Below, piece by piece: positions 1-64,000 of a stretch of 64,000 nucleotides of DNA (the first letter of the stretch is position 1; every line of letters begins with the position of its first letter). Source of the stretch: an uncultured Gammaproteobacteria bacterium (GTDB lineage: Bacteria > Patescibacteriota > Microgenomatia > Daviesbacterales > UBA10151); contig CAYNFQ010000003.1 of NCBI GenBank assembly GCA_964396715.1, forward strand, positions 565-64,564, given 5' to 3'. Under the pieces are notes generated by a model. That model was not told the origin of the DNA. It saw only the letters and a program-made list of their open reading frames with translations, and did not search any database. A program made the position numbers and the translations under genes.

Positions 1-493
1 TAAAAAGTGCGGACAACCGATGTTCTAAATTATCACGTTCCAATAAAAGATAAAATGTCATAACCAAAAGAAATATAATGGCAAGCAGGTTATCAAATAC
101 AGCCAAGGTGATGGCAAAAATATTTTTAGAAAGATTGGTCAGTTCTGACTGAAAAACAGATTTTTCAATATTGGCAGCATTCAAAATTTGCCCTGAAAGT
201 TGAGGCAGGGTTACCACAAGCCTGCTGCTTTCTTCAATCAGTGGCTGTAAAATCGCGGTAATTGCTCCGGCACTAATCCCTATAATAATAATATAGGTTA
301 GGGCAATGCTTAAGGCTTTAGGTATTTTTAATCCAACAAAAAAATTAACCAAAGGAGTTAAAGCGGACATTAAAATTATGGCCACAAATAAAATGACCAG
401 CAAATCGCGAATCAGGTAGGTTACCCAAAGAGCTAGTATAAATACTACAATAAAAATGACAGTTTTATGAGAAATATCAATCTTTTGTGACAT
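1..493 (-). CDS. AI-2E family (PerM-like) membrane transporter, partial. The start codon is at 493 and the C-terminus lies beyond the window start.
   Basis: Reverse-strand translation from ATG at 491-493 gives MSQKIDISHKTVIFIVVFILALWVTYLIRDLL..., multi-TM, resembling AI-2E/UPF0118 transporters. It is not in the ORF track because it runs off the window edge. Confidence 0.4.
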   Translation of the reverse strand, partial: MSQKIDISHKTVIFIVVFILALWVTYLIRDLLVILFVAIILMSALTPLVNFFVGLKIPKALSIALTYIIIIGISAGAITAILQPLIEESSRLVVTLPQLSGQILNAANIEKSVFQSELTNLSKNIFAITLAVFDNLLAIIFLLVMTFYLLLERDNLEHRLSALF

Positions 494-500
494 CTTATGA

Positions 501-1466
501 TTAATGATACCATCTAGTGACTAAATTTTCCAATTTTTTGGGATAGTTTTTACTGATAATATCAAACCAAACTACATTTTTCTCTTTGTTAAACCAGGTT
601 AACTGCCTCCTCACAAAACCATGAATTTTGTTTTGCACAATCTTTATTAATCCCCAATCTCCCTCAATCTCCCTAATTGCCCCTGAAAGATAATCAGCCA
701 AAACCCCATATTCCAATCCCAGCTGTTTCATTCTTGCGTAAGTTAATCCACTTTCGTGCAATCTTTTTGCCTCCTCAATCATACCTTGATTAATTCTGCT
801 TACTACTCTCTCATCCACTCTCTCGTAAAGTATATCCCTGGGTGCAGTTAAGCCAATCCTAAGTACGTCATTGCAAGAAACGAAGTGACGTGGCAATCTT
901 GATCTTGGATCAATGTGATCTAGTGAGAGTTCTATTGCCCTCACTAACCTTCTTGAGTTTTGTCTATCAGAATCATTCATTTTTTGCCATCTTTCAAAAG
1001 ATAGATTTTTTAGCTTTTCTTGTAACTGATCAACAGTTAATTTATTAAGTTGTTTTCTTAATTTTTTATCAACTGGAATTGCTAAATTAGGTAAACCCTC
1101 GAGTAAAGCTTTAAGATATAATCCAGTCCCTCCAACTACTATTGGCAACTTCCCTCTCTCCTTAATATCCCCAATTACCCTATCTGCATCTTTGACATAA
1201 TCATAAACTGTATATTGCTTATTTGGATCTGCCACATCATACATCCAGATTTTTACCCCATCTACCTCCCAGTAATTTTTGTGTTTTGAAAAATTTGAAA
1301 TTTGAAATTTGAAATTTGAAATTTTCCCTGTGCCAATATCCAAACCCGCATAAACCTGCCTTGAATCTACCGAAACAAGTTCACCCGCAAACTGCCTTGC
1401 CAGTTGAAGGGCCAAATCAGTCTTCCCAGTTGCAGTCGGACCTAAAATAACTAATACTTTATTCAT
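501..1466 (-). CDS. miaA: tRNA dimethylallyltransferase (MiaA)
   Basis: P-loop GPTATGKTDLALQLA and the VGGTGLYLKALLEGL motif typical of IPP transferases. It carries an in-frame insertion encoded by a heptamer array. Confidence 0.85.
   Translation of the reverse strand: MNKVLVILGPTATGKTDLALQLARQFAGELVSVDSRQVYAGLDIGTGKISNFKFQISNFSKHKNYWEVDGVKIWMYDVADPNKQYTVYDYVKDADRVIGDIKERGKLPIVVGGTGLYLKALLEGLPNLAIPVDKKLRKQLNKLTVDQLQEKLKNLSFERWQKMNDSDRQNSRRLVRAIELSLDHIDPRSRLPRHFVSCNDVLRIGLTAPRDILYERVDERVVSRINQGMIEEAKRLHESGLTYARMKQLGLEYGVLADYLSGAIREIEGDWGLIKIVQNKIHGFVRRQLTWFNKEKNVVWFDIISKNYPKKLENLVTRWYH
1285..1325. repeat. Heptamer tandem array (AATTTGA)x4-5 inside miaA, encoding ISNFKFQISNF
   Basis: Seen directly. 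Confidence 0.9.
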
Positions 1467-1492
1467 ACTGTTGTTTATAATAAAACTTATTC

Positions 1493-2683
1493 ATGAAAAA
1501 AGTTATTATATTGTTCTTTTACATTTTAGGGGTCTCCTTACTTTTTTACTATGATTTCTTTACACCTCCCCAACAAGAACAATTTGTTAAACTTGCTGCT
1601 TCTTTCTTACAGGGCAAACTTTATTTTCTATCACCCACTTTTGATGCTGCCATAAATAGCGGTCATTACTACTGGCCATTGGGTCCCTTTCCTGCCATTC
1701 TTCTTATGCCCTTTGTTTATATATTTGGCGATCATATGAGGCAGGGGTATTTATTATTTTTTTTAAATATCCTAAATGCTTTTTTACTTTTTAGAATTGC
1801 CAAAAAGTTAAGTGGTAATTTTGTAAATTCACTTATAGTAAGCTTTGCTGTTTCATTTTCTACTGCATATTTAGGAATAGCCTTAATACCATGGTCCTGG
1901 TATTATGCACAAACTGTTGGTTTTACATTAACCCTTTTAGCTCTAGAGGCTTATTTTTTTAACAGGTCATATCTTTTGATAGGCAGTTATATTGCCCTGG
2001 CTTTTTCAACCAGAGTATCCTTAATTTTTACAGCAGTATTTTTCATACTTAATTTATTCTATTCAGAATCATCTATGAAGCTGAAATTTAGAAAACTATC
2101 AATACTAATTATACCAATAATAATTTCTATTATGGTGTTAGGATTTTATAACTATGCAAGATTTGGAAATCCTTGGGAAACTGGTTATTCCAAACAGTCG
2201 CTGGATGGACCTGTTGGAGCCGGTAGAATTTTTGGGCTCTGGAACATTAAACATATCCCTACAAATCTTTACTCTATGTTTTTGAAAATGCCCGATCCCC
2301 TCTTTATCCCTAGAACAAATATAATGCAATTTCCATATTTAAAAGCGGACGGCTCAGGAATAAGTATTTTATTTACATCTCCTATCTTTTTTTGGATTTT
2401 ATTTAGTAACTGGAAAGACAAAAAAGTTAAATTCGCCGGCATTACAGCTTTGATTATGATGTTTGCTCTTTGGGGTAGTTTTAGCAATGGATCCTGGCAA
2501 TATGGTTATCGGTATGCTATCGATTCTTATCCTTTTGCTTCTATAATATTAATATATTCATTTAAAAAGGATGTTTCATATAAATTCCTGACCATAGCTA
2601 TAGTGGCATTTCTGATTAATCTATATTTCATCAACACTATTTTCTATCCATCAATAATGCCCATTTTAGATTATTTTAAATGA
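1493..2683 (+). CDS. Polytopic membrane protein, GT-C-fold glycosyltransferase-like
   Basis: About 11 predicted TM helices; first of three tandem large membrane proteins; resembles glycosyltransferase family 39/83-like integral membrane enzymes. Confidence 0.35.
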   Translation: MKKVIILFFYILGVSLLFYYDFFTPPQQEQFVKLAASFLQGKLYFLSPTFDAAINSGHYYWPLGPFPAILLMPFVYIFGDHMRQGYLLFFLNILNAFLLFRIAKKLSGNFVNSLIVSFAVSFSTAYLGIALIPWSWYYAQTVGFTLTLLALEAYFFNRSYLLIGSYIALAFSTRVSLIFTAVFFILNLFYSESSMKLKFRKLSILIIPIIISIMVLGFYNYARFGNPWETGYSKQSLDGPVGAGRIFGLWNIKHIPTNLYSMFLKMPDPLFIPRTNIMQFPYLKADGSGISILFTSPIFFWILFSNWKDKKVKFAGITALIMMFALWGSFSNGSWQYGYRYAIDSYPFASIILIYSFKKDVSYKFLTIAIVAFLINLYFINTIFYPSIMPILDYFK

Positions 2684-3921
2684 AAACTCTTAGAGATCGT
2701 TTGTTAATTTTATCTCTGGTTTTACTTGCGGTTAGATTAACAATATCACAACTGCCATCATTTGAGTTTGATGAAAGTGCTTATCGTTTTTGGACCCAGC
2801 GATTAGTAGAAAATGGCCTTTCTCGCTTTTATTCAAATGATGTTTTTACAAATAATCCGCTTGGGATTTTTTATTTCTTTTGGTTAATTGGTTGGGTTAA
2901 AGAAATCATCTTTCCTCAAATTAATTACCTATCTTCTAATTTTGACTTTTTCTTAAAAATTCCTGCAAACATAGCTGATATTCTTTCTGGAGTTATAATT
3001 TATTTATTAATCAGAAAACAGGTAACTCAGAAATGGGCATTATTAGGGATACTTGCATATGTTTTAAATCCTGCCATATTTTTCAACTCTTCTATCTGGG
3101 GGCAATATGATGGATTATCTACTTTATTTTTACTACTTGCTACATATGCCATTCTGATAAAAAAAATGCCTGAATTATCAACCTGTTTTATGGCAGTTGC
3201 TTGGATCATTAAACCCCAAGCAATTGCTTTCATACCAGTATTGGCTTTAACAATTTTTACACATTCAAAACCTTTCAGGTATTTAACTTCGGTTATTTCT
3301 TTTTTTATCATATCTATACTTCTATATTTTCCTTTCTTTCCCCAAAATCCTATATTTGGATTATTTTATGTCAATACAAATTCAGCCTCTCTTTTTAACT
3401 GCACAACCTGTTTTGCTTTCAACTTCTGGCAATTATTCGGAAACTGGAAAAACGATCTGGGAACTTTTTTAAATATTCCATTTATAGTATGGGGGATTAT
3501 TCTTTATGCAGCCAGCTTAATGATTATTCTGTTAAGAAAGCCTTTGTTTATAAAATTTCAACCTCCTGATTTCTACTTAACTTCAACCATTTCTATTTTA
3601 GCCTTTTTTACTTTCCTAACCCGTATGCACGAGCGTTATCTTTTTCCTGTTTTTGCTTTTTTACTTATAGCAGCTTTAATAAAAAATTCAGTAAAACTTA
3701 AGATTATCTATCTAATACTTTCTATAATTCACTTTGTTAATCTTTGGTACGTTTATTATTACTATAATTATGTCTATCCAGATCCTCAATTTTCATCTTT
3801 TATAATTTACAAATTCTTAAATGCAAATTATAATTTGTTTACTTTATTTAATTTAATAATTTTTGCGATTCTAATCTTGATCTATTTCAAATCTAGTTAT
3901 ACAAAGGAAAGTCGTGTATAG
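2680..3921 (+). CDS. Polytopic membrane glycosyltransferase-like protein (DUF2029/GT87-like)
   Basis: Many TM segments; FDESAYRFW motif near the N-terminus; overlaps its neighbours by 4 and 8 nt (operon). Confidence 0.35.
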   Translation: MKTLRDRLLILSLVLLAVRLTISQLPSFEFDESAYRFWTQRLVENGLSRFYSNDVFTNNPLGIFYFFWLIGWVKEIIFPQINYLSSNFDFFLKIPANIADILSGVIIYLLIRKQVTQKWALLGILAYVLNPAIFFNSSIWGQYDGLSTLFLLLATYAILIKKMPELSTCFMAVAWIIKPQAIAFIPVLALTIFTHSKPFRYLTSVISFFIISILLYFPFFPQNPIFGLFYVNTNSASLFNCTTCFAFNFWQLFGNWKNDLGTFLNIPFIVWGIILYAASLMIILLRKPLFIKFQPPDFYLTSTISILAFFTFLTRMHERYLFPVFAFLLIAALIKNSVKLKIIYLILSIIHFVNLWYVYYYYNYVYPDPQFSSFIIYKFLNANYNLFTLFNLIIFAILILIYFKSSYTKESRV

Positions 3922-5128
3922 AAAATTTCTTAAACCAAGAACTATTTTCATTGTTATTATTATTTTCGCTGCTTTCTTTAGACTTTACAGGCTTGATTAC
4001 CCTAATAAATATATCTTTGATGAGGTTTATCATGCATATACTGCCAAAGAGTATTTAAAAGGCAATAAAGAGGCCTGGAGTCCATGGGGAAAATCTACTG
4101 AAGAGGGAACTGCTTTTGAATGGCTGCATCCTCCTGTCTCCAAAGAGATCATGACAGCTTCTATGTTTATACTGAAAAATACGGATGCCTGGGCTTGGCG
4201 GTTACCCGGCGCACTGCTGGGCATTTTATCGGTAATTTTGGTTTATAAACTGGCGTCACTGCTTTTTAAAAATGCAGCAGCAGCGATTTTTTCGGCGCTA
4301 ATTTTTTCGATTGACGGGCTTAACTTTGTCCAATCCAGAATTGGCATGAATGATATATATCTTGTCACTTTCATTTTAGCAAGTGTTATTTTTTTCGTCC
4401 GAAAAAATTATCTGCTGTCAGCCATTTTTACGGGAATTGCCATATCTACTAAATGGCCCGGGGTTTTTCTGATGCTTATATATTTTCCAATCCTTATTGA
4501 TCAACGCCAATTCAAAAATCTTATTTTTTTTGTCTTAATTCTTCCGGCTATTTATCTTTTAAGCTATACTCCATACTTTTTAATTGGCTATACATGGAGT
4601 GATTTTATCCAGTTGCATAAACAAATATGGTGGTACCAGACTCATCTTAAGGCAACTCATGATTATGCTTCTCCCTGGTGGTCATGGCCGCTGAATTTAT
4701 ACCCTATCTGGTATTTTGTTGACTATATCGGGGAGTCTGTTGCCAATATTTTTGCCTCGGGAAATCCGGCAGTTTTTTTAATCGGCATCGGATCATTACT
4801 GCTAACACTTATTGAGGGCTTAAGAAAAAAATTAAAACATCTTTTACTAATAGTTGCACTATTTCTCGTTTTTTGGCTTCCCTGGGCCATATCCCCCAGG
4901 ATTATGTTTTTATACCACTTTTCCCCATCAGTTCCTTTTCTTTGCCTGGCAATCGGATACCAGCTTAATACCTTGATAAATAAAGGTAGGAGAAAAACAG
5001 CAATTTTGCTTTTGGCTCTTATGATTTTTTCATTCGCATTGCTGTTTCCTTTTTTAACAGGTATCCCTTTGTCCAAAAATTTAACCAACCTTTTCTTTTT
5101 TACAAATTTGGCAAAAAATCCTTTTTAA
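3914..5128 (+). CDS. Phospholipid-carrier-dependent glycosyltransferase (PMT/GT39-like)
   Basis: N-terminal FDEVYHAYTAKEYL...WLHPPVSK motif characteristic of bacterial PMT_2/ArnT-like GT39 enzymes; multi-TM. Confidence 0.5.
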   Translation: MYRKFLKPRTIFIVIIIFAAFFRLYRLDYPNKYIFDEVYHAYTAKEYLKGNKEAWSPWGKSTEEGTAFEWLHPPVSKEIMTASMFILKNTDAWAWRLPGALLGILSVILVYKLASLLFKNAAAAIFSALIFSIDGLNFVQSRIGMNDIYLVTFILASVIFFVRKNYLLSAIFTGIAISTKWPGVFLMLIYFPILIDQRQFKNLIFFVLILPAIYLLSYTPYFLIGYTWSDFIQLHKQIWWYQTHLKATHDYASPWWSWPLNLYPIWYFVDYIGESVANIFASGNPAVFLIGIGSLLLTLIEGLRKKLKHLLLIVALFLVFWLPWAISPRIMFLYHFSPSVPFLCLAIGYQLNTLINKGRRKTAILLLALMIFSFALLFPFLTGIPLSKNLTNLFFFTNLAKNPF

Positions 5129-5131
5129 CTG

Positions 5132-5449
5132 CTATTCACTTTTCCCGAAAATCCAGGGAGTTAACGATTTAATCTTCTTTGCTTTGGGGTATTTTTCCAC
5201 CATCCTGGCAACTCTTACAACTGTATCTGTACCCACTTTAATCCTCTCTGCAATTTTGCGGATAGATAATCCCTCTTCCAGAAGATTCATAATTTGATAC
5301 CGATTTTTTAACATCCGCCATTCAGAAGGAGTTAATAACTCTCTTAAAGTATCATTTGGTATTTGGATGTTTTTATCTTGCCTGCCGGCCTGCCTGACGG
5401 CAGTCAGGGCAGGCAGGTCTTTTTTAGGTTTACTCATGTATCCATACAA
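5132..5449 (-). CDS. TrpR-like YerC/YecD family DNA-binding protein
   Basis: EWRMLKNRYQIMNLLEEGLSIRKIAERIKVGTDTVVRVAR helix-turn-helix typical of the YerC/YecD family. The N-terminus contains a GC-rich palindrome. Confidence 0.5.
   Translation of the reverse strand: MYGYMSKPKKDLPALTAVRQAGRQDKNIQIPNDTLRELLTPSEWRMLKNRYQIMNLLEEGLSIRKIAERIKVGTDTVVRVARMVEKYPKAKKIKSLTPWIFGKSE
5380..5419. repeat. GC-rich near-palindrome gcctgccggcctgcctgacggcagtcagggcaggcagg embedded in the TrpR-like CDS (encodes LPALTAVRQAGRQ)
   Basis: Seen directly; it shares the ctgcctgccggc motif with 35745-35764. Confidence 0.7.
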
Positions 5450-5484
5450 TCATATAATAATACCAGTGTTATAATCAATGTCTA

Positions 5485-6435
5485 ATGAGTAATCTTAAGG
5501 CATTCCAAATTAAGGTGGGTAGTAAAGTATTGGATTACCGATTGGGTAAAGAATTAGATTTAGATAATATAAAATCCTTCTTCGACAAGCATTACTCTGT
5601 AAAGAAGCTCTGGTCAGGGGGAAGACATATCCTTGGCATATTAGGAAAAGAGGACAAAACATTATTCTTAAAACTTGCCACCACAGAAGGAATAAGTGCT
5701 GTCACAGAAAATGAGTATAGATGGAATGAACAGTTTAATAAATTAATATCAAGGAAAACATCAAATTTTTGGGTTCCTCAAAATAAAGATTGCGGATTAT
5801 ATCAGGACAAACTTTTCTATTTGATTACTGATAGATTTAATGGGGAATTGCTTGTTAAGGAACCGGCAAAAATGAAAATACCCGGGACAATTATTAAAAA
5901 TATCCTATCCATTATTGGGTTTTCAGAACTAATTCAGAAACTTAAAATTAATTTACCCAACCGGGAAGATCCAGATTACCAAAAAGTTTTCTTGAAAAAA
6001 ACTGAATCATGGTATGAAGATATTCCGGATGATATTAAAGTAAAATACAAAGTTGTAGACCTTCTAAAAATTGTTGCAGCACATGTAATCAATCTTCCAC
6101 AAAAACCGCGCCACGGTGATTTTACTCCCTGGCATCTTATTAAATTACAAGGCGGACAACTGGGGCTTATTGACGGAGAACACGCAAAGAAAAATGGGGT
6201 TGAGTATTATGATATTGGGTATTTTATCCAGAGAGTATTTAGTGTCCTTCAAAATCCAACCTTAGCTGAGAAGATATTATCTCAATTAGCAAAAAGAAAT
6301 TATAGTTTAGAAAAATTAGCAGTTATCTTATCTGCCAGAGCAATTGGTGGATACCTTGATGAATCATTAAAACCTACGCCAAATTATGTGTTTAGCAATA
6401 GATTTAAGGATTGGGTTATTAAATTAGTAACCTAA
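5485..6435 (+). CDS. Phosphotransferase-fold protein (APH / choline-kinase-like)
   Basis: HGDFTPWHL (Brenner-like catalytic motif) and LIDGEHA (DFG-equivalent) motifs. Confidence 0.4.
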   Translation: MSNLKAFQIKVGSKVLDYRLGKELDLDNIKSFFDKHYSVKKLWSGGRHILGILGKEDKTLFLKLATTEGISAVTENEYRWNEQFNKLISRKTSNFWVPQNKDCGLYQDKLFYLITDRFNGELLVKEPAKMKIPGTIIKNILSIIGFSELIQKLKINLPNREDPDYQKVFLKKTESWYEDIPDDIKVKYKVVDLLKIVAAHVINLPQKPRHGDFTPWHLIKLQGGQLGLIDGEHAKKNGVEYYDIGYFIQRVFSVLQNPTLAEKILSQLAKRNYSLEKLAVILSARAIGGYLDESLKPTPNYVFSNRFKDWVIKLVT

Positions 6436-6455
6436 TAGAGAACCTTAGTAAATCA

Positions 6456-6911
6456 CTATTGAAGTATCTGATCAATTGTTAATAACTCACCGAGCGAGTT
6501 AATTGTGTAATCCGGTTTTTCCAACTCACTCTCCGGCGTTTCATCAAGAAATTCCCCCTGAAGCACCCAAACCGTCCTAGCTCCGATTTTATTTCCTTCC
6601 AGAATCTCACTTTTTACCCGATCTCCAACAATTAAACATTCTTCTGCCTTTACATTTAGTCCTTTTAAAAGATGAGTAAATTCCTTTTTATTCTCAACTG
6701 GTACAGCTTCTAGAATTCGAAAATACTTCCTTAAATTTAAATCTCTAAACTCCTCTAATCTTGCTTCTAAATTAGAAGACCTGCTTATTAGTGCAAGTTT
6801 TAACCCTTTTTGTGCTAAAAAATTTAATACATCCATCACTTCAGGATAAAGTTTGCTACTGTAAGGGTTATAGATGGTGCCAGCGTAATCAAAGATGACA
6901 GCCTTGATCAT
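6456..6911 (-). CDS. HAD-superfamily hydrolase
   Basis: N-terminal VIFDYAGTIY (motif I-like); later VGDR motif. Confidence 0.4.
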   Translation of the reverse strand: MIKAVIFDYAGTIYNPYSSKLYPEVMDVLNFLAQKGLKLALISRSSNLEARLEEFRDLNLRKYFRILEAVPVENKKEFTHLLKGLNVKAEECLIVGDRVKSEILEGNKIGARTVWVLQGEFLDETPESELEKPDYTINSLGELLTIDQILQ

Positions 6912-7180
6912 TTAATAAGTCTTTTTAAAGTTTTCCCTGCTGTAAAGCCCGGGGTTTTTTTATTGGGGATTTGGATTGTTTCACCTGTTTGAGGATTTCT
7001 GCCGCGCCTTGCCGCCCTTGCTCTGATAAGAAAAGTTCCAAATCCGGTGATCACCACTTTTTCTCCGCGAACCAAACCGTCTCTGATTAAATTAAAAGTA
7101 GAATTAACCGCGTCTTGAGCGGCGCTTTTTGTTAAATTTGCTTTCTTGGCAACTTTTACAATTAACTCGTTCTTAGTCAT
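6908..7180 (-). CDS. hup: DNA-binding protein HU
   Basis: MTKNELIVKVAKKANLTKSAAQDAV...GFGTF...RNPQTGE... is the classic HU/IHF fold sequence. Confidence 0.8.
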   Translation of the reverse strand: MTKNELIVKVAKKANLTKSAAQDAVNSTFNLIRDGLVRGEKVVITGFGTFLIRARAARRGRNPQTGETIQIPNKKTPGFTAGKTLKRLIK

Positions 7181-7224
7181 GAGAGTAAATTACCAGAGGT
7201 TTATCCTTTTGTAAAGAGCCAAAA

Positions 7225-8574
7225 TCACTGTAAAGCAGTGGTGGTAGTTTCTGTTACTCTTATTTCTCTGATTGCTGTAATCCTAACAGATCCCGGCACC
7301 ATCACTTCCTTGGAGATCCTCTGGGCAATATCGTGTGTCAATTTTGGCAGCTCCTCATCTGAGATCTTCTCAGGCATCACTATCACCCTGACTTCTCTGC
7401 CTGCTTGCAGGGCAAAAGCTTTTTCTATCCCTTCAAAAGAGGTGGCAATTTTTTCAATATCGGAAAGCCTCTTGATATAATCTTCAACATTTTCGTGTCT
7501 GGCTCCTGGTCTCCCGCCAGAAATAGCATCTGCTATATAAACTAAAACAGACTCTATAGACGAGAAAGGCTTATCTTCATGATGCTCTGCAATACAATTA
7601 ACAACATTTTCTGGCATGCCGAATTTTTTGGCAACTTGAACACCTTTTTCAACATGGGTTCCTTCATCACCTTCTGTGACAACTTTTCCAATATCATGCA
7701 ACAAACAACCCAGGCGTACTACATTAGCATCCGCGCCTATTTCTTTAGCCAAAGCCACACCAATGCGCAACTCCTCCAGTGTATGTTGAATCAAGTTTTG
7801 ACCAAATGAAAATCTATATTTAAAACGGCCTAAAATTTTAACTAAATCAACAGGTAAGTTATATACTCCGCCATCTGCACAAAGTTTCTCTCCTGCTTGT
7901 AACATAATCTTTTCAAAATCCTCTTTTGTTTTTGTAACAATTTCCTCAATTCTTTGCGGTTGAATCCTGCCATCTGCAATCAGTCGCTCCAGTGCAGCTT
8001 TGGCAATCTCCCTTCTGACAGAATCAAAAGATGACAGTATCAAGGTATTGGGAATTTCATCATCCATAATTACATCAACACCGGTTGCCTGTTCAAATGT
8101 CCTGATATTTCTTCCTTCTTTGCCGATAATTCTGCCCTTAACTTCTTCATCAGGTAGATTAATCCTGGAGGTGGTAAATTCGGAAATCACATCGGTGAAA
8201 CCATGAAGCATGGCATCTGCCAAAATCTCTTTGGCTTTTTCATCAGCGGAAAGTTTTAGTTCCTCTTCTGCTGCTTTGATTTTTTTGGAAATCTCTGGAG
8301 CCAAATCTTTTTCAACCTGATCAAGTAAAATTTTCTTTGCATCCTCGGCTGGCATTTTTGAAGCTTTTTCTAATTTTTCTACCAGATCTTTTCGGATTTG
8401 ATCAAGTTGTTCTAACTTGTCGTCAATTAGTTTAGTTTTTTGGGCAATCTGCCTTTCTCTTTCTTCCAAAACACCTTCTCTTTTGGCAAGTTCCGCTTCG
8501 CGTTGAGAAAAATTTCCCATAGTTGGAGTGGGTGTTTGCATACCAAAATTTTTAGGACCAAATGTACGTTGCAT
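7225..8574 (-). CDS. rny: Ribonuclease Y
   Basis: N-terminal coiled coil, KH domain (RIIGKEGRNIR) and HD domain (LLHDIGK). Confidence 0.8.
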   Translation of the reverse strand: MQRTFGPKNFGMQTPTPTMGNFSQREAELAKREGVLEERERQIAQKTKLIDDKLEQLDQIRKDLVEKLEKASKMPAEDAKKILLDQVEKDLAPEISKKIKAAEEELKLSADEKAKEILADAMLHGFTDVISEFTTSRINLPDEEVKGRIIGKEGRNIRTFEQATGVDVIMDDEIPNTLILSSFDSVRREIAKAALERLIADGRIQPQRIEEIVTKTKEDFEKIMLQAGEKLCADGGVYNLPVDLVKILGRFKYRFSFGQNLIQHTLEELRIGVALAKEIGADANVVRLGCLLHDIGKVVTEGDEGTHVEKGVQVAKKFGMPENVVNCIAEHHEDKPFSSIESVLVYIADAISGGRPGARHENVEDYIKRLSDIEKIATSFEGIEKAFALQAGREVRVIVMPEKISDEELPKLTHDIAQRISKEVMVPGSVRITAIREIRVTETTTTALQ

Positions 8575-8690
8575 TTTATAGGAGAACCAGGAAATAACTC
8601 CAAGTTAAATAGAGTTGTGAGAGGTTAAAATTGTAAGAACAGATTTCTTCATATTTTGCTCACTCTTTATCTGATCCTCTGGAAAATATT

Positions 8691-9344
8691 TTACCTCTTT
8701 TTAATAAAATTTTCAACAACATTTTTGACAACTTCATATTCAAAGCCACGCCTTAACAAAAATTCATAAGACTTTTTTCTAAATTCTGCTTCTGATAAAT
8801 TCAGCCACAACCTCATCTTTTTCTCTAATAACTGATAAGCAGTATCCTCACTGTAACCTGTACCCTGTCCACTAATCACTTCATCAATAATTTCCCTGTC
8901 AATTCCTTTTTGGTAAAGTTCATTTTTAATAACCAGCGGGCCTTTCTTCTTTCTTCTTGACTCTACCCAGGCTTTGGCAAACTCCAAATCATTGATCATT
9001 CCTTTTCTTTTCAAAAGTTTTACGGCCGTTTCAATAATGAAAGAACTAATCTCTTGCTGATCTTTGAGCTTTTTCTTAAAAGATAAATTTCTAAAATAAT
9101 CACGGACCTCTTTTTCTGATCTTTGTCTTATGGAGAACAATCTATACATCCGCTCCATGAGCTTCCCAGTTTCCGTCTCTTTAATCAACTGTTCCACATC
9201 TTGTGTGCTAATTTCTTTCCCCACCACCAACCTTTTATCCACCACCAAATCCTCATCTGCCCCAAAAGCAAACTTGCCATCAAGATAGATGTTAAAACGA
9301 TGCGGATTTTTCTTTTGAGACTGGACTGCAGTAATCTTCGGCAT
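8691..9344 (-). CDS. recX: RecX-like regulatory protein
   Basis: Sits immediately downstream of recA, overlapping by 1 nt; helical-repeat protein of RecX size. Confidence 0.55.
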   Translation of the reverse strand: MPKITAVQSQKKNPHRFNIYLDGKFAFGADEDLVVDKRLVVGKEISTQDVEQLIKETETGKLMERMYRLFSIRQRSEKEVRDYFRNLSFKKKLKDQQEISSFIIETAVKLLKRKGMINDLEFAKAWVESRRKKKGPLVIKNELYQKGIDREIIDEVISGQGTGYSEDTAYQLLEKKMRLWLNLSEAEFRKKSYEFLLRRGFEYEVVKNVVENFIKKR

Positions 9345-10417
9345 TAAACAGCTTCTTCCATGCCAGTTGTTTCCTCTTGCGGTCCAACTACAATTTTTTC
9401 CTTACCCTCTTTTTGCTTCCCCCATGCTTCTCTTATTTCTTTCTCCAATCTTTCCGCCTCTTTTTTATTGCTCTTTAAATAATCTATTGCTGCAGACCTA
9501 CCCTGACCTAATATTTTCTCACCCCATTTTATAAAGGCTCCACTCTTTTCCAAAATTCCCAGTTCTATTCCCACATCCAAAAGTTCCCCTTCATGGGAAA
9601 TGCCATTTTCATCCATATCAAATTCGGCAATTCTAAATGGGGGAGCAACTTTATTTTTAACAACCTTTACTCTATGTCTGGAACCAACAACTTGATCACC
9701 GACTTTTATATTCTCAATTTTTCTTACATCCAGTCTTATCGATGAATAAAATTTTAAGGCCAATCCACCGGTGGTTGTTTCAGGATTTCCAAACATTACT
9801 CCGATTTTTTGCCTGAGCTGGTTGGTAAAAATAATAATTGTATTGGTATTGGAAACAGCACCGGTTAATTTTCTTAATGCTTGTGACATTAAACGCGCCT
9901 GCATTCCCATCACCGCATCTCCCATTTCACCTTCAAGTTCTGCCCTGGGAACCAAAGCCGCAACAGAGTCAATAACTAAAACATCAATTCCGCCGGATCT
10001 GATGAGTGATTCTGCAATTTCTAAGGCCTGCTCACCTGTATCAGGTTGAGAAATTAATAAATCATCCAAATTTACCCCAATTTTTTGGGCTCTTTGCGGA
10101 TCCAGGGCATGTTCTGCGTCAATAAAAGCAGCCACTCCACCCTTTTTTTGAGCCTCGGCTATAACATGCAAACACAGGGTAGTTTTTCCTCCTGCTTCCG
10201 GTCCGTAAATTTCTATAATTCGCCCCTTTGGTAAACCACCAACACCTAAGGCCAGATCAGTCGCAATAGAGCCTGTGGAGATCACCTGGGTAGTCAATTT
10301 TTCTGCTCTTTCACCAAGCCGCATGATAGAACCTGTGCCGTATTGTTTTTGGATTTGCGCTAAAGCTGCAGAGATGGCCGCTTTTTTGGCTTCGTCATTA
10401 TTGGAAGTTTGTATCAT
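9344..10417 (-). CDS. recA: Recombinase RecA
   Basis: [16 protein letters not shown] Walker A, the L1/L2 loop region and canonical RecA length. Confidence 0.95.
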
Positions 10418-10724
10418 GAATCCAAATTACCAAATAAATCCCTAAGGTGTCAATACCCAAAAATTATCTTATTTTGGTGTATGGATACATAGTCGAACAG
10501 GAGCGAAGTATCTTGAACCCCTGCTTGAGTCAATTTTAACACATTGGAAACCTCTTAATATTGATTACACAAGTGTGACTCTCAACCAAATAAATGTAAC
10601 TAGAGCACAAACAAATGCGGGTGAACTTTATTATTAGTGATTAAGGTGATTGTGCTTGAACCTCTTATGTCTTTTTATAGTCTAACCCTGTTTTATCGCC
10701 GAATAGGAGTGTATAATTTAATGT

Positions 10725-10961
10725 ATGAATACTGATAACCCTAATCCAACTCCACCGAGTGACAATAGTCAGCAACAGACATCTGATTCCAGTAATAATA
10801 ACGATTCTGGTCAACCACTGGCAGATTTAGTAGATGCACTACAGTCAGTTGATACAGAGTCACCAGAAGCAGGACTAAACGCAACAAGCATAGATGACAA
10901 TAATGGAGGCAGGATAGAATTAAACGAAGATCCCTCAGATCCGAATGTTATTAAGAAGTAG
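10725..10961 (+). CDS. Small acidic hypothetical protein (island gene)
   Basis: ORF track only; low complexity, S/D/N-rich. Confidence 0.25.
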   Translation: MNTDNPNPTPPSDNSQQQTSDSSNNNDSGQPLADLVDALQSVDTESPEAGLNATSIDDNNGGRIELNEDPSDPNVIKK

Positions 10962-11364
10962 CACCTTGAACCCTATGGATATTGCTCAAACCGATCAAGA
11001 ATTACTTGAAAAAGAATTAAATACCAGTAGGCTAGATATTGACGAACTTGTTGAAGGTGATAAGGAAGTACCAATATTTCTGTCGGAATGGTTAAAAAAT
11101 GGGCTTAATGCCAGTGCAGCTTACAAAATCTTACACCCTAAAGTTAGTGATGCTTCAGCCAGAGTTTTAGGATCAAAAAAGTTAACAAAAATTAACATTT
11201 CCGCTATTTTGGCTGGATATGATCTCGGGTACAGTGATTATATCCTGGGTCTTAAAGAAGGTTTGATCGCCATGAAATTTAATGAACAAACAGGAGAAAA
11301 AGTACCAGATTACAAGGTAAGATTAGAATTTCACCGTATTTTAGGTAAATTATTAGGGTTTTAA
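10945..11364 (+). CDS. Phage terminase small subunit-like protein (P27/Terminase_2-like HTH)
   Basis: EWLKNGLNASAAYKILHPKVSDASARVLGSKKLTK matches the N-terminal HTH signature (G.NAT.AA..AGYS...A...GS.LL) of terminase small subunits. Confidence 0.45.
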   Translation: MLLRSSTLNPMDIAQTDQELLEKELNTSRLDIDELVEGDKEVPIFLSEWLKNGLNASAAYKILHPKVSDASARVLGSKKLTKINISAILAGYDLGYSDYILGLKEGLIAMKFNEQTGEKVPDYKVRLEFHRILGKLLGF

Positions 11365-11400
11365 ATAATCAACCTCTCCTTTACGAATTAAGTACAAGTT

Positions 11401-12210
11401 TTGAAAACGTTGACAAAAAGATATGCATCTAGCTATACTAAAAATAGGTTAATAAATGGATTATCTAAAGTAATTTATAAACATAGTAAAAATATGGAAC
11501 AAGGAATACCAGAAGATTTAAGTGCACTTGTTGCTCTCACAGGCGGTAGAAAGGATGATCAGCAAAGGGAGTCAGAAGGAATCAATGAATTCTTCAAAAT
11601 GTCCAAAGAACGACGTCATTTTCTTAGAGGGCACCTCGAAAAATTGGTAATGCAATATGCCTCCTCAATAAGACCGACTAAAAAGTCAGGACCACCAATA
11701 CCAGTTACAACACCTGAGGACGCACAACGAGTTATGTTTCTGCATGCTACTTACCAGTATTATCTTGATGTACTAACTGCAGCTGATATTATGGCTGACT
11801 ATCCTGATTTAGCAACTCGACGATATCCAGAACATATGTACGTGAGTGGTGACATTAGACTGTTACCACTAGGAGCAAATCCTAGACAAGCTGTCGAACA
11901 TTATCAAAATCAAGCAGCACTAAAGTTTGACCAGATTCGTGAGGCACAAGAGGAGGGGAATTGGCGTCCTCTCAAACGAGATTGGATGAGAAAAATTGAG
12001 AAACCAGAACCACTCAAATCCAGAAGAACAGGTCTAATTGGTAGTATTGAGGAAAAATGGCTAGCCGTGGCAAGGAGAGATTGGCTAAATGTTCGAATGT
12101 GGAATTTCGACAATAATTTTTATGATCTTCCATATGCTGCTCGTACTATTAATCTCATACCTGATAGAACAGAACCTGTATCTTACAGGCCAGACTTTAG
12201 ACTGAAATAG
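11401..12210 (+). CDS. Hypothetical protein (island gene)
   Basis: ORF track only; no recognisable motif. Confidence 0.25.
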   Translation: MKTLTKRYASSYTKNRLINGLSKVIYKHSKNMEQGIPEDLSALVALTGGRKDDQQRESEGINEFFKMSKERRHFLRGHLEKLVMQYASSIRPTKKSGPPIPVTTPEDAQRVMFLHATYQYYLDVLTAADIMADYPDLATRRYPEHMYVSGDIRLLPLGANPRQAVEHYQNQAALKFDQIREAQEEGNWRPLKRDWMRKIEKPEPLKSRRTGLIGSIEEKWLAVARRDWLNVRMWNFDNNFYDLPYAARTINLIPDRTEPVSYRPDFRLK

Positions 12211-12357
12211 AAATGTAAGGTTAAAGACTTTTTTCTCCTAAATCTATTTAAGTAAAAGCAAGCTCAAATACCCCAGCTTTTCCAAAACCAGATATTGTAG
12301 TATCATATTCAGGCGTAGGCTATTCAAATAACATCTCTATAATTTCTGTTACTTTAA

Positions 12358-13953
12358 ATGGATAATGAAGAAATTGATTTTACTAAGTTTAAGTATGTTC
12401 TTTATGCCCGTAAGTCTACAGATGATCCTCAGCGGCAAGTAAGATCTATAGGAGATCAGATATTTGAGTGTAAACAACTTGCTGCAAGACTTGGATTAAA
12501 TGTCATCAAGGTTTTAGAAGAAACAAAATCAGCTAAAAAGCCAAATAAGCGACCATTATTTAGACAAATGCTTAATGATCTCAAGAAAGGTCTCTATGAT
12601 GGCATATTGGCATGGAACCCAGATAGATTGGCTAGGAATATGAAAGAAGGTGGGGAGATTATAGACATGATTGATGAGGAGGAAATAAAGGATCTTAAAT
12701 TTGTTACGCATCATTTTACAAAAGATGCTAACGGAAAGATGCTACTTGGAATGTCATTTGTGCTTTCTAAACAATATAGTGACGATCTATCTCAAAAGGT
12801 AACAAGAGGAAATAAAAGAAAGCGTGCAGAGGGTAAATCATCTACACCCAAACATGGTTATATTATTACAGAGGAAGGTTATTATAAGCCTGACAAAAGA
12901 AATTTTGAATTGATTCAAACCGCATGGGAACTAAGAGCTAAAGGTGAATCCATAGAGCAAATAACAAAGTTTATGAATGATAATGATTACTCAAGAGTCA
13001 TTAAAAGGACAGGCAGAAAGGTTGACATGGATATGAGGATATTAAGTAAAATATTTAAAGATCCATTTTATTACGGAATTTTAATCCAAGCTAAACAAAC
13101 TGTTGATTTAAAAGATATATATAACTTTGTTTCAGCTACAACAGAGGATATTTATAATCAGGTTCAGCAACTTTCTTTTAGACGGCTCAGGCCTTTCAAT
13201 ATAAAACGAAGGTCTGTTTTCTATCCACTCAGAGGTATGATTATATGTTCTTTCTGCAACCATAATATGGTAGTAGGTCCATCAAAGGGCCAAGCTGGTA
13301 AAAGATTTCTCTATTACCGCTGTGATAATCCTTTTTGTACTAAAAACTCAGCAGAGAATCGTAAGAAGCATAGAAATGATCCCACAAAAATAAAGCCCTC
13401 TATTCGAGCAAGAGTAATATTTAATTTTATTTATGATCTATTAAAGGGTGGATTAGGTTTAACAGAGGAAGATTATAAGGGCTATTACGACAATTTAACC
13501 CAACTATCAGATACCACAAGAGAGAAAGTAGGGATTGAAATTCATAGTCTACAGGGAAGGCTAAAAAGACTAAATCAAGAAATAAAGGAACGCTCTTTGG
13601 AACTTGGTAAAGCTAATCAAATACCTACTGTTAAAAAAATCAATGAGGATAAGGTAATAGAACTTGAATCAGAGAAACTTGATTTAAGCAGCCAAATAGA
13701 AGAGTTTCAAGGAAAAATAACTAAACCAGAGGATGATAGGCTAAGTATAGAAGAATTCTTGAACCTCTCCAAAAATGCTGGTGCAATAATCCAATCGGCT
13801 GATGTAGTTATAAAAGATAAAATTTGTAGAGAAATTTTCTTGAACCTTACTGTTAATGAGGAGAAAGTATTGTCCTGTCAACTTCAACCTCACTTTGAGG
13901 AGATGATAAAACAACACCAACTACGTCATGGTCGAGATTTACGAAAAAGTTAG
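12358..13953 (+). CDS. Large serine recombinase (resolvase N-domain + recombinase domain + Zn-ribbon + coiled coil)
   Basis: YARKSTDDPQRQVRSIGDQI catalytic-Ser region, GILAWNPDRLARN, zinc ribbon CSFCNHNM...YYRCDNPFC, and a C-terminal coiled coil. Confidence 0.8.
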   Translation: MDNEEIDFTKFKYVLYARKSTDDPQRQVRSIGDQIFECKQLAARLGLNVIKVLEETKSAKKPNKRPLFRQMLNDLKKGLYDGILAWNPDRLARNMKEGGEIIDMIDEEEIKDLKFVTHHFTKDANGKMLLGMSFVLSKQYSDDLSQKVTRGNKRKRAEGKSSTPKHGYIITEEGYYKPDKRNFELIQTAWELRAKGESIEQITKFMNDNDYSRVIKRTGRKVDMDMRILSKIFKDPFYYGILIQAKQTVDLKDIYNFVSATTEDIYNQVQQLSFRRLRPFNIKRRSVFYPLRGMIICSFCNHNMVVGPSKGQAGKRFLYYRCDNPFCTKNSAENRKKHRNDPTKIKPSIRARVIFNFIYDLLKGGLGLTEEDYKGYYDNLTQLSDTTREKVGIEIHSLQGRLKRLNQEIKERSLELGKANQIPTVKKINEDKVIELESEKLDLSSQIEEFQGKITKPEDDRLSIEEFLNLSKNAGAIIQSADVVIKDKICREIFLNLTVNEEKVLSCQLQPHFEEMIKQHQLRHGRDLRKS

Positions 13954-14004
13954 AACCGAATTTCAAAGCTGTTAGCTCGGCCGCCTGCGGCGGCCTCGCT
14001 TCCG
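13929..14004. repeat. Inverted repeat a, left copy (76 bp, GC-rich, overlaps the last codons of the first recombinase). Its partner is 14935-15010, with 1 mismatch.
   Basis: Direct reverse-complement comparison of 13929-14004 with 14935-15010. Confidence 0.85.
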
Positions 14005-14020
14005 TTATTTTTTGCGCGCG

Positions 14021-14052
14021 CGATTTGTCTTTTTGCTGTCGCAAAAAGACCT
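14021..14052 (+). terminator. Hairpin gtctttttgc-tgtc-gcaaaaagac immediately after the first recombinase
   Basis: 10-bp stem; A/T-rich context. Confidence 0.35.
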
Positions 14053-14423
14053 TATTTAAACCCCGTGAACAGAACAATCACGAGTCCAACCATTGCCAAA
14101 AGAAAAATCGCCCAAGGAATAAAATAAACCGTTAATATTAATTTTGCTGACTTTTGATAATTTTTGATGTAAGGATCTTCGGGCAAAGGATTACTATCTT
14201 TATACCAACCATACAATTTGAGGGCAAAAACAACACTGTTTACTGGTAGCCTGGTATTTTTCCAGAAATCAGAATGTTTTTCTTCCATATACTTCCTAAA
14301 TTGTTGTGCTCGGATAGCTATAAACACAAACATGCCCGCTGTCCATACAACAACAAATAAAAAAGCTGGCATAAGCCACTGTCTGAAAAAAAATAATATA
14401 TTTAAAGTTGTATCTTGAGACAT
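14052..14423 (-). CDS. Small membrane protein (3 predicted TM helices) inside the inverted-repeat-flanked segment
   Basis: ORF track; hydrophobic segments; located between the inverted-repeat-a copies. Confidence 0.35.
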   Translation of the reverse strand: MSQDTTLNILFFFRQWLMPAFLFVVVWTAGMFVFIAIRAQQFRKYMEEKHSDFWKNTRLPVNSVVFALKLYGWYKDSNPLPEDPYIKNYQKSAKLILTVYFIPWAIFLLAMVGLVIVLFTGFK

Positions 14424-14501
14424 TTATTTAAACACCTCCTCCCGTCTAATACTTAGAATTAACTGTAATAATTATACAATTTATTATGAGTAGGCTGAGA
14501 T

Positions 14502-14516
14502 ACATCGGTAACACTT
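14502..14516. repeat. 15-bp inverted repeat c (acatcggtaacactt), partner 14706-14720; the pair flanks the 39-aa micro-ORF
   Basis: Seen directly; the chance expectation in this window is roughly 0.03. Confidence 0.5.
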
Positions 14517-14580
14517 TTCTTTTTGAACGACCCTTGCTTTTTGATTTTATCACGTCTATCTTATTCATATAGCCCAATTA

Positions 14581-14700
14581 GAACTTCTGACCCTTTTCAC
14601 TAGCTCCTGAAGCTATTTTGGTCATTTCTTGCTCAGTTGCACTGCCAACAAAGTTTAATCGTGCGATAAATTTATCAATAAATTCTTCTTTTGCCATAGA
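14581..14700 (-). CDS. Possible 39-aa micro-ORF (MAKEEFIDKFIARLNFVGSATEQEMTKIASGASEKGQKF) flanked by 15-bp inverted repeats
   Basis: Manual translation of the reverse strand. Too short for the ORF track; it may not be expressed. Confidence 0.15.
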
Positions 14701-14789
14701 TTTAGAAGTGTTACCGATGTGCCCTGCTCGTTCATATTATTGAAAAAACAAAATCAATGGAGTATTATTTTAATTGAGCTCAAGAACTG

Positions 14790-14850
14790 CGGGGATTTTT
14801 AATGGCCGTATTGGACAAGTCCTCGCGGATTTGAGCGCACCAGTACGGCC
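14790..14850. other. Long hairpin: 12-bp perfect stem (ttaatggccgta / tacggccattaa) with a 33-nt structured loop. It could be a recombination site or a small RNA.
   Basis: Seen directly. Confidence 0.4.
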
Positions 14851-14934
14851 ATTAATTTTTTATAAAGCTCTTTAAAATTTTTGCGTTTTCTTTTGAGGAT
14901 TTTACAAAAAAAATCCTTTTCGAGCCGATACGTT

Positions 14935-15010
14935 CGAAAGCGAGGCCGCCGCAGGCGGCCGAGCTAACAGCTTTGAAATTCGGTTCTAACTTTTTCGTAA
15001 ATCTCGACCA
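14935..15010. repeat. Inverted repeat a, right copy
   Basis: Reverse complement of 13929-14004 with 1 mismatch. Confidence 0.85.
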
Positions 15011-15107
15011 AAAGAGAGAAAAAGTCCGGAAAGGTGGAGGCGCTCCGTGCGCCGCCGCCCGCACGGAGCGCCGAGAAGCCCTTTTTATATTCTGCCGAGA
15101 GCTGCCG
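15008..15107. repeat. Inverted repeat b, left copy (100 bp, perfect). Its partner is 16551-16650. It contains an internal 13-bp-stem palindrome ggcgctccgtgcg/cgcacggagcgcc.
   Basis: Base-by-base reverse-complement identity over 100 nt. Confidence 0.9.
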
Positions 15108-15152
15108 GAAAAAAGAAGGAAAGAAAACGCAAAAATTTAGGAGAAACAAAAT

Positions 15153-16730
15153 ATGAACAAATACATCGCCTACTGCCGAAAATCCAGAGATGAAGCAGAC
15201 AAACAAGTTTTGTCTATCGAAGCGCAAATTGCCGAACTAAAGGAATTTGCCAGGCGAGAACATTTAGAAATTGTCGAGTTTATTGAGGAAGCCAAAACTG
15301 CCAAAATGCCAGGACGCGAGAAATTTTCCGAAGTGATTAAAAAAATCGAAAAAGGCTACGCCAATGGTATTCTCGCTTGGCACCCAGATCGTTTAGCCAG
15401 AAATTCGATGGACGGTGGAAAGATTGTCTATTTATTGGATATCGGTAAATTGGTCGATCTGAAATTCCCGACTTTCTGGTTTGACAATACCCCGCAAGGA
15501 AAATTTATGCTCTCAATCGCCTTTGGTCAATCAAAGTATTATGTAGACAATCTTTCCGAAAACGTCAAACGGGGCTTACGCCAAAAACTCCGAAACGGAG
15601 TTTGGCCAGCAAAAGCCCCTTATGGCTATGTGAACAATCCCAAAACCAGAGGCATAGATGTTGATCCTGAAAAATCAAAAGCTATTAAGCGAGCTTTTGA
15701 AATGTTTGCAGAAGGAAACCACACTTTTACAGACATAGCCAAATATCTTCGCAAGTTTGATCTGAAGCGTAAAAACGAAAAATCACTTCATATCAACGAA
15801 ATTCGGCAAATTCTCTCCAACAAGTTTTACATCGGGATTATGTTTTACAACGGCGAGTATCACGACGGAAACCATAAATGTTTTATCTCCAAAGAAATTT
15901 TTCAGGAGGCTCAAGAGGAAATAGCCAGAAGAAGCAAACATTTCAAAAAATCATACCGTTTTCCGTTTTTGGGACTTGCAAGGTGCAGCGAATGTGGTGC
16001 GGCCATCACCGCCGAACAACACATCAAGTTTTACAAAACCACTAACCGAAAAGTTAGTTATATTTACTATCGTTGTACCAAAAAACTCGGTCCGTGTTCC
16101 CAAGTTCCAATAACCAGTTTTGAGATGGAAGGACAGTTAAGAAAAGTTGTTTCTGATGTGGTGCTTCCCCAGAGTTGGGCTGACCACTGGCTGAAATTTT
16201 TGGAAAGAGATCAACAAGCTGAAAAAGAATCATCAGAAACAACTATCAAAAATCTCAAAATTGAAATTCAAGATGTAGATCGAAGGCAAAACACGCTTTT
16301 GGACAGTTATTTGGATAGTATCGTTGACCCCGAAACTTATAAATCCAAGAAAAACGAAATGTTCGAAACAAAACTTAAATTACAGGAAGAAATCGTCAAA
16401 GTTGAGGAGACGGGTTCGAGTTGGCTCGAACCTATGAGAGAGTTCATAAATTGCGCCTTACAGGCGCAAAAAATCGCGCGCGCAAAAAATAATTGCGAAG
16501 AATTAGCATTCTTCGCAAAACGTGTCGGCTCGAACTTCTTTTTATCTAATCGGCAGCTCTCGGCAGAATATAAAAAGGGCTTCTCGGCGCTCCGTGCGGG
16601 CGGCGGCGCACGGAGCGCCTCCACCTTTCCGGACTTTTTCTCTCTTTTGGTCGGGGTGACAGGAATTGAACCTGCTGCTTCACGCACCCCATGCGCGCGG
16701 TCTACCGATGACCTACACCCCGTATTCTAG
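15153..16730 (+). CDS. Large serine recombinase, second copy. The annotated 3-prime end reads through a 100-bp inverted repeat and the tRNA, so the true stop is uncertain.
   Basis: YCRKSRDEADKQVLSIEAQI, GILAWHPDRLARN, zinc ribbon CSECGAA...YYRCTKKLGPC, C-terminal coiled coil. Confidence 0.75.
   Translation: MNKYIAYCRKSRDEADKQVLSIEAQIAELKEFARREHLEIVEFIEEAKTAKMPGREKFSEVIKKIEKGYANGILAWHPDRLARNSMDGGKIVYLLDIGKLVDLKFPTFWFDNTPQGKFMLSIAFGQSKYYVDNLSENVKRGLRQKLRNGVWPAKAPYGYVNNPKTRGIDVDPEKSKAIKRAFEMFAEGNHTFTDIAKYLRKFDLKRKNEKSLHINEIRQILSNKFYIGIMFYNGEYHDGNHKCFISKEIFQEAQEEIARRSKHFKKSYRFPFLGLARCSECGAAITAEQHIKFYKTTNRKVSYIYYRCTKKLGPCSQVPITSFEMEGQLRKVVSDVVLPQSWADHWLKFLERDQQAEKESSETTIKNLKIEIQDVDRRQNTLLDSYLDSIVDPETYKSKKNEMFETKLKLQEEIVKVEETGSSWLEPMREFINCALQAQKIARAKNNCEELAFFAKRVGSNFFLSNRQLSAEYKKGFSALRAGGGARSASTFPDFFSLLVGVTGIEPAASRTPCARSTDDLHPVF
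16551..16650. repeat. Inverted repeat b, right copy; it abuts/overlaps the CCA end of tRNA-Pro
   Basis: Perfect reverse complement of 15008-15107. Confidence 0.9.
16648..16722 (-). tRNA. tRNA-Pro (anticodon GGG)
   Basis: The reverse complement CGGGGTGTAGGTCATCGGTAGACCGCGCGCATGGGGTGCGTGAAGCAGCAGGTTCAATTCCTGTCACCCCGACCA folds as a cloverleaf: 7-bp acceptor stem CGGGGTG/CACCCCG, D-stem GGTC/GACC, anticodon loop AUGGGGU, T-arm GCAGG-TTCAATT-CCTGT, encoded CCA. Confidence 0.75.
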
Positions 16731-16762
16731 TATTTTACCACTCGCCTGACTATAATTTAACT

Positions 16763-17551
16763 ATGAAATTAATATCCTTAAATACCTGGGGCGGGAAATA
16801 TTTTGAGCCTTTGGCAAACTTTATAAAACAACATTCTAAAGATTCCGATATTTTTTGTTTCCAGGAAATATACAATACCAGATCAAATATTAAACAATAT
16901 AAAAATATAATCATGACCAATTTACTGAATGAATTAAAAGATATCTTAACTGATTTTCAGGTCTTTTATTTTCCAATTCTGTCCGGATTTGATGATCAGG
17001 CGGATCCCGTGACTTTTGACCTAACCTGTGGCCTTGCAATATTCATAAAGAAGAACATCCGGATAATTTCATATAAGGATTATTTTATATACCAGGATCC
17101 TAGCTTCACTGCTTTAAAAAAAGACTTTTCAAATCTTGCAACGCCACTTCAACAAATAAGCTTTAATTTAAAGGGTAAAACTATCTCTGTTTTTAACTTT
17201 CATGGAACACCCTTCCCTGCTGATAAATTGGACTCTCCAAACCGTTTGGAAGAAGCAGAAAAAGTTAAAGATATTGTTGCAAAATCAGCAGATGGGAAAA
17301 TTTTGGTTGGTGATTTTAACCTACTTCCCCAAACAGAATGTATAAAAATTATTGGACAAAATATGCGGAATTTAATCGAGGAATTTAATATAGAAAGAAC
17401 CAGAAGTAACTTAAGTCCTTACTTTAAAAAACCACATTTTCAACTCTTTGCAGATTATGTTTTCGTAACAAGTGATGTTGAGATAAAAGATTTTCAAGTT
17501 CAGGAAGTGGAAATTTCAGACCACTTACCAATGATTTTGGCATTTGATTAA
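16763..17551 (+). CDS. Endonuclease/exonuclease/phosphatase (EEP) family protein
   Basis: N-terminal MKLISLNTWGG and C-terminal SDHLPM motifs typical of EEP-fold enzymes. Confidence 0.4.
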   Translation: MKLISLNTWGGKYFEPLANFIKQHSKDSDIFCFQEIYNTRSNIKQYKNIIMTNLLNELKDILTDFQVFYFPILSGFDDQADPVTFDLTCGLAIFIKKNIRIISYKDYFIYQDPSFTALKKDFSNLATPLQQISFNLKGKTISVFNFHGTPFPADKLDSPNRLEEAEKVKDIVAKSADGKILVGDFNLLPQTECIKIIGQNMRNLIEEFNIERTRSNLSPYFKKPHFQLFADYVFVTSDVEIKDFQVQEVEISDHLPMILAFD

Positions 17552-17713
17552 AATGAAGCTGATGGTTCTGTTTATATAGAAGCAGAAGGAAATAAAGAAA
17601 AATTGGATCAATTTTTAGATTGGTGCAAAACTGGCCCTACTTTGGCTAAAGTTGAAAGAATTCAAATAAGCCAAGGGCAATTAAAAAATTTCACAGAGTT
17701 CTATATAAACTAG
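17552..17713 (+). pseudogene. Acylphosphatase C-terminal fragment (no start codon, N-terminal half missing)
   Basis: Translation NEADGSVYIEAEGNKEKLDQFLDWCKTGPTLAKVERIQISQ matches the N..DGSV...A.G....L..F...C..GP..A.V part of acylphosphatases. It lacks the VxGxVQGVxFR half. Confidence 0.4.
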
Positions 17714-17770
17714 GAGATTATTTTGGATTGTTGGAAGCTATTTATCTCCTGGGGTTGGTTTACCATATTA

Positions 17771-18739
17771 TTATACTCTTACTTTGGCACGATTAGAGAG
17801 ACGTCTTGCTAGTGCATCTTTGACTTTTGCTGCAGCCCAGGGTGGGATATCTTGACCAGTTGCAGTTGCAAAACGTAAAGCTCCTATTAGGGTTGGTCTG
17901 CCTCCAAGACTTATAACCTCACTTATTGCATATCCTCCTTTTATAGCTTCCTGAGGACCCATGTTTTTTGGTATGTATGTTAGAGCTCTTAAAGGATTAT
18001 CGTCATGAGTATCCGGATTAATAAGGGCTGTTGCATGTATTCTTCCAGCAAGATCCCTATCATATATCTTTCTTGTCCCGGAAAAGAAACCACCTAATCT
18101 ACGTCCCCAAGTAGTATCATATTCAATACCGTCCAAACCTTCCCCGTCTGATTCTTCTAATTCAAGGATGGCTCTTGACGACAAAGAAAAAAATCTTGCA
18201 CCAGGATGAGCTCCAATAAAGTAAACCTTTTCACCACCAATATCTCTACCCTCTTTTACTGTATCTATCAGTGATCTGCCTACTTTTACAAGTCTATCTA
18301 AACCAACTATGAGAAGATGGCGTTTCCCCCAGGTACTGGTTTCTGTTGCCGGAATATTATTAATTGGCAAACCAAACTCATCTATTAATCTCTGGGCTAT
18401 AAAATATGCCTCAAGAGTATCATGTCCTGTAATAGCCAAATGCTCAACACCTGCAGCTACCGTTTTTATCACCAACCATCTGGGGTCATCCTGACCATCG
18501 TCTCCTCTCACCTTTGTGTGCTGATGCATACTAAGTTTCACCTCGCCAAGATGAGCGGCATCGTAAAATGCTAATCCAGCAATAACACTAGCAGGGAGAA
18601 TAATATCACGGGCAACATTAATTAATTGACCAGGATTAAGCTCAGGAACATCACGCAATATTTCTAAAAATTTATTACGGACAGGTGGTGGAACTACACC
18701 CCGAATTTCTTCAAGAAAATGTTCAGTTAGTCTGGGCAT
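17771..18739 (-). CDS. Hypothetical protein with locally elevated GC; weak resemblance to PHP-domain metal-dependent phosphoesterases
   Basis: Motifs SMHQHTKVRGDDG, LAITGHDTLEAY and INPDTHDDNP loosely resemble PHP motifs I, II and the C-terminal GSDAH. Composition is visibly GC-richer than the neighbours. Confidence 0.25.
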   Translation of the reverse strand: MPRLTEHFLEEIRGVVPPPVRNKFLEILRDVPELNPGQLINVARDIILPASVIAGLAFYDAAHLGEVKLSMHQHTKVRGDDGQDDPRWLVIKTVAAGVEHLAITGHDTLEAYFIAQRLIDEFGLPINNIPATETSTWGKRHLLIVGLDRLVKVGRSLIDTVKEGRDIGGEKVYFIGAHPGARFFSLSSRAILELEESDGEGLDGIEYDTTWGRRLGGFFSGTRKIYDRDLAGRIHATALINPDTHDDNPLRALTYIPKNMGPQEAIKGGYAISEVISLGGRPTLIGALRFATATGQDIPPWAAAKVKDALARRLSNRAKVRV

Positions 18740-18836
18740 TTTTTATATTATAACTATCGTCATAATGCATAAAATTATACATTATTAGGAGATAAATATC
18801 AAACTATAGGATTACTTTTAGATATAAAGTCAAAAT

Positions 18837-19949
18837 TTAAACCACTTTCTCCCAGGGGAATTCTTCACGGCCAAAATGACCATAGCTGGCAGTTGGTAAA
18901 TAGATTGGCCTTTGTAAATCCAAACCTTGTAAAATTCCTGAAACTGAAGTATCCAAAATTTTATCCATAAAGGAAAGCAATACTTTGTGAGATTTTTTGG
19001 CAGTGCCAAAAGTTTCCACATCTTCCATAGTGGGTTTTTTAGCCCCAATAAAATATGCCAGTCTCACTTCTGCTTTTTCAGCTAGCCCATTTGCCACAAT
19101 ATTTTTGGCTAAAAATCTGGCTGCATATGCCCCGCCTCTATCTACTTTTGAGGGCTCTTTACCGGAAAAACATCCTCCGCCAACTCTGGCATAACCGCCA
19201 TATGTATCCACCACAATTTTTCTGCCGGTTAATCCGCAATCAGAGGCCGGTCCGCCATTGTGCCAGATTCCTGTACCATTAACAATTAAATCATTCTTTT
19301 TTATTTTAAACCCAAACATCTCCAATACCGGTATAACTATAAAATTATAAACATCATCTTTTACCTCATCTAAATTTACGGATTCTTTATGAGGTACAGC
19401 TATGACAACTTGAGTTACTCTGATAGGTTTTCCGTCATTGTATTCTATAGTTACTTGAGATTTTCCATCCGGCCTTAAATACTTAATAATATTCTCTTCT
19501 CTAACAGTATCCATTCTTTTGGTCAAAGAGTGTGCCATCATAATAGGCAGCGGCATTAAAGAGTTTGTCTCCTTACAAGCAAAACCAAACATCATCCCCT
19601 GATCTCCTGCCCCTTTTTTCTTAACCCCCACGGCAATTTCCGGGGATTGTTCATGAACAAATACTTCAATTGGAGACTGATCTGAAAAATTAAATTTAGG
19701 ATCTGTATAGCCTAATCTTTTTATTTGCTCTCTGGCAATTTTTTTAAAATCTATTTTGGCTTTTGCTCCAATTTCCCCGGCAATAATTAATCTGTCATTT
19801 CCTGCCAGACATTCAATGGCAGTCCTGCCCTGTGGGTCTTGAGCTAAAACTGCATCCAAAATGGCATCGGAAATCTGGTCGCAAATTTTGTCCGGATGAC
19901 CGCTACAGACTGATTCAGAAGTAAAAGTTGTAATGCCGTTTTTTGCCAT
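18837..19949 (-). CDS. metK: S-adenosylmethionine synthetase
   Basis: GHPDKICDQISDAILD, GAGDQGMMFG and the C-terminal metK signature. Confidence 0.9.
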   Translation of the reverse strand: MAKNGITTFTSESVCSGHPDKICDQISDAILDAVLAQDPQGRTAIECLAGNDRLIIAGEIGAKAKIDFKKIAREQIKRLGYTDPKFNFSDQSPIEVFVHEQSPEIAVGVKKKGAGDQGMMFGFACKETNSLMPLPIMMAHSLTKRMDTVREENIIKYLRPDGKSQVTIEYNDGKPIRVTQVVIAVPHKESVNLDEVKDDVYNFIVIPVLEMFGFKIKKNDLIVNGTGIWHNGGPASDCGLTGRKIVVDTYGGYARVGGGCFSGKEPSKVDRGGAYAARFLAKNIVANGLAEKAEVRLAYFIGAKKPTMEDVETFGTAKKSHKVLLSFMDKILDTSVSGILQGLDLQRPIYLPTASYGHFGREEFPWEKVV

Positions 19950-20122
19950 AAGTTTTCCCTTTCGGGCACATCATTTTGGCACCGTTAACTTATCGGTTGT
20001 CGCTACGTTCATGTAAACTGAACGTAGACTCTTGATGCAATATTATTTAACCATACATCAGCTATTTTGGCAAGTGACGAATATAGTGAGTCATCCTGAG
20101 CGACCAAAGGGAGTCGAAGGAT

Positions 20123-21523
20123 CTATTTCTCAAAAACCGCATGTTTTTTAATCAGACCAATCATTTTATTTTTAGTCCCTTCAATATCTCCACCTAACTC
20201 AACTTCTACATTAAGTCTTAGAAGAGGTTCTGTATTGGAAGAGCGAAGTGATAATCTCCAGTCAGCAAAAGAAATTGATACCCCGTCTAATTCTGACACT
20301 TCACCCTCCGGGAATTCTTTCTTTATTGCCTCCATCACTTCTTTGGCATTTTTTACTTCAAAATTATACTCCCCTGATTCATGAGACCTTCTTAAACTAT
20401 CAACAATTTCTGAAAGTTTTTTACCCTCTTCTGTCATTACCTTAAGAATAATTAAAATCATGGGAATTTGAGATTCTGCATTACCTGTTTCCTTAAAAAA
20501 ATAATGTGATGAAGACTCTCCTGCAAAAACTCCGCCTGTCTCATGCAGTTTTTCTGTAATAAATGAATGGCCTACCTTTGTGATAACAAAAGTTCCACCC
20601 AACTCCTCAACAATTTTTTTAGGAGTCATTATATATCTGATATCCCCTAAAACCGTTGCTCCTTTGTGTTTTTTTAAAACCTCTCTGGCTACAATTGCAG
20701 TAATAATAGACGGAGGAACAATTTCTCCTTTTTCATCAATAAAAAATAACCTGTCCCCATCCCCATCAGGAGCCAGTCCTAAATCAGCACCCTCTTTAAC
20801 TACTCTTTTTTGCAAATCAACTAAAGTTTCTTTTTGCAAAGGATCTGCCTGATGTGCAGGAAAAGTTCCATCCAGTTCAAAATTCATCTTTATTAATTCA
20901 CCGGGGATATGTTTAAATAACTCCTCAATATATAAAGCCCCCAAAGCATTAGCAGCATCAGCCACAACTTTATAGGAATTTAAGATTGGGTTTCCGGCAA
21001 TCCTTAAAGCATTTTCTACTTCCTCCACAACTACTCCCATCTTTTTGGTAATAGATCCACCATCTACTTTTGGTAGATCTATTCCTTCAATTGCCATTTT
21101 CTTAATATCATCCATGCCAGTAGATTTACCAATCTTGACTAAACCTGTAGGAGATTTTCTAACTATTTTTATGCCGTTATATTCTTTGGGATTATGGGAA
21201 GCAGTAATCTGTACACCTCCATCTAACCCCCCTTTAAAAACTGCATAATAAAAGGTGGGGGTAGAAACAATTCCTAAATCTATTACTTTAGCACCTAACT
21301 TAATTAATGTTTTAGTAACATTTTCAAATAGGGCAGGGGAGGATAGTCTCATATCACGCCCCACAGCTACAGTTAAAGGACCCACAGAATTTAATTGATC
21401 TAGTATTAGTTTATAAATTGCTCTGGTGATAGGAATAGCAAATTCTTCATTTATTTCTTCAGGGTATACGCCTCTAATATCATAGCTTTTAAAAATCTTC
21501 TCCGGAGGAATTTGCTTATCCAT
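20123..21523 (-). CDS. Phosphohexomutase (phosphoglucosamine mutase / phosphomannomutase family)
   Basis: Active-site TASHNP, Mg-binding DGDGDR and the sugar-binding region. Confidence 0.75.
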   Translation of the reverse strand: MDKQIPPEKIFKSYDIRGVYPEEINEEFAIPITRAIYKLILDQLNSVGPLTVAVGRDMRLSSPALFENVTKTLIKLGAKVIDLGIVSTPTFYYAVFKGGLDGGVQITASHNPKEYNGIKIVRKSPTGLVKIGKSTGMDDIKKMAIEGIDLPKVDGGSITKKMGVVVEEVENALRIAGNPILNSYKVVADAANALGALYIEELFKHIPGELIKMNFELDGTFPAHQADPLQKETLVDLQKRVVKEGADLGLAPDGDGDRLFFIDEKGEIVPPSIITAIVAREVLKKHKGATVLGDIRYIMTPKKIVEELGGTFVITKVGHSFITEKLHETGGVFAGESSSHYFFKETGNAESQIPMILIILKVMTEEGKKLSEIVDSLRRSHESGEYNFEVKNAKEVMEAIKKEFPEGEVSELDGVSISFADWRLSLRSSNTEPLLRLNVEVELGGDIEGTKNKMIGLIKKHAVFEK

Positions 21524-22018
21524 TTAGTATCTAAATATTTTACCAGACTCGTGCAAGAAATACACCCAAGAGTGTATAATCAAATTATGTTTGACTGGAA
21601 GATTTTGGCAATTGCTACTCCTTTGCTTTTTGTCATTTACCAAACACTTTCCAAGTTTTTGCCAAAAGATGTTTCTGTGTTTTTAGTTAATGCTTATGCT
21701 TCATTTATTGGATTTTTGATAATGTTAGCTTTTCATCTTTTAACTTCATCTGATAAATCATTAATATTGGGAGCAAAATATCTGCCAATTGCTTTTGGAA
21801 TTGGAGCATTAATAGGGGTTGGAAATTATGGAATTATAAAAGCTTATACCTTGGGTGCTCCCCAATCTTTATTTACCATAATTTTTTATATAACTTTAAT
21901 TATTTATGGCATACTTTTTGGGGTTTTAATTTGGCATGAGAAATTAAATATGTTCCAGATAGTTGGTATGATTATGGCAATTGCCGGAATATTTATAACA
22001 GTATATTTTAAAAAATAA
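21512..22018 (+). CDS. Small membrane protein (EamA/DMT-like half transporter)
   Basis: Four or five predicted TM helices, 168 aa. Confidence 0.3.
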   Translation: MLIHLVSKYFTRLVQEIHPRVYNQIMFDWKILAIATPLLFVIYQTLSKFLPKDVSVFLVNAYASFIGFLIMLAFHLLTSSDKSLILGAKYLPIAFGIGALIGVGNYGIIKAYTLGAPQSLFTIIFYITLIIYGILFGVLIWHEKLNMFQIVGMIMAIAGIFITVYFKK

Positions 22019-22130
22019 TTCTGTACCAATTATTCGAATAATCGAACAAGATAATCTGCTCTAATGATTCGTATCATTTTAATGTATAACCCCTAGAAGA
22101 CAAAAATAAGAAAAATGATATAAAATATAG

Positions 22131-22940
22131 GTGATGAAGCAACCGATAATCACACTATCTTCTGACTTTGGAATTCAAAGTCAGGGAATTGGAAATATGG
22201 AAGGAGTAATTGCTCAAATTGCCCCTAATACTCGGGTTATTCATTTAATGCATGGAATACCCAATTTTGATATAAGAACTGCTGCCAGGACAATGGAGGT
22301 TGTAAATTTTATGCCAGTTGGTTTTCATGTTTGTATAGTTGATCCGGGTGTAGGTACAAAAAGAAGAGCAATTATAATTCAGGTTGAAAGAGGAGATTAC
22401 TTAATTGGGCCTGACAATGGAGTTCTTATTTCTGCAGTTAACATCTTAGGTGGAGCTAAAAAAATAGTAGAGATTACAAATCCCAAATATATGATAAAAC
22501 CAGTTTCACCAATTTTTCATGGTAGACATATTTTTGCTCCAGCTGCAGCATATCTGTCAAATGGTGTTCCAATAGAAGAATTTGGCCCTAGGCTAGAGTT
22601 TGATCAATTAGTTTCAGCTCCCTATTCAGAAGCTACTATTAAAGATGACATCATAAATTCTGAGGTTATAAACATTAATAAATTTGGCTCCCTCAATCTT
22701 AATATACTTCATTCAACCTGGGATAAATTAAATCTTTCCTCTCATCAGATTGTCCAGGTTACCTTTAAAGGTAAAACCATAAGTCTTCCTTTTGTAGAAA
22801 CTTTTGGGGCTGTTGAAGAAGGGAAACCTGTAATCCTTAAAGATGATTATGGAAGAGTGGAAATAGCCATTAATTTAGGAGATTTTGCAAAGAAATATAA
22901 TATCCGAGTTGGAGATTTTTTTGTAATCAAGAAACTTTAG
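22131..22940 (+). CDS. SAM hydroxide adenosyltransferase (DUF62 / fluorinase-like SAM hydrolase family)
   Basis: ITLSSDFG, CIVDPGVGTKRR and GPDNGVL motifs of the SAM-dependent halogenase/hydrolase family. Confidence 0.6.
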   Translation: MMKQPIITLSSDFGIQSQGIGNMEGVIAQIAPNTRVIHLMHGIPNFDIRTAARTMEVVNFMPVGFHVCIVDPGVGTKRRAIIIQVERGDYLIGPDNGVLISAVNILGGAKKIVEITNPKYMIKPVSPIFHGRHIFAPAAAYLSNGVPIEEFGPRLEFDQLVSAPYSEATIKDDIINSEVININKFGSLNLNILHSTWDKLNLSSHQIVQVTFKGKTISLPFVETFGAVEEGKPVILKDDYGRVEIAINLGDFAKKYNIRVGDFFVIKKL

Positions 22941-23242
22941 CGTTTTGGAGACTGTTTTTTAGCTCTTTTCTTAGCATAAACTTTAGTATGGTGTCCAATA
23001 TCTAGGAATCGGACTGTGGTTTTACTAGTCCATTTATAAATTATTCTTATACCGTTTGTGATACTAAATGCCCATTTTCCCGTCATTGGTTTTGTTAGTG
23101 GGTGACTATCTAAACGCGTGTCCTCTGGGTTTTTCTTAAACCAGATAATCCTTTTCTCAATTTCTTTATCTAAATCTGGATTCTCAAATACTGTGTTTTC
23201 TAAGGCTTTATCATAATTCCCAGTTTGCTTAACTTTTACCAT
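22937..23242 (-). CDS. RelE/YoeB-family type II toxin
   Basis: HPLTKPMTGKWAFSI...RIIYKW...FLDIGHHTKVY matches the RelE/YoeB/YafQ core. It overlaps the upstream RHH gene by 14 nt. Confidence 0.5.
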   Translation of the reverse strand: MVKVKQTGNYDKALENTVFENPDLDKEIEKRIIWFKKNPEDTRLDSHPLTKPMTGKWAFSITNGIRIIYKWTSKTTVRFLDIGHHTKVYAKKRAKKQSPKR

Positions 23243-23528
23243 GCCTTCTTTTTTCTACTCTTTTACGCAAATCACGGAAATAATTATGAACATCTTCTTC
23301 TGTTTCTAAAACAATATCGTTTTCTTCAGGTTCCTTCTCAGCCTGCAAAACTCTGTTCTCAAACCATCTTGGGAATCCATTTTCAGTAATTTCTTCTTCT
23401 TGATAAACAATTTTTCTTAGAGCATCCCGCACAAGCTCGGAAATAGAAGCATATCTTCGTTCTACCACCATTTTTTTGGCATCTTTGTACATTTCTTTTG
23501 GTAATGAAATGTTAACCGTAGTTGTCAT
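23229..23528 (-). CDS. Ribbon-helix-helix (ParD/CopG-like) antitoxin
   Basis: MTTTVNISLPKEMYKDAKKMVVERRYASISELVRDALRKI is the ParD-like RHH signature. Confidence 0.5.
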   Translation of the reverse strand: MTTTVNISLPKEMYKDAKKMVVERRYASISELVRDALRKIVYQEEEITENGFPRWFENRVLQAEKEPEENDIVLETEEDVHNYFRDLRKRVEKRRHGKS

Positions 23529-23586
23529 AGAGAATGATTATATTGTATGATATTCATACAAACTTTGTCAATTAACAGCATTGAAA

Positions 23587-24000
23587 TTAACGTTTTGGGG
23601 ACTGCTTTTTTGCCCTTGCTTTTCCGGCATGACCGTATTTTCTTCTTTCTTTAACCCTGGCATCACGCGTTAAAAGTCCCTCTTTTTTCAAAACTGTCCG
23701 CAAAGTTGGTTCTACTTTAGCAAGAGCCCTGGAAACTCCATGTATAACTGCCTCCAGTTGTGAAACCCTTCCTCCTCCTGTAACTTTTGCAGAAATTGTA
23801 TATTTACCAACTGTCTTTGTAATCTCCAAAGGTTTTTGATAAATCTTTTGAAAAATTGCTCCGGCAAAATACTGGGCAATTGGTTTTCCATTAACAGTAA
23901 TTTGTCCCTGGCCCGGAGAAATTCTCACCCTGGCCACTGCTTCTTTTCTTCTCCCTACAGTATTTACACCAATTCCTTTTTTTACAGCCTTTGGTTCCAT
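23587..24000 (-). CDS. rpsI: 30S ribosomal protein S9. The likely true start is MEPKAV at 24000; the ORF-track start at 24021 overlaps rplM.
   Basis: GRRKEAVARVRI...GGGRVSQLEAV...ends KKQSPKR. Confidence 0.9.
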   Translation of the reverse strand: MEPKAVKKGIGVNTVGRRKEAVARVRISPGQGQITVNGKPIAQYFAGAIFQKIYQKPLEITKTVGKYTISAKVTGGGRVSQLEAVIHGVSRALAKVEPTLRTVLKKEGLLTRDARVKERRKYGHAGKARAKKQSPKR

Positions 24001-24001
24001 A

Positions 24002-24394
24002 TTATATTTTTTCTCCTGCATATACTTTTAATTTCTTTATCATTTTTTTACCTAATTTATTACCCGGCAACATTCCTGCTACTGCATGCTCTATGACATA
24101 TTCAGGGCGTCTTTCAATCATTTTCTCAAAAGTCTCCACTCTTAAGCCTCCGGGATAACCTGAATGTCTGGTGTACTTTTTCTCTTGCATTTTTTTACCG
24201 GATAATTTAATTTTGGCAGCATTGATGACCACCACATAATCTCCCATATCTAAATATGGAACATACGCTGGTTTATTTTTGCCCATCAAAATCTTTGCCA
24301 CCTCTGTTGCCAGTCTGCCCAAAATTTTACCAGATGCATCAATATTATGCGTTTGTCTTTGAATATTCTTTCCTGAAACTACATTGGTACTCAT
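24002..24394 (-). CDS. rplM: 50S ribosomal protein L13
   Basis: IDASGKILGRLATEVAKIL, PGNKLG. Confidence 0.9.
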   Translation of the reverse strand: MSTNVVSGKNIQRQTHNIDASGKILGRLATEVAKILMGKNKPAYVPYLDMGDYVVVINAAKIKLSGKKMQEKKYTRHSGYPGGLRVETFEKMIERRPEYVIEHAVAGMLPGNKLGKKMIKKLKVYAGEKI

Positions 24395-24918
24395 TTAGAT
24401 GTTTTCCTTATTGTTGTTTTCTTTGCTGTTACTTTTTTAACTGTAGCGACTTTTCTGACAACCGGCTTTTTAATCTTGTCTGTTTTCTTACTTATCACTT
24501 GCTCGCCACGCTTCGCTTGCGAAGCGGGTATCTTGTTACTTGTTACTTGTTCTAAAGGTTTTAACTCTTCAGCCCCAATAATACTCATTTTAACTACAGT
24601 TGTACTATCTCCTTCTCTTGCTCCCATTCTTATCATACTGGTATATCCGGAAATTCTATTTCCCAGTTTCGGAGCTATTTCTTTTATTAATCTTTCTTGT
24701 AGTAATTTATTGGAAAAATATGCTTGGAGTAATCTTTGGGAATTTTTACTCTTGGCCAAATTGATAATTTTATCAGCCAACCCTTTTATTGCCTTAGCTT
24801 TAGCCTCTGAAGTAGTTAAGTTTCCATGCAGGAAAAGCTCCTGCACTAAGCTTTTAAAGAGTGCTCGTCTTTCATTTTTATTTCTTCCCAGTTTTTTACC
24901 ATAAACTCTATGCCTCAC
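24391..24918 (-). CDS. rplQ: 50S ribosomal protein L17 with a Lys-rich C-terminal extension
   Basis: MRHRVYGKKLGRNKNERRAL, RMGAREGD. The tail contains a heptamer array and a palindrome. Confidence 0.9.
   Translation of the reverse strand: MRHRVYGKKLGRNKNERRALFKSLVQELFLHGNLTTSEAKAKAIKGLADKIINLAKSKNSQRLLQAYFSNKLLQERLIKEIAPKLGNRISGYTSMIRMGAREGDSTTVVKMSIIGAEELKPLEQVTSNKIPASQAKRGEQVISKKTDKIKKPVVRKVATVKKVTAKKTTIRKTSK
24499..24542. repeat. GC palindrome cgcttcgc-tt-gcgaagcg plus (CTTGTTA)x3 inside the L17 C-terminal tail, encoding EQVTSNKIPASQAKR
   Basis: Seen directly. Confidence 0.85.
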
Positions 24919-25813
24919 GCAGAGTCAACCCCCTCTCTGAGAGCTTTTCGGATATCAGACTTAATGATTTGGTACCCAAATTTTTGGCTTTCAAAAGTTG
25001 CGGGCGGGGAATATTAATCAGATCTTCAATGGTATTTAACTCAATTGCCTTTAAGGCATTGGTAATCCGAACCGGCAGATCCAGTTCTTCAATGGTAAGT
25101 TTTAGCAACTCTTCTGAGATTGTCGAAGAAACATTATCTACCTCTTCTTCTTGATCCGGCTCGTAAACTTTTCTGAAAGTCTCGGAAAGGATCTTTGACG
25201 CCTCAAGTAAGGCCTCCATCGGAGTTACCACACCATTGGTGGTGATATCCAAACTCAATTTATCAAAATTCGTGCTTCTGCCAACTCTGGTAGGTTCTAC
25301 TGTATAATTTACCGCCACAACCGGACTAAAAAGCGCATCAACTGAAATTGCCCCAATCTCGGGCAGTTTCCTCTCCTCTGCCATAGAATATCCTTTACCC
25401 CTTAAGGCAATCATCTCCATGTTAAGCTTGGATTTAGCATCTGTTAAAGTTGCAATATGCTGATCTTTGGAGATAATTTCTCCATCCCCTGCTATTTCAA
25501 AATCCGAGGCTGTAATCACCTTTTTGCCCGAAGCTTTTATGGTAAGCTTAATAGGCGTTTCTGAATTAACTCTGAGGTTAATCTTTTTAATATTTAAGAT
25601 AATTTCTATCACGTCTTCCAAAACCCCCTCAATTGTCGAGAATTGGTGTGAAACTCCGTCAATCTTGATAGATGTTACAGCAGAACCTGAAAGGGCAGTC
25701 AAAAGCACCCGCCTTAAGCTATTGCCCATGGTGTGACCAAATCCTTCTTGCAAAGGTTCTATGGCAATTTGGGCAAAATTATCTGATTCTTTATCTGTGG
25801 TAATTTTAAACAT
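24908..25813 (-). CDS. rpoA: DNA-directed RNA polymerase subunit alpha
   Basis: IEPLQEGFGHTMGNSLRRVLL plus a C-terminal domain. Confidence 0.9.
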   Translation of the reverse strand: MFKITTDKESDNFAQIAIEPLQEGFGHTMGNSLRRVLLTALSGSAVTSIKIDGVSHQFSTIEGVLEDVIEIILNIKKINLRVNSETPIKLTIKASGKKVITASDFEIAGDGEIISKDQHIATLTDAKSKLNMEMIALRGKGYSMAEERKLPEIGAISVDALFSPVVAVNYTVEPTRVGRSTNFDKLSLDITTNGVVTPMEALLEASKILSETFRKVYEPDQEEEVDNVSSTISEELLKLTIEELDLPVRITNALKAIELNTIEDLINIPRPQLLKAKNLGTKSLSLISEKLSERGLTLREA

Positions 25814-25815
25814 AA

Positions 25816-26418
25816 TTATCTTGAATAATATTCCACAATCAACTGCTCATCAATTGATTGTTCCATCTCCTCCCGTTGAGGAATTCTTAAAACCTTGCCT
25901 ACTGTAGCCTGTCTTTCAAGCCACTCCGGCAAGGTCACATTTACCTCTAAACTCTTTTTAACCTGTGCATTATCGCCTAATTTAGGCGATAATGCAATAG
26001 CCTGATCCTTCTTGACTATAAATGAAGGAATAGTCACCTTGCTATTGTCAACCAGGATATGACCGTGTGAGACCATCTGTCTTGCCTCGGCCCTGCTTGT
26101 TGCGAAACCTAACTTATAAACTACATTATCAAGCCTTGTTTCCAAAGTTTGGAGTAAACTTAAACCTGTAGAACCTTTAACTTTGGAGGCCATCTCATAA
26201 TATTTTTTAAATTGTCTCTCTAAAATTCCATACAACCTTTTTGCTTTTTGTTTTTCCCGCAGCTGCACCCCGTATTCTGAAATTCTTCTTCTTACTCTGC
26301 CGGTGTGTTGGCCGGGCGCCACAATCCCCTTTCTTTCCAAGGATTTAACATCTTTGGCAAAAAGAGGCAACCCTTCCCTTCGACTCAGTCTGCGTTTCGG
26401 ACCGGTATATCTACCCAT
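25816..26418 (-). CDS. rpsD: 30S ribosomal protein S4
   Basis: MGRYTGPKRRLSRREG, S4 domain. Confidence 0.9.
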   Translation of the reverse strand: MGRYTGPKRRLSRREGLPLFAKDVKSLERKGIVAPGQHTGRVRRRISEYGVQLREKQKAKRLYGILERQFKKYYEMASKVKGSTGLSLLQTLETRLDNVVYKLGFATSRAEARQMVSHGHILVDNSKVTIPSFIVKKDQAIALSPKLGDNAQVKKSLEVNVTLPEWLERQATVGKVLRIPQREEMEQSIDEQLIVEYYSR

Positions 26419-26440
26419 AGATTGACCTCCTGTCTATGGA

Positions 26441-26480
26441 ATTTCCAATTTGATATTTGATATTTGATATTTGATATTTG
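26441..26480. repeat. Heptamer tandem array (TTTGATA)x4-5 in the rpsK-rpsD intergenic region
   Basis: Seen directly. Confidence 0.9.
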
Positions 26481-26510
26481 CCGCCTTTGGCGAGCCTCGT
26501 CTTTGACGGG
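26479..26510. repeat. 32-bp GC-rich element tgccgcctttggcgagcctcgtctttgacggg, copy 1 (intergenic)
   Basis: Identical to 35690-35721. Confidence 0.85.
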
Positions 26511-26523
26511 AGATTTGACATTA

Positions 26524-26919
26524 CTATACCCTCCTCCTTTTTTTGGGTCTTGGCCCATTGTGGGGAATCGGTGTTACATCAGCAATCATGGTGATGTTTA
26601 TCCCCGCATTCCTTAAAGCCTTGATGGTGGCGTCTCTTCCCGTACCCGGGCCTTTGATATAAACTTCACAAGAGGTCATACCCATGGCCTTGCCTTTTTG
26701 GGCAACAGCCTCCATTGCCGAAATTGCGGCAAAGGGGGTGGCTCTTCTGGCTCCTTTAAAACCGGATGAGCCGGATGAACCCCAGGCTAAAGTATTACCA
26801 GATGCATCTGTTAAAGTTACTAAAGTATTATTAAAAGTTGCAGTCACATAGACCCTGCCGCTAGTTACTTTCTTTTCTGTTTTTTGTTTTTTTATTGATG
26901 TGATTTGTTGCTTAGCCAT
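26524..26919 (-). CDS. rpsK: 30S ribosomal protein S11
   Basis: ATFNNTLVTLTDASGNTLAWGSSG. Confidence 0.9.
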   Translation of the reverse strand: MAKQQITSIKKQKTEKKVTSGRVYVTATFNNTLVTLTDASGNTLAWGSSGSSGFKGARRATPFAAISAMEAVAQKGKAMGMTSCEVYIKGPGTGRDATIKALRNAGINITMIADVTPIPHNGPRPKKRRRV

Positions 26920-26920
26920 A

Positions 26921-26980
26921 TTCTTTTTAGTTCCTCTAATTTCTTTTTAGTTCCTCTAATTTCTTTTTAGTTCCTCCTTC
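26921..26980. repeat. 20-bp unit ttctttttagttcctctaat repeated three times in tandem (third copy degenerate). Each unit carries an SD-like AGGAAC on the coding strand; it spans the rpsM 3-prime end and the rpsK RBS.
   Basis: Seen directly. Confidence 0.9.
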
Positions 26981-27388
26981 TGGAACCTTAGCTGCTACCG
27001 GGCCTCCTGTTTTTGCTACCACTTCTTTTCTGACAGTTCCGACAGTCTTTCTTTTGCCTCTTTTGGTTCTGGAGTTACTTCTGGTTCTCTGGCCCCTGAC
27101 AGGCAAACCCCTACGATGCCTGAAACCTCTGTAACTGCTGATGTCTTCCAGTCTTTTGATATTCTGTTCAATCTCTTGTTTTAAATCTCCTTCAACCTTA
27201 AATTTATCAACCACTTTTTGTAATTTGTTGATTTCTTCTTCAGTTAATTCTTTTATTCTTTTAGCTCCATCCACACCTGCATCCTGTAAAACAGACATCA
27301 CATTGGATCTTCCTATACCAAAAATATAAGTTAGCCCTATGTCTGCTCTCTTGTTCTCGGGAAGATCTACACCAGCTATACGTGCCAT
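26936..27388 (-). CDS. rpsM: 30S ribosomal protein S13. True start is MARIAGVDL at 27388; the ORF-track extension to 27445 reads through the heptamer repeats.
   Basis: [26 protein letters not shown]...; a long basic C-terminal extension. Confidence 0.9.
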
Positions 27389-27403
27389 TAGTAGTTTCCT
27401 CCG

Positions 27404-27457
27404 AATTGTAAATTGTAAATTGTAAACCTGTCTGCCGACAGGCAAGATTGTAAATTC
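27404..27457. repeat. (AATTGTA)x3 + GC hairpin cctgtc-tgcc-gacagg + one more AATTGTA unit, between rpmJ and the rpsM start
   Basis: Seen directly. Confidence 0.85.
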
Positions 27458-27460
27458 ATA

Positions 27461-27577
27461 TTATCCCTGCCTTTGCTTGTGTCTTGGGTCACGTGGGCAA
27501 ATGACATATAACATACCCTCTCTCTTGACTATTTTACAAAATTTACATCTGGTTTTAATACTGGCTGCTACTTTCAT
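27461..27577 (-). CDS. rpmJ: 50S ribosomal protein L36
   Basis: Manual translation gives [38 protein letters not shown] (38 aa). It is not in the ORF track. Confidence 0.85.
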
Positions 27578-27647
27578 ATTATTAGTTCTTAGTTCAGAGT
27601 GCTTAGTTCGTAGTAATTTCTATGAACTACCAACTAATAACTCATAA

Positions 27648-27905
27648 CTATTTAAGTCTAAACGTTATCCTTCCTTTATCCAAATCATATTTAGGACTCA
27701 TTTCCACTCTGACCCTGTCTCCTTCCAAAAGCCTGATATAGTGCATTCTCATCTTACCTGAAATGTGGCACAAGATCACCCTACCCAAAAGCTCGGGCAG
27801 ATCATCACACTTTTGTATCTCAACTCTGAATAAAGTATTAGGCAAAACCTCTTTAACTTTACCCTCAACCTCAATCACATCTTTTACCATAAATTTTAAA
27901 GTCAA
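27648..27905 (-). CDS. infA: Translation initiation factor IF-1
   Basis: [20 protein letters not shown]...S1-like OB fold; 85 aa. Confidence 0.85.
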
Positions 27906-27941
27906 AGTATTTTATCAGAATCAGCCTCATAATACAACCCA

Positions 27942-28751
27942 CTATGGGATTCGCCAGTCTGTTAAAACCTCCCCCTTTCCCTTTTCCACAACCACACTCA
28001 TCTCAAAAAGTCCGGCATAAGAGTGGTCCTCAGTGGAAAAAGTCCATCCGTCTTTTTCTAAAACTACCTCAGATCCACCTTTGGCATAAATTACCTCAAT
28101 GGCCAGAGTCATCCCTCTTTTTAACAGATGTCCTGCTCCTTTCTTTCCGTACCCGGGTATCTCAGGATCCTCGTGCAAACTCCTGCCCACGCCATGCCCA
28201 ACTAAACTTTTAACTATACTATATCCTGCTCCTTCTACTTTAGATTGAATTGCTGCTGAAATATCACCCACTCTATTCCCTGCGACTGCTTGTGCTATCC
28301 CCTCCTGCAATGCCTCTTCTCCAATTTCTAAAAATTTCTCTTTTTCCTCTCTAGCTTCCAGTTTCCAGTTTCCAGCATCTACTAATACACTCCATGCGCA
28401 ATCCGTATGCCAGCCTTTATACACAACCGCCAAATCAACAGACACTATATCACCTGCAACAAACTTTCTGGCAGTAGGTATTCCGTGTACCACCTGTTCA
28501 TTAACTGTGACACAGGTGGCGTAGTTATACCCGGGTACTGATTTATAAGATAAATCCCCACCCAAACGATAAATTTCCTCCTCAGCTAATTTATCCACCT
28601 CAAGCTCGCTTACTCCAACCTTAATAGCCTGCAGAGCTTTTTTCAAAGCCGATGCGGCAATTGCTCCAGACTTTCTCATTAAACTTAACTCATATGTGTT
28701 TCTTGATTTCATCCTGGATCTTTTGTATATCTCCCGTTCCCCCAACTTCAA
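27942..28751 (-). CDS. map: Methionine aminopeptidase type I. The true start is probably internal (MKSRNT... or MRKSGAI...), which shortens the overlap with adk.
   Basis: VHGIPTARKF...D..VVYKGWHTD...HGVGRSLHEDP metal-site motifs. Confidence 0.85.
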   Translation of the reverse strand: MKLGEREIYKRSRMKSRNTYELSLMRKSGAIAASALKKALQAIKVGVSELEVDKLAEEEIYRLGGDLSYKSVPGYNYATCVTVNEQVVHGIPTARKFVAGDIVSVDLAVVYKGWHTDCAWSVLVDAGNWKLEAREEKEKFLEIGEEALQEGIAQAVAGNRVGDISAAIQSKVEGAGYSIVKSLVGHGVGRSLHEDPEIPGYGKKGAGHLLKRGMTLAIEVIYAKGGSEVVLEKDGWTFSTEDHSYAGLFEMSVVVEKGKGEVLTDWRIP

Positions 28752-29214
28752 CTAATATACCCTGACTGTTGTAGTAGTCTAGCAGTGGTTGGGTTTGTTT
28801 ATAATATAGATCCAACCTTCGTCTAATAAGTTCCTCTGTATCATCTGCTCTTCCTCTTAAAAGCAACCTTTTGATGACTGTTTCTTTGGGCACATTCAGA
28901 TAAATCACTTTATCAAACTCTGGATCAAACATATTGAGCTGTTCCAAAGTCCTAGGATAACCATCCATCACAAAACCATTTTTACAATCTTCCTCACTTA
29001 CTCTTTTTCTAACTATTTCTGCAGTAGTCTGGTCATCCACCAGCTGGCCGGAATCCAGGATATTTTTAATTCTTCTCCCCTCATCAGAACCTTCTTCTCT
29101 TATTCTTCTAAAAATATCCCCTGTTGATATTTTAGGAACTCCCGAATGCTGAGCCAGCAGATCTGCCTGTGTAGATTTACCGCTGCCTTGCGGGCCAATC
29201 AGTAAAATTTTCAT
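28690..29214 (-). CDS. adk: Adenylate kinase
   Basis: MKILLIGPQGSGKSTQADLLA P-loop; short LID. Confidence 0.9.
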   Translation of the reverse strand: MKILLIGPQGSGKSTQADLLAQHSGVPKISTGDIFRRIREEGSDEGRRIKNILDSGQLVDDQTTAEIVRKRVSEEDCKNGFVMDGYPRTLEQLNMFDPEFDKVIYLNVPKETVIKRLLLRGRADDTEELIRRRLDLYYKQTQPLLDYYNSQGILVEVGGTGDIQKIQDEIKKHI

Positions 29215-29254
29215 TCTGCCATTATATCAGCAATCTGTTATAATTAGTATTACT

Positions 29255-29488
29255 ATGAACAGGGATCTTACAGAAAAAACATTACATTCTCTTCTTTCAG
29301 GTTCTCATCCTTTGGCTAAAAAATATGCTGGAAAACAGGTCTTTGTAGTAGATAAAGAGATTATACCTATTGGAAGAAGTACAAAATCCTTGTCTGATTT
29401 TAAACAACTAAAGATAAAACATGGTAAATCACCTGTCGCTGTTTTTGTTCCTCAGCCTGGAGCATCATATATACTTATCCTCAAATGA
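29255..29488 (+). CDS. Small DUF5678-like protein; such proteins are commonly paired with retropepsin-like proteases
   Basis: 77 aa, ...KYAGKQVFVVDKEIIPIGRS...; overlaps the next gene by 4 nt. Confidence 0.3.
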   Translation: MNRDLTEKTLHSLLSGSHPLAKKYAGKQVFVVDKEIIPIGRSTKSLSDFKQLKIKHGKSPVAVFVPQPGASYILILK

Positions 29489-29895
29489 AGATATTATCCT
29501 CTCCTTTTAGTTTCAAAGGAGATGGTTATTTAGGTAAAATCTATCGGCCCTATATTCAGATACTGATCTCTTCAGATAAAATTGATGAATGGATTCCTAC
29601 AGAAATGATTGTTGACACAGGTGCTGACTATACTCTTTTTCCAAAAAGATATGCTGGATTTTTAGGAATCAATCTCAATAAGGAATGTAAAATGGAAAAA
29701 ACCCAAGGTGTGGGAGGACAAGAAAAAATTTACCTTTGTAAAAAAGGTGTTTTTATAAAAATTGGAGAGTTTAAGCAAGAAATTCCTGTAGGCTTTTTAA
29801 ACAGGGATAATATCCCTTCACTCCTAGGAAGATTGCAAGCTTTAGAAGTCTTAACTCTGACTATGAAAGATAAAACAACAAAATTTGAGATATAG
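29485..29895 (+). CDS. Retropepsin-like (clan AA) aspartic protease
   Basis: EMIVDTGADYTLFP contains the D-T/S-G-A catalytic signature of retroviral-type aspartyl proteases. Confidence 0.5.
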   Translation: MKILSSPFSFKGDGYLGKIYRPYIQILISSDKIDEWIPTEMIVDTGADYTLFPKRYAGFLGINLNKECKMEKTQGVGGQEKIYLCKKGVFIKIGEFKQEIPVGFLNRDNIPSLLGRLQALEVLTLTMKDKTTKFEI

Positions 29896-29925
29896 TCGTA
29901 CAAGCAATTGGCATAAAGTTTGTGC

Positions 29926-29942
29926 GGACACCTTGAAGGTGT
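29926..29942. terminator. Hairpin gacacc-ttgaa-ggtgtc between the convergent protease gene and the 204-aa ORF; a bidirectional terminator candidate
   Basis: Seen directly. Confidence 0.3.
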
Positions 29943-29969
29943 CAAGCTAAATTTCTTTTATTAAGGATT

Positions 29970-30584
29970 TTATTTTGAAGGAGAACTTTTTTGTTGCAAC
30001 TCCTGAAACCTTCTTCCAAGTGCATCAGATTTTAAATAATCCTTATAGGACTGCACACCTTCTGCTAATCCCTTTGATGAGTCAAACTCTGTTTTCAATC
30101 TTGTTTGGTCATTTGTCCCTAAAGCATCAAAAATACCTTTTTGTGTTGTTATCCTATTCGATATACTATGTATTTGACCCATATCAACTCCTATATTTAA
30201 ATAGATAATATTTCCATATCCATCATCCCATTGAGCAATCATTGATTCTGCCATTTCTTCGCTAGTTAACCTTTTTCCTGCCAGGACAGCTTGTTTTATA
30301 GCTTCACTATCTGTAACATGTCCTAATGGTTTAGGACTATGGACTACTTGTTCATGAATTCTATCTAATTCTGCTTTTACGGCTTGATGTTCTGCAGCAA
30401 CAGTTGCTTCAAGCCCGAGACGGAATCGTTCGCCCTGAGCAGTTAAGGCTTCTTTAAGCTTAGCATTTGCTGCTTCTCCTTCTCTTTTGATACGATCTAT
30501 TTCTGCCTGTTCTTTTTCAGAAGGTTTCATCCCCAGAAAGCCATGAATTCTGCCAATTAAGTCTGGTGGTTCTTTATCTGCCAT
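29970..30584 (-). CDS. Hypothetical 204-aa protein inserted between secY and adk
   Basis: ORF track; no recognisable motif; slightly GC-richer. Confidence 0.3.
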   Translation of the reverse strand: MADKEPPDLIGRIHGFLGMKPSEKEQAEIDRIKREGEAANAKLKEALTAQGERFRLGLEATVAAEHQAVKAELDRIHEQVVHSPKPLGHVTDSEAIKQAVLAGKRLTSEEMAESMIAQWDDGYGNIIYLNIGVDMGQIHSISNRITTQKGIFDALGTNDQTRLKTEFDSSKGLAEGVQSYKDYLKSDALGRRFQELQQKSSPSK

Positions 30585-30614
30585 GAAAAAATTATATCAT
30601 AATTCAAATTAAAC

Positions 30615-31907
30615 TTATCTTCTTGCAAAAACTTCATAACTTCTTTCAATCAACTTACTTTCAAATTGCTTGGCAGTATCCATAATGACTGACACCACAA
30701 TCAACAGCCCTGTGCCGCCCAAAATCAAGGTGGTAATGCCTGTTAAGTTAGATGCAATAGAGGGCAGTATTGCTATAGCTCCCAAAAACAAGGCCCCGAA
30801 TAAGGTAATTCTCACCATGATGTAGTTTAAAAAAGCTGCTGTTTGTATGCCCGGCCTGATGCCGGGAATAAATCCGCCGTACTTTTTGATTTCATCGGAA
30901 ACTTTTGTCGGATTAAAAATAACCGCAGTGTAAAAGTAGGTAAACCCGACCACTAACGCAAAATATACCAAATTATAGGTAAAAGCGCTGGGATTAAAAT
31001 TAGCTGCCAGCCACCTGCCCAAAAAAGAAAGCTGCGGTTGGGTAACTTGGGCCAGATATGATCCTGCAAAGGAAGGCACCAAAACCAAAGACACAGCAAA
31101 AATTATGGGGATCACTCCTGCCTGATTTACCCGCAAGGGGATGTATGTTTGAGCCCCGGATCTTTCACCTTTATCTCCGATCACCCTTCTGGCATATTGA
31201 ACCGTTATTTGCCTTCTGCCCTCATTCACAAAGACCACGCCGGCAGTGACTACAATTCCCAAACTGGCGAAAATTAATATATTAATCAATTGGGTCTGAT
31301 CAACCAAAGTAGCAGTTTGGGTAAAAACCACCGGCAAACGGGAAACTATTCCTGCAAAAATCAAAAGAGATATACCATTACCTATTCCATATTCGGTGAT
31401 CAGCTCCCCCAGCCACATCAAAAATATAGTGCCTGCGCTCAACCCCACAACTATAGCAGCAATTTGTATTGGGGCAATTTGATCAACAACGCCCTGATTT
31501 CTTAAGAGTACAAACATACCAATGGCTTGTATGGCTGCCAGAGGTATACTCAAATATCTGGTATACTGGTTAATCATCTGCCTGCCGTATTCTCCTTCTT
31601 TGGATAATGCTTCCAGTTTCGGCATTATCATGGTTAAAAGCTGCATGATGATTGAGGCATTAATATAAGGGTTCAATCCCAAAGAAATTACCGAGAAATT
31701 AACCAATGTTCCCCCTGAAAATATATCCAGCAGCCCCAAAAATTGGTTTGAGGCAAACAGTTGCTGGAGCGCCACAAGATCCACCCCTGAAACAGGAATA
31801 TGCGCCACAATTCTGAAAATTATGACAAGTATCAAAGTGATGATGATTTTTCTTCGCAGTTCGGGAATTTTAAATGCCTTAAATATGGGGGCAAGAATGT
31901 CAGACAT
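30615..31907 (-). CDS. secY: Preprotein translocase subunit SecY
   Basis: 10 TM helices; SecY signature regions. Confidence 0.9.
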
Positions 31908-32331
31908 ATTCCACCTTTCCGCCTTTTTCTTCTATTTTCTTTTTTGCTCTTTGGGAAACAGGCAGTCTCACAGTCAAAGATACATTAATTTCCCCATTGC
32001 CTAAAATTTTTACTCCTTTTTTCGCATCTTTTTCCTTGATCAGCCCCAGCTTTAGTAACTGCTCGATATCCACAATGGTTTTAGCTTTAAGTTTCCCCAA
32101 GTCCGCCAGATTTACCACAGAAAATTTGTCTGAAACCTGAGGGTTGCCTAAACCCCTTCTTAAGGGTAATTTTTTATACAGGTTGTTGCCGGAAAATGCC
32201 ACAGTTAGCTTACCCCTGCTCTTTTGTCCCTTAGTGCCCCGTCCTGCAGTCTTGCCCAATCCGGAACCAATACCACGGCCTACCCGTTTGTTACCTTTTC
32301 CTTTACTTTTAATCAGTTTATGTAGTTTCAT
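31900..32331 (-). CDS. rplO: 50S ribosomal protein L15
   Basis: [25 protein letters not shown]. Confidence 0.9.
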
Positions 32332-32804
32332 ACGGATCTTAACTGACTTAGTGCCTCCATTGTGGCGTAAACATTTGATGCTTTATTTTTGGTTCCCAGA
32401 GATTTGGAAACTATATCGTGAATGCCGGCAGCCTCAACCACCACCCGCACCGCTCCTCCGGCAATCACACCCGTACCAGTTGGAGCGGGTTTGAGTAAAA
32501 CTTTGGCGGCGCCGTTTTTAATCAAAACCTGGTGAGGAATAGTTCTATCCTTAAGAGGCACTGTAATCAAATGTTTTTTTGCATAAGTTGTGGCTTTTCT
32601 GACAGCTGATTGAACCTCAGAGGCTTTGCCCAAGCCTACCCCCACTTTTCCCTTTCTATCTCCAACAACTACCAAAACCGACAGAGATCTCTTATCTCCT
32701 CCTTTGGTTTTTTTGGAAACTCTGTTTACCTGAACCACTCTTTCAAAGTACTCCTGCAATTCTGTATTTATTGGTTGATTATTGATATTTGACACATTTG
32801 ACAT
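32328..32804 (-). CDS. rpsE: 30S ribosomal protein S5. It overlaps rplO by 4 nt, so there is no L30 gene.
   Basis: RVSKKTKGG...VVVGD..G.VG.G; the first codons lie in a heptamer array. Confidence 0.9.
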
Positions 32805-32837
32805 TTGAAATTTGAAATTAGAAATTTAAAATTCTAA
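32787..32837. repeat. Degenerate heptamer array (ATTTGAN)x6-7 spanning the rpsE start codon and the rplR-rpsE gap
   Basis: Seen directly. Confidence 0.8.
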
Positions 32838-33158
32838 CCCTCCTTCTCTGGCCCCTTTGGCAACCTGGGCTATTCTACCATGATACAAAAATCCGCCTCT
32901 GTCAAAAACTACCTTTTTGATCTTGTTCTTTAATGCTTTTTCAGCTAAAGTCTTGCCTGTCTGATATGCTTTCTCCATCTTTTTGCCATCCATCTTTACA
33001 TCAGAGAAAGAAACTAAAGTTTTACCAATCTCATCATCTATAATCTGAGCATAGATATGCTGATTAGATCTAAATACAGCTAACCTGGGGCATTCTTTGG
33101 TACCCCCGATCTTCCTTCTTATTTTCTGATGTCTTTTTTCCCTTAATACTGAATACAT
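32826..33158 (-). CDS. rplR: 50S ribosomal protein L18
   Basis: [18 protein letters not shown]...[12 protein letters not shown]. Confidence 0.9.
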
Positions 33159-33169
33159 AATACTTAATA

Positions 33170-33736
33170 CTATTTCGCTCCTCCTGCTTGGACTGTCCCT
33201 ACTTTGGCGCTCTTTCCCACCTTCTTTCTGATATATTCACCCTCAAATCTGATTCCTTTACCCTTATAAACATCGGGGATTCTCACCTTCTTGATATTGG
33301 CGGCAATTTGTCCCACTAATTGTTTATCAATACCCATCACTTTAATTTTGGTATTATCTGCTACCTCAAAGGCAATCCCCGCAGGTGCTACAATCTCCAC
33401 CTGATGGGAATAACCCACATTTAAAACTAACTTGTCTCCGGCAACTTGGGCCCTAAACCCAACACCAACAAGTTCCAAGTTTTTACTCCAGCCCTCTGTC
33501 ACACCCAAAACCATATTGGCAGTTAAATTTCTAAATAGCCCATGCAGGGCTTTATTTCTTTTTAGGTCATTTTTCCTTTTAACCAAAACTTGATCTCCTG
33601 CTATCTCAACCTTAATTCCAGGCGCTACAGTGATGCTAAGATGCCCCTTGGGACCATTCACCATCAAATTAGCCCCATCTTTTTGAATGGTTACTCCCGG
33701 TGGTATGGTGATGGGTGCTGCTCCTATTCTACTCAT
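33170..33736 (-). CDS. rplF: 50S ribosomal protein L6
   Basis: [18 protein letters not shown]...two L6 repeats. Confidence 0.9.
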
Positions 33737-33743
33737 ATGTTAC

Positions 33744-34121
33744 TTACCAGATTAATGCCAGTACCTCCCCTCCTACTTTGGCTGCTCTTGCCTGATTGTC
33801 AGTCATCAAACCCTTGGGCGTTGAAATTACCGCTATACCCAAACCATTTAATACTCTTGGCAGATCTTTAACACCTTTGTAAATTCTTAAAGAAGGTTTT
33901 GACACTCTTTCTATCTCGGTAATGGCAGGTTTTCTTAAATGATATTTTAAGATCACTTTAATCTCTCTGTCTTTATGTGAAACACTTTCAATGTAGCCTT
34001 CTTTTTTAAGGAGCTGTATCAGTTTAAGAATCAGTTTTGAATACCTGAGCAAAACCTGCTCTTTACCAACCTGATAGCCATTTTTTATTCTTATCAGCGC
34101 ATCTGCCACAGGATCATTCAT
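33744..34121 (-). CDS. rpsH: 30S ribosomal protein S8
   Basis: MNDPVADALIRIKNGY. Confidence 0.9.
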   Translation of the reverse strand: MNDPVADALIRIKNGYQVGKEQVLLRYSKLILKLIQLLKKEGYIESVSHKDREIKVILKYHLRKPAITEIERVSKPSLRIYKGVKDLPRVLNGLGIAVISTPKGLMTDNQARAAKVGGEVLALIW

Positions 34122-34122
34122 A

Positions 34123-34302
34123 TTACCAGCTCGCTTTCTTCACACCCGGCAATGCACCGACGTGTGCCAGCTCTCTGAAACAAAGCCTGCAAAGCCCGAA
34201 TTTTCTCAAATATGATCTTGCCCTACCGCACTTCATACAGCGGTTTTTCTTTTGTACTTCATATTTAAACTTCTTTTTTACAATATTTGATACTTTAGCC
34301 AT
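34123..34302 (-). CDS. rpsZ: 30S ribosomal protein S14 type Z (zinc-binding, 59 aa). True start is MAKVSNIV; the ORF-track N-extension is spurious.
   Basis: [25 protein letters not shown] CxxC...CxxC. Confidence 0.85.
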
Positions 34303-34303
34303 A

Positions 34304-34849
34304 TTAACTCCTAAACGGCATTCCCAATGCCTCAAGTAATTTTTTACCCGCTTCGCGATTTTTGGCCGTGGTGGTAATGGTGACAGCCAACCCCCGCACT
34401 TTATCTATGATTTTATAATCCACTTCAGGAAAAATAATCTGTTCCCGCAGTCCTAAGTTTAAATTTCCGGAATGGTCAAAAGAGTTGGCAGACACTCCCT
34501 TAAAATCCCGCACTTTTGGTAAAACTATATTGATAAATTTATCCAAAAAAGCGTACATTTTCTCACCCCGCAATATGACCATGATTCCAACAGGCTGACC
34601 TTTGGCTACTTTAAATGAGGCAATTGATTTTTTTGCATACGTTACCAGAGGCAGTTGTCCGCTCAATGCTGAGAGGTAAACCTTCACCTTTTCCAAAATC
34701 CCGCTGTTGTCTTTGGCCTCTCCCAGCCCCATGCTGATGACGATTTTTTCCACTTTTGGCACTGCCATAATATTTTTAAGCCCCAAATCCATCCTTAATT
34801 TATTTTTTATTTCTTTAAGATATTTTTCTTTTAACCTTTGCATAATCAC
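34304..34849 (-). CDS. rplE: 50S ribosomal protein L5
   Basis: [12 protein letters not shown]...L5 signature. Confidence 0.9.
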
Positions 34850-35151
34850 TTAATCTCCTTTGTGCACTTTTTACATATTCTCATCTTACTTGTACCTGCT
34901 ATCTGGTATCCCACCCTGGTCACTTTTTGGCAATTTGGGCAAATTAATCCCACGTTGGATATATTCATCGGTTTGGGAATATCAATAATACCTCCCTGGG
35001 TATCTCCCATTTTTCTGACATGCCTTTTGTAAAGATTTGCCCCTTCCACAAACACTCTGCCCTTCTTTGCCAAAACATATGCCACACTACCCTCTTTCCC
35101 TCTATCTTTACCAAGTAAAATTTTTACCTTGTCCCCCTTTTTGATTTTCAT
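34846..35151 (-). CDS. rplX: 50S ribosomal protein L24 with a C-terminal zinc-ribbon extension
   Basis: KIKKGDKVKILLGKDRGKEGSV KOW domain, then CPNCQKV...CKKCTKE. Confidence 0.85.
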   Translation of the reverse strand: MKIKKGDKVKILLGKDRGKEGSVAYVLAKKGRVFVEGANLYKRHVRKMGDTQGGIIDIPKPMNISNVGLICPNCQKVTRVGYQIAGTSKMRICKKCTKEIK

Positions 35152-35167
35152 AGTGAGCGTAGTCGAA

Positions 35168-35536
35168 CTACCATACCTCCTGTGCTAAAGAAATAATCTT
35201 AGTAAAACCCTTATCTCTAACCTCTCTGGCAATCGGGCCAAAAATTCTGGTTGCGCGCAAATTTCCATCATCATCCACTACAACGCCTGCATTATCATCA
35301 AACTTTATGTAAGAACCATCAGAGCGCCTGAGTTCTTTTTTAGTCCTGACTATGACAGTTTTGACAATCTCATGATCTTTAACCTGACCATTAGGATCAG
35401 CTCCTTTAACCACTGCCACCACCAGTTGTCCCAAAGTGGCTTTTCTTTTACCGGATCCGCCTAAAGGTTGGATCACCTGCAAGGCTTTGGCTCCGCTATT
35501 ATCTGCAACTGTCAGTCTAGTCCTGTGTTGAACCAT
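35168..35536 (-). CDS. rplN: 50S ribosomal protein L14
   Basis: [17 protein letters not shown]. Confidence 0.9.
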
Positions 35537-35592
35537 AAAGTTAGGGAATAGTGAATAGGGTTTAGTGATTAGTCGAAATCACAAATCTTAAG

Positions 35593-36048
35593 CTATTCCT
35601 TACCTCCTTTCTCTATCTTTGAAGAAGATTTTATTTTTTTTACTGGTTTTTCTTTAATTTTTTCTGACTGTTTACTGTCCACTGTACCCTGCCGCCTTTG
35701 GCGAGCCTCGTCTTTGACGGGTTCACTTGCTTTGTCCTCCGGCATTACCTGCCTGCCGGCAGGCACGGCCTCAGCAATCACCTCTTCTGCTGCCATCTTC
35801 TGCTCAGCCTCAACAATTTCTGCTAAATTTTTGCCGACAACTTTGGTAATTTTGAAATGTTTATTCTTAGATACCGGCTTGCATTTTATGATCTCCACTA
35901 TATCTCCGTCTTTCACTCCAATAGAATCATCCGCTAAGTATTTTTTAGTTCTAATAAATGTTTTTTTATACAGGGGGTGGGCAGCTACTCGCTCCACAAT
36001 GACCGTGGCTGTATTTTGTAATTTTGTTGATGTCACCCTACCAATCAT
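35593..36048 (-). CDS. rpsQ: 30S ribosomal protein S17 with a C-terminal extension of about 70 aa
   Basis: Canonical S17 OB fold in residues 1-80; the extension contains the 32-bp repeat and a GC palindrome. Confidence 0.85.
   Translation of the reverse strand: MIGRVTSTKLQNTATVIVERVAAHPLYKKTFIRTKKYLADDSIGVKDGDIVEIIKCKPVSKNKHFKITKVVGKNLAEIVEAEQKMAAEEVIAEAVPAGRQVMPEDKASEPVKDEARQRRQGTVDSKQSEKIKEKPVKKIKSSSKIEKGGKE
35690..35721. repeat. 32-bp GC-rich element, copy 2, inside the rpsQ C-terminal extension (encodes PVKDEARQRRQ)
   Basis: Identical to 26479-26510. Confidence 0.85.
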
Positions 36049-36350
36049 TATTTTCTACCTCCATTTTTTCGGTTATCAGTCTGTGGTTTGCGGTCTTCAG
36101 ATTGACCGACAACTGATTTACTTTGACCTGACAACTGAGAACTTAGAACTGATAACTGTTCTTTCTGTCTTAATATGGTCAAAACCCGTGCCAAATCTTT
36201 TTTCTTTTTATTAACTTGTTTTAAATCCTGTAATTTTTTCATATTTTTATCCATCGTCAGATCTGCAATTTCTTTTTTGAAAGCTGTGATCTTCTCTTTT
36301 AACTCTTTTACATCCAATCCTTTAATCTGCGTCAGTTCATTTTTTTTCAT
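36048..36350 (-). CDS. rpmC: 50S ribosomal protein L29 (extended C-terminus)
   Basis: [31 protein letters not shown]. Confidence 0.85.
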
Positions 36351-36766
36351 ACATTGCCTTTCTCCACAAATTTAGTCTCTACAGGCAGTTTGTGTGAGGC
36401 TAACCTTAATGCTTCTTCTGCAACATCTCTTGTCACAGCTCCCATTTCAAAAATCAGAGTCCCTGGTTTGACCACTGCCACATATCCTTCCACATCCCCT
36501 TTTCCGGAGCCCATTCTTGATTCGGCCGGGTGTTTGGTAACCGGTTTGTCGGGAAAAACCCTAATCCAAATACGCCCGCCCCGCTGAGTATAATGAGCCA
36601 TGGCCCGTCTGGCTGCTTCCAGTTGCCTTGAGGAAAGCCAGCCGGCTGCCATAGCTTTTATGCCAAAGGTGCCAAAAGATAGGGTGTTGCCGCGTGTGGC
36701 AATCCCTCCCCTTTTACCTTTAAAAGCCTTCCTATGTTTGCTTCTTTTTGGTTGTAGCAGTGCCAT
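36347..36766 (-). CDS. rplP: 50S ribosomal protein L16
   Basis: [21 protein letters not shown]. Confidence 0.9.
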
Positions 36767-37407
36767 TAAATCTCTACCTCCCCTTTGTTAATCCATACTT
36801 TAACGCCTACATATCCTGATTTTGTTAAAGCCGGATAGACCGTAAAATCAATGTTTGCTCTCAAGGTATGCAATGGCATTGTTCCTTGAGCCTTCCGCTC
36901 ACGCCTGGCAATTTCCGCTCCGCCAATTCTGCCTGATAAAACAATCCGCACACCTTTGGCCCCGGCCCTCATCACTCTTTCAATTGATTGGTTCATCACT
37001 CTTTGAGCAGGCAATCTTCTGGCAAGCTGTTCCGCCACAGACTGGGCAACCAAGTAAGAGGAAAGGTCTGCAGATTTTAACTCCATCGGGGCAATTTCCA
37101 GACTGTTTTCATCTTTAATTTTTAACTCCTTCATTAAAAATTTCTTCAGTTCTGTTAAACCGCTTCCTCCTCTGCCGATTAAAATCCCCGGGCGGGACAC
37201 AAAAATTATCACCTTCAATTTATTGACCGCCCTCTCAATTTCCACTGACTGAATTCCGGCAGGCCTTAATTTTTTCATCAAAAGCTCTCTAATTTTGATA
37301 TCCTCCAAAACATTCTGTCTGTATCTTGCTCCATGCGCATACCATCTTGATTTCCAAGAAGTTCCAATACCCATTCTAAAACCAACCGGATGAATTTTTT
37401 GTCCCAT
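36766..37407 (-). CDS. rpsC: 30S ribosomal protein S3
   Basis: [14 protein letters not shown]...KH domain. Confidence 0.9.
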
Positions 37408-37800
37408 CTACTTTTCCTCCTTTTTTTCTGCTTTTTCAGTTTTGACATTTGACATTTGAGATTTGAGATTTAAATCGTCCGTTAGGACGATTTTAATATG
37501 ACTCATTCTTCTTTTGAATGGCTTGACTCTGCCTCTGGTGCCTGCTCTAAATCTCCTCATCTTCATACTTTCATCAACCTCCAGTTTTTTGAAAACCACC
37601 TTATCTGCATCTAATCCTGCAACTTTGGCATTTGCCAAAACTGTTTCCATGGCTTTTTCCAGATCTTTTGCAGCATATTTTGGTGTGACTCTAAGTATTG
37701 CCAAAGCCTGACTGGGGTTCATCTTTCGCACCAGATCAGCCACCAACCTCAATTTCCGAGGTGAGGTGTGTATATATCGTTGTATTGTTTGTATTTCCAT
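37408..37800 (-). CDS. rplV: 50S ribosomal protein L22; the C-terminus is encoded by a heptamer array plus a GC hairpin
   Basis: PRKLRLVADLVRKMNPSQALAILRVTPK. Confidence 0.9.
   Translation of the reverse strand: MEIQTIQRYIHTSPRKLRLVADLVRKMNPSQALAILRVTPKYAAKDLEKAMETVLANAKVAGLDADKVVFKKLEVDESMKMRRFRAGTRGRVKPFKRRMSHIKIVLTDDLNLKSQMSNVKTEKAEKKEEK
37441..37490. repeat. (TTTGACA)x2 (TTTGAGA)x2 + hairpin tcgtcc-gtta-ggacga, encoding the L22 C-terminus and lying just before the rpsC RBS
   Basis: Seen directly. Confidence 0.85.
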
Positions 37801-37813
37801 AAATACTGAAAAA

Positions 37814-38101
37814 TTACGTCTTCGCCGTAGATTTTTCAGTCACCTTTCCATGACCGTGGAATTTTCTGGTCGGCGCAAATTCACCTAAGTAGTGACCTAC
37901 CATAGACTCTGACACAAATACAGTGACAAAGTTTTTCCCCTGATGAATTAAAAATGTATGTCCCACAAACTCAGGGGGGATTTGCGACCTTCTGGCCCAG
38001 GTTTTTATTGGATCTTTTTTACCAGCAGCCCCTTTTTGCTTCATTACTTTCTCAAGTAATTTTGCATCAATATATGGTCCTTTTTTAGTTGATCTGCTCA
38101 T
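37814..38101 (-). CDS. rpsS: 30S ribosomal protein S19. True start is [10 protein letters not shown] at 38101; the ORF-track extension is spurious.
   Basis: [11 protein letters not shown]...[12 protein letters not shown]. Confidence 0.9.
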
Positions 38102-38868
38102 TACTTTCTCCTTTTCAAAATATATTTGTTGGTCCATTTCTTTTTATTTCTGGTTTTACCAACAGCAGGACGGCCGTATTTGGTCATTGGCCTTTTTCTG
38201 CCAATTCCGGACCTTCCTTCTCCTCCTCCATGAGGATGGGAATCCGGATCCTGAGCCACACCTCTAACAGTCGGTCTAATGCCCATATGTCTCATTCTGC
38301 CTGCTTTTCCTATCACTCTTGCCCTAAACTCTTCATTCCCTAAAACCCCCACAGTTGCCAAAGATTGCAAAGGTACCATTCTAATCTCTCCGGAAGGCAA
38401 TTTCAAATGAGCAAATCCACCTTCCTTGGCAAGAAGCTGCAAAGCAACTCCCGCAGATCTGCCCAGCTGCCCGCCCCTTCCAGGAACGAGTTCTACATTA
38501 TGCACCAGGGTGCCCACAGTTAAATTCTTTAACTGCATTGCATTGCCCGCTCTTGCCTCCACTTTTTCACCTGATTCAACTTTATCTCCAACTTGCAACC
38601 TTGATGGAGCAAGTATGTACCTAAACTCCCCATCCGTATATTTAATTAGAGCAATACCAACATTTCTATTTGGATCATAGTCTACTGAAACAACCTCACC
38701 TGAAATTCCAAACTTATCTCTTGTAAAATCAATTTCCCGCCAGTATCTTTTGTGTCTGCCGCCCTGACTGCGCACTGTCACCATTCCACCAGCTGATCTT
38801 CCAGAGTGTTTCTTAAGTAATGTTTTTAAATTTTTTATTGTTAACTTGTTACTTGTTACTTGTGCCAT
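38101..38868 (-). CDS. rplB: 50S ribosomal protein L2
   Basis: [11 protein letters not shown]..., [10 protein letters not shown]. Confidence 0.9.
38844..38864. repeat. (ACTTGTT)x3 encoding AQVTSNKL at the L2 N-terminus
   Basis: Seen directly. Confidence 0.85.
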
Positions 38869-38869
38869 G

Positions 38870-39301
38870 TTATTTACCAGTAATCACCTTTCTTTGAGTA
38901 GTGGGCGCAGCACCTACTGCGCTTTTTTCCACTTTAACTTTTGTTCTTCCCAAAAAATCCTTTTTCTCACGAAGCTTAATCGGTTCACCTTCGGCAGTTG
39001 TAACTACAGCTTCTTCTTTTGGAGTTTCAAAGATGGCAATTTTTTCACCCTTTTTAACTTGCACTATGGCCTTTTTCAACCCCGCAGTTTTGTAAACTTT
39101 TCTGACACGTCTTTGCTGTTTTGTTTGACCTTTAATATTTAAAACCTTAACTCTTAAAACTTTCACACCAAATTTATCGGCTACGATTTTGGCAATTTGC
39201 GGTTTTGTTGCTTCTTTATTCACTTCAAAAGTGTAAAAATTAGCTTGTGCAAGCTTCATTGATTTTTCAGTAATAATAGGTCTTTTGATTAAAATATTCA
39301 T
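38870..39301 (-). CDS. rplW: 50S ribosomal protein L23 (C-terminal extension)
   Basis: ITEKSMKLAQANFYTFEV... Confidence 0.85.
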   Translation of the reverse strand: MNILIKRPIITEKSMKLAQANFYTFEVNKEATKPQIAKIVADKFGVKVLRVKVLNIKGQTKQQRRVRKVYKTAGLKKAIVQVKKGEKIAIFETPKEEAVVTTAEGEPIKLREKKDFLGRTKVKVEKSAVGAAPTTQRKVITGK

Positions 39302-39304
39302 ATT

Positions 39305-39332
39305 CTTGTTACTTGTTACTTGTTACTTGTTA
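39305..39332. repeat. (CTTGTTA)x4 spanning the rplD stop (encodes ...KVTSNK*) and the rplW RBS/start
   Basis: Seen directly. Confidence 0.9.
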
Positions 39333-40083
39333 CCTTTCCACTTAACCTTTCCACTGCCTCTTTAGTGATCAGTAACATGTCGTGTCTTAAGATCTCATAG
39401 GCATTTATCAAATCCGCAGGTAATGCACTCATTCCTGGAATATTCCTAACAGCTCTTACCACATTGTCCATCTTTTCTGCTGTAATGATTAATGCACTCG
39501 CAGATTTTTGTTTCTTGTCTGATGACTGCGGGCCCCCGAAGGGGAGAACGACTGACGACATTAACTTTACCATCTCTTTTGTTTTACCAGAAGCCTTTTC
39601 TATCCCTGATATTCCTAATATTCCCTTATTCCCCAACTTGTCAGATAAAGCAGCCATTAAAGCCGCTTTTTTCATTTTCTTGGGTAAATCTAATTTTACT
39701 TTGCGGGGTTTCGGCCCAAACACAATCCCTCCTCCCACAAAAATTGGGGCTCTGATCGCACCGTGTCTGGCTCTGCCTGTGCCTTTTTGTCTCTGGATTT
39801 TGGCTGTTGAACCGACCACCTCACCTCTGGTTTTGGTGTTACCTGGTTGAGTTTTTTGATTAGCTGTATAAACTCTTAAAGCCTGGGCTAGTAATTTTTT
39901 ATTAACCTCTCCTCCAAAAATTTCTTTAGGGAGTGATAAAGTCCCAGTTGATCTACCTGCTAGGGAATAAACTGGAACTGATAATTTTGTTTGTCGTTTA
40001 TCGTTTATCGTTTTTCGTTCTGCTTTTTGTGATTTTACGATAGACGATTTACGATTAACGATTAACGATTTCTTAACCGGCAT
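39316..40083 (-). CDS. rplD: 50S ribosomal protein L4, with an N-terminal extension encoded by inverted heptamer arrays and a C-terminus ...KVTSNK
   Basis: L4 core LSVPVYSLAGRSTG...TQPGNTKTRGEV. Confidence 0.9.
   Translation of the reverse strand: MPVKKSLIVNRKSSIVKSQKAERKTINDKRQTKLSVPVYSLAGRSTGTLSLPKEIFGGEVNKKLLAQALRVYTANQKTQPGNTKTRGEVVGSTAKIQRQKGTGRARHGAIRAPIFVGGGIVFGPKPRKVKLDLPKKMKKAALMAALSDKLGNKGILGISGIEKASGKTKEMVKLMSSVVLPFGGPQSSDKKQKSASALIITAEKMDNVVRAVRNIPGMSALPADLINAYEILRHDMLLITKEAVERLSGKVTSNK
39995..40071. repeat. Two oppositely oriented heptamer arrays (CGTTTAT-type and ACGATTA-type) encoding the N-terminal extension of L4
   Basis: Seen directly. Confidence 0.75.
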
Positions 40084-40855
40084 CTTGTACTCCCTCCTTC
40101 ACATCTGCCTTCTGACTCTCTGATCCACCGACTGCCTGGCTTGCTGAGTTTTCAGAGTTTTCCGGACTTTCTTCCTCCTCAGATGCCTTTTCCTCAGGCG
40201 GAGGAGTATAACCTTTAATCCTGCCAAGTTTTGTAATGGTAACCAATTCTCCGCTTGCGCCTGGCACTGCTCCTTTAATAACAACTAAATTATTTACTTT
40301 ATCCAGCCCCACAACTTCCAAATTCCTGGTTGAAACAGTGGCTGAGCCCATATGCCCTGCCATTTTCTTGCCTTTATAAACCCTGCCCGGAGTGGTGCCT
40401 GAACCAATTGCCCCTGGAGCGCGGTGCCTGTCTGATTGACCGTGAGTTTTAGGGCCTCCGTGAAATCCGTGTCTTCTGACACCGCCCTGAAAGCCTTTGC
40501 CTTTGGAGGTTCCTGTGACTTTGACAGCATCTCCAATTGAAAAAACCTGGTCAAGTTTTACTTCTTGTCCAGGTTTCAAATCTCCCCAATCTCCCTGATT
40601 ACCCTTAATCTCCCTAAACCAACGGATGGGTTGTTCTACCCCTATTTTTTTACCAAGTCCGAGTTGAGGTTTTTTTACAGACTTTTTTGTGCCGAGCCCC
40701 AGTTGGATCCCGTCATAGCCATCTTTGCCATCTTTACTCTTTAGTTGTGTTACTAAATTTGGCTGAATTTCCACCATAGTAGCTCCCACCCGTCTACCAC
40801 GGGAATCATAAGTACTGGTCATGTTTTTCTTAATTCCTAATAAACTGTTTATCAT
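40073..40855 (-). CDS. rplC: 50S ribosomal protein L3 (acidic C-terminal tail)
   Basis: GTKKSVKKPQ...L3 signature FQGGVRRHGF. Confidence 0.9.
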   Translation of the reverse strand: MINSLLGIKKNMTSTYDSRGRRVGATMVEIQPNLVTQLKSKDGKDGYDGIQLGLGTKKSVKKPQLGLGKKIGVEQPIRWFREIKGNQGDWGDLKPGQEVKLDQVFSIGDAVKVTGTSKGKGFQGGVRRHGFHGGPKTHGQSDRHRAPGAIGSGTTPGRVYKGKKMAGHMGSATVSTRNLEVVGLDKVNNLVVIKGAVPGASGELVTITKLGRIKGYTPPPEEKASEEEESPENSENSASQAVGGSESQKADVKEGVQDAG

Positions 40856-41071
40856 ATTTTTTGCACTAAAAAGAGTGAGGCCTTCGACTATACTCAGGCT
40901 CTCACTCAGTATCTCGCTTTTACACCGCCGTATCGGATTGCGACGCCAAGTCAGACTTGGCTGTCGAGTTTGACTCGACGCGCGATCAACTGAAAATGTA
41001 TCCGACTATAAATTAACCACTTAAGATGGTCATGTGCAGAAATTGTAGCAGAGAGCAAATTCAAATGCAAG
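40856..41071 (-). promoter_or_regulatory. Structured, GC-enriched leader upstream of rplC, containing two hairpins (gagtgagg...cctcactc and gtcgagtttgactcgac). Possible S10-operon-type autoregulatory leader.
   Basis: Two clear inverted repeats in an otherwise AT-rich genome, directly upstream of the rplC start. Confidence 0.3.
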
Positions 41072-44000
41072 CTAACTTTGTTTTCGGTAATACCAGAAGC
41101 TAAACAGAGCCGCCAAGGTAATAGTTAATATCACTAACCACTTATTTTTAATCAATGAATCAACCACAGTTGGTGTTTGTTGAAATGCTTGCGCTTCCCC
41201 TAATACCTCAGGTGTTTGAGTGGGTACATCGCTCTTTTTTACCTCTTGGGTAATTTCTGCCGAGGTGGTGGTCTCTCCCAAAACACCCGGGGCAAATCCT
41301 GCTGCCGGTTCGCTAACCACTGCGCCTTGTGGTGTGGCTGACAGTTCATTGGAAAAATCCCCCGGGGCGCAACCATTACCTGCTCTTGCCCTAAAATAAT
41401 AGGTAGTTCCTCCGGAAAGCCCCTGGACAGTATATGAAGAGGTTCCGGGACCACCAATATTGGGGTTACCATACTGTTGTTGCCCGGAGGTAAGTCCGTA
41501 AGTTGCCAGGTAATAGCTGACAGGATCTTTAGCTTTGCTCCAGTTTAAGATGACGCTATTTACTCCACCGATTGCAGACAGAAGAGTAGGTGCGCTGCCG
41601 GGTTTTGCATCAGAGCAAACAGGCGGCGTGCCGCCTCCGCCGGCAGAGGAAAGCGCCTGGGTGGTTGAACCAGCAGCAGATGAGGCTGCAACTGTGCGGG
41701 TGGTGGCATAATATGAGGCTTTGGTGGCTGTAAATGTACAAATTCCTGCAGCCACTGTACAAGTTGCCGGAGCCACAATCCCATCCGAAGTCCAGCCTGA
41801 AGAAGTATTGGTGGAGCGTACCACGTTGAGGGTTTGACCATTTAAGGAAGTACCTACAAAAATATTCAAAGTAATGGCCTGGCTAAATTCCAAACCAAGA
41901 TTGGGAACACCCCACTGCAAGGCCCCCTCAACCGTGGTACCTGAGCTAAATCCGGACAAAGCACCGCTTGAAACATTGGCTGCAGCCAGCAGGGTGGAGT
42001 CAATATTGCCGCCTCCTGCTTTGGAGATAGTGGTACCTGAAGGCAATATCACATTGCTGGTCCCACCAGTTACTGCCACTGTCATAGTCATCTGCTGATT
42101 GACATTGACTGATGGGGTAGCAGCCTGGTTGGTGGTACCAGTTGGCAGGGAAAAAATTCCGCTGGAGAAAAAGGTGGCCGGACTAAAATCAGTTGCAGAA
42201 ATTGTTGAGGTGCTCAGTGTGGTGCGGGCCTCATCCGTATAATAGGGCCTGTATTTGACATTATTACTCACGCTATCCCCTGTACCTCCTGAATTGGTGG
42301 AATGAGTGGGTCCACTTTGAGAACCCCACCAGTTGTGAGAAGCAGTGACCAGCGTTACCCCTGCTTCTGCAGTTACCCCATTTCCGTTATTTCCAGAAAT
42401 TTGCGAGTTTTTAATAGTAACATTGCCTCCATTAACCTGAACTGCTATATCGGCATTGGAAAAGTTGATCTTTTCAATCGTGACAGTGCCTGTGGTAATT
42501 GTTAAGGCTGGCTCTCCGCTTGTTTCCTCCCAGATGGTAGTATTGCCCGCTCCCTTAATGGTCAGGTTTTTGGAAACAGTAACCGCCTCATCAAAACTTC
42601 CGGCCAAAATATTAACTGTGCCATTACCCGCTACAGCATTAACTGCCCGCTGGATAGTCAGGAAAGGATTAGATGCTACTCCGCTGGCTGTATTGTCATC
42701 CCCGGTTGGGGAGACATAAACATTACTGTTGATGTCAAACTGGGAAAAATGGCTGGTGGTGAAAGTAAGTATGCCACCAAATTCTCCGGGAGTAAATGAT
42801 AAATCCCCCGAAATAGGATAATTTGAGCTGGATGGAGGGATTTCACTACCGCTGTCATCTTTAACAATCAGAGCTGGTGTATCTGTGATGCCCAAACTAT
42901 CCAGGCCGTACATGGCGAGCGTGGCACCGGCATTTTTCAAATCCTGGGCGGTTCGGGCATCAAAACCAATTTTTCCCGCCTCTACCATCTCCAGTTTACT
43001 GCCCAGGTTTTGCAACAAGGTTTTGGTATTTTGGCTGGTTAAATTTAGAGTGGCGCTAAAAGTGATTTTCCCTTTGCCTGCTTTTTCAAAATAGAGGCCG
43101 GATGCAGCCGAGGGATTGTCAAGATCACCCAAATTTGTCGTTATGCCGGAGGCATTGATAGTGGAAACCAAACTGGCTATGGAAGGAGCCGGCGAACCAT
43201 TAAACCAGCCTTTGGTGGGAGTTGCGGCAGTAGACCAGGTTGCACCACCATCAGCAGTTCTGGCAATTGATGATCCGGCAGCCGGATCAGAGGCGGATAC
43301 TGATTGAGCATTGACAATGGTCGAGCTTGATTTTTGATAAGTAACCTTGTCTATCTCTGATCCTGAATTATTTTTTAGGGTGATTCTGTCTCCGTCCCCA
43401 TTAGAACTAAGATTATTTAACCAAGCAGCGCCTGTATTTTCGTAGACCACAACCCCCTGGGCAGGAATAGTCCCCAGTCCAGAGAGGCTTTTGGTCGTAT
43501 TTGCCTCATCAACGAGTGTCCAGCCGGTCAGTGAAATGTCGGCATTTGTTTTATTAAAAAGCTCCACCCACTCGTTCTGACCCGCTGACGGATGATACAC
43601 AAACTCATTAATTACTACGCTGGCTGTGCTTTCATCAAAAGGAGTAGCCACCCCTGAGGCAATAGTCCCCACTACCACAAAGACGGTAAAATGATTAAGT
43701 CCTGTGATAGTCAGGGTTTTATCTCCAGGAGTGACCCCGCCCAAGGTAACAAAGCTTTGGCCGTCTTCCGAGGCTTTTACCTCCACATTGTCCACAGTGG
43801 GAGTAGGTAAGGTTAAGGTATATTCAAAAGTGCCGTCTTGCATATCAGAGGAGATATCATAAGCAGTCTTTGACAAGGCCCCACTTTCTGCCATCTGTTT
43901 ATCAGTTAAAATAATCTCTTTGATAGTTACTTTGCCTGGAGAATCTGGAAGTTTATTAAATTTAACTGTGACTTTACTATTTTGAGGAGCTGTATAGGTT

Positions 44001-44317
44001 TTATCCAAAACTACGTTATCTTGAGTGATTACCCCTCCATCTACTGCCTGCCAGTCAGAAACAGGCACTGGATTCTCAGAAGATGTAGCTGCAGAACCGG
44101 ATGCTTCAGCTGGTAATGGGCTGAGACTTGGGCTGGGTTGAGGATCGTCAGTTGTGGTGGCAGAGGGAGTAGCTTCTACATTTTCCTCTGTCACTATCTG
44201 GGCAGACGGAGAAGCTTCTTGGGCATAAACTGGAGAAATCATTACCGGAATAAAAGAATTAAGCAGCAGGGACAAACCTGCCACAACTGAAATTATTTTT
44301 TGTCTGAATTTGTACAC
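41072..44317 (-). CDS. Large cell-surface protein with a signal peptide, a lamin-tail (LTD) domain, right-handed beta-helix repeats, a fibronectin-III-like domain and a C-terminal TM anchor
   Basis: LTD signature INEFVYHPSAGQNEWVELFN; NosD/pectate-lyase-like repeats (VSKNLTIKGAGNTTI..., NVTIKNSQISGNNGNG); FN3-like YYFRARAGNG; C-terminal hydrophobic anchor WLVILTITLAALF. Confidence 0.6.
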   Translation of the reverse strand: MYKFRQKIISVVAGLSLLLNSFIPVMISPVYAQEASPSAQIVTEENVEATPSATTTDDPQPSPSLSPLPAEASGSAATSSENPVPVSDWQAVDGGVITQDNVVLDKTYTAPQNSKVTVKFNKLPDSPGKVTIKEIILTDKQMAESGALSKTAYDISSDMQDGTFEYTLTLPTPTVDNVEVKASEDGQSFVTLGGVTPGDKTLTITGLNHFTVFVVVGTIASGVATPFDESTASVVINEFVYHPSAGQNEWVELFNKTNADISLTGWTLVDEANTTKSLSGLGTIPAQGVVVYENTGAAWLNNLSSNGDGDRITLKNNSGSEIDKVTYQKSSSTIVNAQSVSASDPAAGSSIARTADGGATWSTAATPTKGWFNGSPAPSIASLVSTINASGITTNLGDLDNPSAASGLYFEKAGKGKITFSATLNLTSQNTKTLLQNLGSKLEMVEAGKIGFDARTAQDLKNAGATLAMYGLDSLGITDTPALIVKDDSGSEIPPSSSNYPISGDLSFTPGEFGGILTFTTSHFSQFDINSNVYVSPTGDDNTASGVASNPFLTIQRAVNAVAGNGTVNILAGSFDEAVTVSKNLTIKGAGNTTIWEETSGEPALTITTGTVTIEKINFSNADIAVQVNGGNVTIKNSQISGNNGNGVTAEAGVTLVTASHNWWGSQSGPTHSTNSGGTGDSVSNNVKYRPYYTDEARTTLSTSTISATDFSPATFFSSGIFSLPTGTTNQAATPSVNVNQQMTMTVAVTGGTSNVILPSGTTISKAGGGNIDSTLLAAANVSSGALSGFSSGTTVEGALQWGVPNLGLEFSQAITLNIFVGTSLNGQTLNVVRSTNTSSGWTSDGIVAPATCTVAAGICTFTATKASYYATTRTVAASSAAGSTTQALSSAGGGGTPPVCSDAKPGSAPTLLSAIGGVNSVILNWSKAKDPVSYYLATYGLTSGQQQYGNPNIGGPGTSSYTVQGLSGGTTYYFRARAGNGCAPGDFSNELSATPQGAVVSEPAAGFAPGVLGETTTSAEITQEVKKSDVPTQTPEVLGEAQAFQQTPTVVDSLIKNKWLVILTITLAALFSFWYYRKQS

Positions 44318-44336
44318 TCAGGGATTATCCTACATC

Positions 44337-44377
44337 TTAACTTCAATATCAACGCCGGCTGGGATTTCTAAATGCAT
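44337..44377. repeat. Duplicate of the rpsJ 3-prime end (would encode [15 protein letters not shown]). It is about 85% identical to 45035-45077, and all differences are synonymous.
   Basis: Alignment by eye of the two segments. Confidence 0.75.
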
Positions 44378-44480
44378 TTACTTTCTAATTTGATGGTAGA
44401 CTGCAATAAACTGTCCAGTAAGCTCCCTTTGTATATCTTTTGGGAGAGTCTTCCCTAATTCTTTTAGATACTTCTTACCA

Positions 44481-44643
44481 TTAAAAACCATTAAAAATTT
44501 CCAGTAAAACTGGTTCACCATCCTTATCAACACTGACTACAGAATTTTCTGTCTCATAAGAATCATCAATCTTCTTATTGGAAAGTTGAATCATTAAAAT
44601 ATCAACATCTGGACTGTAACTAATCCTATTTTGTACTTTCATA
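44481..44643 (-). pseudogene. DUF2283-family small gene interrupted by a +1 frameshift (MKVQNRISYSPDVDILMIQLSQ* then out-of-frame ...NKKIDDSYETENSVVSVDKDGEPVLLEIFNGF)
   Basis: Manual translation. The extra C in ctttcccaataag breaks the frame. Confidence 0.35.
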
Positions 44644-44729
44644 TCTACCTCTCAATAAAATTATATCACGGACAAAAATTTCGCGATCGAGAATATAATG
44701 AAAATAAAATGCCCACCCTTGGGGTGGAA

Positions 44730-45014
44730 TTATATTGAAGGGTGTCTAAGTCTCCTCAGTGCTCTGTGTTCAAGACCCCACACAGATGAGGGAGTTATCT
44801 GCATCTCTTGGCCAATATCCGCAAGCGTCCTTGACTGTCCAGTTTTCAAACCAAACCGTTCGCGAAGAACAAAGCTTTGTTTAGTTGTAAGTCTACTTAA
44901 TACTTCTTCTACTTGTTGCTTTAATTTTCCTCTATCTCGAGGATGACTTTGTAAAAATGCTTCCAGTGCTGCATCTTCTTGATCTTGTCTTCCAAAATTT
45001 GGACCTTCTACCAT
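44730..45014 (-). CDS. Standalone sigma-70 region-4 (RpoD C-terminal) fragment, 94 aa
   Basis: LTTKQSFVLRERFGLKTGQSRTLADIGQEMQITPSSVWGLEHRALRRLRHPS is collinear with RpoD region 4.1/4.2 (REAKVLRMRFGI...[28 protein letters not shown]). Confidence 0.55.
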   Translation of the reverse strand: MVEGPNFGRQDQEDAALEAFLQSHPRDRGKLKQQVEEVLSRLTTKQSFVLRERFGLKTGQSRTLADIGQEMQITPSSVWGLEHRALRRLRHPSI

Positions 45015-45031
45015 ATTAACTTCATTTTATA

Positions 45032-45340
45032 CTACATTTTAACCTCAATGTCAACTCCGGCTGGGATCTCAAGATGCATTAGGGAATCAATGGTTTTTTG
45101 GGTGGGCTCAACAATATCCAAAACTCTTTTGTGGGTTTTTATTTCAAAAGCTTCTCTGGAGTCTTTATCCGTATGAGGAGAGGTTAAAACTGTAATTCTT
45201 TCTGTTTTGGTAGGTAAGGGAATGGGGCCGACAATTTTAGCACCGGTTCGAAGGGCTGTATCCAACAGGGACTCACAGGTGTGATCCAACACCCGATGGT
45301 CATAACTTTTCAGTTTTACTCTGATTCTTCCTCTTGGCAT
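45032..45340 (-). CDS. rpsJ: 30S ribosomal protein S10
   Basis: [15 protein letters not shown]...[13 protein letters not shown]. Confidence 0.9.
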
Positions 45341-45465
45341 AAAATTGTTATTCCCCTTTCAATGTACAATTATATCTTATTGTTCGAACGTAGTGAGAAC
45401 CTACCTTAAAAACTATTATAATCTTTAAGGAAACTTCTCGCTAATCGCTCGAAGAATAATTGAGA

Positions 45466-46650
45466 CTAGGCTATGATTTTTGTAATCACACCGGCTCCAA
45501 CAGTTTTTCCACCTTCACGAACGGCAAATCTTAAGCCATCTTCCATAGCCACAGGTGTAATTAATTTTCCAGTAACTTTGACTGTATCTCCCGGCATAGC
45601 CATTTCCACACCTGCTGGCAATTGGACTTCACCTGTCACATCAGTGGTTCTGATGTAAAATTGCGGCCTGTAGCCTTTGAAAAATGGAGTATGTCTTCCA
45701 CCTTCTTCTTTAGAAAGAATATAAACTTCTGCTTCAAACTCGGAGTGGGGTGTAATTGAACCCGGTTTTGCCAAAACTTGACCGCGTTCCACATCATCTT
45801 TTTCAATTCCACGAAGCAAAATTCCGGCATTGTCTCCGGCCTCACCCTGATCAAGCATCTTATGAAACATTTCAATGCCTGTCACCACGCTTTTTTTGGT
45901 TGGCCTGATCCCCACAATTTCAATTTCCTCATTTACTTTGACAACTCCTCTTTCAATTCTGCCGGTCACTACAGTACCTCTGCCTTTGATGGAGAATACA
46001 TCCTCCACAGCCATTAAAAACGGCTTGTCTTTATCCCTTACAGGTGTTGGAATCCACTCATCAACTTTGACCATCAGCTCCTCAACAGCCTTAACAGCTT
46101 CCGGATCACCTTCTAAGGCTTTTTTGGCAGAACCTCTGATGATGGGGGAGTTTGGATCATATTCATATTTTTTCAAAAGATCCCTGACCTCTTCCTCAAC
46201 TAAATCCAACAGTTCCGGATCATCAACCATGTCTACTTTATTAAGAAAAACTACAATGGCTGGAACTCCCACCTGGCGGGCTAGCAGCAAATGTTCTCTA
46301 GTTTGTGGCATTGGCCCATCAGGAGCGGAAACCACTAAAATGGCGCCATCTGTTTGGGCAGCGCCGGTGATCATGTTTTTGATGTAATCTGCATGACCGG
46401 GCATGTCAATGTGAGCATAATGCCTTTTTTCAGTTTCATATTCCTGATGAGATATATTAATGGTAATTCCGCGGGCTTTTTCTTCGGGGGCATTGTCAAT
46501 TTGATCAACTGACCTTTTTTCTGCCAAACCTTTAGCTGCCAAAACATTGGTAATTGCAGCAGTCAAAGTGGTTTTACCATGATCAACATGACCCATGGTG
46601 CCCACATTAACGTGTGGTTTTGATCTATCAAATTTTTTCTGGTCGGCCAT
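45466..46650 (-). CDS. tuf: Elongation factor Tu
   Basis: [31 protein letters not shown]. Confidence 0.95.
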
Positions 46651-46666
46651 AATTTCCTTATTGTCA

Positions 46667-46690
46667 TCCTGAACTTGATTCAGGATCTAT
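46667..46690 (-). promoter_or_regulatory. Hairpin atcctgaa-cttg-ttcaggat immediately upstream of the tuf RBS
   Basis: 8-bp stem seen directly. Confidence 0.3.
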
Positions 46691-46975
46691 TTATTTTACC
46701 CTATCTAGGTAATAAATACCAGCCCTTAAGCTGGTAACAAATGTAAATATACAATAATTTCTGTAATTATGCAAGAGGTGAATTAAAGGTTCTTAGGATT
46801 ACCCGGTACAGGTACAGAAGTTCCTGGTTTAGGAGGTTCCCCAGGTCTAATCTCCCTTGATATCTCTGTCTTAGAACCAGTATCTGCAGAGGTGTTAACC
46901 AAACCAGTAAGTCCAAGACCTGCTAGTGCTAAGCCTACCCTTGCTCTAAAACTTAACTTTTTAGATTTTTCAGGA

Positions 46976-47004
46976 TTCCCACTTCCACATTCCCACTTCC
47001 ACCT
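46976..47004. repeat. (TTCCCAC)x4 degenerate heptamer array, intergenic
   Basis: Seen directly. Confidence 0.75.
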
Positions 47005-47149
47005 TCAATATTCTCTCCCATATAGTTGATTATACCATATGCGAAGGTTGGAGCAAACCGAGGATATTATCGTACCATTTGGGTGTGCGATCGTACACTT
47101 ATTGAACAAACTATATCAATTTTATCTCATTTTGAATGCACAAACAAAA

Positions 47150-47190
47150 CGTCAACCTTCGGTTGAAGGGTTTGGTAATTTAAGGTAACT
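47150..47190 (-). terminator. Hairpin tcaacc-gaa-ggttga followed by a T-rich tract on the minus strand, downstream of ORF 47232..48092
   Basis: Seen directly. Confidence 0.35.
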
Positions 47191-47231
47191 TCTCACTTTG
47201 TTCGAAGAATAAAAAGTGTGAAGAAAATTAT

Positions 47232-48092
47232 TTATGGAGCAAGGCGGTTGAGGATTCTACCCAAAAGAGAATCTGTGCTTTGAACCACCTGACCATTTTC
47301 CGCTGAGACAAAAGCCTCAACATCTGTTTTAACCGGAATAAAACCTAACAGTTTATGGGTTTTAGTCCCTTTAACTTTATAACCCAATACCCCGTTTGCT
47401 GTTTCCAGCTTAACCAAATCCGGCACGCTGGCCAAACTATTGTCTGCTTTCTCGCTCACCACATCATCCATTACATGTGCGGCCAGCATATTATCAACTG
47501 CTTTTTGCGGCAAAACAGCCACAACTTTGATACCTGCCGGAGTAGTCACGGTTAATTGCCTGGTTGTTGGATCAACAGAAAGGGGGAAATTTGACAAAGC
47601 CCCCACTCTTTTGTTGATCAAAGCTATTTGACCCGGGGCTGTGGCTATTTTAACATCTTCTTTTTCCAGCTCATTTTCCACTTCCTCAACTGCTTCATTT
47701 TCTGCTTCATCCTCCAATTCTACCTCATCCTCAGCTTCTTTCACCTTAGTTTCTATCTTAACTTTACCATTTTCTATTTCATATTTAATCCTTAAATTCC
47801 CCTCTCTTATTTCACTTTTAATTTTCTCTGGGGTAGTTTTAGTTTCCACTCTGGAATTTTCTTTTCCTGCTTTAGTTTCCACTTTAACTGCATCAGAGGA
47901 AGAATCATCCCCACCTTTGGCCAAAGACACTCCGGCCACATCTGATTTTCCATCATTATAGTGCCTGGAAATGGGGATCATTGAGGAAACAACCAGCATA
48001 GCTGATAAACCCAAAACTAAAGTTAGCAGGTGAGTAAAACCACGTTCATGTGAACTGAATGTGGCAAAACCTTCTTCTTTTTTAGAGGACAT
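47232..48092 (-). CDS. Hypothetical secreted or membrane-anchored protein with an acidic low-complexity region
   Basis: N-terminal TM/signal segment; E-rich repeat block. Confidence 0.3.
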   Translation of the reverse strand: MSSKKEEGFATFSSHERGFTHLLTLVLGLSAMLVVSSMIPISRHYNDGKSDVAGVSLAKGGDDSSSDAVKVETKAGKENSRVETKTTPEKIKSEIREGNLRIKYEIENGKVKIETKVKEAEDEVELEDEAENEAVEEVENELEKEDVKIATAPGQIALINKRVGALSNFPLSVDPTTRQLTVTTPAGIKVVAVLPQKAVDNMLAAHVMDDVVSEKADNSLASVPDLVKLETANGVLGYKVKGTKTHKLLGFIPVKTDVEAFVSAENGQVVQSTDSLLGRILNRLAP

Positions 48093-48196
48093 AAACTCAG
48101 CTTAAAGCAAGTTCGTGACTTTGTCAAATTTAATGCTCCACCCTACCTGTAAATCCTGAGGCTTCAATTATTTTGGCAGTGATTTGAGGATTTAAT

Positions 48197-48748
48197 TTAT
48201 TTTTTCGCTTTAATAAAGGGTAAGAAATCTTCTCTTTTCAAAAGTCTTGATTCTGAACAATTGGCTATCATAGCCAGAGATGGCTTATGAGAAAAACCAA
48301 TATATTCCACAGTTTTACCTTTTTCCCTGGCTTTTTTAATTGCCGGCAAAAGATCTGTATCGGAAGAAACCAAAATAATGTGGTCACATAAATCTTCATA
48401 GGTGGCAACTAGCATATCTACGGCCATATTCACATCCACACCTTTTTCATGAAATTTACCATCAGATTTTAACAGATATCCAAGAGAGTATCTAAAACCG
48501 TTTTTCTTAAGATGGGCCAATAACTTTCGCTGATCTTTATACATTTTGAAAGAGCGTTTAGAACCATCTGTCCTGACTACTCCTACATAGTATATTGCTC
48601 CAACAATTTCCTTCTTACCAGACACCATTTTTGCAAAACCAGAGAAATTAAAGTTAAGTAAGTTGTGCAATTCTAAATCCTTCAACTTAAAGTAGAAATT
48701 ACTACCATCAATAAGAATTACACAACGCTGTTTTTTCATAAAATCCAT
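48197..48748 (-). CDS. NYN-domain (LabA/DUF88-like) protein, putative RNase
   Basis: CVILIDGSNFYF...ILVSSDTDLLPAIKKA matches the PIN-like NYN/LabA signature. Confidence 0.5.
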   Translation of the reverse strand: MDFMKKQRCVILIDGSNFYFKLKDLELHNLLNFNFSGFAKMVSGKKEIVGAIYYVGVVRTDGSKRSFKMYKDQRKLLAHLKKNGFRYSLGYLLKSDGKFHEKGVDVNMAVDMLVATYEDLCDHIILVSSDTDLLPAIKKAREKGKTVEYIGFSHKPSLAMIANCSESRLLKREDFLPFIKAKK

Positions 48749-48850
48749 TATACAGCGTTTTGCTCAAAAAAATCCTGCGAAGACCTTTCGGTGTCGCAGG
48801 AGATTTAAGAATTATATATTAACACATTTATACGGATTTTGTCAAAACTT

Positions 48851-50995
48851 TTAATGTTCAACTCTGCCTGTAAATCCTGAGGCTTCGATGATCTTTTGGG
48901 TAATTTGGGCTGGTACCGGCTCATAGTGATCTGCTTCCATATAATAGGTGGCTCTGCCTTGGGACATGGACCTGATAGCTGTTGCATAACCATGCATCTC
49001 AGCTAGTGGTACTAATGCTATGACTACCCTGGCATTGCCACGAGACTCAGAAGATAAAATCTGCGCCCGCTTTGCGGATAAATCACCAATAATCTCCCCC
49101 AAAAACTCCTCCGGTGTGGTCACCTCCACCTTCATGATTGGTTCCAGTAAAATCATGTCCGCTTTTTTAGCAGCCTCTGAAAGTCCTAAAGAAGCGGCAA
49201 TTTTAAAGGCTATTTCAGATGAATCTACATCATGAAAAGATCCGTCATAAACAGTCACCTTAATATCAGTCACCGGGAAACCTGCTAAAATTCCGGTGTC
49301 TTCTTTCTCAATCACACCTTTCTCAATTGGCGGAATAAACTCTCTGGGAATTGCTCCGCCCACAATCTCTGAGACAAATTCCCTCCCTTGTCCGCGGGGC
49401 AAAGGCTCAATTCGGAGTAAACAGTGGCCATACTGTCCCCTGCCTCCGGTCTGACGGATATATTTACCTTCACCTTCTGCCATTTTTTGGATGGTTTCTT
49501 TATAAGCCACCTGGGGTTGTCCCACATTAGCCTCTACCTTAAATTCTCTTTTCATCCTGTCTACCAGAATCTCCAGCTGCAGCTCACCCATGCCGGCAAT
49601 AATAGTCTGCCCTGTTTCCGGATCTGATTTGACTCTGAAGGTGGGATCCTCTTCGGCTAATCTGTTTAAGGCATAACCCAGCTTTTCCTGATCACTCTTT
49701 GTTTTAGGCTCAATTGCTAAAGAAATCACCGGATCGGGAAAGGTGATTGATTCCAAAATAATCGGTGCAGTTTCATCACAAAGCGTATCTCCGGTGATGG
49801 TATCTTTTAATCCCACAGCAGCTACAATTTCTCCGGCAAATGCCTCATCAATTTCCTCCCGGTCGTTGGCATGCATTAACAAAAGTCTGCCTACCCGCTC
49901 TTTAATCTGTTTGGTGGAATTATAAACATAGGTACCACTCTTTAATGTGCCAGAATATACCCGAATATAGGTTAATTTTCCTACGTGCGGATCCACCTGA
50001 ATTTTAAAAGCTAAAGCAGAAAGCGGGGCTTGTGGGTCTGCTTTTCTGACCTCTTCTTGCTGGGTTTGGGGGCTAATGCCGGTTATTTCATTAATATCTT
50101 GGGGGGAAGGCAGATATTCCACCACTGAGTCAAGCATCAATTGCACCCCTTTATTTCTTAAAGAAGATCCTGCCAAACATGGCACAATTTTATTATCAAT
50201 GACCGCTTTTCTCAGGGCCTTTTTCAACTCCTCAACAGAAATTTCTTGTCCTCCCAAATACTTCTCCATTAAGACATCATCTGTCCCGGCAATTTCCTCC
50301 ACCAATTTCTCCCTATACTTTTCCACATCCTCTTTCATTTCAGCCGGGATTTCCACTGCATTAAACTTAGCGCCGGTTTCATCACCTTCCCAGATATAGG
50401 CTTTTTTACTCAGCAAATCCACCACTCCGCTAAATTGGTTCTCCTTACCAATTGGCAAGTTATAGGCAAGAGCATTGGCTCCTAATCTGTCTCTGGCTGA
50501 GAGGATGGTACCATGAAAATCAGCTCCCACCACATCCATTTTGTTGGAAAAAGCAATTAAGGGCACTTTATATTTATTGGCCTGTCTCCAGACAGTTTCG
50601 GTCTGGGACTGCACGCCCGAGGATGAATCCAACACAATCACTCCTCCGTCTAAAACCCTCAGTGATCTTTCCACCTCGGCTGTAAAATCAACATGACCGG
50701 GAGTATCAATCAAATTGATTCTCACTTCCTGATCTTTAAATAGATTATCATCTCGCCTGCATGTCCAAAAAGTGGTGATGGCTGCCGAAACAATAGTGAT
50801 GCCACGCTCTCTTTCCTGCTCCATCCAGTCAGTGACGGTGGTACCCTCATCAATATTGCCGATCTTATATGATCTGCCTGTATAAAACAGGATCCTTTCC
50901 GTGGTGGTGGTTTTCCCGGCATCAATATGGGCAATAATGCCGATATTTCTGATTCTATCTAAGGGAAAATCTCTTTTGGTTTTAGTTACTGGCAT
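48851..50995 (-). CDS. fusA: Elongation factor G
   Basis: [30 protein letters not shown], domains II-V. Confidence 0.95.
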
Positions 50996-51013
50996 ATATT
51001 ACAAACTCCTCCC

Positions 51014-51082
51014 AAATGTAGAATGTATAATGTAAAATGTATAATTGTTTTTTCATTGTAAATTATACATTGTAAATTGTTA
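51014..51082. repeat. (AATGTAN)x4 and (ATTGTAA)-type units in the fusA upstream region
   Basis: Seen directly. Confidence 0.75.
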
Positions 51083-51304
51083 ATTCTGACCTTCTAGGTC
51101 AGCTATTATCTTTTTCACCTGATTAATCTGTACCCTGATTGTTTCTGCATCCTCTATTGCCATGGTGTAGGCAGCATTTTCCGATAAATCACCTTCTTGG
51201 GCAGCCTGACCTTTTTTAATCAGGATTTCTGCCAGCTGTTTTTCCAGATCAGCCAGATTTTCTCTCCACATTTTCAATTTTTCCTGTCGTAACTTTTTGT
51301 CCAT
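51080..51304 (-). CDS. GreA/GreB N-terminal coiled-coil domain protein (74 aa, lacks the C-terminal FKBP-like domain)
   Basis: GDLSENAAYTMAIEDAETIRVQINQVKKIIADLE matches the GreA N-domain (GDLKENAEY...EGRI..LE). Confidence 0.45.
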   Translation of the reverse strand: MDKKLRQEKLKMWRENLADLEKQLAEILIKKGQAAQEGDLSENAAYTMAIEDAETIRVQINQVKKIIADLEGQN

Positions 51305-51389
51305 TGTTGTAATTGTACCCCAATTAAAAAGAAAGCCCCCTCAAACTTCAGGAGGCCATTGTTAATATTAAAGATTTTGATCCTAAAAG

Positions 51390-51929
51390 TCAAATGTTAG
51401 CTAACTGATAAACCCAGCCTGGTTGCCATTTAAAGGGGACTGTTACTAATTCTTTGAGAGATTTTCCATTTATCCAGTGCTCCAATCCATATTGAGTAGC
51501 TCTATGCCCAATTATTAATACACTTATGCTACGACCGTGATATAAATGTAGGTAATCTAAAAAACTTTTCATTCTTTTTAAACAATCCTCATATGATTCC
51601 CCATTTGGAAAAGGGATAGATATATGCTTCACTTTAACTGGATCAACTTCATCTGATGGATATTGAGTTAAATCCCCATAATCACATTCTCTTAATCTTT
51701 TGTCTTTAATAATTGGAATTTTGTTTCCAAAAGCAATCTCTGCAGTTTTATATGATCTTTGTAAATCAGAAACAAAGATTACATCAAATTCTTGATCTTT
51801 GTATCTTCCACCAAGCTCTTTTGCTTGTTGTTCACCAAGTGGTGAAAGTGCTACATCAAAATGTCCAGAAAAAAGATGTTTCTCATTATCAAAACTTGTG
51901 GCATGAGCTTCAAAAATTATGATCACCAT
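51390..51929 (-). CDS. Histidine-phosphatase-superfamily (PGAM-like) protein with a non-canonical first motif (EAHAT instead of RHGE)
   Basis: IFEAHATSFDN...SDLQRSYKTAEI...IGHRATQ. Confidence 0.45.
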   Translation of the reverse strand: MVIIIFEAHATSFDNEKHLFSGHFDVALSPLGEQQAKELGGRYKDQEFDVIFVSDLQRSYKTAEIAFGNKIPIIKDKRLRECDYGDLTQYPSDEVDPVKVKHISIPFPNGESYEDCLKRMKSFLDYLHLYHGRSISVLIIGHRATQYGLEHWINGKSLKELVTVPFKWQPGWVYQLANI

Positions 51930-51933
51930 GAGG

Positions 51934-52410
51934 TTATCTAGCAGAACTTTCTTCTACTGTCACTGTCACTTCTAGAGGTATTTCTGCAACTATCTTGAGT
52001 AGTTTTTGTCCTTCTTCTTTAATACTTACTTGAAAAATATAGTCTCCACTACCTTGTACTTTAATTCCTGAAATTTTAACTCTAGTTCTCATTCTTTTTG
52101 TACCTGCTGGAATGACTATTTCTTTAATATCTTTATTAATTTCTTCTCCTTTATGATTAATTAGTGCTAGTTCTTGTTCAAACTTTACTTCTTCCTCTTT
52201 TTTATTATCTCTAGTATAGAAACTTACCATTTCATAGTTTATTGGTACTATAGCTTCTAGTTTTTGATCCTTATTTTGAATATTTGTTGGCTTAAGATTA
52301 ACTTGTAATGCTTCTAGGACATTAACAATACTTAAATTGTTATCATCCTGGTTAATTATGCTTTCTTTACATAGTACAGACCAAATATGCTTAATCATGC
52401 TATTACCCAT
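51934..52410 (-). CDS. Hypothetical protein
   Basis: ORF track only. Confidence 0.25.
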   Translation of the reverse strand: MGNSMIKHIWSVLCKESIINQDDNNLSIVNVLEALQVNLKPTNIQNKDQKLEAIVPINYEMVSFYTRDNKKEEEVKFEQELALINHKGEEINKDIKEIVIPAGTKRMRTRVKISGIKVQGSGDYIFQVSIKEEGQKLLKIVAEIPLEVTVTVEESSAR

Positions 52411-52814
52411 CTTATGTCACTATAATCTTCACCAGGTGGATATTGAACCGAAATCTTGCTAACTGGTAATTCTCCCATTTGTTTTAATTCCTCGCTGCTT
52501 GCAGAGAATGCGTGGGTTTCAAAATAGTGGTGCTGCATAGATAAACTACTTTCAGGAGAAGTAATTATTTTATGAATATTATCTAATTCGTACTGAGAAA
52601 AATTAGAAAATTCACCTTCTCTCAATCGCTTTATGTCTTTTAAACTTAAACTAAGCTTCTCTGCTAATTCTTTATCACTATCATTGTTAGCGTCAATTAA
52701 TTCTTGTAGTTTAATAGATATATCGAGCGCACGGTCAGCTCTTTCAAATCTTTCTTTAAATTCTTTATCTTTAAGCTGTTTTTCCAAATCTCTATCGAAA
52801 CTACCTTTTGACAT
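52395..52814 (-). CDS. HigA-like HTH antitoxin (XRE family)
   Basis: N-terminal LKDKEFKERFERA and the helix-turn-helix region DKELAEKLSLSLKDIKRLREGE; overlaps the upstream toxin gene. Confidence 0.4.
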   Translation of the reverse strand: MSKGSFDRDLEKQLKDKEFKERFERADRALDISIKLQELIDANNDSDKELAEKLSLSLKDIKRLREGEFSNFSQYELDNIHKIITSPESSLSMQHHYFETHAFSASSEELKQMGELPVSKISVQYPPGEDYSDIRWVIA

Positions 52815-53166
52815 ATTTCCTTCTTTCTTTAAATGCCTTTAGCAATTTTTTAGCATATTTTAAATCATCCTTACGTAATTTATTATACTGTTTCCTAATT
52901 CCTCCAAGCAACCATATATCTCTCTTTTCTCCAAAAGTCCAAAAAACTCTTACGATATCTCTATCATATCTAGCTCGAATTGCGTATAAATCATCATCTA
53001 TATGTTCTGTCAAAGCTTTTCCATGATTAGATCTATTCCGAACTCTATTTATTTTAACCTTAAGTTGAGCAACAAGATCTGGATGAATTTTTTCAAGCTC
53101 ATCTAGAAAATATTTTACCTCTTGTTTTCCATTCTCGTCTGTTTCGTACTCGATTTTAAATTCCAT
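52801..53166 (-). CDS. HigB-like toxin (Gp49/RelE superfamily)
   Basis: YFLDELEKIHPDLVAQLKVKINRVRNRSNHGKALTEHIDDDLYAIRARYDRDIVRVFWTFGEKRDIWLLGGIRK is collinear with the Gp49-like HigB family. Confidence 0.55.
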   Translation of the reverse strand: MEFKIEYETDENGKQEVKYFLDELEKIHPDLVAQLKVKINRVRNRSNHGKALTEHIDDDLYAIRARYDRDIVRVFWTFGEKRDIWLLGGIRKQYNKLRKDDLKYAKKLLKAFKERRKYVKR

Positions 53167-53244
53167 TCCATTGATAGTCCTTAGTATAAATTCTAAAGTA
53201 TCTGTATTTTATCACAACAACAGATAAAAAGATGGGGGTTGACT

Positions 53245-53721
53245 CTACCATCTAAAATGGGCGAAGGCACGGTTTGCATTTGCTGCTTTTTGCATGTCAT
53301 CACGCTTCTTTATAGCTGCACCTGTACCATTGGCTGTATCTATTAACTCAGCTGCTAATTTTTGGGCAAAAGAGTGAAACTGGGAATTTGATCTCATCTT
53401 TGCAGCAGCAATTATCCATCTGATGGATAAAGCTTCTTTCCGATCTCCCCTTACCTCCACCGGAACCTGGTATGATGCTCCTCCCACCCTTCTTGGCCGA
53501 ACCTCCATTTTGGGGGAAACGCTTTGGATAGCTTTTTCAAAAACAGACAGCGGATCTTGCTTTGTCTGCTCTTTTATGACCTCAAGCGCCTTGTAAACCA
53601 ACTTTTGAGCCGTGCTTTTTTTACCGTCACTCATGATTTTATTGATAAAACGGGTGAGTAACCTTGATCCATAAATTGGATCCAGCGGGAGCAATCTGTC
53701 AATAGCTTTTCTGCTTCTCAT
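53245..53721 (-). CDS. rpsG: 30S ribosomal protein S7
   Basis: MRSRKAIDRLLPLDPIYGSRLL..., S7 fold. Confidence 0.9.
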   Translation of the reverse strand: MRSRKAIDRLLPLDPIYGSRLLTRFINKIMSDGKKSTAQKLVYKALEVIKEQTKQDPLSVFEKAIQSVSPKMEVRPRRVGGASYQVPVEVRGDRKEALSIRWIIAAAKMRSNSQFHSFAQKLAAELIDTANGTGAAIKKRDDMQKAANANRAFAHFRW

Positions 53722-53724
53722 AAG

Positions 53725-54207
53725 TTAGGCTGCTCCCCCTGCAGGTGCTGCTGGTGCGGCAGGTACAGTAGCAGGCGCTGTTCTTGGAACAGGACCTGCT
53801 CCTCCTGCTTTAGCACCATATTTTGATCGTCCCTGTTTTCTGCCTGCCACTCCAGCCAGATCAAGTTTGCCTCTGACTAAATGATACTTCACACCTGGTA
53901 AATCTTTGACCCTGCCGCCCCGGACCAAAACAATCCCGTGCTCGGCCAGCGAGTGTCCCTCGCCCTGTATATATGCTGTCACCTCGGCCCTGTTGGAGAG
54001 CCTGACCCTGGCTACCTTTCTCAGTGCTGAATTCGGCTTTTTGGGAGTCATCGTTTTAACCAGCGTCACCACCCCCCGCTTTTGCGGGCTGAAATCCTGG
54101 GTATATCTTCTATCCTTGGCATTAAAAGAACGCCTTAAGGCAGTCGCCTTAATTTTTTTCACTATCTTTTTTCTGCCATGTCTGACCAGTTGGTTAATTG
54201 TAGGCAT
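53725..54207 (-). CDS. rpsL: 30S ribosomal protein S12 with a 30-aa Ala/Pro-rich C-terminal extension
   Basis: [14 protein letters not shown]...[13 protein letters not shown]; the tail [29 protein letters not shown] is encoded by a GC-rich stretch. Confidence 0.9.
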
Positions 54208-54212
54208 TACGA

Positions 54213-57200
54213 TTATCCTTCTACTCTTGCTCTCTCCTCAGAAGTGGGGATCAGCCTGCCAATTATAACATTTTCCTTAAGTCCGATCAGCTTATCCACT
54301 TTGCCGGAAATTGCGGCATCGGAAAGAATTGAGGTTGTTTCCTGGAACGAAGCAGCGGATAAGAAGCTTTCTGTCTGCAAGGACGAGCGGGTTATTCCCA
54401 AAATTATCACCTCTGCTGTGGCCGGTTCGCCGCCACTAGCCAGCACCCTTTTATTTTCTTCTTCAAATCTGAGCTGGTCAATAATCTCTCCGGGTAAAAG
54501 ATTGGTATCACCCTGGGATGCCACCCTGACCTTATCAGACATTTTTCTGACAATTACCTCAAAATGCTTTTCGTTAATCGGCACACCCTGAGATTCATAA
54601 ACCGCGCGAACCGCATCCACAATATATCTTTGGGCAGCCCTAAGTCCCTGAACCCTTAAAATTTCTTTGACGTCAATGTGCCCTGAGGCCAACACAGTAC
54701 CTGCATCAATTAACTGCCCCTCTTCCACCAAAAGCTGGGCTGAAACAGGGATAATATACTCTCTTTCTTCGTGTGGTTTTTGGGTAGTCCGAACTCTGAC
54801 TCTGGTACCTAATTCTCCTGCCAAAACAGCAACTTTTCCGGCAATCTCAGACATCGGGGCAACAATCTTAGGTGTCCTTGTTTCAAAAAGTTCCTCAACC
54901 CTGGGCAGACCCTGGGTAATATCCAGACCGACAATTCCTCCTGTATGGAATGTACGCATAGTCAGTTGGGTTCCAGGCTCACCAATAGCCTGGGCTGCCA
55001 CCACCCCAACAGGCGTACCGATTTTCACCAAGTTTCTGGTGGTTAAATCAAATCCGTAACATGTTCTGCAGATGCCAAATTTTGCCTCACAGGTTAAAGG
55101 TGATCTGGCAGAAACTTTTAAAACAGCGCTTTTAAGAAGCTCCTGCACGATATCTTCTGTCACAATAGTGCCTGCTTTAACTAAAACTTTTCGCCCTTTT
55201 GGCTCCAGCACATTATCCAAAACCATCCTGCCCAGCAGCTTTTCTCTGGCTGAGGAGAAATTAGCCTTGGAAATATCATAATCTAATCCTGTCTTTGTCC
55301 CGCAATCTTCCATTCTGATGATGACATCATGAGCCACATCCACCAGTCTCCTGGTCAAATACCCCGCATCAGCAGTTTTTAAGGCTTTATCCGCCACCCC
55401 TTTTCTGGCACCCCGGGCTGAGGTAAAGTATTCAAATACCGAAAGACCCTGCCTGTAGTTGGATTTGGTGGGCAGTTCCACAATTTTTCCGGTCGGGTCT
55501 GTGGATAAACCTCGCATGGCAGATAACTGTTTGGCCTGGTCCCGCGACCCTCTGGCTCCCGCCTCAACCATCATCCTGATCGGGTTATCAGCTCCCATAT
55601 AATCCCAGGTGGCGTTTGCCAAATCCTCGGTTGTTTTAATCCAAACCATTTGCCCAAGCTGGGCTTTTTCCTGCGGAGTGATCAAACCTTTGACAACGTT
55701 CCTTTCAATCTTGCCAATTTCCGCTTCAGCCAAATCCAGATACTTTTGTTTATCCTCGACAATTTTGGCATCAAAGATGGAGATTGATATACCCGCAATC
55801 GTTGCGGCGTAAAAACCCACTGATTTGATCTTATCAATAATCTCCACCACCTCATCCTTGCCCAAAGTTTCCATGGCCCCAAGGATGATGTCACGGATGG
55901 TTAATCCCTTCACCACCGTGTTGAGAAATCTCATGTGCTCTGGTATTGCCTGGTTGAAAAAAATCCTGCCTACTGATGTTTCTAAAACTTCCCCATTGAT
56001 TTTAACCTTAATCTTCTGCTGAACATGCAGTTTACCCAATTGATAAGCCCTGATTGCATCTTCTTCGCAAGCAAATAATTTTATTTCATTTTTTGCCTCT
56101 GTTTGGGAAATAAGAGTTAAATAATAGCAACCCAAAGCCATTTCTCTGTTGGGAACGGTGATGGGTTGGGCGTTTGCCGGGCTGAAAATATTTTCCTTGG
56201 CCATCATCAAACTTTTTGCTTCTGCCTGCGCTTTGGCAGACAGCGGAACATGAACTGCCATCTGGTCTCCGTCAAAATCGGCATTGAACCCCGCGCAAAT
56301 GCAGGGGTGGATTTGGATGGCATTACCATCAACCAGCACCGGATAAAAAGCCTGAATACCTAAGCGGTGTAAAGTTGGGGCGCGGTTTATTAAAATCGGA
56401 TGCCCTTCAATAATCTCATCCAAAATATCCCAAACCTCAGGGGGCCGAAGTTCCAATACATTCTTTGCCCCCTTAACATTGGCTGACATGCCTCTGGCAA
56501 TCATTTCCCGCAAAACAAAAGGTTTGAACATCTCCAGAGCCATCTCTTTTGGCAATCCTACCTGATCCAACCTCAATTTTGGGCCAACCACAATCACCGA
56601 TCTGCCCGAATAATCTACCCTTTTACCCAACAGGTTCTGCCGAAACCTACCCTGTTTGCCTCTCAACATATCGGAAAGGGAACGCAGGATATGGGCTGTC
56701 ACCGGTCCACCCCGTCTGGAGGTTCGGGACGATGCATCAATCAGGGAGTCAACAGCTTCCTGAAGCATTCTCTTTTCATTGCGCAAAATTATCTCCGGCG
56801 CTCCCAGGTTGATCAGTCTGTTTAAACGGTTATTTCTGTTGATGACTCGTCTGTAAAGATCGTTTAGATCGGAAGTGGCAAATCTGCCTCCGGGCAGCTG
56901 AACCATGGGTCTTAAATCCGGAGGCAACACCGGTAAAACCCGCAAAATCAACCACTCCGGCAAAATTGATGCAGACCTCATCCCTTCCACAATCCGTAGT
57001 CTCTTGGTTGCCTTGATGTGTCTTTGTCCGCTGGATTTTCTGACTTCTTCCCTAAGGTTCGCCGACAGCTTATCCAAATCCAACTTTTGCAAAACCTCCA
57101 GTATTGCCTCAGCTCCCATCCCCAGGGTGGCAAAATCAGCAACTCCGTACTCTGCCAGTTTGTAATACTCCTCCTCTGATAAAAGTTTTAAAGGGGCAAC

Positions 57201-57905
57201 GCTTTTTACTAAATCCCCGACCACCTTATAAATATTTTCCAACTGTCCGACCTCCACCACCTGGTTATCCCGCAGTTTCTGGATCTCTGATCTGTTTCTA
57301 AGCTCCAGCTCCTGGGTCTCCAGCTCGAATTTTTCTTTTTCCGTCACCTTTTTTAATCCTGCCAGGTCTTTTTTGAGTTGAACTCCCAATCCTTTAATAT
57401 TTTTCTCCAAAGCCTCTTTGGACTCCTTAATCTTGATCTGCAGATCTTTTTCCAATTTTTCCAAAGCAGTACTTTTACCTGCAGAATCAATGTTGATGAC
57501 CAAATATGCGGCAAAATAAACAACTGCTTCCAGATTTTTAGGTGAAATGTCCAAAATTAAGGACAGTTTTGAAGGAGCACCTTTCACAAACCAGGAATGG
57601 GCAACCGGGGAAGCCAAATTAATGTGCCCCATCCTCTCACGGCGCACTTTTGATTGGGTCACTTCCACTCCGCACTTATCACAAATGACCCCCCGAAAGC
57701 GGATCCTTTTATATTTTCCGCAGTAGCATTCATAATCTTTGGTCGGGCCAAAGATGTTTTCCGAAAATAGCCCGTCTTTTTCAGCCTTCAGAGTCCTATA
57801 ATTGATAGTTTCGGGCTTTGTCACCTCGCCAAAAGACCAGGATCTGATCTGTTCTGCTGATGCAACGGTTAATTTTAAGCTTTCAAAATCTAAAAGATCA
57901 TTCAT
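54213..57905 (-). CDS. rpoC: DNA-directed RNA polymerase subunit beta-prime
   Basis: Zinc-finger [33 protein letters not shown] catalytic motif. Confidence 0.95.
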
Positions 57906-57908
57906 AGG

Positions 57909-60900
57909 TTACTTAGCCTCCTCTGTATCTATGACCTCAAACGGACTGTTTTCTGATTCAAGCTCACCTGCACTAGCAGTTGGCTTCATCTCCAGCGCTT
58001 CCTCCAATTGGGCAACTTCTTGAGCAACCTCCAACTTTTCCTCCACTTCCGGAGCCTGTACTATTTTTGCGCCCAAAGTTTCCACAGACAAACCCAAAGC
58101 CTGCAATTCTTTCACCAAAACCTTAAAAGATTCAGGAATTAACGCTTGTGGAATCTCAATCCCCTTTACAATTGCCTCAAAGGCCTTGGCCCGTCCCACC
58201 ACATCATCTGATTTGATTGTTAACATTTCCTGCAAAATGTGTGCGGCCCCATATGCCTCAAGCGCCCAAACTTCCATCTCCCCCAATCTTTGTCCGCCCA
58301 TTTGAGCCTTACCCCCAAGAGGTTGCTGAGTCACCAGCGAATAAGGGCCGGTGGAACGGGCATGAATTTTTTCCTCAACCATATGGATGAGCTTAAGGAT
58401 ATAGTTTTTGCCAACCACAATGGTGTTATTGAAAGGCAGGCCGCTTCTGCCGTCAATCAGTTTAACCTTTCCATCTTGTGGCAAACCGCTTTTTTTCAAC
58501 TCTGCTATCAGTTTGTCTTCGGGAATCTTTTCAAAAACCGGAGCGGCGACTTGATAACCCAGTCGCTCCGCCGCAAACCCCCAGTGGGTTTCCAAAAGCT
58601 GACCCAAGTTCATACGGGATAAAACAGACAGAGGAGAAATGATGATATCAACCGGCGTCCCATCCTCCAAATGCGGCATGTCAGAAGAGGGTACAATTTT
58701 GGAGATCACTCCTTTATTGCCGTGTCTTCCTGCCAGTTTGTCTCCCTCAGTCACCTTTCTCATCTGGGCAACTTTGACCTTAATTCTCATCAAAGTGCCG
58801 GTATCCAGCTCGTCTCCCTCGTCTCTGGAGAGGATTTGTACGCCAATCACTGTACCTCTTTCGCCGTGCGGGATTCTTAAAGATGTATCCCTGACCTCTT
58901 TGGCCTTCTCCCCAAAGATGGCCCTGAGCAGTCTTTCCTCGGCTGTCAGCTCGGTTTCACCCTTCGGCTGAACTTTACCAACCAAAATATCATTTGGCCC
59001 CACCTCCGCCCCGATCCTGACAATTCCCCGATCGTCCAAATTGGCCAGCGCATCCTCGGAAACATTGGGGATATCGCGGGTTAACTCCTCGAGCCCTAGC
59101 TTGGTTTCCACAACATCTACTTCATATTCCTCAATGTGGATTGAGGTTAGCAGATCTTCCTTGACTAACCTATCTGAAATAACGATGGCGTCCTCATATC
59201 CCAACCCGTCAAAGCTCATATAGGCAATTAAAAGGTTTTGACCTAAAGCCAGCTCCCCGTTTTGTGTGGCTGCGCCGTCAATTAACAGATCTCCCCTTTT
59301 CACCCTGTCTCCCACACTACAGACCGGTTTTTGGGAATAACAAGTTCCCTGGGGGGAATGGACAAACTTCTTGATCTCGAATTTGTACTCTCCTCTTTTC
59401 CCCTTCAGTATTAATTTGTTCCCGTCTACATATTTCACTGTTCCGTCTTCAGGCGCTCTGACTACCCTGCCCATATTATCCGCCACCATGCGCTCCATGC
59501 CAGTTCCCACAATCGGAGCATGGGGAATCAGTAATGGCACTGCCTGACACTGCATTTGTGTCCCCATCAAGGCCCTGTTGGCATCATCATTGCCTAAAAA
59601 CGGAATTAAAGACGCTGAAGTTCCAAAAATTTGCTGGGGGGAAACATCTATTAAGGCAATTTCACGGGCATCACCCTCGTAAAAACTGCCTTTAAAGCGC
59701 ACCGGCACCCGATCATCAACAATATAGCCTTTTTCGTTAATATTAACGGTGGCCTCGGTGATGTGATATTCCTCTTCATCATCTGCAGACAAATAGACTA
59801 CCTCATCTAAGACCTTCGGCTTGCCTCGCTCCAAAACCACTTTTCTATAAGGGGTTTCCAAAAATCCATACTCATCAATCCGGGCATAGAGCGCCAGGTA
59901 AGTCACCAGGCCAATGTTTTGTCCCTCAGGAGAACGGATGGGGTCAATCCTGCCGTATTGCGAATGATTAATATCGCGTACTGAAAATGATGCCCGATCG
60001 CGGGTGATGCCACCTGCTCCCATAACGGACAACCTTCTTAAATGATCCAGCTCGGATAAAGGGTTAACCTGGTCTAAAATTGAGGACAGTTGGGATGAGC
60101 GGAAAAATTCATTAATTGCCGCAATCACCGGTTTGGCATTGATCAGGCCGCCCGGCGTCACCAGCTGATCAGCGGCAGTCAGACTCATCCGCTCCTTAAT
60201 AATCCTTTCCAGCCGGAGCACCCCGATTCTGAAAGCATTTTGCTGCACCAATTCTCCCGCGCACCTCACCCTCCTGTTGGCCAAATGGTCTATATCATCC
60301 AACTTTCCTTCTCCGTTTACCAGCTTAATTAAATATTTTAAAGTGGCAATAATATCAGTGTTGGTCAGAATCCAATTGTCTGCTTTGTTGGGAAGATCCA
60401 AACCCAACCTTTTATTAATCTTGAATCTGCCCACCTTGGTTAAATTATAGCGTCGCCCGTTAAAAAACATTCCCTCAAGGAGCGCTTTAGCATTATCCAA
60501 AACAACCGGGTCGCCCGGCCTCATTTTTCTGAATATTTCCAAAAGCGCCTCATCGGTATTGGCGGTTGGGTCTTTTGCCAAGGTGGCATCAATATATTTT
60601 CCATCCCCCTCTTCCACATCTTTGAAAAGACCAACAATTGATGCGTTATCGGAAAACCCCAAAGCACGAAGCAGGGTGGTGGCGGCAAATTTTCTTCTTC
60701 TGTCAATTTTGGCGGTTAAAACTCCAGTTCTTGAAACATTAAACTCCAACCAGGATCCTCTGTAAGGACGGATTTCTGCTGAGTATAATCTTCTGCCAGT
60801 GATGGGATCATCAACTGCGGAAAAGAATACTCCAGGAGAGCGGACTAACTGATTAATAATCACTCTTTCCACTCCGTTAATAATAAAAGTACCTTTCTCG

Positions 60901-61325
60901 GTCATTTGGGGAATGTCGCCCAAAAATACTTCCTGCTTACTCCTCTCGCCTGTTTGTTTATTAACCAAAATTGCCTCAATTTTTAAAGGAGCGTCATATG
61001 TGACGCCTTTTTCGTGAGCCTGCTCAGCGCTATATTTTGATTTGCCAAAATAAAAGGACCCCAAGTTAAGGGTCCAGTTTTTTCCTGTAAAATCCTCAAC
61101 AGGAGAAATCTCCTGGAGGACATCTCTAATTCCTTCTTTTAAAAACCAATTATACGAATCAAGCTGCAGTTGAATTAAGTTTAGTTGCGGAGCAGGAGCG
61201 GAAGATTTATTCCAAGATTTTCTAATATTATCAATCTTTGTTGTGCTTTGTACAGACATTAGTAGATGGCCTTTGGGACAGTTCCACTTAACACCACTTA
61301 GTGTTAGATCAACAAAATGAAGCAT
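57909..61325 (-). CDS. rpoB: DNA-directed RNA polymerase subunit beta (probable true start MSVQSTT near 61259)
   Basis: Conserved regions including the rifampicin cluster, and GHKGV-like motifs. Confidence 0.95.
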   Translation of the reverse strand: MLHFVDLTLSGVKWNCPKGHLLMSVQSTTKIDNIRKSWNKSSAPAPQLNLIQLQLDSYNWFLKEGIRDVLQEISPVEDFTGKNWTLNLGSFYFGKSKYSAEQAHEKGVTYDAPLKIEAILVNKQTGERSKQEVFLGDIPQMTEKGTFIINGVERVIINQLVRSPGVFFSAVDDPITGRRLYSAEIRPYRGSWLEFNVSRTGVLTAKIDRRRKFAATTLLRALGFSDNASIVGLFKDVEEGDGKYIDATLAKDPTANTDEALLEIFRKMRPGDPVVLDNAKALLEGMFFNGRRYNLTKVGRFKINKRLGLDLPNKADNWILTNTDIIATLKYLIKLVNGEGKLDDIDHLANRRVRCAGELVQQNAFRIGVLRLERIIKERMSLTAADQLVTPGGLINAKPVIAAINEFFRSSQLSSILDQVNPLSELDHLRRLSVMGAGGITRDRASFSVRDINHSQYGRIDPIRSPEGQNIGLVTYLALYARIDEYGFLETPYRKVVLERGKPKVLDEVVYLSADDEEEYHITEATVNINEKGYIVDDRVPVRFKGSFYEGDAREIALIDVSPQQIFGTSASLIPFLGNDDANRALMGTQMQCQAVPLLIPHAPIVGTGMERMVADNMGRVVRAPEDGTVKYVDGNKLILKGKRGEYKFEIKKFVHSPQGTCYSQKPVCSVGDRVKRGDLLIDGAATQNGELALGQNLLIAYMSFDGLGYEDAIVISDRLVKEDLLTSIHIEEYEVDVVETKLGLEELTRDIPNVSEDALANLDDRGIVRIGAEVGPNDILVGKVQPKGETELTAEERLLRAIFGEKAKEVRDTSLRIPHGERGTVIGVQILSRDEGDELDTGTLMRIKVKVAQMRKVTEGDKLAGRHGNKGVISKIVPSSDMPHLEDGTPVDIIISPLSVLSRMNLGQLLETHWGFAAERLGYQVAAPVFEKIPEDKLIAELKKSGLPQDGKVKLIDGRSGLPFNNTIVVGKNYILKLIHMVEEKIHARSTGPYSLVTQQPLGGKAQMGGQRLGEMEVWALEAYGAAHILQEMLTIKSDDVVGRAKAFEAIVKGIEIPQALIPESFKVLVKELQALGLSVETLGAKIVQAPEVEEKLEVAQEVAQLEEALEMKPTASAGELESENSPFEVIDTEEAK

Positions 61326-61474
61326 ACGTACCCGTACGCCTCCGAAATTAGTTATTTGATTAACCTAAATTTACCATAAAGTATGCAGTATCGTCAAGAG
61401 GGAAAAAAGGCACATATCCCTTGAGAGCATCTTAGAGAAGTGATAGTATCTTAACTAACTGCCTAAGACTTACT

Positions 61475-62167
61475 GTGGCAAAGATAACGAAGATAACCAA
61501 AAAGCCTAATAAGTTTATTTTCCCTATTCTGTTTGAATCAGGTACAAAACAACTCGAATTTCAATCAGGTGCTGTAGAAAGTATGGAAGCAAAAACTGGT
61601 TATTTAATAGCAGGAGAAGGGGTTGTATTAACTATACTCACTACTTTTGCTACACAAGCCAAAGATTTTAAATTCAACCTCTGGATTTATCTAGGTATAA
61701 CATTATTAGGTTCTAGTTTACTCTTTTGTATCATTGTTTTATGGAATAGACATTTGAAAATTGGCATAGGAATAAAAGATTTTTACGAATCATACGTAAC
61801 TAAAACTCAAAACGAGATTCGGTTTAGAGCTCTTAATTTACTTAATTATAATTATGAGGTAAATCAAAAAGTGATAGAGAAGAAATCTGCGTTCTTTCAA
61901 CTTGCGCTTGTTACATTAGCAATTTCCCTATTGTTACTAGTAATAGGCCTTTTAAATCAAGTCTATGTACGATATAATGAGGATATGAAAAATAAACTAA
62001 CTCCAATTAATTCTAATCAGATACAAAATGATGGTCGTCAAAATTCTACGACTAGTGCGAAACCTGCTAGCGAGAGTACAAATTGGCGTTGGTATTCTTC
62101 CAACCAAAGCTTGGGTACTATCTCTGCTGACGTAATCAAGGAAAACGGAAGTTTCATAAAGAAATAG
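61475..62167 (+). CDS. Hypothetical membrane protein
   Basis: ORF track; 3-4 TM helices. Confidence 0.3.
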   Translation: MAKITKITKKPNKFIFPILFESGTKQLEFQSGAVESMEAKTGYLIAGEGVVLTILTTFATQAKDFKFNLWIYLGITLLGSSLLFCIIVLWNRHLKIGIGIKDFYESYVTKTQNEIRFRALNLLNYNYEVNQKVIEKKSAFFQLALVTLAISLLLLVIGLLNQVYVRYNEDMKNKLTPINSNQIQNDGRQNSTTSAKPASESTNWRWYSSNQSLGTISADVIKENGSFIKK

Positions 62168-62249
62168 TGCTTCTTAACTTATTCTTCATCCAACCCTATC
62201 TAAAAGTGTATAAAAACATACTGACTTTTACTGATCGAGGTTAATTAAA

Positions 62250-62669
62250 TTAAATAAGTCTAAAGTATTCTCTAGCAAGTTGTTCATCTTCTTTCATCTG
62301 TTCTATCAACTGTTCAGTTAAATCAAACTTTATGTTTCTCCTTATTTTTTTAATTAATTCAACAGAGATCCATTTACCATAAATATTTTCATTAAAATCC
62401 AAGATATAGATTTCTGCGTGAAATTTTTTCTCGTTAAAAGTTTTGGCAGCACCTATAAAAGTTAGGGCTGGATATTTTTTCTTACCTATCTTGGTGCTGG
62501 AGATATAGATACCTTCGGGGATATTCCTGGTTAAATTTATATTGGCAGTTGGAAAACCCAACTTTCTTCCTCTTTTATTATGTTTTCTTACCTTCCCCCA
62601 AATTTTATACTGCCTATCAATTTTTGAAACAACATAGGCTATGGCTGTAAAATGCTTTTTCATTTTCAT
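62250..62669 (-). CDS. Riboflavin kinase (stand-alone RibF C-terminal domain type)
   Basis: KLGFPTANINL...PEGIY...TFIGA...HAEIYILDFNENIYGKWISVELIKKIR. Confidence 0.6.
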   Translation of the reverse strand: MKMKKHFTAIAYVVSKIDRQYKIWGKVRKHNKRGRKLGFPTANINLTRNIPEGIYISSTKIGKKKYPALTFIGAAKTFNEKKFHAEIYILDFNENIYGKWISVELIKKIRRNIKFDLTEQLIEQMKEDEQLAREYFRLI

Positions 62670-63250
62670 ATAAAATGGTCTGCTAAGTAGAAATCTACAC
62701 CTGCATTTTGAGCAGCTAATTTATCGTTCAAACTGTCTCCCACAAAAAGATATTTCTCTTTATCAATTTGGGGATCATAAATCTTAGTAAATCCTTCAGG
62801 ATCTGGTTTTAATAAATTAACATCATCACGACTGATAATCTTTTTAAATTTATTTAATAATTTATACTCTTTTAAAACTCTTACTATTATCTCACTGGTA
62901 TTTGCAGACCAAATAAAAATCTGGTATTTATCTGTTTTTGATATGAAATCTAAAATCTCTGGGTTAACCTCTACACCTTTATAGTGTCCTTTCTCAAACT
63001 TAAGATTATTTTTATATATTAAATCCCGTGCTTTTTTCCCAAATTTGGAAACATATTCATTTTGTAGGGTATTTAAATCAATTTTGCCCAACATATATTT
63101 TTGATAAATAGACTGATCAAGTTTAATGAGCTCATTTTCTATGTAAACTAGAACTTTTTCCCAAGGAAGCAATAATTTAAAAATAGTTTCATCAAAATCA
63201 AATATAAGGTGTGTTTTAGGGTTTTTCTTAAGATAATCTTTTATGGACAT
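62666..63250 (-). CDS. HAD-like hydrolase / nucleotidase
   Basis: HLIFDFDETIFKL is the DxDxT motif I. Confidence 0.45.
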   Translation of the reverse strand: MSIKDYLKKNPKTHLIFDFDETIFKLLLPWEKVLVYIENELIKLDQSIYQKYMLGKIDLNTLQNEYVSKFGKKARDLIYKNNLKFEKGHYKGVEVNPEILDFISKTDKYQIFIWSANTSEIIVRVLKEYKLLNKFKKIISRDDVNLLKPDPEGFTKIYDPQIDKEKYLFVGDSLNDKLAAQNAGVDFYLADHFI

Positions 63251-63279
63251 ACTGTGGGATATTCTACCATTAAGAAAAT

Positions 63280-64000
63280 TTATGGATGATTTGCAACGTT
63301 GGCATTGTGTTCATCCAATGTTTTTGCATAATATGAATTGCCTTTTGAATCATGATAGTAATATAAATACGGAGTTAAAGGATCTGCATTTGCCACAGCT
63401 TTGAGGGAGGAAAGCGAAGGATTGGCAATGGGTTTTGGTGGAAAGCCTGAGTGAATATAGGTATTGTACGGAGAATCTATTTTTAAATCCTCATGAGTTA
63501 GCTGTTTTTTCCACCATCCGCCAGCTGGCGGATTTTCATCCTTTTGATAGCCCAGCGCATATTGTACCGTGGCATCGGCATTTAAGGCCATGCCGATTTT
63601 AAACCTTTTTAAAAGTATTGATGCCACCATTTTTCTCACCTCATCTGAGCGAGCCTCCCGCTCCACAATTGATGCTAAAATCACCCCTTCATCTTCACTT
63701 AGCCCCTGATTTTTAATTTTGATTCTTATTTCATCGGAATATTTTTTTTCAAAATTATCCATCATTATTTCTGCAATTTGTTTTGCAGAATATTCTTTAG
63801 GAAAAAGATATGTATCCGGAAATATATATCCCTCTTTTGCAACACTAATAAATTTGTCATTTGGAATTTGGAATTTGGAATTTATCTCCTCTGCCATCTC
63901 CTCCACCCTCCATCCTTCCAAAAGTGTCACCCAAAGGTCAAGGGGTTGCTCTGTCAAAGTTTGTAAAATCTCCCTGCTTGTTTGTGATGGAGAAAGCCTG
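63280..64000 (-). CDS. mltG: Endolytic murein transglycosylase MltG/YceG-like, partial. The frame stays open upstream to the window end, and the track start at 63957 is a TTG.
   Basis: C-terminal YYAKTLDEHNANV motif typical of YceG/MltG; contains a heptamer array. Confidence 0.55.
   Translation of the reverse strand, partial: RLSPSQTSREILQTLTEQPLDLWVTLLEGWRVEEMAEEINSKFQIPNDKFISVAKEGYIFPDTYLFPKEYSAKQIAEIMMDNFEKKYSDEIRIKIKNQGLSEDEGVILASIVEREARSDEVRKMVASILLKRFKIGMALNADATVQYALGYQKDENPPAGGWWKKQLTHEDLKIDSPYNTYIHSGFPPKPIANPSLSSLKAVANADPLTPYLYYYHDSKGNSYYAKTLDEHNANVANHP
63852..63886. repeat. (ATTTGGA)x3-4 inside mltG, encoding SKFQIPN
   Basis: Seen directly. Confidence 0.85.

Follow-up and report, generated by a model that had tools for sequence, protein, structure and literature searches.

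The window, that is, the whole 64,000-nucleotide stretch of DNA that was analysed, carries the 3′ end of rpsJ twice. The two copies are probably the left and right junction scars of an integrase-less cassette of about 0.65 kb that inserted in the last 15 rpsJ codons and moves by gene-end recombination. Two other essential genes of the window bear the same scar, which is also found in many related bacteria of the Candidate Phyla Radiation (CPR), and in a pair of near-identical related genomes a unit bounded in this way is precisely present in one and absent from the other.

Results

The rpsJ region and its duplicated 3′ end

All genes around rpsJ are on the minus strand, and the putative insertion site is preceded by tuf-rpsJ. 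The features of the region are the following:

45032 to 45340, minus strand: rpsJ (ribosomal protein S10), intact, 102 aa (Pfam Ribosomal_S10, 7.8e-36)
45027 to 45080, minus strand: upstream repeat copy (repeat search), the S10 3′ end in use (last 15 codons, stop and 5 nt)
44730 to 45014, minus strand: stand-alone sigma-70 region-4 (sigma4) ORF, intact, 94 aa, beginning 18 nt after the rpsJ stop (Pfam Sigma70_r4, 1e-10; GC3 0.23)
44650 to 44738, minus strand: conserved non-coding spacer, with a terminator-like hairpin at 44712-44728 (terminator scan) and then an extended -10 promoter, TGATATAAT, at 44660-44668
44378 to 44642, minus strand: DUF2283 pseudogene (Pfam DUF2283, 4.5e-10)
44325 to 44378, minus strand: downstream repeat copy, the putatively displaced S10 3′ end (15-codon mini-ORF 44333-44377, stop 44330-44332, 5 nt beyond)
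41072 to 44317, minus strand: LTD/fn3 surface protein gene, 1081 aa, signal peptide (Pfam LTD 4.2e-19, fn3 3.3e-8; GC3 0.41, core-gene-like)
40856 to 41071, minus strand: conserved rplC promoter and leader (TTGCAT at 41065-41070, TGcTACAAT at about 41042-41050, terminator hairpin and T-run at 40868-40907)
40073 to 40855, minus strand: rplC (L3), first gene of the downstream ribosomal-protein operon (Pfam Ribosomal_L3, contig annotation)

A repeat search identified a direct repeat of 54 nt (44325-44378 and 45027-45080, period 702) with 46 of 54 positions identical, made up of the last 15 rpsJ codons, the stop and 5 nt beyond it. An 11-nt core, ATCCCAGCCGG, is exactly identical in both copies. 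The mini-ORF encodes residues identical to the S10 C-terminus and then stops, which confirms the 15 duplicated residues described in a previous reading of the sequence alone. That reading counted 6 differences in 41 nt, all synonymous; the count is correct for its narrower range, and from the ATG to the stop the copies differ at 7 of 48 nt, in 6 codons, all of them synonymous. The in-use end is followed by TAG-TATAAA...ATGGTAGAA, as it is at the related loci L025, L104 and L181 (loci of relatives are designated here by L and a number).

The S10 protein is identical on three contigs of the same population, and the arrangement is identical in at least 10 independent Logan assemblies of this population. 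The duplication is therefore not an assembly artefact. Exact-protein look-ups of S10, the sigma4 ORF and the LTD protein revealed no alternative arrangement in the population, and no empty-site or circular form of the rpsJ cassette was found among its contigs, which are all identical; the contig breaks in these assemblies are due to SNPs or adapter. Rfam searches gave nothing credible for this region of the window or for the spacers of L050 and L165.

Genes between the S10-end copies

The insert between the repeats consists of the sigma4 ORF and the broken DUF2283 gene. Its GC3 is 0.23, compared to 0.36-0.42 in the flanking core genes and the LTD gene. The sigma4 ORF aligns to SigA/RpoD residues ~297-361, including LRKLRHPS (PDB 7ckq_F, E 9e-13), and its -35 recognition helix reads TPSSVWG where SigA/RpoD has TRERIRQ. 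Six of the seven members of its family match Sigma70_r4 in Pfam and none of the seven matches region 2. Judged from these sequences, the ORF is a stand-alone region-4 protein of a family, neither a sigma factor nor a pseudogene fragment; the earlier assignment to RpoD region 4 was thus right, and its description as a gene fragment was not. A word-index search with the ORF returned itself alone, and the 30 matches obtained by tblastn against phage records are a raw count that tells nothing for or against a phage origin. Homologues are found directly after rpsJ at eight other loci, which makes 9 of about 66 Daviesbacteria-like loci in all; this frequency also fits long residence behind rpsJ and to that extent speaks against a mobile cassette. 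The protein might recognise the TTGAC(A) box made by the S10 Val-Asp-Ile codons at the site.

The spacer at 44650-44738 is 86% identical to L017 2406-2484 and is also kept in L012 and L025. In L017 and L109 the matching region runs into an ORF that is the upstream partner of DUF2283, and the spacer appears to be the promoter region of a toxin-antitoxin-like pair. This partner is present in L017, L109, L113, L181 and L182, with both it and DUF2283 intact in the last four, and has been precisely deleted in the window. It has no Pfam match, on which ground a DUF4258 identity was dropped, and we infer that it is the toxin of the pair. The DUF2283 gene had been thought to be broken by a 1-nt insertion. 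It is indeed broken, by a 10-nt tandem duplication, TTTTTAATGG twice, at 44478-44497; with one TTTTTAATGG unit deleted, the ORF is again open over 84 aa and shares 90% identity with intact homologues of the same length, of which there are more than 100 (up to 90% identical). Its stop codon, TAA (44378-44380), abuts the ATG of the S10 fragment. The rpsJ cassette of the window is decaying: the partner ORF is deleted, DUF2283 is frameshifted and the sigma4 ORF is intact.

The downstream flank

As the earlier reading had stated, a surface-protein gene lies past the second copy and separates rpsJ from rplC by 4.2 kb (4176 nt). Before the insertion, this LTD gene was probably located directly behind rpsJ. 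None of the LTD homologues found elsewhere adjoins rpsJ, and they are of no help in polarising the event. The leader at 40856-41071 is kept directly upstream of rplC in about 30 relatives and has a consensus structure with compensatory changes; it matched no Rfam family. The comparison of rpsJ-rplC spacing that had been suggested showed that the gap is an inter-operon spacer of 180-4176 nt among Daviesbacteria relatives and that the ORFs inside it are mostly unrelated. Among the large ORFs in the relatives' gaps that were read by eye, one each resembles a membrane protein, nuclease, P-type ATPase, SPFH protein, Hsp70-like protein or methyltransferase, and none resembles a recombinase.

S10-end fragments in related genomes

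S10-end fragments of the same kind were found at 12 of 159 related rpsJ loci. The bounded units measure 0.04-2.3 kb, and the left edge of the duplication varies: it lies at codon 85, 88, 92 or 94, and the fragments start at profile positions 2, 8, 10, 20 and 25-28. Within the family of cassettes that end in DUF2283 the edge is constant at codon 88. The junction between the DUF2283 stop and S10 Met88 is the same in the window, L113, L181 and, in decayed form, L109, and it is followed by different sequences: the LTD gene in the window, ORF219 in L113, sigma4 in L181 and the rplC leader in L109. In L181, an S10-end-TATAAA-sigma4 unit like that of the window has itself been displaced by a newer cassette.

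The metagenome contigs L141 and L142 are 99.6-99.7% identical and their sole difference is a 337-bp cassette, with a single 98-aa ORF that has no Pfam match, bounded by a 30-nt S10 end. The nucleotide markers in the copies are reciprocal (GCA..GTG, GCG..GTA and GCA..GTA), and the downstream copy retains the original downstream flank. These patterns fit recombination within the repeat; the difference could be a precise loss instead of a gain. Both contigs also contain a distal, more decayed S10 fragment.

At three loci (L060, L134 and L165) the S10 end is duplicated without inserted genes, with 37-84 nt between the copies. The sequence-only reading had named this pattern as one that would count against an inserted element. 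It does argue against a gene-carrying island, but not against insertion, since in L134 all seven differing codons are synonymous.

The same scar at fusA, rpsI and rpsG

Two further instances were found in the window:

48129 to 48907, minus strand: fusA 3′ end repeated around an NYN gene (copies 48850-48907 and 48129-48186)
22937 to 23619, minus strand: rpsI (S9) end, ...RAKKQSPKR*, repeated (copies 23587-23619 and 22937-22969)

The fusA repeat (repeat search) has 58 nt, 79% identity and a period of 721, and its copies differ by nine synonymous codons and one non-synonymous codon. Between them is an NYN-domain gene (48197-48748; Pfam NYN 2.6e-21). Fragments of the fusA end occur at 12 further loci, 13 with the window. 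An RHH antitoxin ORF (23229-23528) lies ahead of a RelE/ParE-like ORF (22937-23242), and the distal rpsI copy (22937-22969) forms the in-frame end of the latter; the two rpsI copies show five synonymous and no non-synonymous differences in nine codons. In this region, Pfam matched S9 (7.5e-39) and, above the cut-off, RHH_1, and the RelE/ParE-like toxin matches were weak. A scar at the rpsG end was observed in L051 and L118. The cargo at the other loci is mainly toxin-antitoxin pairs, plus NYN, and includes PIN-like genes.

Divergence between the copies

Pooled over 10 independent fragments (L113 corrected by hand), the rpsJ codon differences are 49 synonymous to 4 non-synonymous, and the pooled fusA codon differences are 49 to 6. 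This overwhelming excess of synonymous changes indicates that both ends of each pair diverged inside functional genes of different genomes. As for which end is the incoming one, the stranded copy is more similar than the in-use copy to the rpsJ ends of relatives that do not carry the cassette (39.0 versus 37.6 of 45). For the in-use copy, the best-matching rpsJ ends are those of the sigma4 carriers L104 and L025 (41 of 45), and the body of rpsJ is closest to L012. These affinities suggest that the in-use end, 45027-45080, arrived with the insert; the differences behind this assignment are small (41 versus 37-39 of 45) and come from phylogenetically non-independent loci. Mapping of breakpoints or mosaics in rpsJ and fusA was uninformative, the relatives being about 80-91% identical in nucleotides.

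Discussion

Proposed mechanism

We propose that the cassette consisted of the stand-alone sigma4 gene and a two-gene toxin-antitoxin-like module ending in DUF2283, now a remnant, together with a carried S10 3′ end. After insertion, rpsJ would read into the cassette-borne end (45027-45080) and its former end (44325-44378) would be stranded downstream, still joined to the LTD gene. The movement would take place by recombination across the short shared gene-end sequence. Most likely, DNA would be taken up and then recombined by the host, either homologously or in a homology-facilitated way, with the conserved gene acting as the long left arm and the gene-end fragment brought by the cassette acting as a right arm that is portable. 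Natural competence and the recombination of incoming DNA are features of Patescibacteria (PMC10633639), whose horizontally acquired regions prominently include ribosomal-protein genes and tuf (PMC12455944). Alternatively, an excised circle might enter by a Campbell-type crossover. At an empty site, rpsJ would terminate in a hybrid end made from both copies, with GATAATCCCTGAGTG and the LTD gene behind it, and the circle junction would be the DUF2283 stop, one S10 end, TATAAAATGAAGTTAATATG and the sigma4 ORF. Such short arms (30-58 nt, with about 85% identity) make poor RecA substrates, a point against recombination of this kind, and an unknown trans-acting recombinase is a possible mover.

If insertion always takes place at the in-use end, the rpsJ-proximal cassette should be the newest and the distal fragments older. 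Recombination between the repeats may usually remove a fragment before it has decayed, which would explain why most fragments show synonymous differences only. The short-class fragments that are near-identical to the resident end (L027, with 27 of 27 positions identical, and L060, with 33 of 34 and 42 nt between the copies) could have arisen by a different, local mechanism.

Alternative explanations

The sequence-only reading interpreted the region as a decayed integrative element that had targeted the 3′ end of rpsJ. The insertion with a replacement rpsJ end stands, in view of L141/L142, the affinities of the two ends and the GC3 of the insert, but the integrase-island nature does not. Direct repeats at a gene 3′ end with the gene reconstituted are a hallmark of such elements, whether island or prophage remnant, and the 11-nt identical core agrees with such an element. 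Nevertheless, the bounded segments of the 12 rpsJ and 13 fusA loci yielded no recognisable integrase or other recombinase (by Pfam for the window ORFs and selected cargo, and by eye elsewhere), and intact versions with an integrase, for which a search at rpsJ had been suggested, were likewise not recognised at the 12 loci. The recent cassette of L141 is 337 bp long with a single 98-aa ORF, the left edges of the repeats vary, and the scars at fusA and rpsI in the window and at rpsG elsewhere contradict an rpsJ-specific target; a scan of viral contigs with S10 found no S10 end on any of them. An element with its own tyrosine or serine integrase, now reduced to its cargo, is improbable. We give equally little credence to the reverse polarity, according to which sigma4 and DUF2283 were resident and the fragment came with the LTD gene, by a one-sided anchor in rplC and an illegitimate join, from a donor that had LTD behind rpsJ. 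Sigma4-like genes right after rpsJ are common, and L012 and L098, the closest relatives, show collinearity with the in-use end and its TATAAA, as this explanation would have it; but L113, L181 and L109, which have no LTD gene downstream, share with the window the rpsJ codon at which DUF2283 joins the fragment, the GC3 of LTD is host-like and that of the insert is not, the fragment resembles clade-typical rpsJ ends, and the variable unit in L141/L142 is the rpsJ-proximal one. Least probable of all is a local tandem duplication of the rpsJ end by slippage or template switching, followed by neutral drift of the useless copy. The near-identical short-class copies with almost no spacer would agree with it, but the probability that all differing codons are synonymous under such drift is about 2e-3 for the window (6/0) and about 1e-4 for L047 (10/0), the pooled ratio points the same way, and the TCG and AGT codons found for one serine in L165 cannot be interconverted by synonymous steps.

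The fragment may also have been kept for a function, as the promoter of the displaced gene or as a translated coupling mini-ORF. A promoter-like sequence, TTGATA-N17-GATAAT, is located at 44352-44324 within the downstream copy, 6 nt upstream of the LTD start codon, and matches at 10 of 12 positions. The S10 Val-Asp-Ile codons spell TTGAC/TA, many Daviesbacteria loci have TATAAT-like hexamers behind the rpsJ stop, both fusA copies have a TTGACA box after the stop, and at most loci the next gene starts 2-14 nt after the S10 fragment. In the window, coupling would agree with the stop-start TAAATG shared with DUF2283 and with a mini-ORF stop 12 nt before the LTD start codon. On the other hand, the promoter scan showed no enrichment over shuffled sequences (9 found versus 7.9 expected), a promoter would conserve nucleotides and not amino acids, the -10 motif is clade-specific and the L109 fragment is decayed. 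A function is unlikely as the explanation and would at best account for retention, not origin; it is compatible with an inserted cassette. Reading the in-use copy as a promoter, TTGACA-N17-TATAAA, was rejected, as the conserved final T is missing and the promoter scan did not report it. About as unlikely is a nuclease-driven replacement of the gene end, a kind of intron-less homing in which a cargo or associated nuclease cuts the cassette-free end and repair copies the cassette along with a resistant synonymous end. The architecture is that of the fungal mitochondrial duplications discussed below, and the cargo includes the NYN nuclease-fold gene at fusA, PIN-like genes and RelE/ParE-type toxins. 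Pfam detected in the window's cassettes Sigma70_r4, DUF2283, NYN, RHH_1 and weak RelE/ParE-like matches, but no LAGLIDADG, GIY-YIG or HNH domain; the rpsJ cassette holds an HTH protein and an antitoxin-like remnant alone, and the ORF of L141 matches nothing in Pfam.

Comparison with known systems

Islands, ICEs and prophages integrate at the 3′ ends of tRNA or protein genes and bring a replacement end, which leaves attL/attR direct repeats. The cassettes described here resemble them in that the incoming DNA supplies the 3′ end, the old end becomes the far-side direct repeat and the copies differ by genome of origin. They differ in having no recognised integrase, a size of 0.04-2.3 kb instead of many kb and a variable repeat edge, and in that the scar occurs at several essential genes (rpsJ, fusA, rpsI and rpsG) in one lineage. 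Integron gene cassettes are similarly very small, mostly of one or two genes, promoter-dependent, often toxin-antitoxin, and inserted at one fixed site with the newest proximal. Their repeat is attC, whereas here it is a coding gene end, and no attC-like hairpin was detected in either copy on either strand (MFE -0.5 to -3 kcal/mol, z-scores +0.3 to +1.5).

Homology-facilitated illegitimate recombination was reportedly described in naturally transformable bacteria by de Vries and Wackernagel in 2002. A long one-sided anchor together with a join at short or micro-homology would give the same topology without an enzyme encoded by the element. In the CPR cassettes, unlike in that process, the right join is a homologous stretch of 30-58 nt that travels with the cassette, and the event is repeatable. 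The term is also used in PMC6382021. In Neisseria, minimal mobile elements are cassettes of whole genes that vary in content, are flanked by conserved genes and lack mobility genes (Saunders and Snyder 2002, as defined in PMC3787668), and their exchange is ascribed there to transformation and homologous recombination in the flanks. The gene content between rpsJ and rplC is likewise variable between the same conserved flanks, without mobility genes. Unlike in Neisseria, the right flank is a carried duplicate of the left gene's own end, so that insertion is independent of the downstream DNA and duplicates the gene end, something that the definition as quoted in PMC3787668 does not include.

In the mitochondria of Endoconidiophora, partial C-terminal duplications of cob and atp6 lie beside free-standing homing-endonuclease ORFs (PMC6279837). 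There too, the native end gives way to a foreign 3′ coding segment and a mobile ORF, and persists as a fragment farther downstream; in contrast, the CPR cassettes are in a bacterial chromosome, have no recognisable homing endonuclease and carry mainly toxin-antitoxin cargo. A similar C-terminal duplication is said to have been described by Paquin et al. in 1994 for Allomyces atp6-ORF360.

Significance

In a small literature search, neither integration at rpsJ nor gene-end duplication in CPR was found to have been described. More broadly, and only tentatively, the CPR/Patescibacteria of the Microgenomates group may carry an unrecognised class of integrase-less mobile cassettes whose site is the carried last 10-20 codons of an essential translation gene (S10, EF-G, S9 or S7). 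The cargo of such a class would be mainly toxin-antitoxin pairs, and also stand-alone sigma-region-4 and NYN genes. The carried end would permit insertion behind the same gene in any related genome and use of its high expression, with the gene rebuilt, and stacked displaced ends would be a dated record of successive insertions. Portable essential-gene homology would then be a route by which accessory genes, especially toxin-antitoxin, enter reduced CPR genomes without element-encoded recombinases. It would also explain the foreign genes found throughout the str/S10 ribosomal-protein region of these organisms, which is normally among the most stable bacterial regions. The idea can be tested in naturally competent Saccharibacteria. 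The signature, a stop-anchored gene-end duplicate with synonymous-only differences, can be searched genome-wide and orders insertions in time. In practice, the ribosomal-protein, EF-G and EF-Tu genes used as CPR phylogenetic markers may carry mosaic 3′ ends.

Results

The window was traced to contig JACPUL010000002.1 of GCA_016192255.1, a Candidatus Daviesbacteria metagenome-assembled genome of the Candidate Phyla Radiation. The 3' end of rpsJ is present twice in the window, and a cassette of about 0.65 kb lies between the two copies. On the minus strand, the gene order is fusA, an NYN gene, ORF286, tuf, rpsJ, a 94-aa sigma-70 region-4 ORF (sigma4), DUF2283, an LTD/fn3 surface-protein gene, rplC, rplD and onward.

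Features of the window
45032-45340, minus strand: rpsJ; its last 15 codons and stop occur again at 44330-44377
44730-45014, minus strand: sigma4, directly after rpsJ
40856-41071: rplC promoter and leader (leader about 150 nt, terminator hairpin 40868-40907)
48850-48907, minus strand: 3' end of fusA, repeated at 48129-48186; the copies flank an NYN-domain gene (48197-48748)
23587-23619, minus strand: rpsI (S9) end RAKKQSPKR*, whose second copy, 22937-22969, forms the in-frame C-terminus of a RelE/ParE-like ORF

A repeat search returned a 54-nt DNA repeat, 44325-44378 (the fragment) against 45027-45080 (the in-use copy), with 46/54 identical positions and a period of 702. The structure was identical in at least 10 independent assemblies of the same population. 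From ATG to stop the copies differ at 7 nucleotides in 6 codons, all synonymously, which bears out the duplication described in the sequence-only reading. Local duplication followed by drift was excluded, since neutral evolution of the stranded copy would leave only synonymous codon differences with a probability of about 2e-3 in the window and about 1e-4 in L047, an analogous locus (L-numbers designate rpsJ loci fetched from relatives). The copies therefore diverged as parts of working rpsJ genes, i.e., in different genomes.

About 190 nt directly upstream of rplC are conserved and consist of a promoter (TTGCAT...TGnTACAAT) and a leader with a terminator hairpin at its end. They are kept in about 30 related loci, and the hairpin shows compensatory base changes in several pairs. 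Thus, rplC is the first gene of a separate operon, and the stretch that follows rpsJ lies between two operons. The leader, which had no Rfam family matches and includes an extra hairpin in the window and L026, looks like an undescribed attenuator-type leader of the rplC-rplD operon. Comparison of the rpsJ-rplC spacing across relatives, as the sequence-only reading had suggested, gave 180 nt to 4.2 kb in Daviesbacteria, with mostly unrelated intervening ORFs.

For comparison, rpsJ loci were fetched from species-representative genomes (80) and from metagenomes (80). A second S10 end was found downstream of rpsJ in 12/159 loci (the window, L040, L047, L050, L056, L060, L113, L134, L141, L142, L165 and L181), and L109 has a decayed remnant. 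Pooled over 10 independent rpsJ fragments, with the L113 counts corrected by hand, the codon differences between fragment and resident end were 49 synonymous to 4 non-synonymous. In L027 and L060, where a short fragment hardly differs from the resident end, it may stem from a different, local process.

Two loci, L141 and L142, agree at 99.6-99.7% of positions over stretches of 390 and 1585 nt. An additional 337 nt in L141 comprise a 30-nt S10 end, a 7-nt spacer, an ORF of 98 aa and a further 6 nt, so that the 30-nt sequence has two copies in L141 and one in L142. The markers are reciprocal (GCA..GTG in the in-use copy of L141, GCG..GTA in its fragment and GCA..GTA in L142), and the downstream copy in L141 retains the original downstream flank. 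The repeat counts, markers and flank indicate that a cassette bounded by S10 ends was gained or precisely lost, with the crossover in a 17-nt identical stretch. A second, more distal and more decayed fragment (2 non-synonymous changes) is common to both loci; the unit nearest to rpsJ is the young, variable one.

Cassettes related to that of the window were found in other arrangements, in which a partner ORF precedes DUF2283 in a toxin-antitoxin-like pair. The order in L113 is rpsJ, a sigma4-like ORF, an 87-aa partner ORF, DUF2283, S10 fragment and an unrelated ORF219; in L113 and the window the DUF2283 stop overlaps the fragment's ATG, codon 88. L181 contains rpsJ, ORF126, DUF2283a, an S10 fragment (4 synonymous, 0 non-synonymous differences), TATAAA, sigma4, partner ORF, DUF2283b and the rplC leader. 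Its S10-end-TATAAA-sigma4 unit, like the in-use one of the window, was displaced by a newer insertion, and its DUF2283b is 90% identical to the restored window protein. L109 contains ORF162, partner ORF, DUF2283, the decayed fragment and the rplC leader. These orders show that the S10 fragment goes with the DUF2283 end of the cassette regardless of the downstream gene, which rules out its arrival with the surface-protein gene.

The window cassette is decaying: alignment with L017 and L109 showed that its partner ORF was precisely deleted, and DUF2283 is frameshifted, while the sigma4 ORF is intact. The lesion in DUF2283, previously read as a 1-nt insertion, is a 10-nt tandem duplication (44478-44497); when one unit is removed, the frame reads through as an 84-aa ORF with 90% identity to intact homologues. 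Nor is sigma4 a gene fragment. Its alignment to SigA/RpoD region 4 extends as far as the C-terminal LRKLRHPS, with an altered -35 recognition helix (TPSSVWG replaces TRERIRQ). Homologues of 88-125 aa in 8 other loci start -3 to +49 nt from the rpsJ stop; 6/7 tested passed Sigma70_r4, and region 2 is absent from all. Together they form a family of stand-alone region-4 proteins that is diverging yet maintained. In Daviesbacteria such ORFs (88-165 aa) directly follow rpsJ in the window, L016, L024, L025, L040, L042, L047, L104 and L113, and by Pfam annotation in L181 and L186. In the L042 member, VDIEVK occurs in frame and may derive from an S10 remnant that the ORF absorbed. Another Daviesbacteria genome of the same sample series (L186, GCA_016183245.1, and L182-L185) has rpsJ, sigma4, DUF2283, a 1027-1056-aa GDSL-lipase-like secreted protein and rplC, an arrangement paralleling the window, where the LTD protein stands in the lipase position; a palindrome, CACGCCGGCGTG, follows the DUF2283 stop in place of a clear S10 fragment.

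Modest signals in the same direction suggest that the in-use end came with the cassette and that the fragment is the former end, which preceded the surface-protein gene. Similarity to the rpsJ ends of 31 relatives lacking sigma4 averaged 39.0/45 for the stranded copy and 37.6/45 for the in-use copy. The latter is nearest to the sigma4 carriers L104 and L025 (41/45), and the rpsJ body to L012. GC3 was 0.23 in the insert genes, 0.39 in rpsJ, 0.36 in tuf, 0.42 in fusA and 0.41 in the surface-protein gene.

The same scar occurs at other genes. The fusA case, found by the repeat search of the window, shows 9 synonymous and 1 non-synonymous codon differences. Fragments of the fusA end are present in 12 further loci, with cargo that includes Phd/ParE pairs, DUF5615-PIN pairs, NYN and other small genes; over all 13 loci together, 49 differences are synonymous and 6 non-synonymous. 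The rpsI and rpsG cases were detected when all loci were scanned with stop codons as anchors. The RelE/ParE-like ORF with the S9-end tail comes after an RHH antitoxin ORF directly downstream of rpsI, and the S9-end copies have 5 synonymous and 0 non-synonymous differences. In L051 (3704/3772) and L118 (2246/2309) a second copy of the S7 C-terminus KAFAHFRW* lies 63-68 nt downstream of rpsG, making rpsG the fourth essential gene with a gene-end duplicate. The scar is thus not specific to rpsJ, the target that had been proposed. Further insertions lie between rpsG and fusA of the str operon (window ~51390-53166), where the contig annotation lists a Gp49/HigB-like toxin gene, 2 unannotated ORFs, a His_Phos_1 gene and a GreA-N-like 74-aa ORF; no gene-end duplicate was detected in this segment.

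Discussion

The sequence-only reading proposed a decayed integrative element. The insertion scar and the carried replacement end agree with it; the lack of a recognised integrase, edges that are not fixed and the scars at other genes do not. The data establish the topology, the descent of the two ends from different genomes, the recurrence of the scar and the precise gain or loss of a cassette. From these we infer that the cassettes move by recombination across the gene end they carry. The simplest route would be uptake of DNA from a relative already bearing the cassette, with a long homologous crossover in tuf-rpsJ and a short one between the donor fragment and the recipient's own gene end; alternatively, an excised circle could enter by a single crossover. 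Patescibacteria show natural competence and recombine the DNA they take up (PMC10633639), and their horizontally acquired regions prominently include tuf and genes for ribosomal proteins (PMC12455944). A recombinase acting in trans may instead drive the movement; none was recognised in any bounded segment (Pfam for window ORFs and selected cargo, ORFs elsewhere read by eye). Single-stranded hairpin folding of the repeats was not found, and a viral-contig scan found no S10 end. A nuclease-driven, homing-like process may also be responsible. In fungal mitochondria, cob and atp6 have partial C-terminal duplications adjacent to free-standing endonuclease ORFs (PMC6279837); the present cassettes mirror that layout but have no recognisable endonuclease.

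The outcome matches that of islands which restore the 3' end of the gene they enter, but the integrase that defines such islands was not recognised and the edges here are not fixed. Neisseria minimal mobile elements (PMC3787668) likewise lack mobility genes and have variable content between conserved genes, to which the present cassettes add a carried duplicate of the flank. Integron arrays are alike in the size of their cassettes, in carrying toxin-antitoxin genes and in having the newest cassette proximal, but the cassettes here have no attC. A small literature search found no published account of cassettes bounded by gene ends. The window rpsJ locus is one instance of a wider Microgenomates pattern, apparently undescribed, in which small integrase-less cassettes lie between duplicate 3' ends of essential genes for translation.

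The L050 contig (SAG AM-311-M21) is a self inverted duplicate with the rpsJ region on both strands, probably a chimera that arose when the single-cell genome was amplified. In L050 (4600-4903) and L165 (772-885), from two distant lineages, the spacers that separate the true S10 end from a short fragment have a common, conserved element, GCTCCATAAGCCG...GGCGAGTGGTAAG...GGGGCAGG. This element had no match in Rfam; its GGGGCA can pair with an upstream TGCCCC, and it may represent either a structured small RNA or a mobile unit without coding capacity.

Follow-up and report, generated by a model that had tools for sequence, protein, structure and literature searches.

Several phage proteins, including T4 gp33, AsiA, Thermus phage P23-45 gp39, Xp10 P7 and S. 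aureus phage G1 ORF67, act at the interface between sigma region 4 and the beta flap of RNAP. PDB entry 4g6d, from our Foldseek comparison, and the paper PMC3985653, from the literature searches, are connected with these proteins. Sigma functions can also be carried by two-part systems, such as SigO-RsoA of B. subtilis and the split sigma-like subunits of some phages. To our knowledge, no free sigma domain-4 mimic has previously been found as a regulator in cells, and the role is known from phage proteins which are not homologous to sigma. Integrative elements may target and restore the 3' end of a conserved gene, as at att sites of the tRNA/tmRNA type, and small helix-turn-helix (HTH) proteins often act as directionality factors in such elements. 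As a rule, few gene orders in bacteria are as stable as the rpsJ-rplC junction.

The window analysed here, which means the whole stretch of 64,000 nucleotides, contains a gene for a free-standing sigma C-terminal module at 44730-45014 on the minus strand. Its 94-residue product consists of a linker-like N-terminus and regions 4.1/4.2. Our tentative reading is that this is a functional, selected free sigma-4 module, located after rpsJ in a mobile cassette, which would act by protein contact on the RNAP side. We give this reading a probability of about 0.4.

The ORF starts with ATG at 45014 and ends with TAA at 44730, and the encoded protein is MVEGPNFGRQDQEDAALEAFLQSHPRDRGKLKQQVEEVLSRLTTKQSFVLRERFGLKTGQSRTLADIGQEMQITPSSVWGLEHRALRRLRHPSI. 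An identical protein, annotated as hypothetical, exists in the Candidatus Daviesbacteria MAG GCA_016192255.1 (contig JACPUL010000002.1). The Pfam model Sigma70_r4 (PF04545) was matched over its whole length (model 1-50/50) by residues 38-91 with E=1e-10, and the score of 41.4 bits passed the gathering cut-off of 24.1 bits. The top NCBIfam matches were the C-terminal ends of RpoD models (the last 65-80 positions). When PDB sequences were searched with phmmer, the top matches were primary sigma factors; B. subtilis SigA was matched at 297-361 (E=9e-13), and E. coli sigma-70 524-602 paired with residues 13-93 of the ORF. The AlphaFold2 (AF2) model of the protein showed five helices with a mean pLDDT of 82.4, and Foldseek placed it within 0.8-1.2 A of solved sigmaA region 4 over 60-65 residues. 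Pfam, NCBIfam, phmmer and the AF2 fold all agreed with the earlier note, made from the sequence alone, that the ORF is collinear with RpoD region 4.1/4.2 including the LRHPS end.

The same note had described the ORF as lacking regions 1-3, and this was confirmed. No match to these regions was given by Pfam or NCBIfam, and 94 residues are too short to hold them. The Pfam matches were restricted to Sigma70_r4 and r4_2, without the region 2 that a functional sigma requires. Only generic sigma matches were returned by the PADLOC and PHROGs searches, and no second sigma-like ORF was found within the 64-kb window. Residues 1-30 precede region 4.1. In several alignments the protein ran parallel to the sigma 3.2/4.1 linker from about residue 11-13 on, but significance in the profile-profile alignment (hhalign) began only at residue 24. 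MAFFT, and in part phmmer and Foldseek, hinted that residues 1-23 are homologous to region 3.2; this stretch falls outside the significant hhalign alignment, and the homology was not accepted. The ORF encodes an entire sigma domain 4, preceded by a short linker-like stretch, and has no regions 1-3.

Residues were scored over an alignment of the 13 family members described below, using position lists for sigma-70 (PMC4943231). Its core-binding positions include E555, R562, F563, I565, G577 and L598 (PMC4943231). In the family, 67% of the residues at the core-binding positions were identical to those of E. coli. G577 was kept in all members (13/13) and F563 in 12/13, while E555 and R562 were each kept in 9/13. 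L598 was kept in 9/13 with I or F in the remainder, and I565 was Leu in 9/13, as in many RpoDs. The window protein has Q, R, F, L, G and L at the six positions. The -35 contacts, which include R584, E585, R586, R588 and Q589 (PMC4943231), were 28% identical overall in the family. As for the base readers, E585 and R586 were found in no member (0/13 each), Q589 in one and R584 in three. The window protein carries the changes R584P, E585S, R586S, R588W and Q589G, so that its helix reads TPSSVWGLE versus TRERIRQIE, and its ALRRLRHPS end is intact. Most family members, the window protein less so, have a basic recognition helix of the S-x-x-T-V-R-R type. At the level of aligned residues, the family keeps the core-binding positions and has replaced the -35-reading residues of the recognition helix. 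Since the "core-binding" residues also lie in the hydrophobic core of the domain, their conservation may reflect folding alone. The protein has no region 2 and has lost the -35 readers, and it is therefore not a sigma factor.

The RpoB encoded in the window contains a canonical flap-tip helix, TAEERLLRAIFGEK; the corresponding E. coli peptide is TPEEKLLRAIFGEK (PMC6606751). In subfamily b (P0018, P0152-P0154), residues 20-32 form an N-terminal extension, KLTVEE(R/K)L(I/L/F/A)GxI(L/F/M), which resembles the flap-tip helix LTAEERLLRAIF of the window RpoB (57909-61325, around residues 790-806). Flap-tip mimicry by the N-terminal LTVEERLIGGIL of this subfamily was considered and set aside: BLAST gave nothing significant, the AF2 confidence was low there, and the resemblance may be due to chance.

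A word-indexed search of 5.8 billion proteins for a near-identical sigma gave the ORF itself and nothing else. In an exhaustive HMMER search of 1.84 billion representatives, full-length sigmas were at most 54% identical over region 4. The same search found three short proteins (P0004, P0010 and P0018) that matched the whole length of the ORF and shared its non-sigma N-terminus, and profile searches brought in the members P0151-P0154. GTDB species representatives were also scanned with the window S10, which yielded 80 loci, and 47 of them (L021-L067) were classed as Daviesbacteria-like by an S10 identity of at least 74%. A sigma-4-only ORF followed rpsJ in 5/47 Daviesbacteria-like loci versus 0/33 other loci. 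Four of these homologues (L025, L033, L034 and L056) were above the Pfam threshold, and that of L051 was included by hhalign with 96% probability. The family now has 13 members, namely the window ORF, 7 metagenomic proteins (loci L011-L020) and the 5 from GTDB species representatives. Two further candidates, L021:2638-2955 and L049:5200-5577, looked HTH-like by eye and were rejected, since Pfam, PHROGs and hhalign gave no support. A metagenome scan with subfamily a returned an already known contig and ordinary sigma factors only.

The distance from the rpsJ stop to the sigma-4 homologue was 12-29 nt at all homologous loci. On metagenome contigs with visible context the homologue starts 12-17 nt past the rpsJ stop, and at the GTDB loci 12-28 nt past it; on the longer metagenome contigs rplC was found downstream. 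In the literature searched there was no description of this family, its function or its address after rpsJ. The sigma-4 family is new and, as far as found, confined to Daviesbacteria-like genomes.

In the window, rpsJ (S10) lies at 45032-45340 on the minus strand (Pfam Ribosomal_S10, full model, E=7.8e-36), and its stop is 17 nt upstream of the sigma-4 start. The sigma-4 ORF is followed by a hairpin and then by about 3.9 kb of inserted genes before the ribosomal gene run resumes with rplC (L3; 40073-40855, minus strand; Pfam Ribosomal_L3 was recorded for the same gene in L001). The inserted genes, both on the minus strand, include a 53-residue DUF2283 ORF at 44481-44642 (Pfam DUF2283, E=4.5e-10) and a gene for a 1081-residue LTD/fn3 protein at 41072-44317 (Pfam LTD and fn3). 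In the loci without insertions the rpsJ-rplC gap was 13-206 nt, and it was 181-206 nt in five "empty" Daviesbacteria loci. Among the other Daviesbacteria-like loci it reached up to about 4 kb, and the slot was occupied by membrane proteins, opposite-strand GIY-YIG and DUF3276 genes, an LTD protein and others. In L021, whose S10 is the most similar among the species representatives (97% protein identity), another gene comes first after rpsJ. The S10 operon is interrupted at rpsJ-rplC in the Daviesbacteria lineage, and the junction is a recombination hotspot there in spite of its usual stability. The "S10 operon" location given by the earlier note was correct in that the ORF directly follows rpsJ, but it seems to close a tuf-rpsJ unit instead of lying inside a continuous operon.

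Some further observations were made on this slot. A DUF2283 gene likewise follows the sigma-4 homologue in L016, where an 89-residue ORF and an 84-residue DUF2283 gene come after it. The DUF2283 ORF of the window overlaps a 51-residue ORF in another frame (44378-44642); this copy may have decayed from a two-gene module. Otherwise the genes downstream vary between the sigma-4 loci. An opposite-strand gene of 77-102 residues lies directly upstream of rplC in L024, L027, L031, L034 and L035, and in L016 at 952-1185; the L016 copy has a recorded Pfam match (DUF3276), and the others look alike by eye. With an opposite-strand gene before rplC, there is therefore no simple rpsJ-rplC operon at those loci. 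A second break in the str/S10 run was seen between fusA and tuf, where the window (47232-48748) holds two non-ribosomal genes, an NYN-domain gene (48197-48748) and a 286-residue gene without a recorded family match (47232-48092). Elsewhere in the window, a SAM-I/IV riboswitch match was recorded at 19941-20043 on the minus strand (47.1 bits, gathering 41.1), overlapping the start of a 370-residue ORF (18837-19949) by 9 nt.

The 3' end of rpsJ was found twice in the window as a 54-nt direct repeat. Copy 1 (45027-45080) is the functional end, and copy 2 (44325-44378) is displaced 702 nt downstream. The local alignment score of the two copies was 76, versus a maximum of 31 in shuffled sequences. 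They were 85% identical, every coding difference was synonymous, and copy 2 still encodes the C-terminal residues of rpsJ. The repeats bracket the sigma-4 ORF and, as second gene of the cassette, the short DUF2283 ORF. The LTD/fn3 gene starts 7 nt past copy 2 and occupies the slot separately; elsewhere sigma-4 homologues adjoin rpsJ without it. The earlier note had suggested that the ORF was carried in by the insertion. The bracketing by rpsJ ends upheld this, but the ORF turned out to be independent of the large adjoining LTD/fn3 gene.

Similar repeats bracket the sigma-4 genes of L018 (125-164/676-715) and L056 (6261-6309/6878-6926). They also surround other first genes in L049 (about 5125-5151/5619-5645) and L065 (about 1961-1987/2661-2687), and in L059 (about 4573-4599/4877-4903) they enclose a 0.3-kb segment without a called gene. 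The L059 assembly is derived from a single cell, and the rpsJ end region occurs in it a second time in inverted orientation (1588-1918 and 4573-4903), possibly as a chimeric artefact. The bracketed cassettes are 0.3-0.7 kb long. Their second copy comprises the last 9-18 rpsJ codons, always keeps ...GVDIEVKM* and shows synonymous differences only.

The rpsJ ends of L028, L029, L032 and L037, which are other species, matched copy 2 of the window at 92-94% identity. Because copy 2 is closer to these than to the window's own rpsJ, it evolved inside the working rpsJ of another lineage. The bracketing by rpsJ ends is, as read from the repeats, an att-like signature of integration and horizontal transfer. 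Empty sites exist in other species, and the insert was present at all 10 listed places that encode the exact window protein. A comparison of L025 (2274-2591) with L033 (6338-6661) gave a dS of 0.29 for the sigma-4 gene versus 1.01 for the adjacent rpsJ, which again suggests that the cassette moves horizontally. A recombinase was found neither in the window neighbourhood nor in the related loci. The integration may be either site-specific in trans or of the homologous Campbell type.

The junction between rpsJ and the cassette contains a promoter-like site at 45026-45054 on the minus strand, with TTGACA (45049-45054), a 17-nt spacer and TATAAA (45026-45031); this is a consensus match only. The TTGACA falls in the GVDI codons of rpsJ, and the TATAAA lies directly past the rpsJ stop. 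Owing to the A at position 6 of its -10 box, the site was missed by the consensus scanner. A TATAAA-like box, then 6-11 nt and ATGG(T/A)AGA, was found at most junctions where an ORF follows closely, and the box was absent from the inspected empty sites (L023, L030, L032 and L038). The same stop/TATAAA/ATGG(T/A)AGA junction was noted in L018 (707-881, ORF 723-881), L056 (6927-7303, ORF 6941-7303), L040 (6326-6607) and the window (45012-45034). A start with MVE or MVD was common to ORFs that were otherwise unlike the sigma-4 family. These sequences suggest that the start region is a property of the site and not of the cargo.

Two nucleotides past the ORF stop lies an intrinsic-terminator-like hairpin (44700-44728, minus strand) of CCACCCC AAG GGGTGG and a U-rich tail. 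Its centroid energy was -10.5 kcal/mol and its MFE -12, with z=-3.3. The hairpin and the sequence downstream are conserved in L021 and L026. An extended -10-like box, TGATATAAT, at 44660-44668 on the minus strand lies upstream of the DUF2283 ORF and is kept in L026; it is likewise a match to the consensus only. Because the terminator-like hairpin follows it, the sigma-4 gene looks like the terminal gene of the tuf-rpsJ unit, and it may have a junction promoter of its own. The earlier note had taken expression to be assured by the ribosomal protein operon. This calls for revision, as the gene lies 17 nt after rpsJ with a terminator behind it, and the rpsJ end and the cassette together form a promoter-like site.

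In our preferred reading, the gene would be transcribed with tuf-rpsJ and/or from the junction site made of the TTGACA of the rpsJ end and the TATAAA of the cassette. Its product would keep the sigma-4 surface for binding to the beta flap tip and would have lost the reading of the -35 hexamer. It would occupy the flap-tip helix of beta, or sequester the proteins binding to sigma region 4, and would in either case shift -35-dependent initiation without itself acting as a sigma. A protein-protein contact is proposed because the core-binding surface is kept while the -35 readers are lost. The idea of a decoy, raised in the earlier note, fits this residue pattern, and a candidate target is present in the flap-tip helix of the window RpoB. 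Several points speak against our reading, besides the place of the kept residues in the fold core and the lack of significant homology of residues 1-23 to region 3.2. A free domain must compete with sigma A's own tethered region 4. A split or defective primary sigma is conceivable, as no rpoD lies in the window or the related loci. The basic recognition helix of most members would suit DNA binding with a new specificity. Finally, selection on the gene is moderate, and one homologue pair has a dN/dS of about 1 with motifs lost.

The earlier note had also considered that the ORF could be a pseudogene fragment, and asked whether selection keeps the frame in relatives. The frame is kept, since all 13 family members are open; in the family alignment, the identity of the 12 further members to the window protein was 20-51%. 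The pairwise dN/dS of the sigma-4 genes was 0.23-0.48, and the synonymous excess was significant in 10/11 pairs (p=0.03 to 6e-7); the rpsJ genes of the genomes compared gave a dN/dS of at most 0.09. The L025/L033 pair is the exception with a dN/dS of about 1. Both proteins lack the FGL and LRHP motifs and read FHP... and IPDPSKLY, and the pair suggests a recent transfer that was followed by relaxed or diversifying evolution. The sigma-4 gene is under purifying selection of moderate strength in most lineages. It is extremely improbable that the ORF survives as a pseudogene from a duplicated rpoD 3' end, or that it is a functionless chance ORF. In favour of such an origin, the ORF is short, has no obvious Shine-Dalgarno sequence and sits in an insertion hotspot, and the L025/L033 pair evolves neutrally. 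However, many other window genes also lack a Shine-Dalgarno sequence, and the AF2 fold is confident. No near-identical parent exists among the proteins searched, with the limit of 54% for full-length sigmas among representatives; the resident rpoD lies outside the window, as neither the window nor any of the 80 related loci contains one. The start position after rpsJ is kept by the 13 intact homologues across up to about 80% protein divergence, and their low identity to the window ORF means that they are not assembly duplicates of one sequence. The absence of a near-identical sigma among the proteins searched, the relatives at the same position, the intact frames and the synonymous excess contradict a pseudogene fragment. 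The sigma-4 ORF is a real, conserved and moderately fast-evolving gene and, to judge from the proteins searched, not a recent remnant of rpoD.

The main and serious rival to a decoy is a retargeted DNA-binding regulator, a sigma-4-derived HTH protein of the GerE/LuxR-like kind with new specificity and no RNAP contact, for example an autoregulator at the rpsJ-end promoter or the rplC operon promoter. We regard it as possible, if rather unlikely. Most members carry S-x-x-T-V-(R/K)-R-x-E with Arg at the equivalents of R588 and Q589 in 7/13 and 9/13, and NCBI calls one member "sigma factor-like helix-turn-helix DNA-binding protein". Weak GerE/HTH Pfam matches were seen for L025, L033 and L056; the GerE model itself gave sub-threshold matches for L025 and L056 only, and no match for the window protein. 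The rpsJ end and the TTGACA/TATAAA site are the sole constant neighbours of the gene, which suits an autoregulator, but the downstream genes are not constant across loci. The recognition helix of the window protein, moreover, has Pro, Trp and Gly in its first turns and few basic residues. The family also retains the RpoD-specific ALRKLRHPS end, and subfamily b the RpoD C-terminal tail, neither of which is needed by a generic HTH. The boundaries of the module, which equal those of the sigma C-terminal module, its linker-like N-terminus, and the kept core-binding residues beside an altered recognition helix would also suit a region 4 replacement acting in trans. Such a split or swapped sigma would dock on the beta flap of a holoenzyme in which the sigma has no region 4 or lets it go, and send RNAP to promoters with another or no -35 element. 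We consider this decidedly unlikely. The gene is patchy (5/47 related species representatives), which implies a primary sigma that suffices by itself in the lineage; the recognition helix is strongly divergent among members, and a truncated partner sigma was not seen. An excisionase-like directionality factor, which would recognise an attachment site at the rpsJ end, is highly improbable. The gene adjoins a repeated rpsJ end containing TTGACA, the natural target of region 4, but the TTGACA-reading residues are lost and the neighbourhood has no recombinase gene. Moreover, the bracketed cassette of L065 at the same site has another first gene without significant sigma-4 similarity, and the first gene of the L049 cassette is doubtful (hhalign probability 36%).

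A contact with RNAP, as we prefer, would make the protein a free sigma domain-4 mimic used as a cellular regulator, in bacteria with very few transcription factors. If the decoy were true, it would move the host RNAP off -35-dependent promoters, or shield sigma A by absorbing phage inhibitors. The sigma A surface that it would copy, which binds the flap tip, is known to be targeted by anti-sigma proteins of phages. If the decoy were also cassette-borne, this would account for how fast it evolves and for the genes around it, namely a toxin-antitoxin-like gene and nucleases. A broader and quite doubtful proposal is that the Daviesbacteria rpsJ 3' end is an att site of integrase-less, species-hopping mini-cassettes with a hybrid rpsJ promoter, whose commonest cargo is a sigma-4 decoy.

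Other sigma-4 architectures were met during the searches. Among IMG/VR viral contigs, sigma-4-only ORFs of 81-102 residues were found (L104, 715-1023; L107/L108/L109, 81 residues). An intact RpoD-like region 4 together with a C-terminal near-flap-tip motif was present in the viral loci L103 (ORF 117-866) and L102 (ORF 985-2679) and in the proteins P0032 and P0030, with flap-tip-like endings such as ...KLLRAIFGE, ...LIPAIFGEK and ...KLLKAIFGE. To judge by their motifs, these proteins look like natural counterparts of engineered sigma-4/flap-tip chimeras; no description of them was found in the literature searched. Tandem sigma-4-like repeats, 6 to 10 or more, were seen in P0002 (938 residues), P0006 (647 residues) and P0150 (589 residues), for which the representative search matched 10, 6 and 7 stretches.

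Compared with the integrative elements of the tRNA/tmRNA att type, which restore conserved gene 3' ends, the Daviesbacteria cassettes likewise have direct repeats and a displaced copy that keeps coding. They differ in being only 0.3-0.7 kb long, in having no integrase and in targeting a ribosomal protein gene. The generic proteins annotated with Sigma70_r4 only share the domain-only architecture with the window family, but the latter has a fixed address after rpsJ and forms a distinct sequence cluster. The viral sigma-4-only ORFs keep a near-canonical helix (TRERIRCVE, TRERIRVIE), whereas the Daviesbacteria family has replaced those residues. In two-part sigmas, functions are spread over separate polypeptides; the window module has no identified partner, and its patchy distribution speaks against an essential split sigma.

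The closest structural relative is region 4 of the primary sigma (RpoD/SigA). The window protein is collinear with it, including (F)VLRxRFGL and ALRxLRHPS, has the same fold within 0.8-1.2 A and keeps the core positions. In contrast to the primary sigma, it lacks regions 1.1-3.1, so that it cannot open promoters or bind the beta' clamp helices, and R584, E585, R586, R588 and Q589 are all replaced. The nearest functional analogues would be the phage proteins of the sigma-4/flap interface, which are small, often lie on mobile DNA and may change the use of -35-dependent promoters. Those proteins are not homologous to sigma-4, whereas the window protein would compete by mimicking sigma-4 directly.
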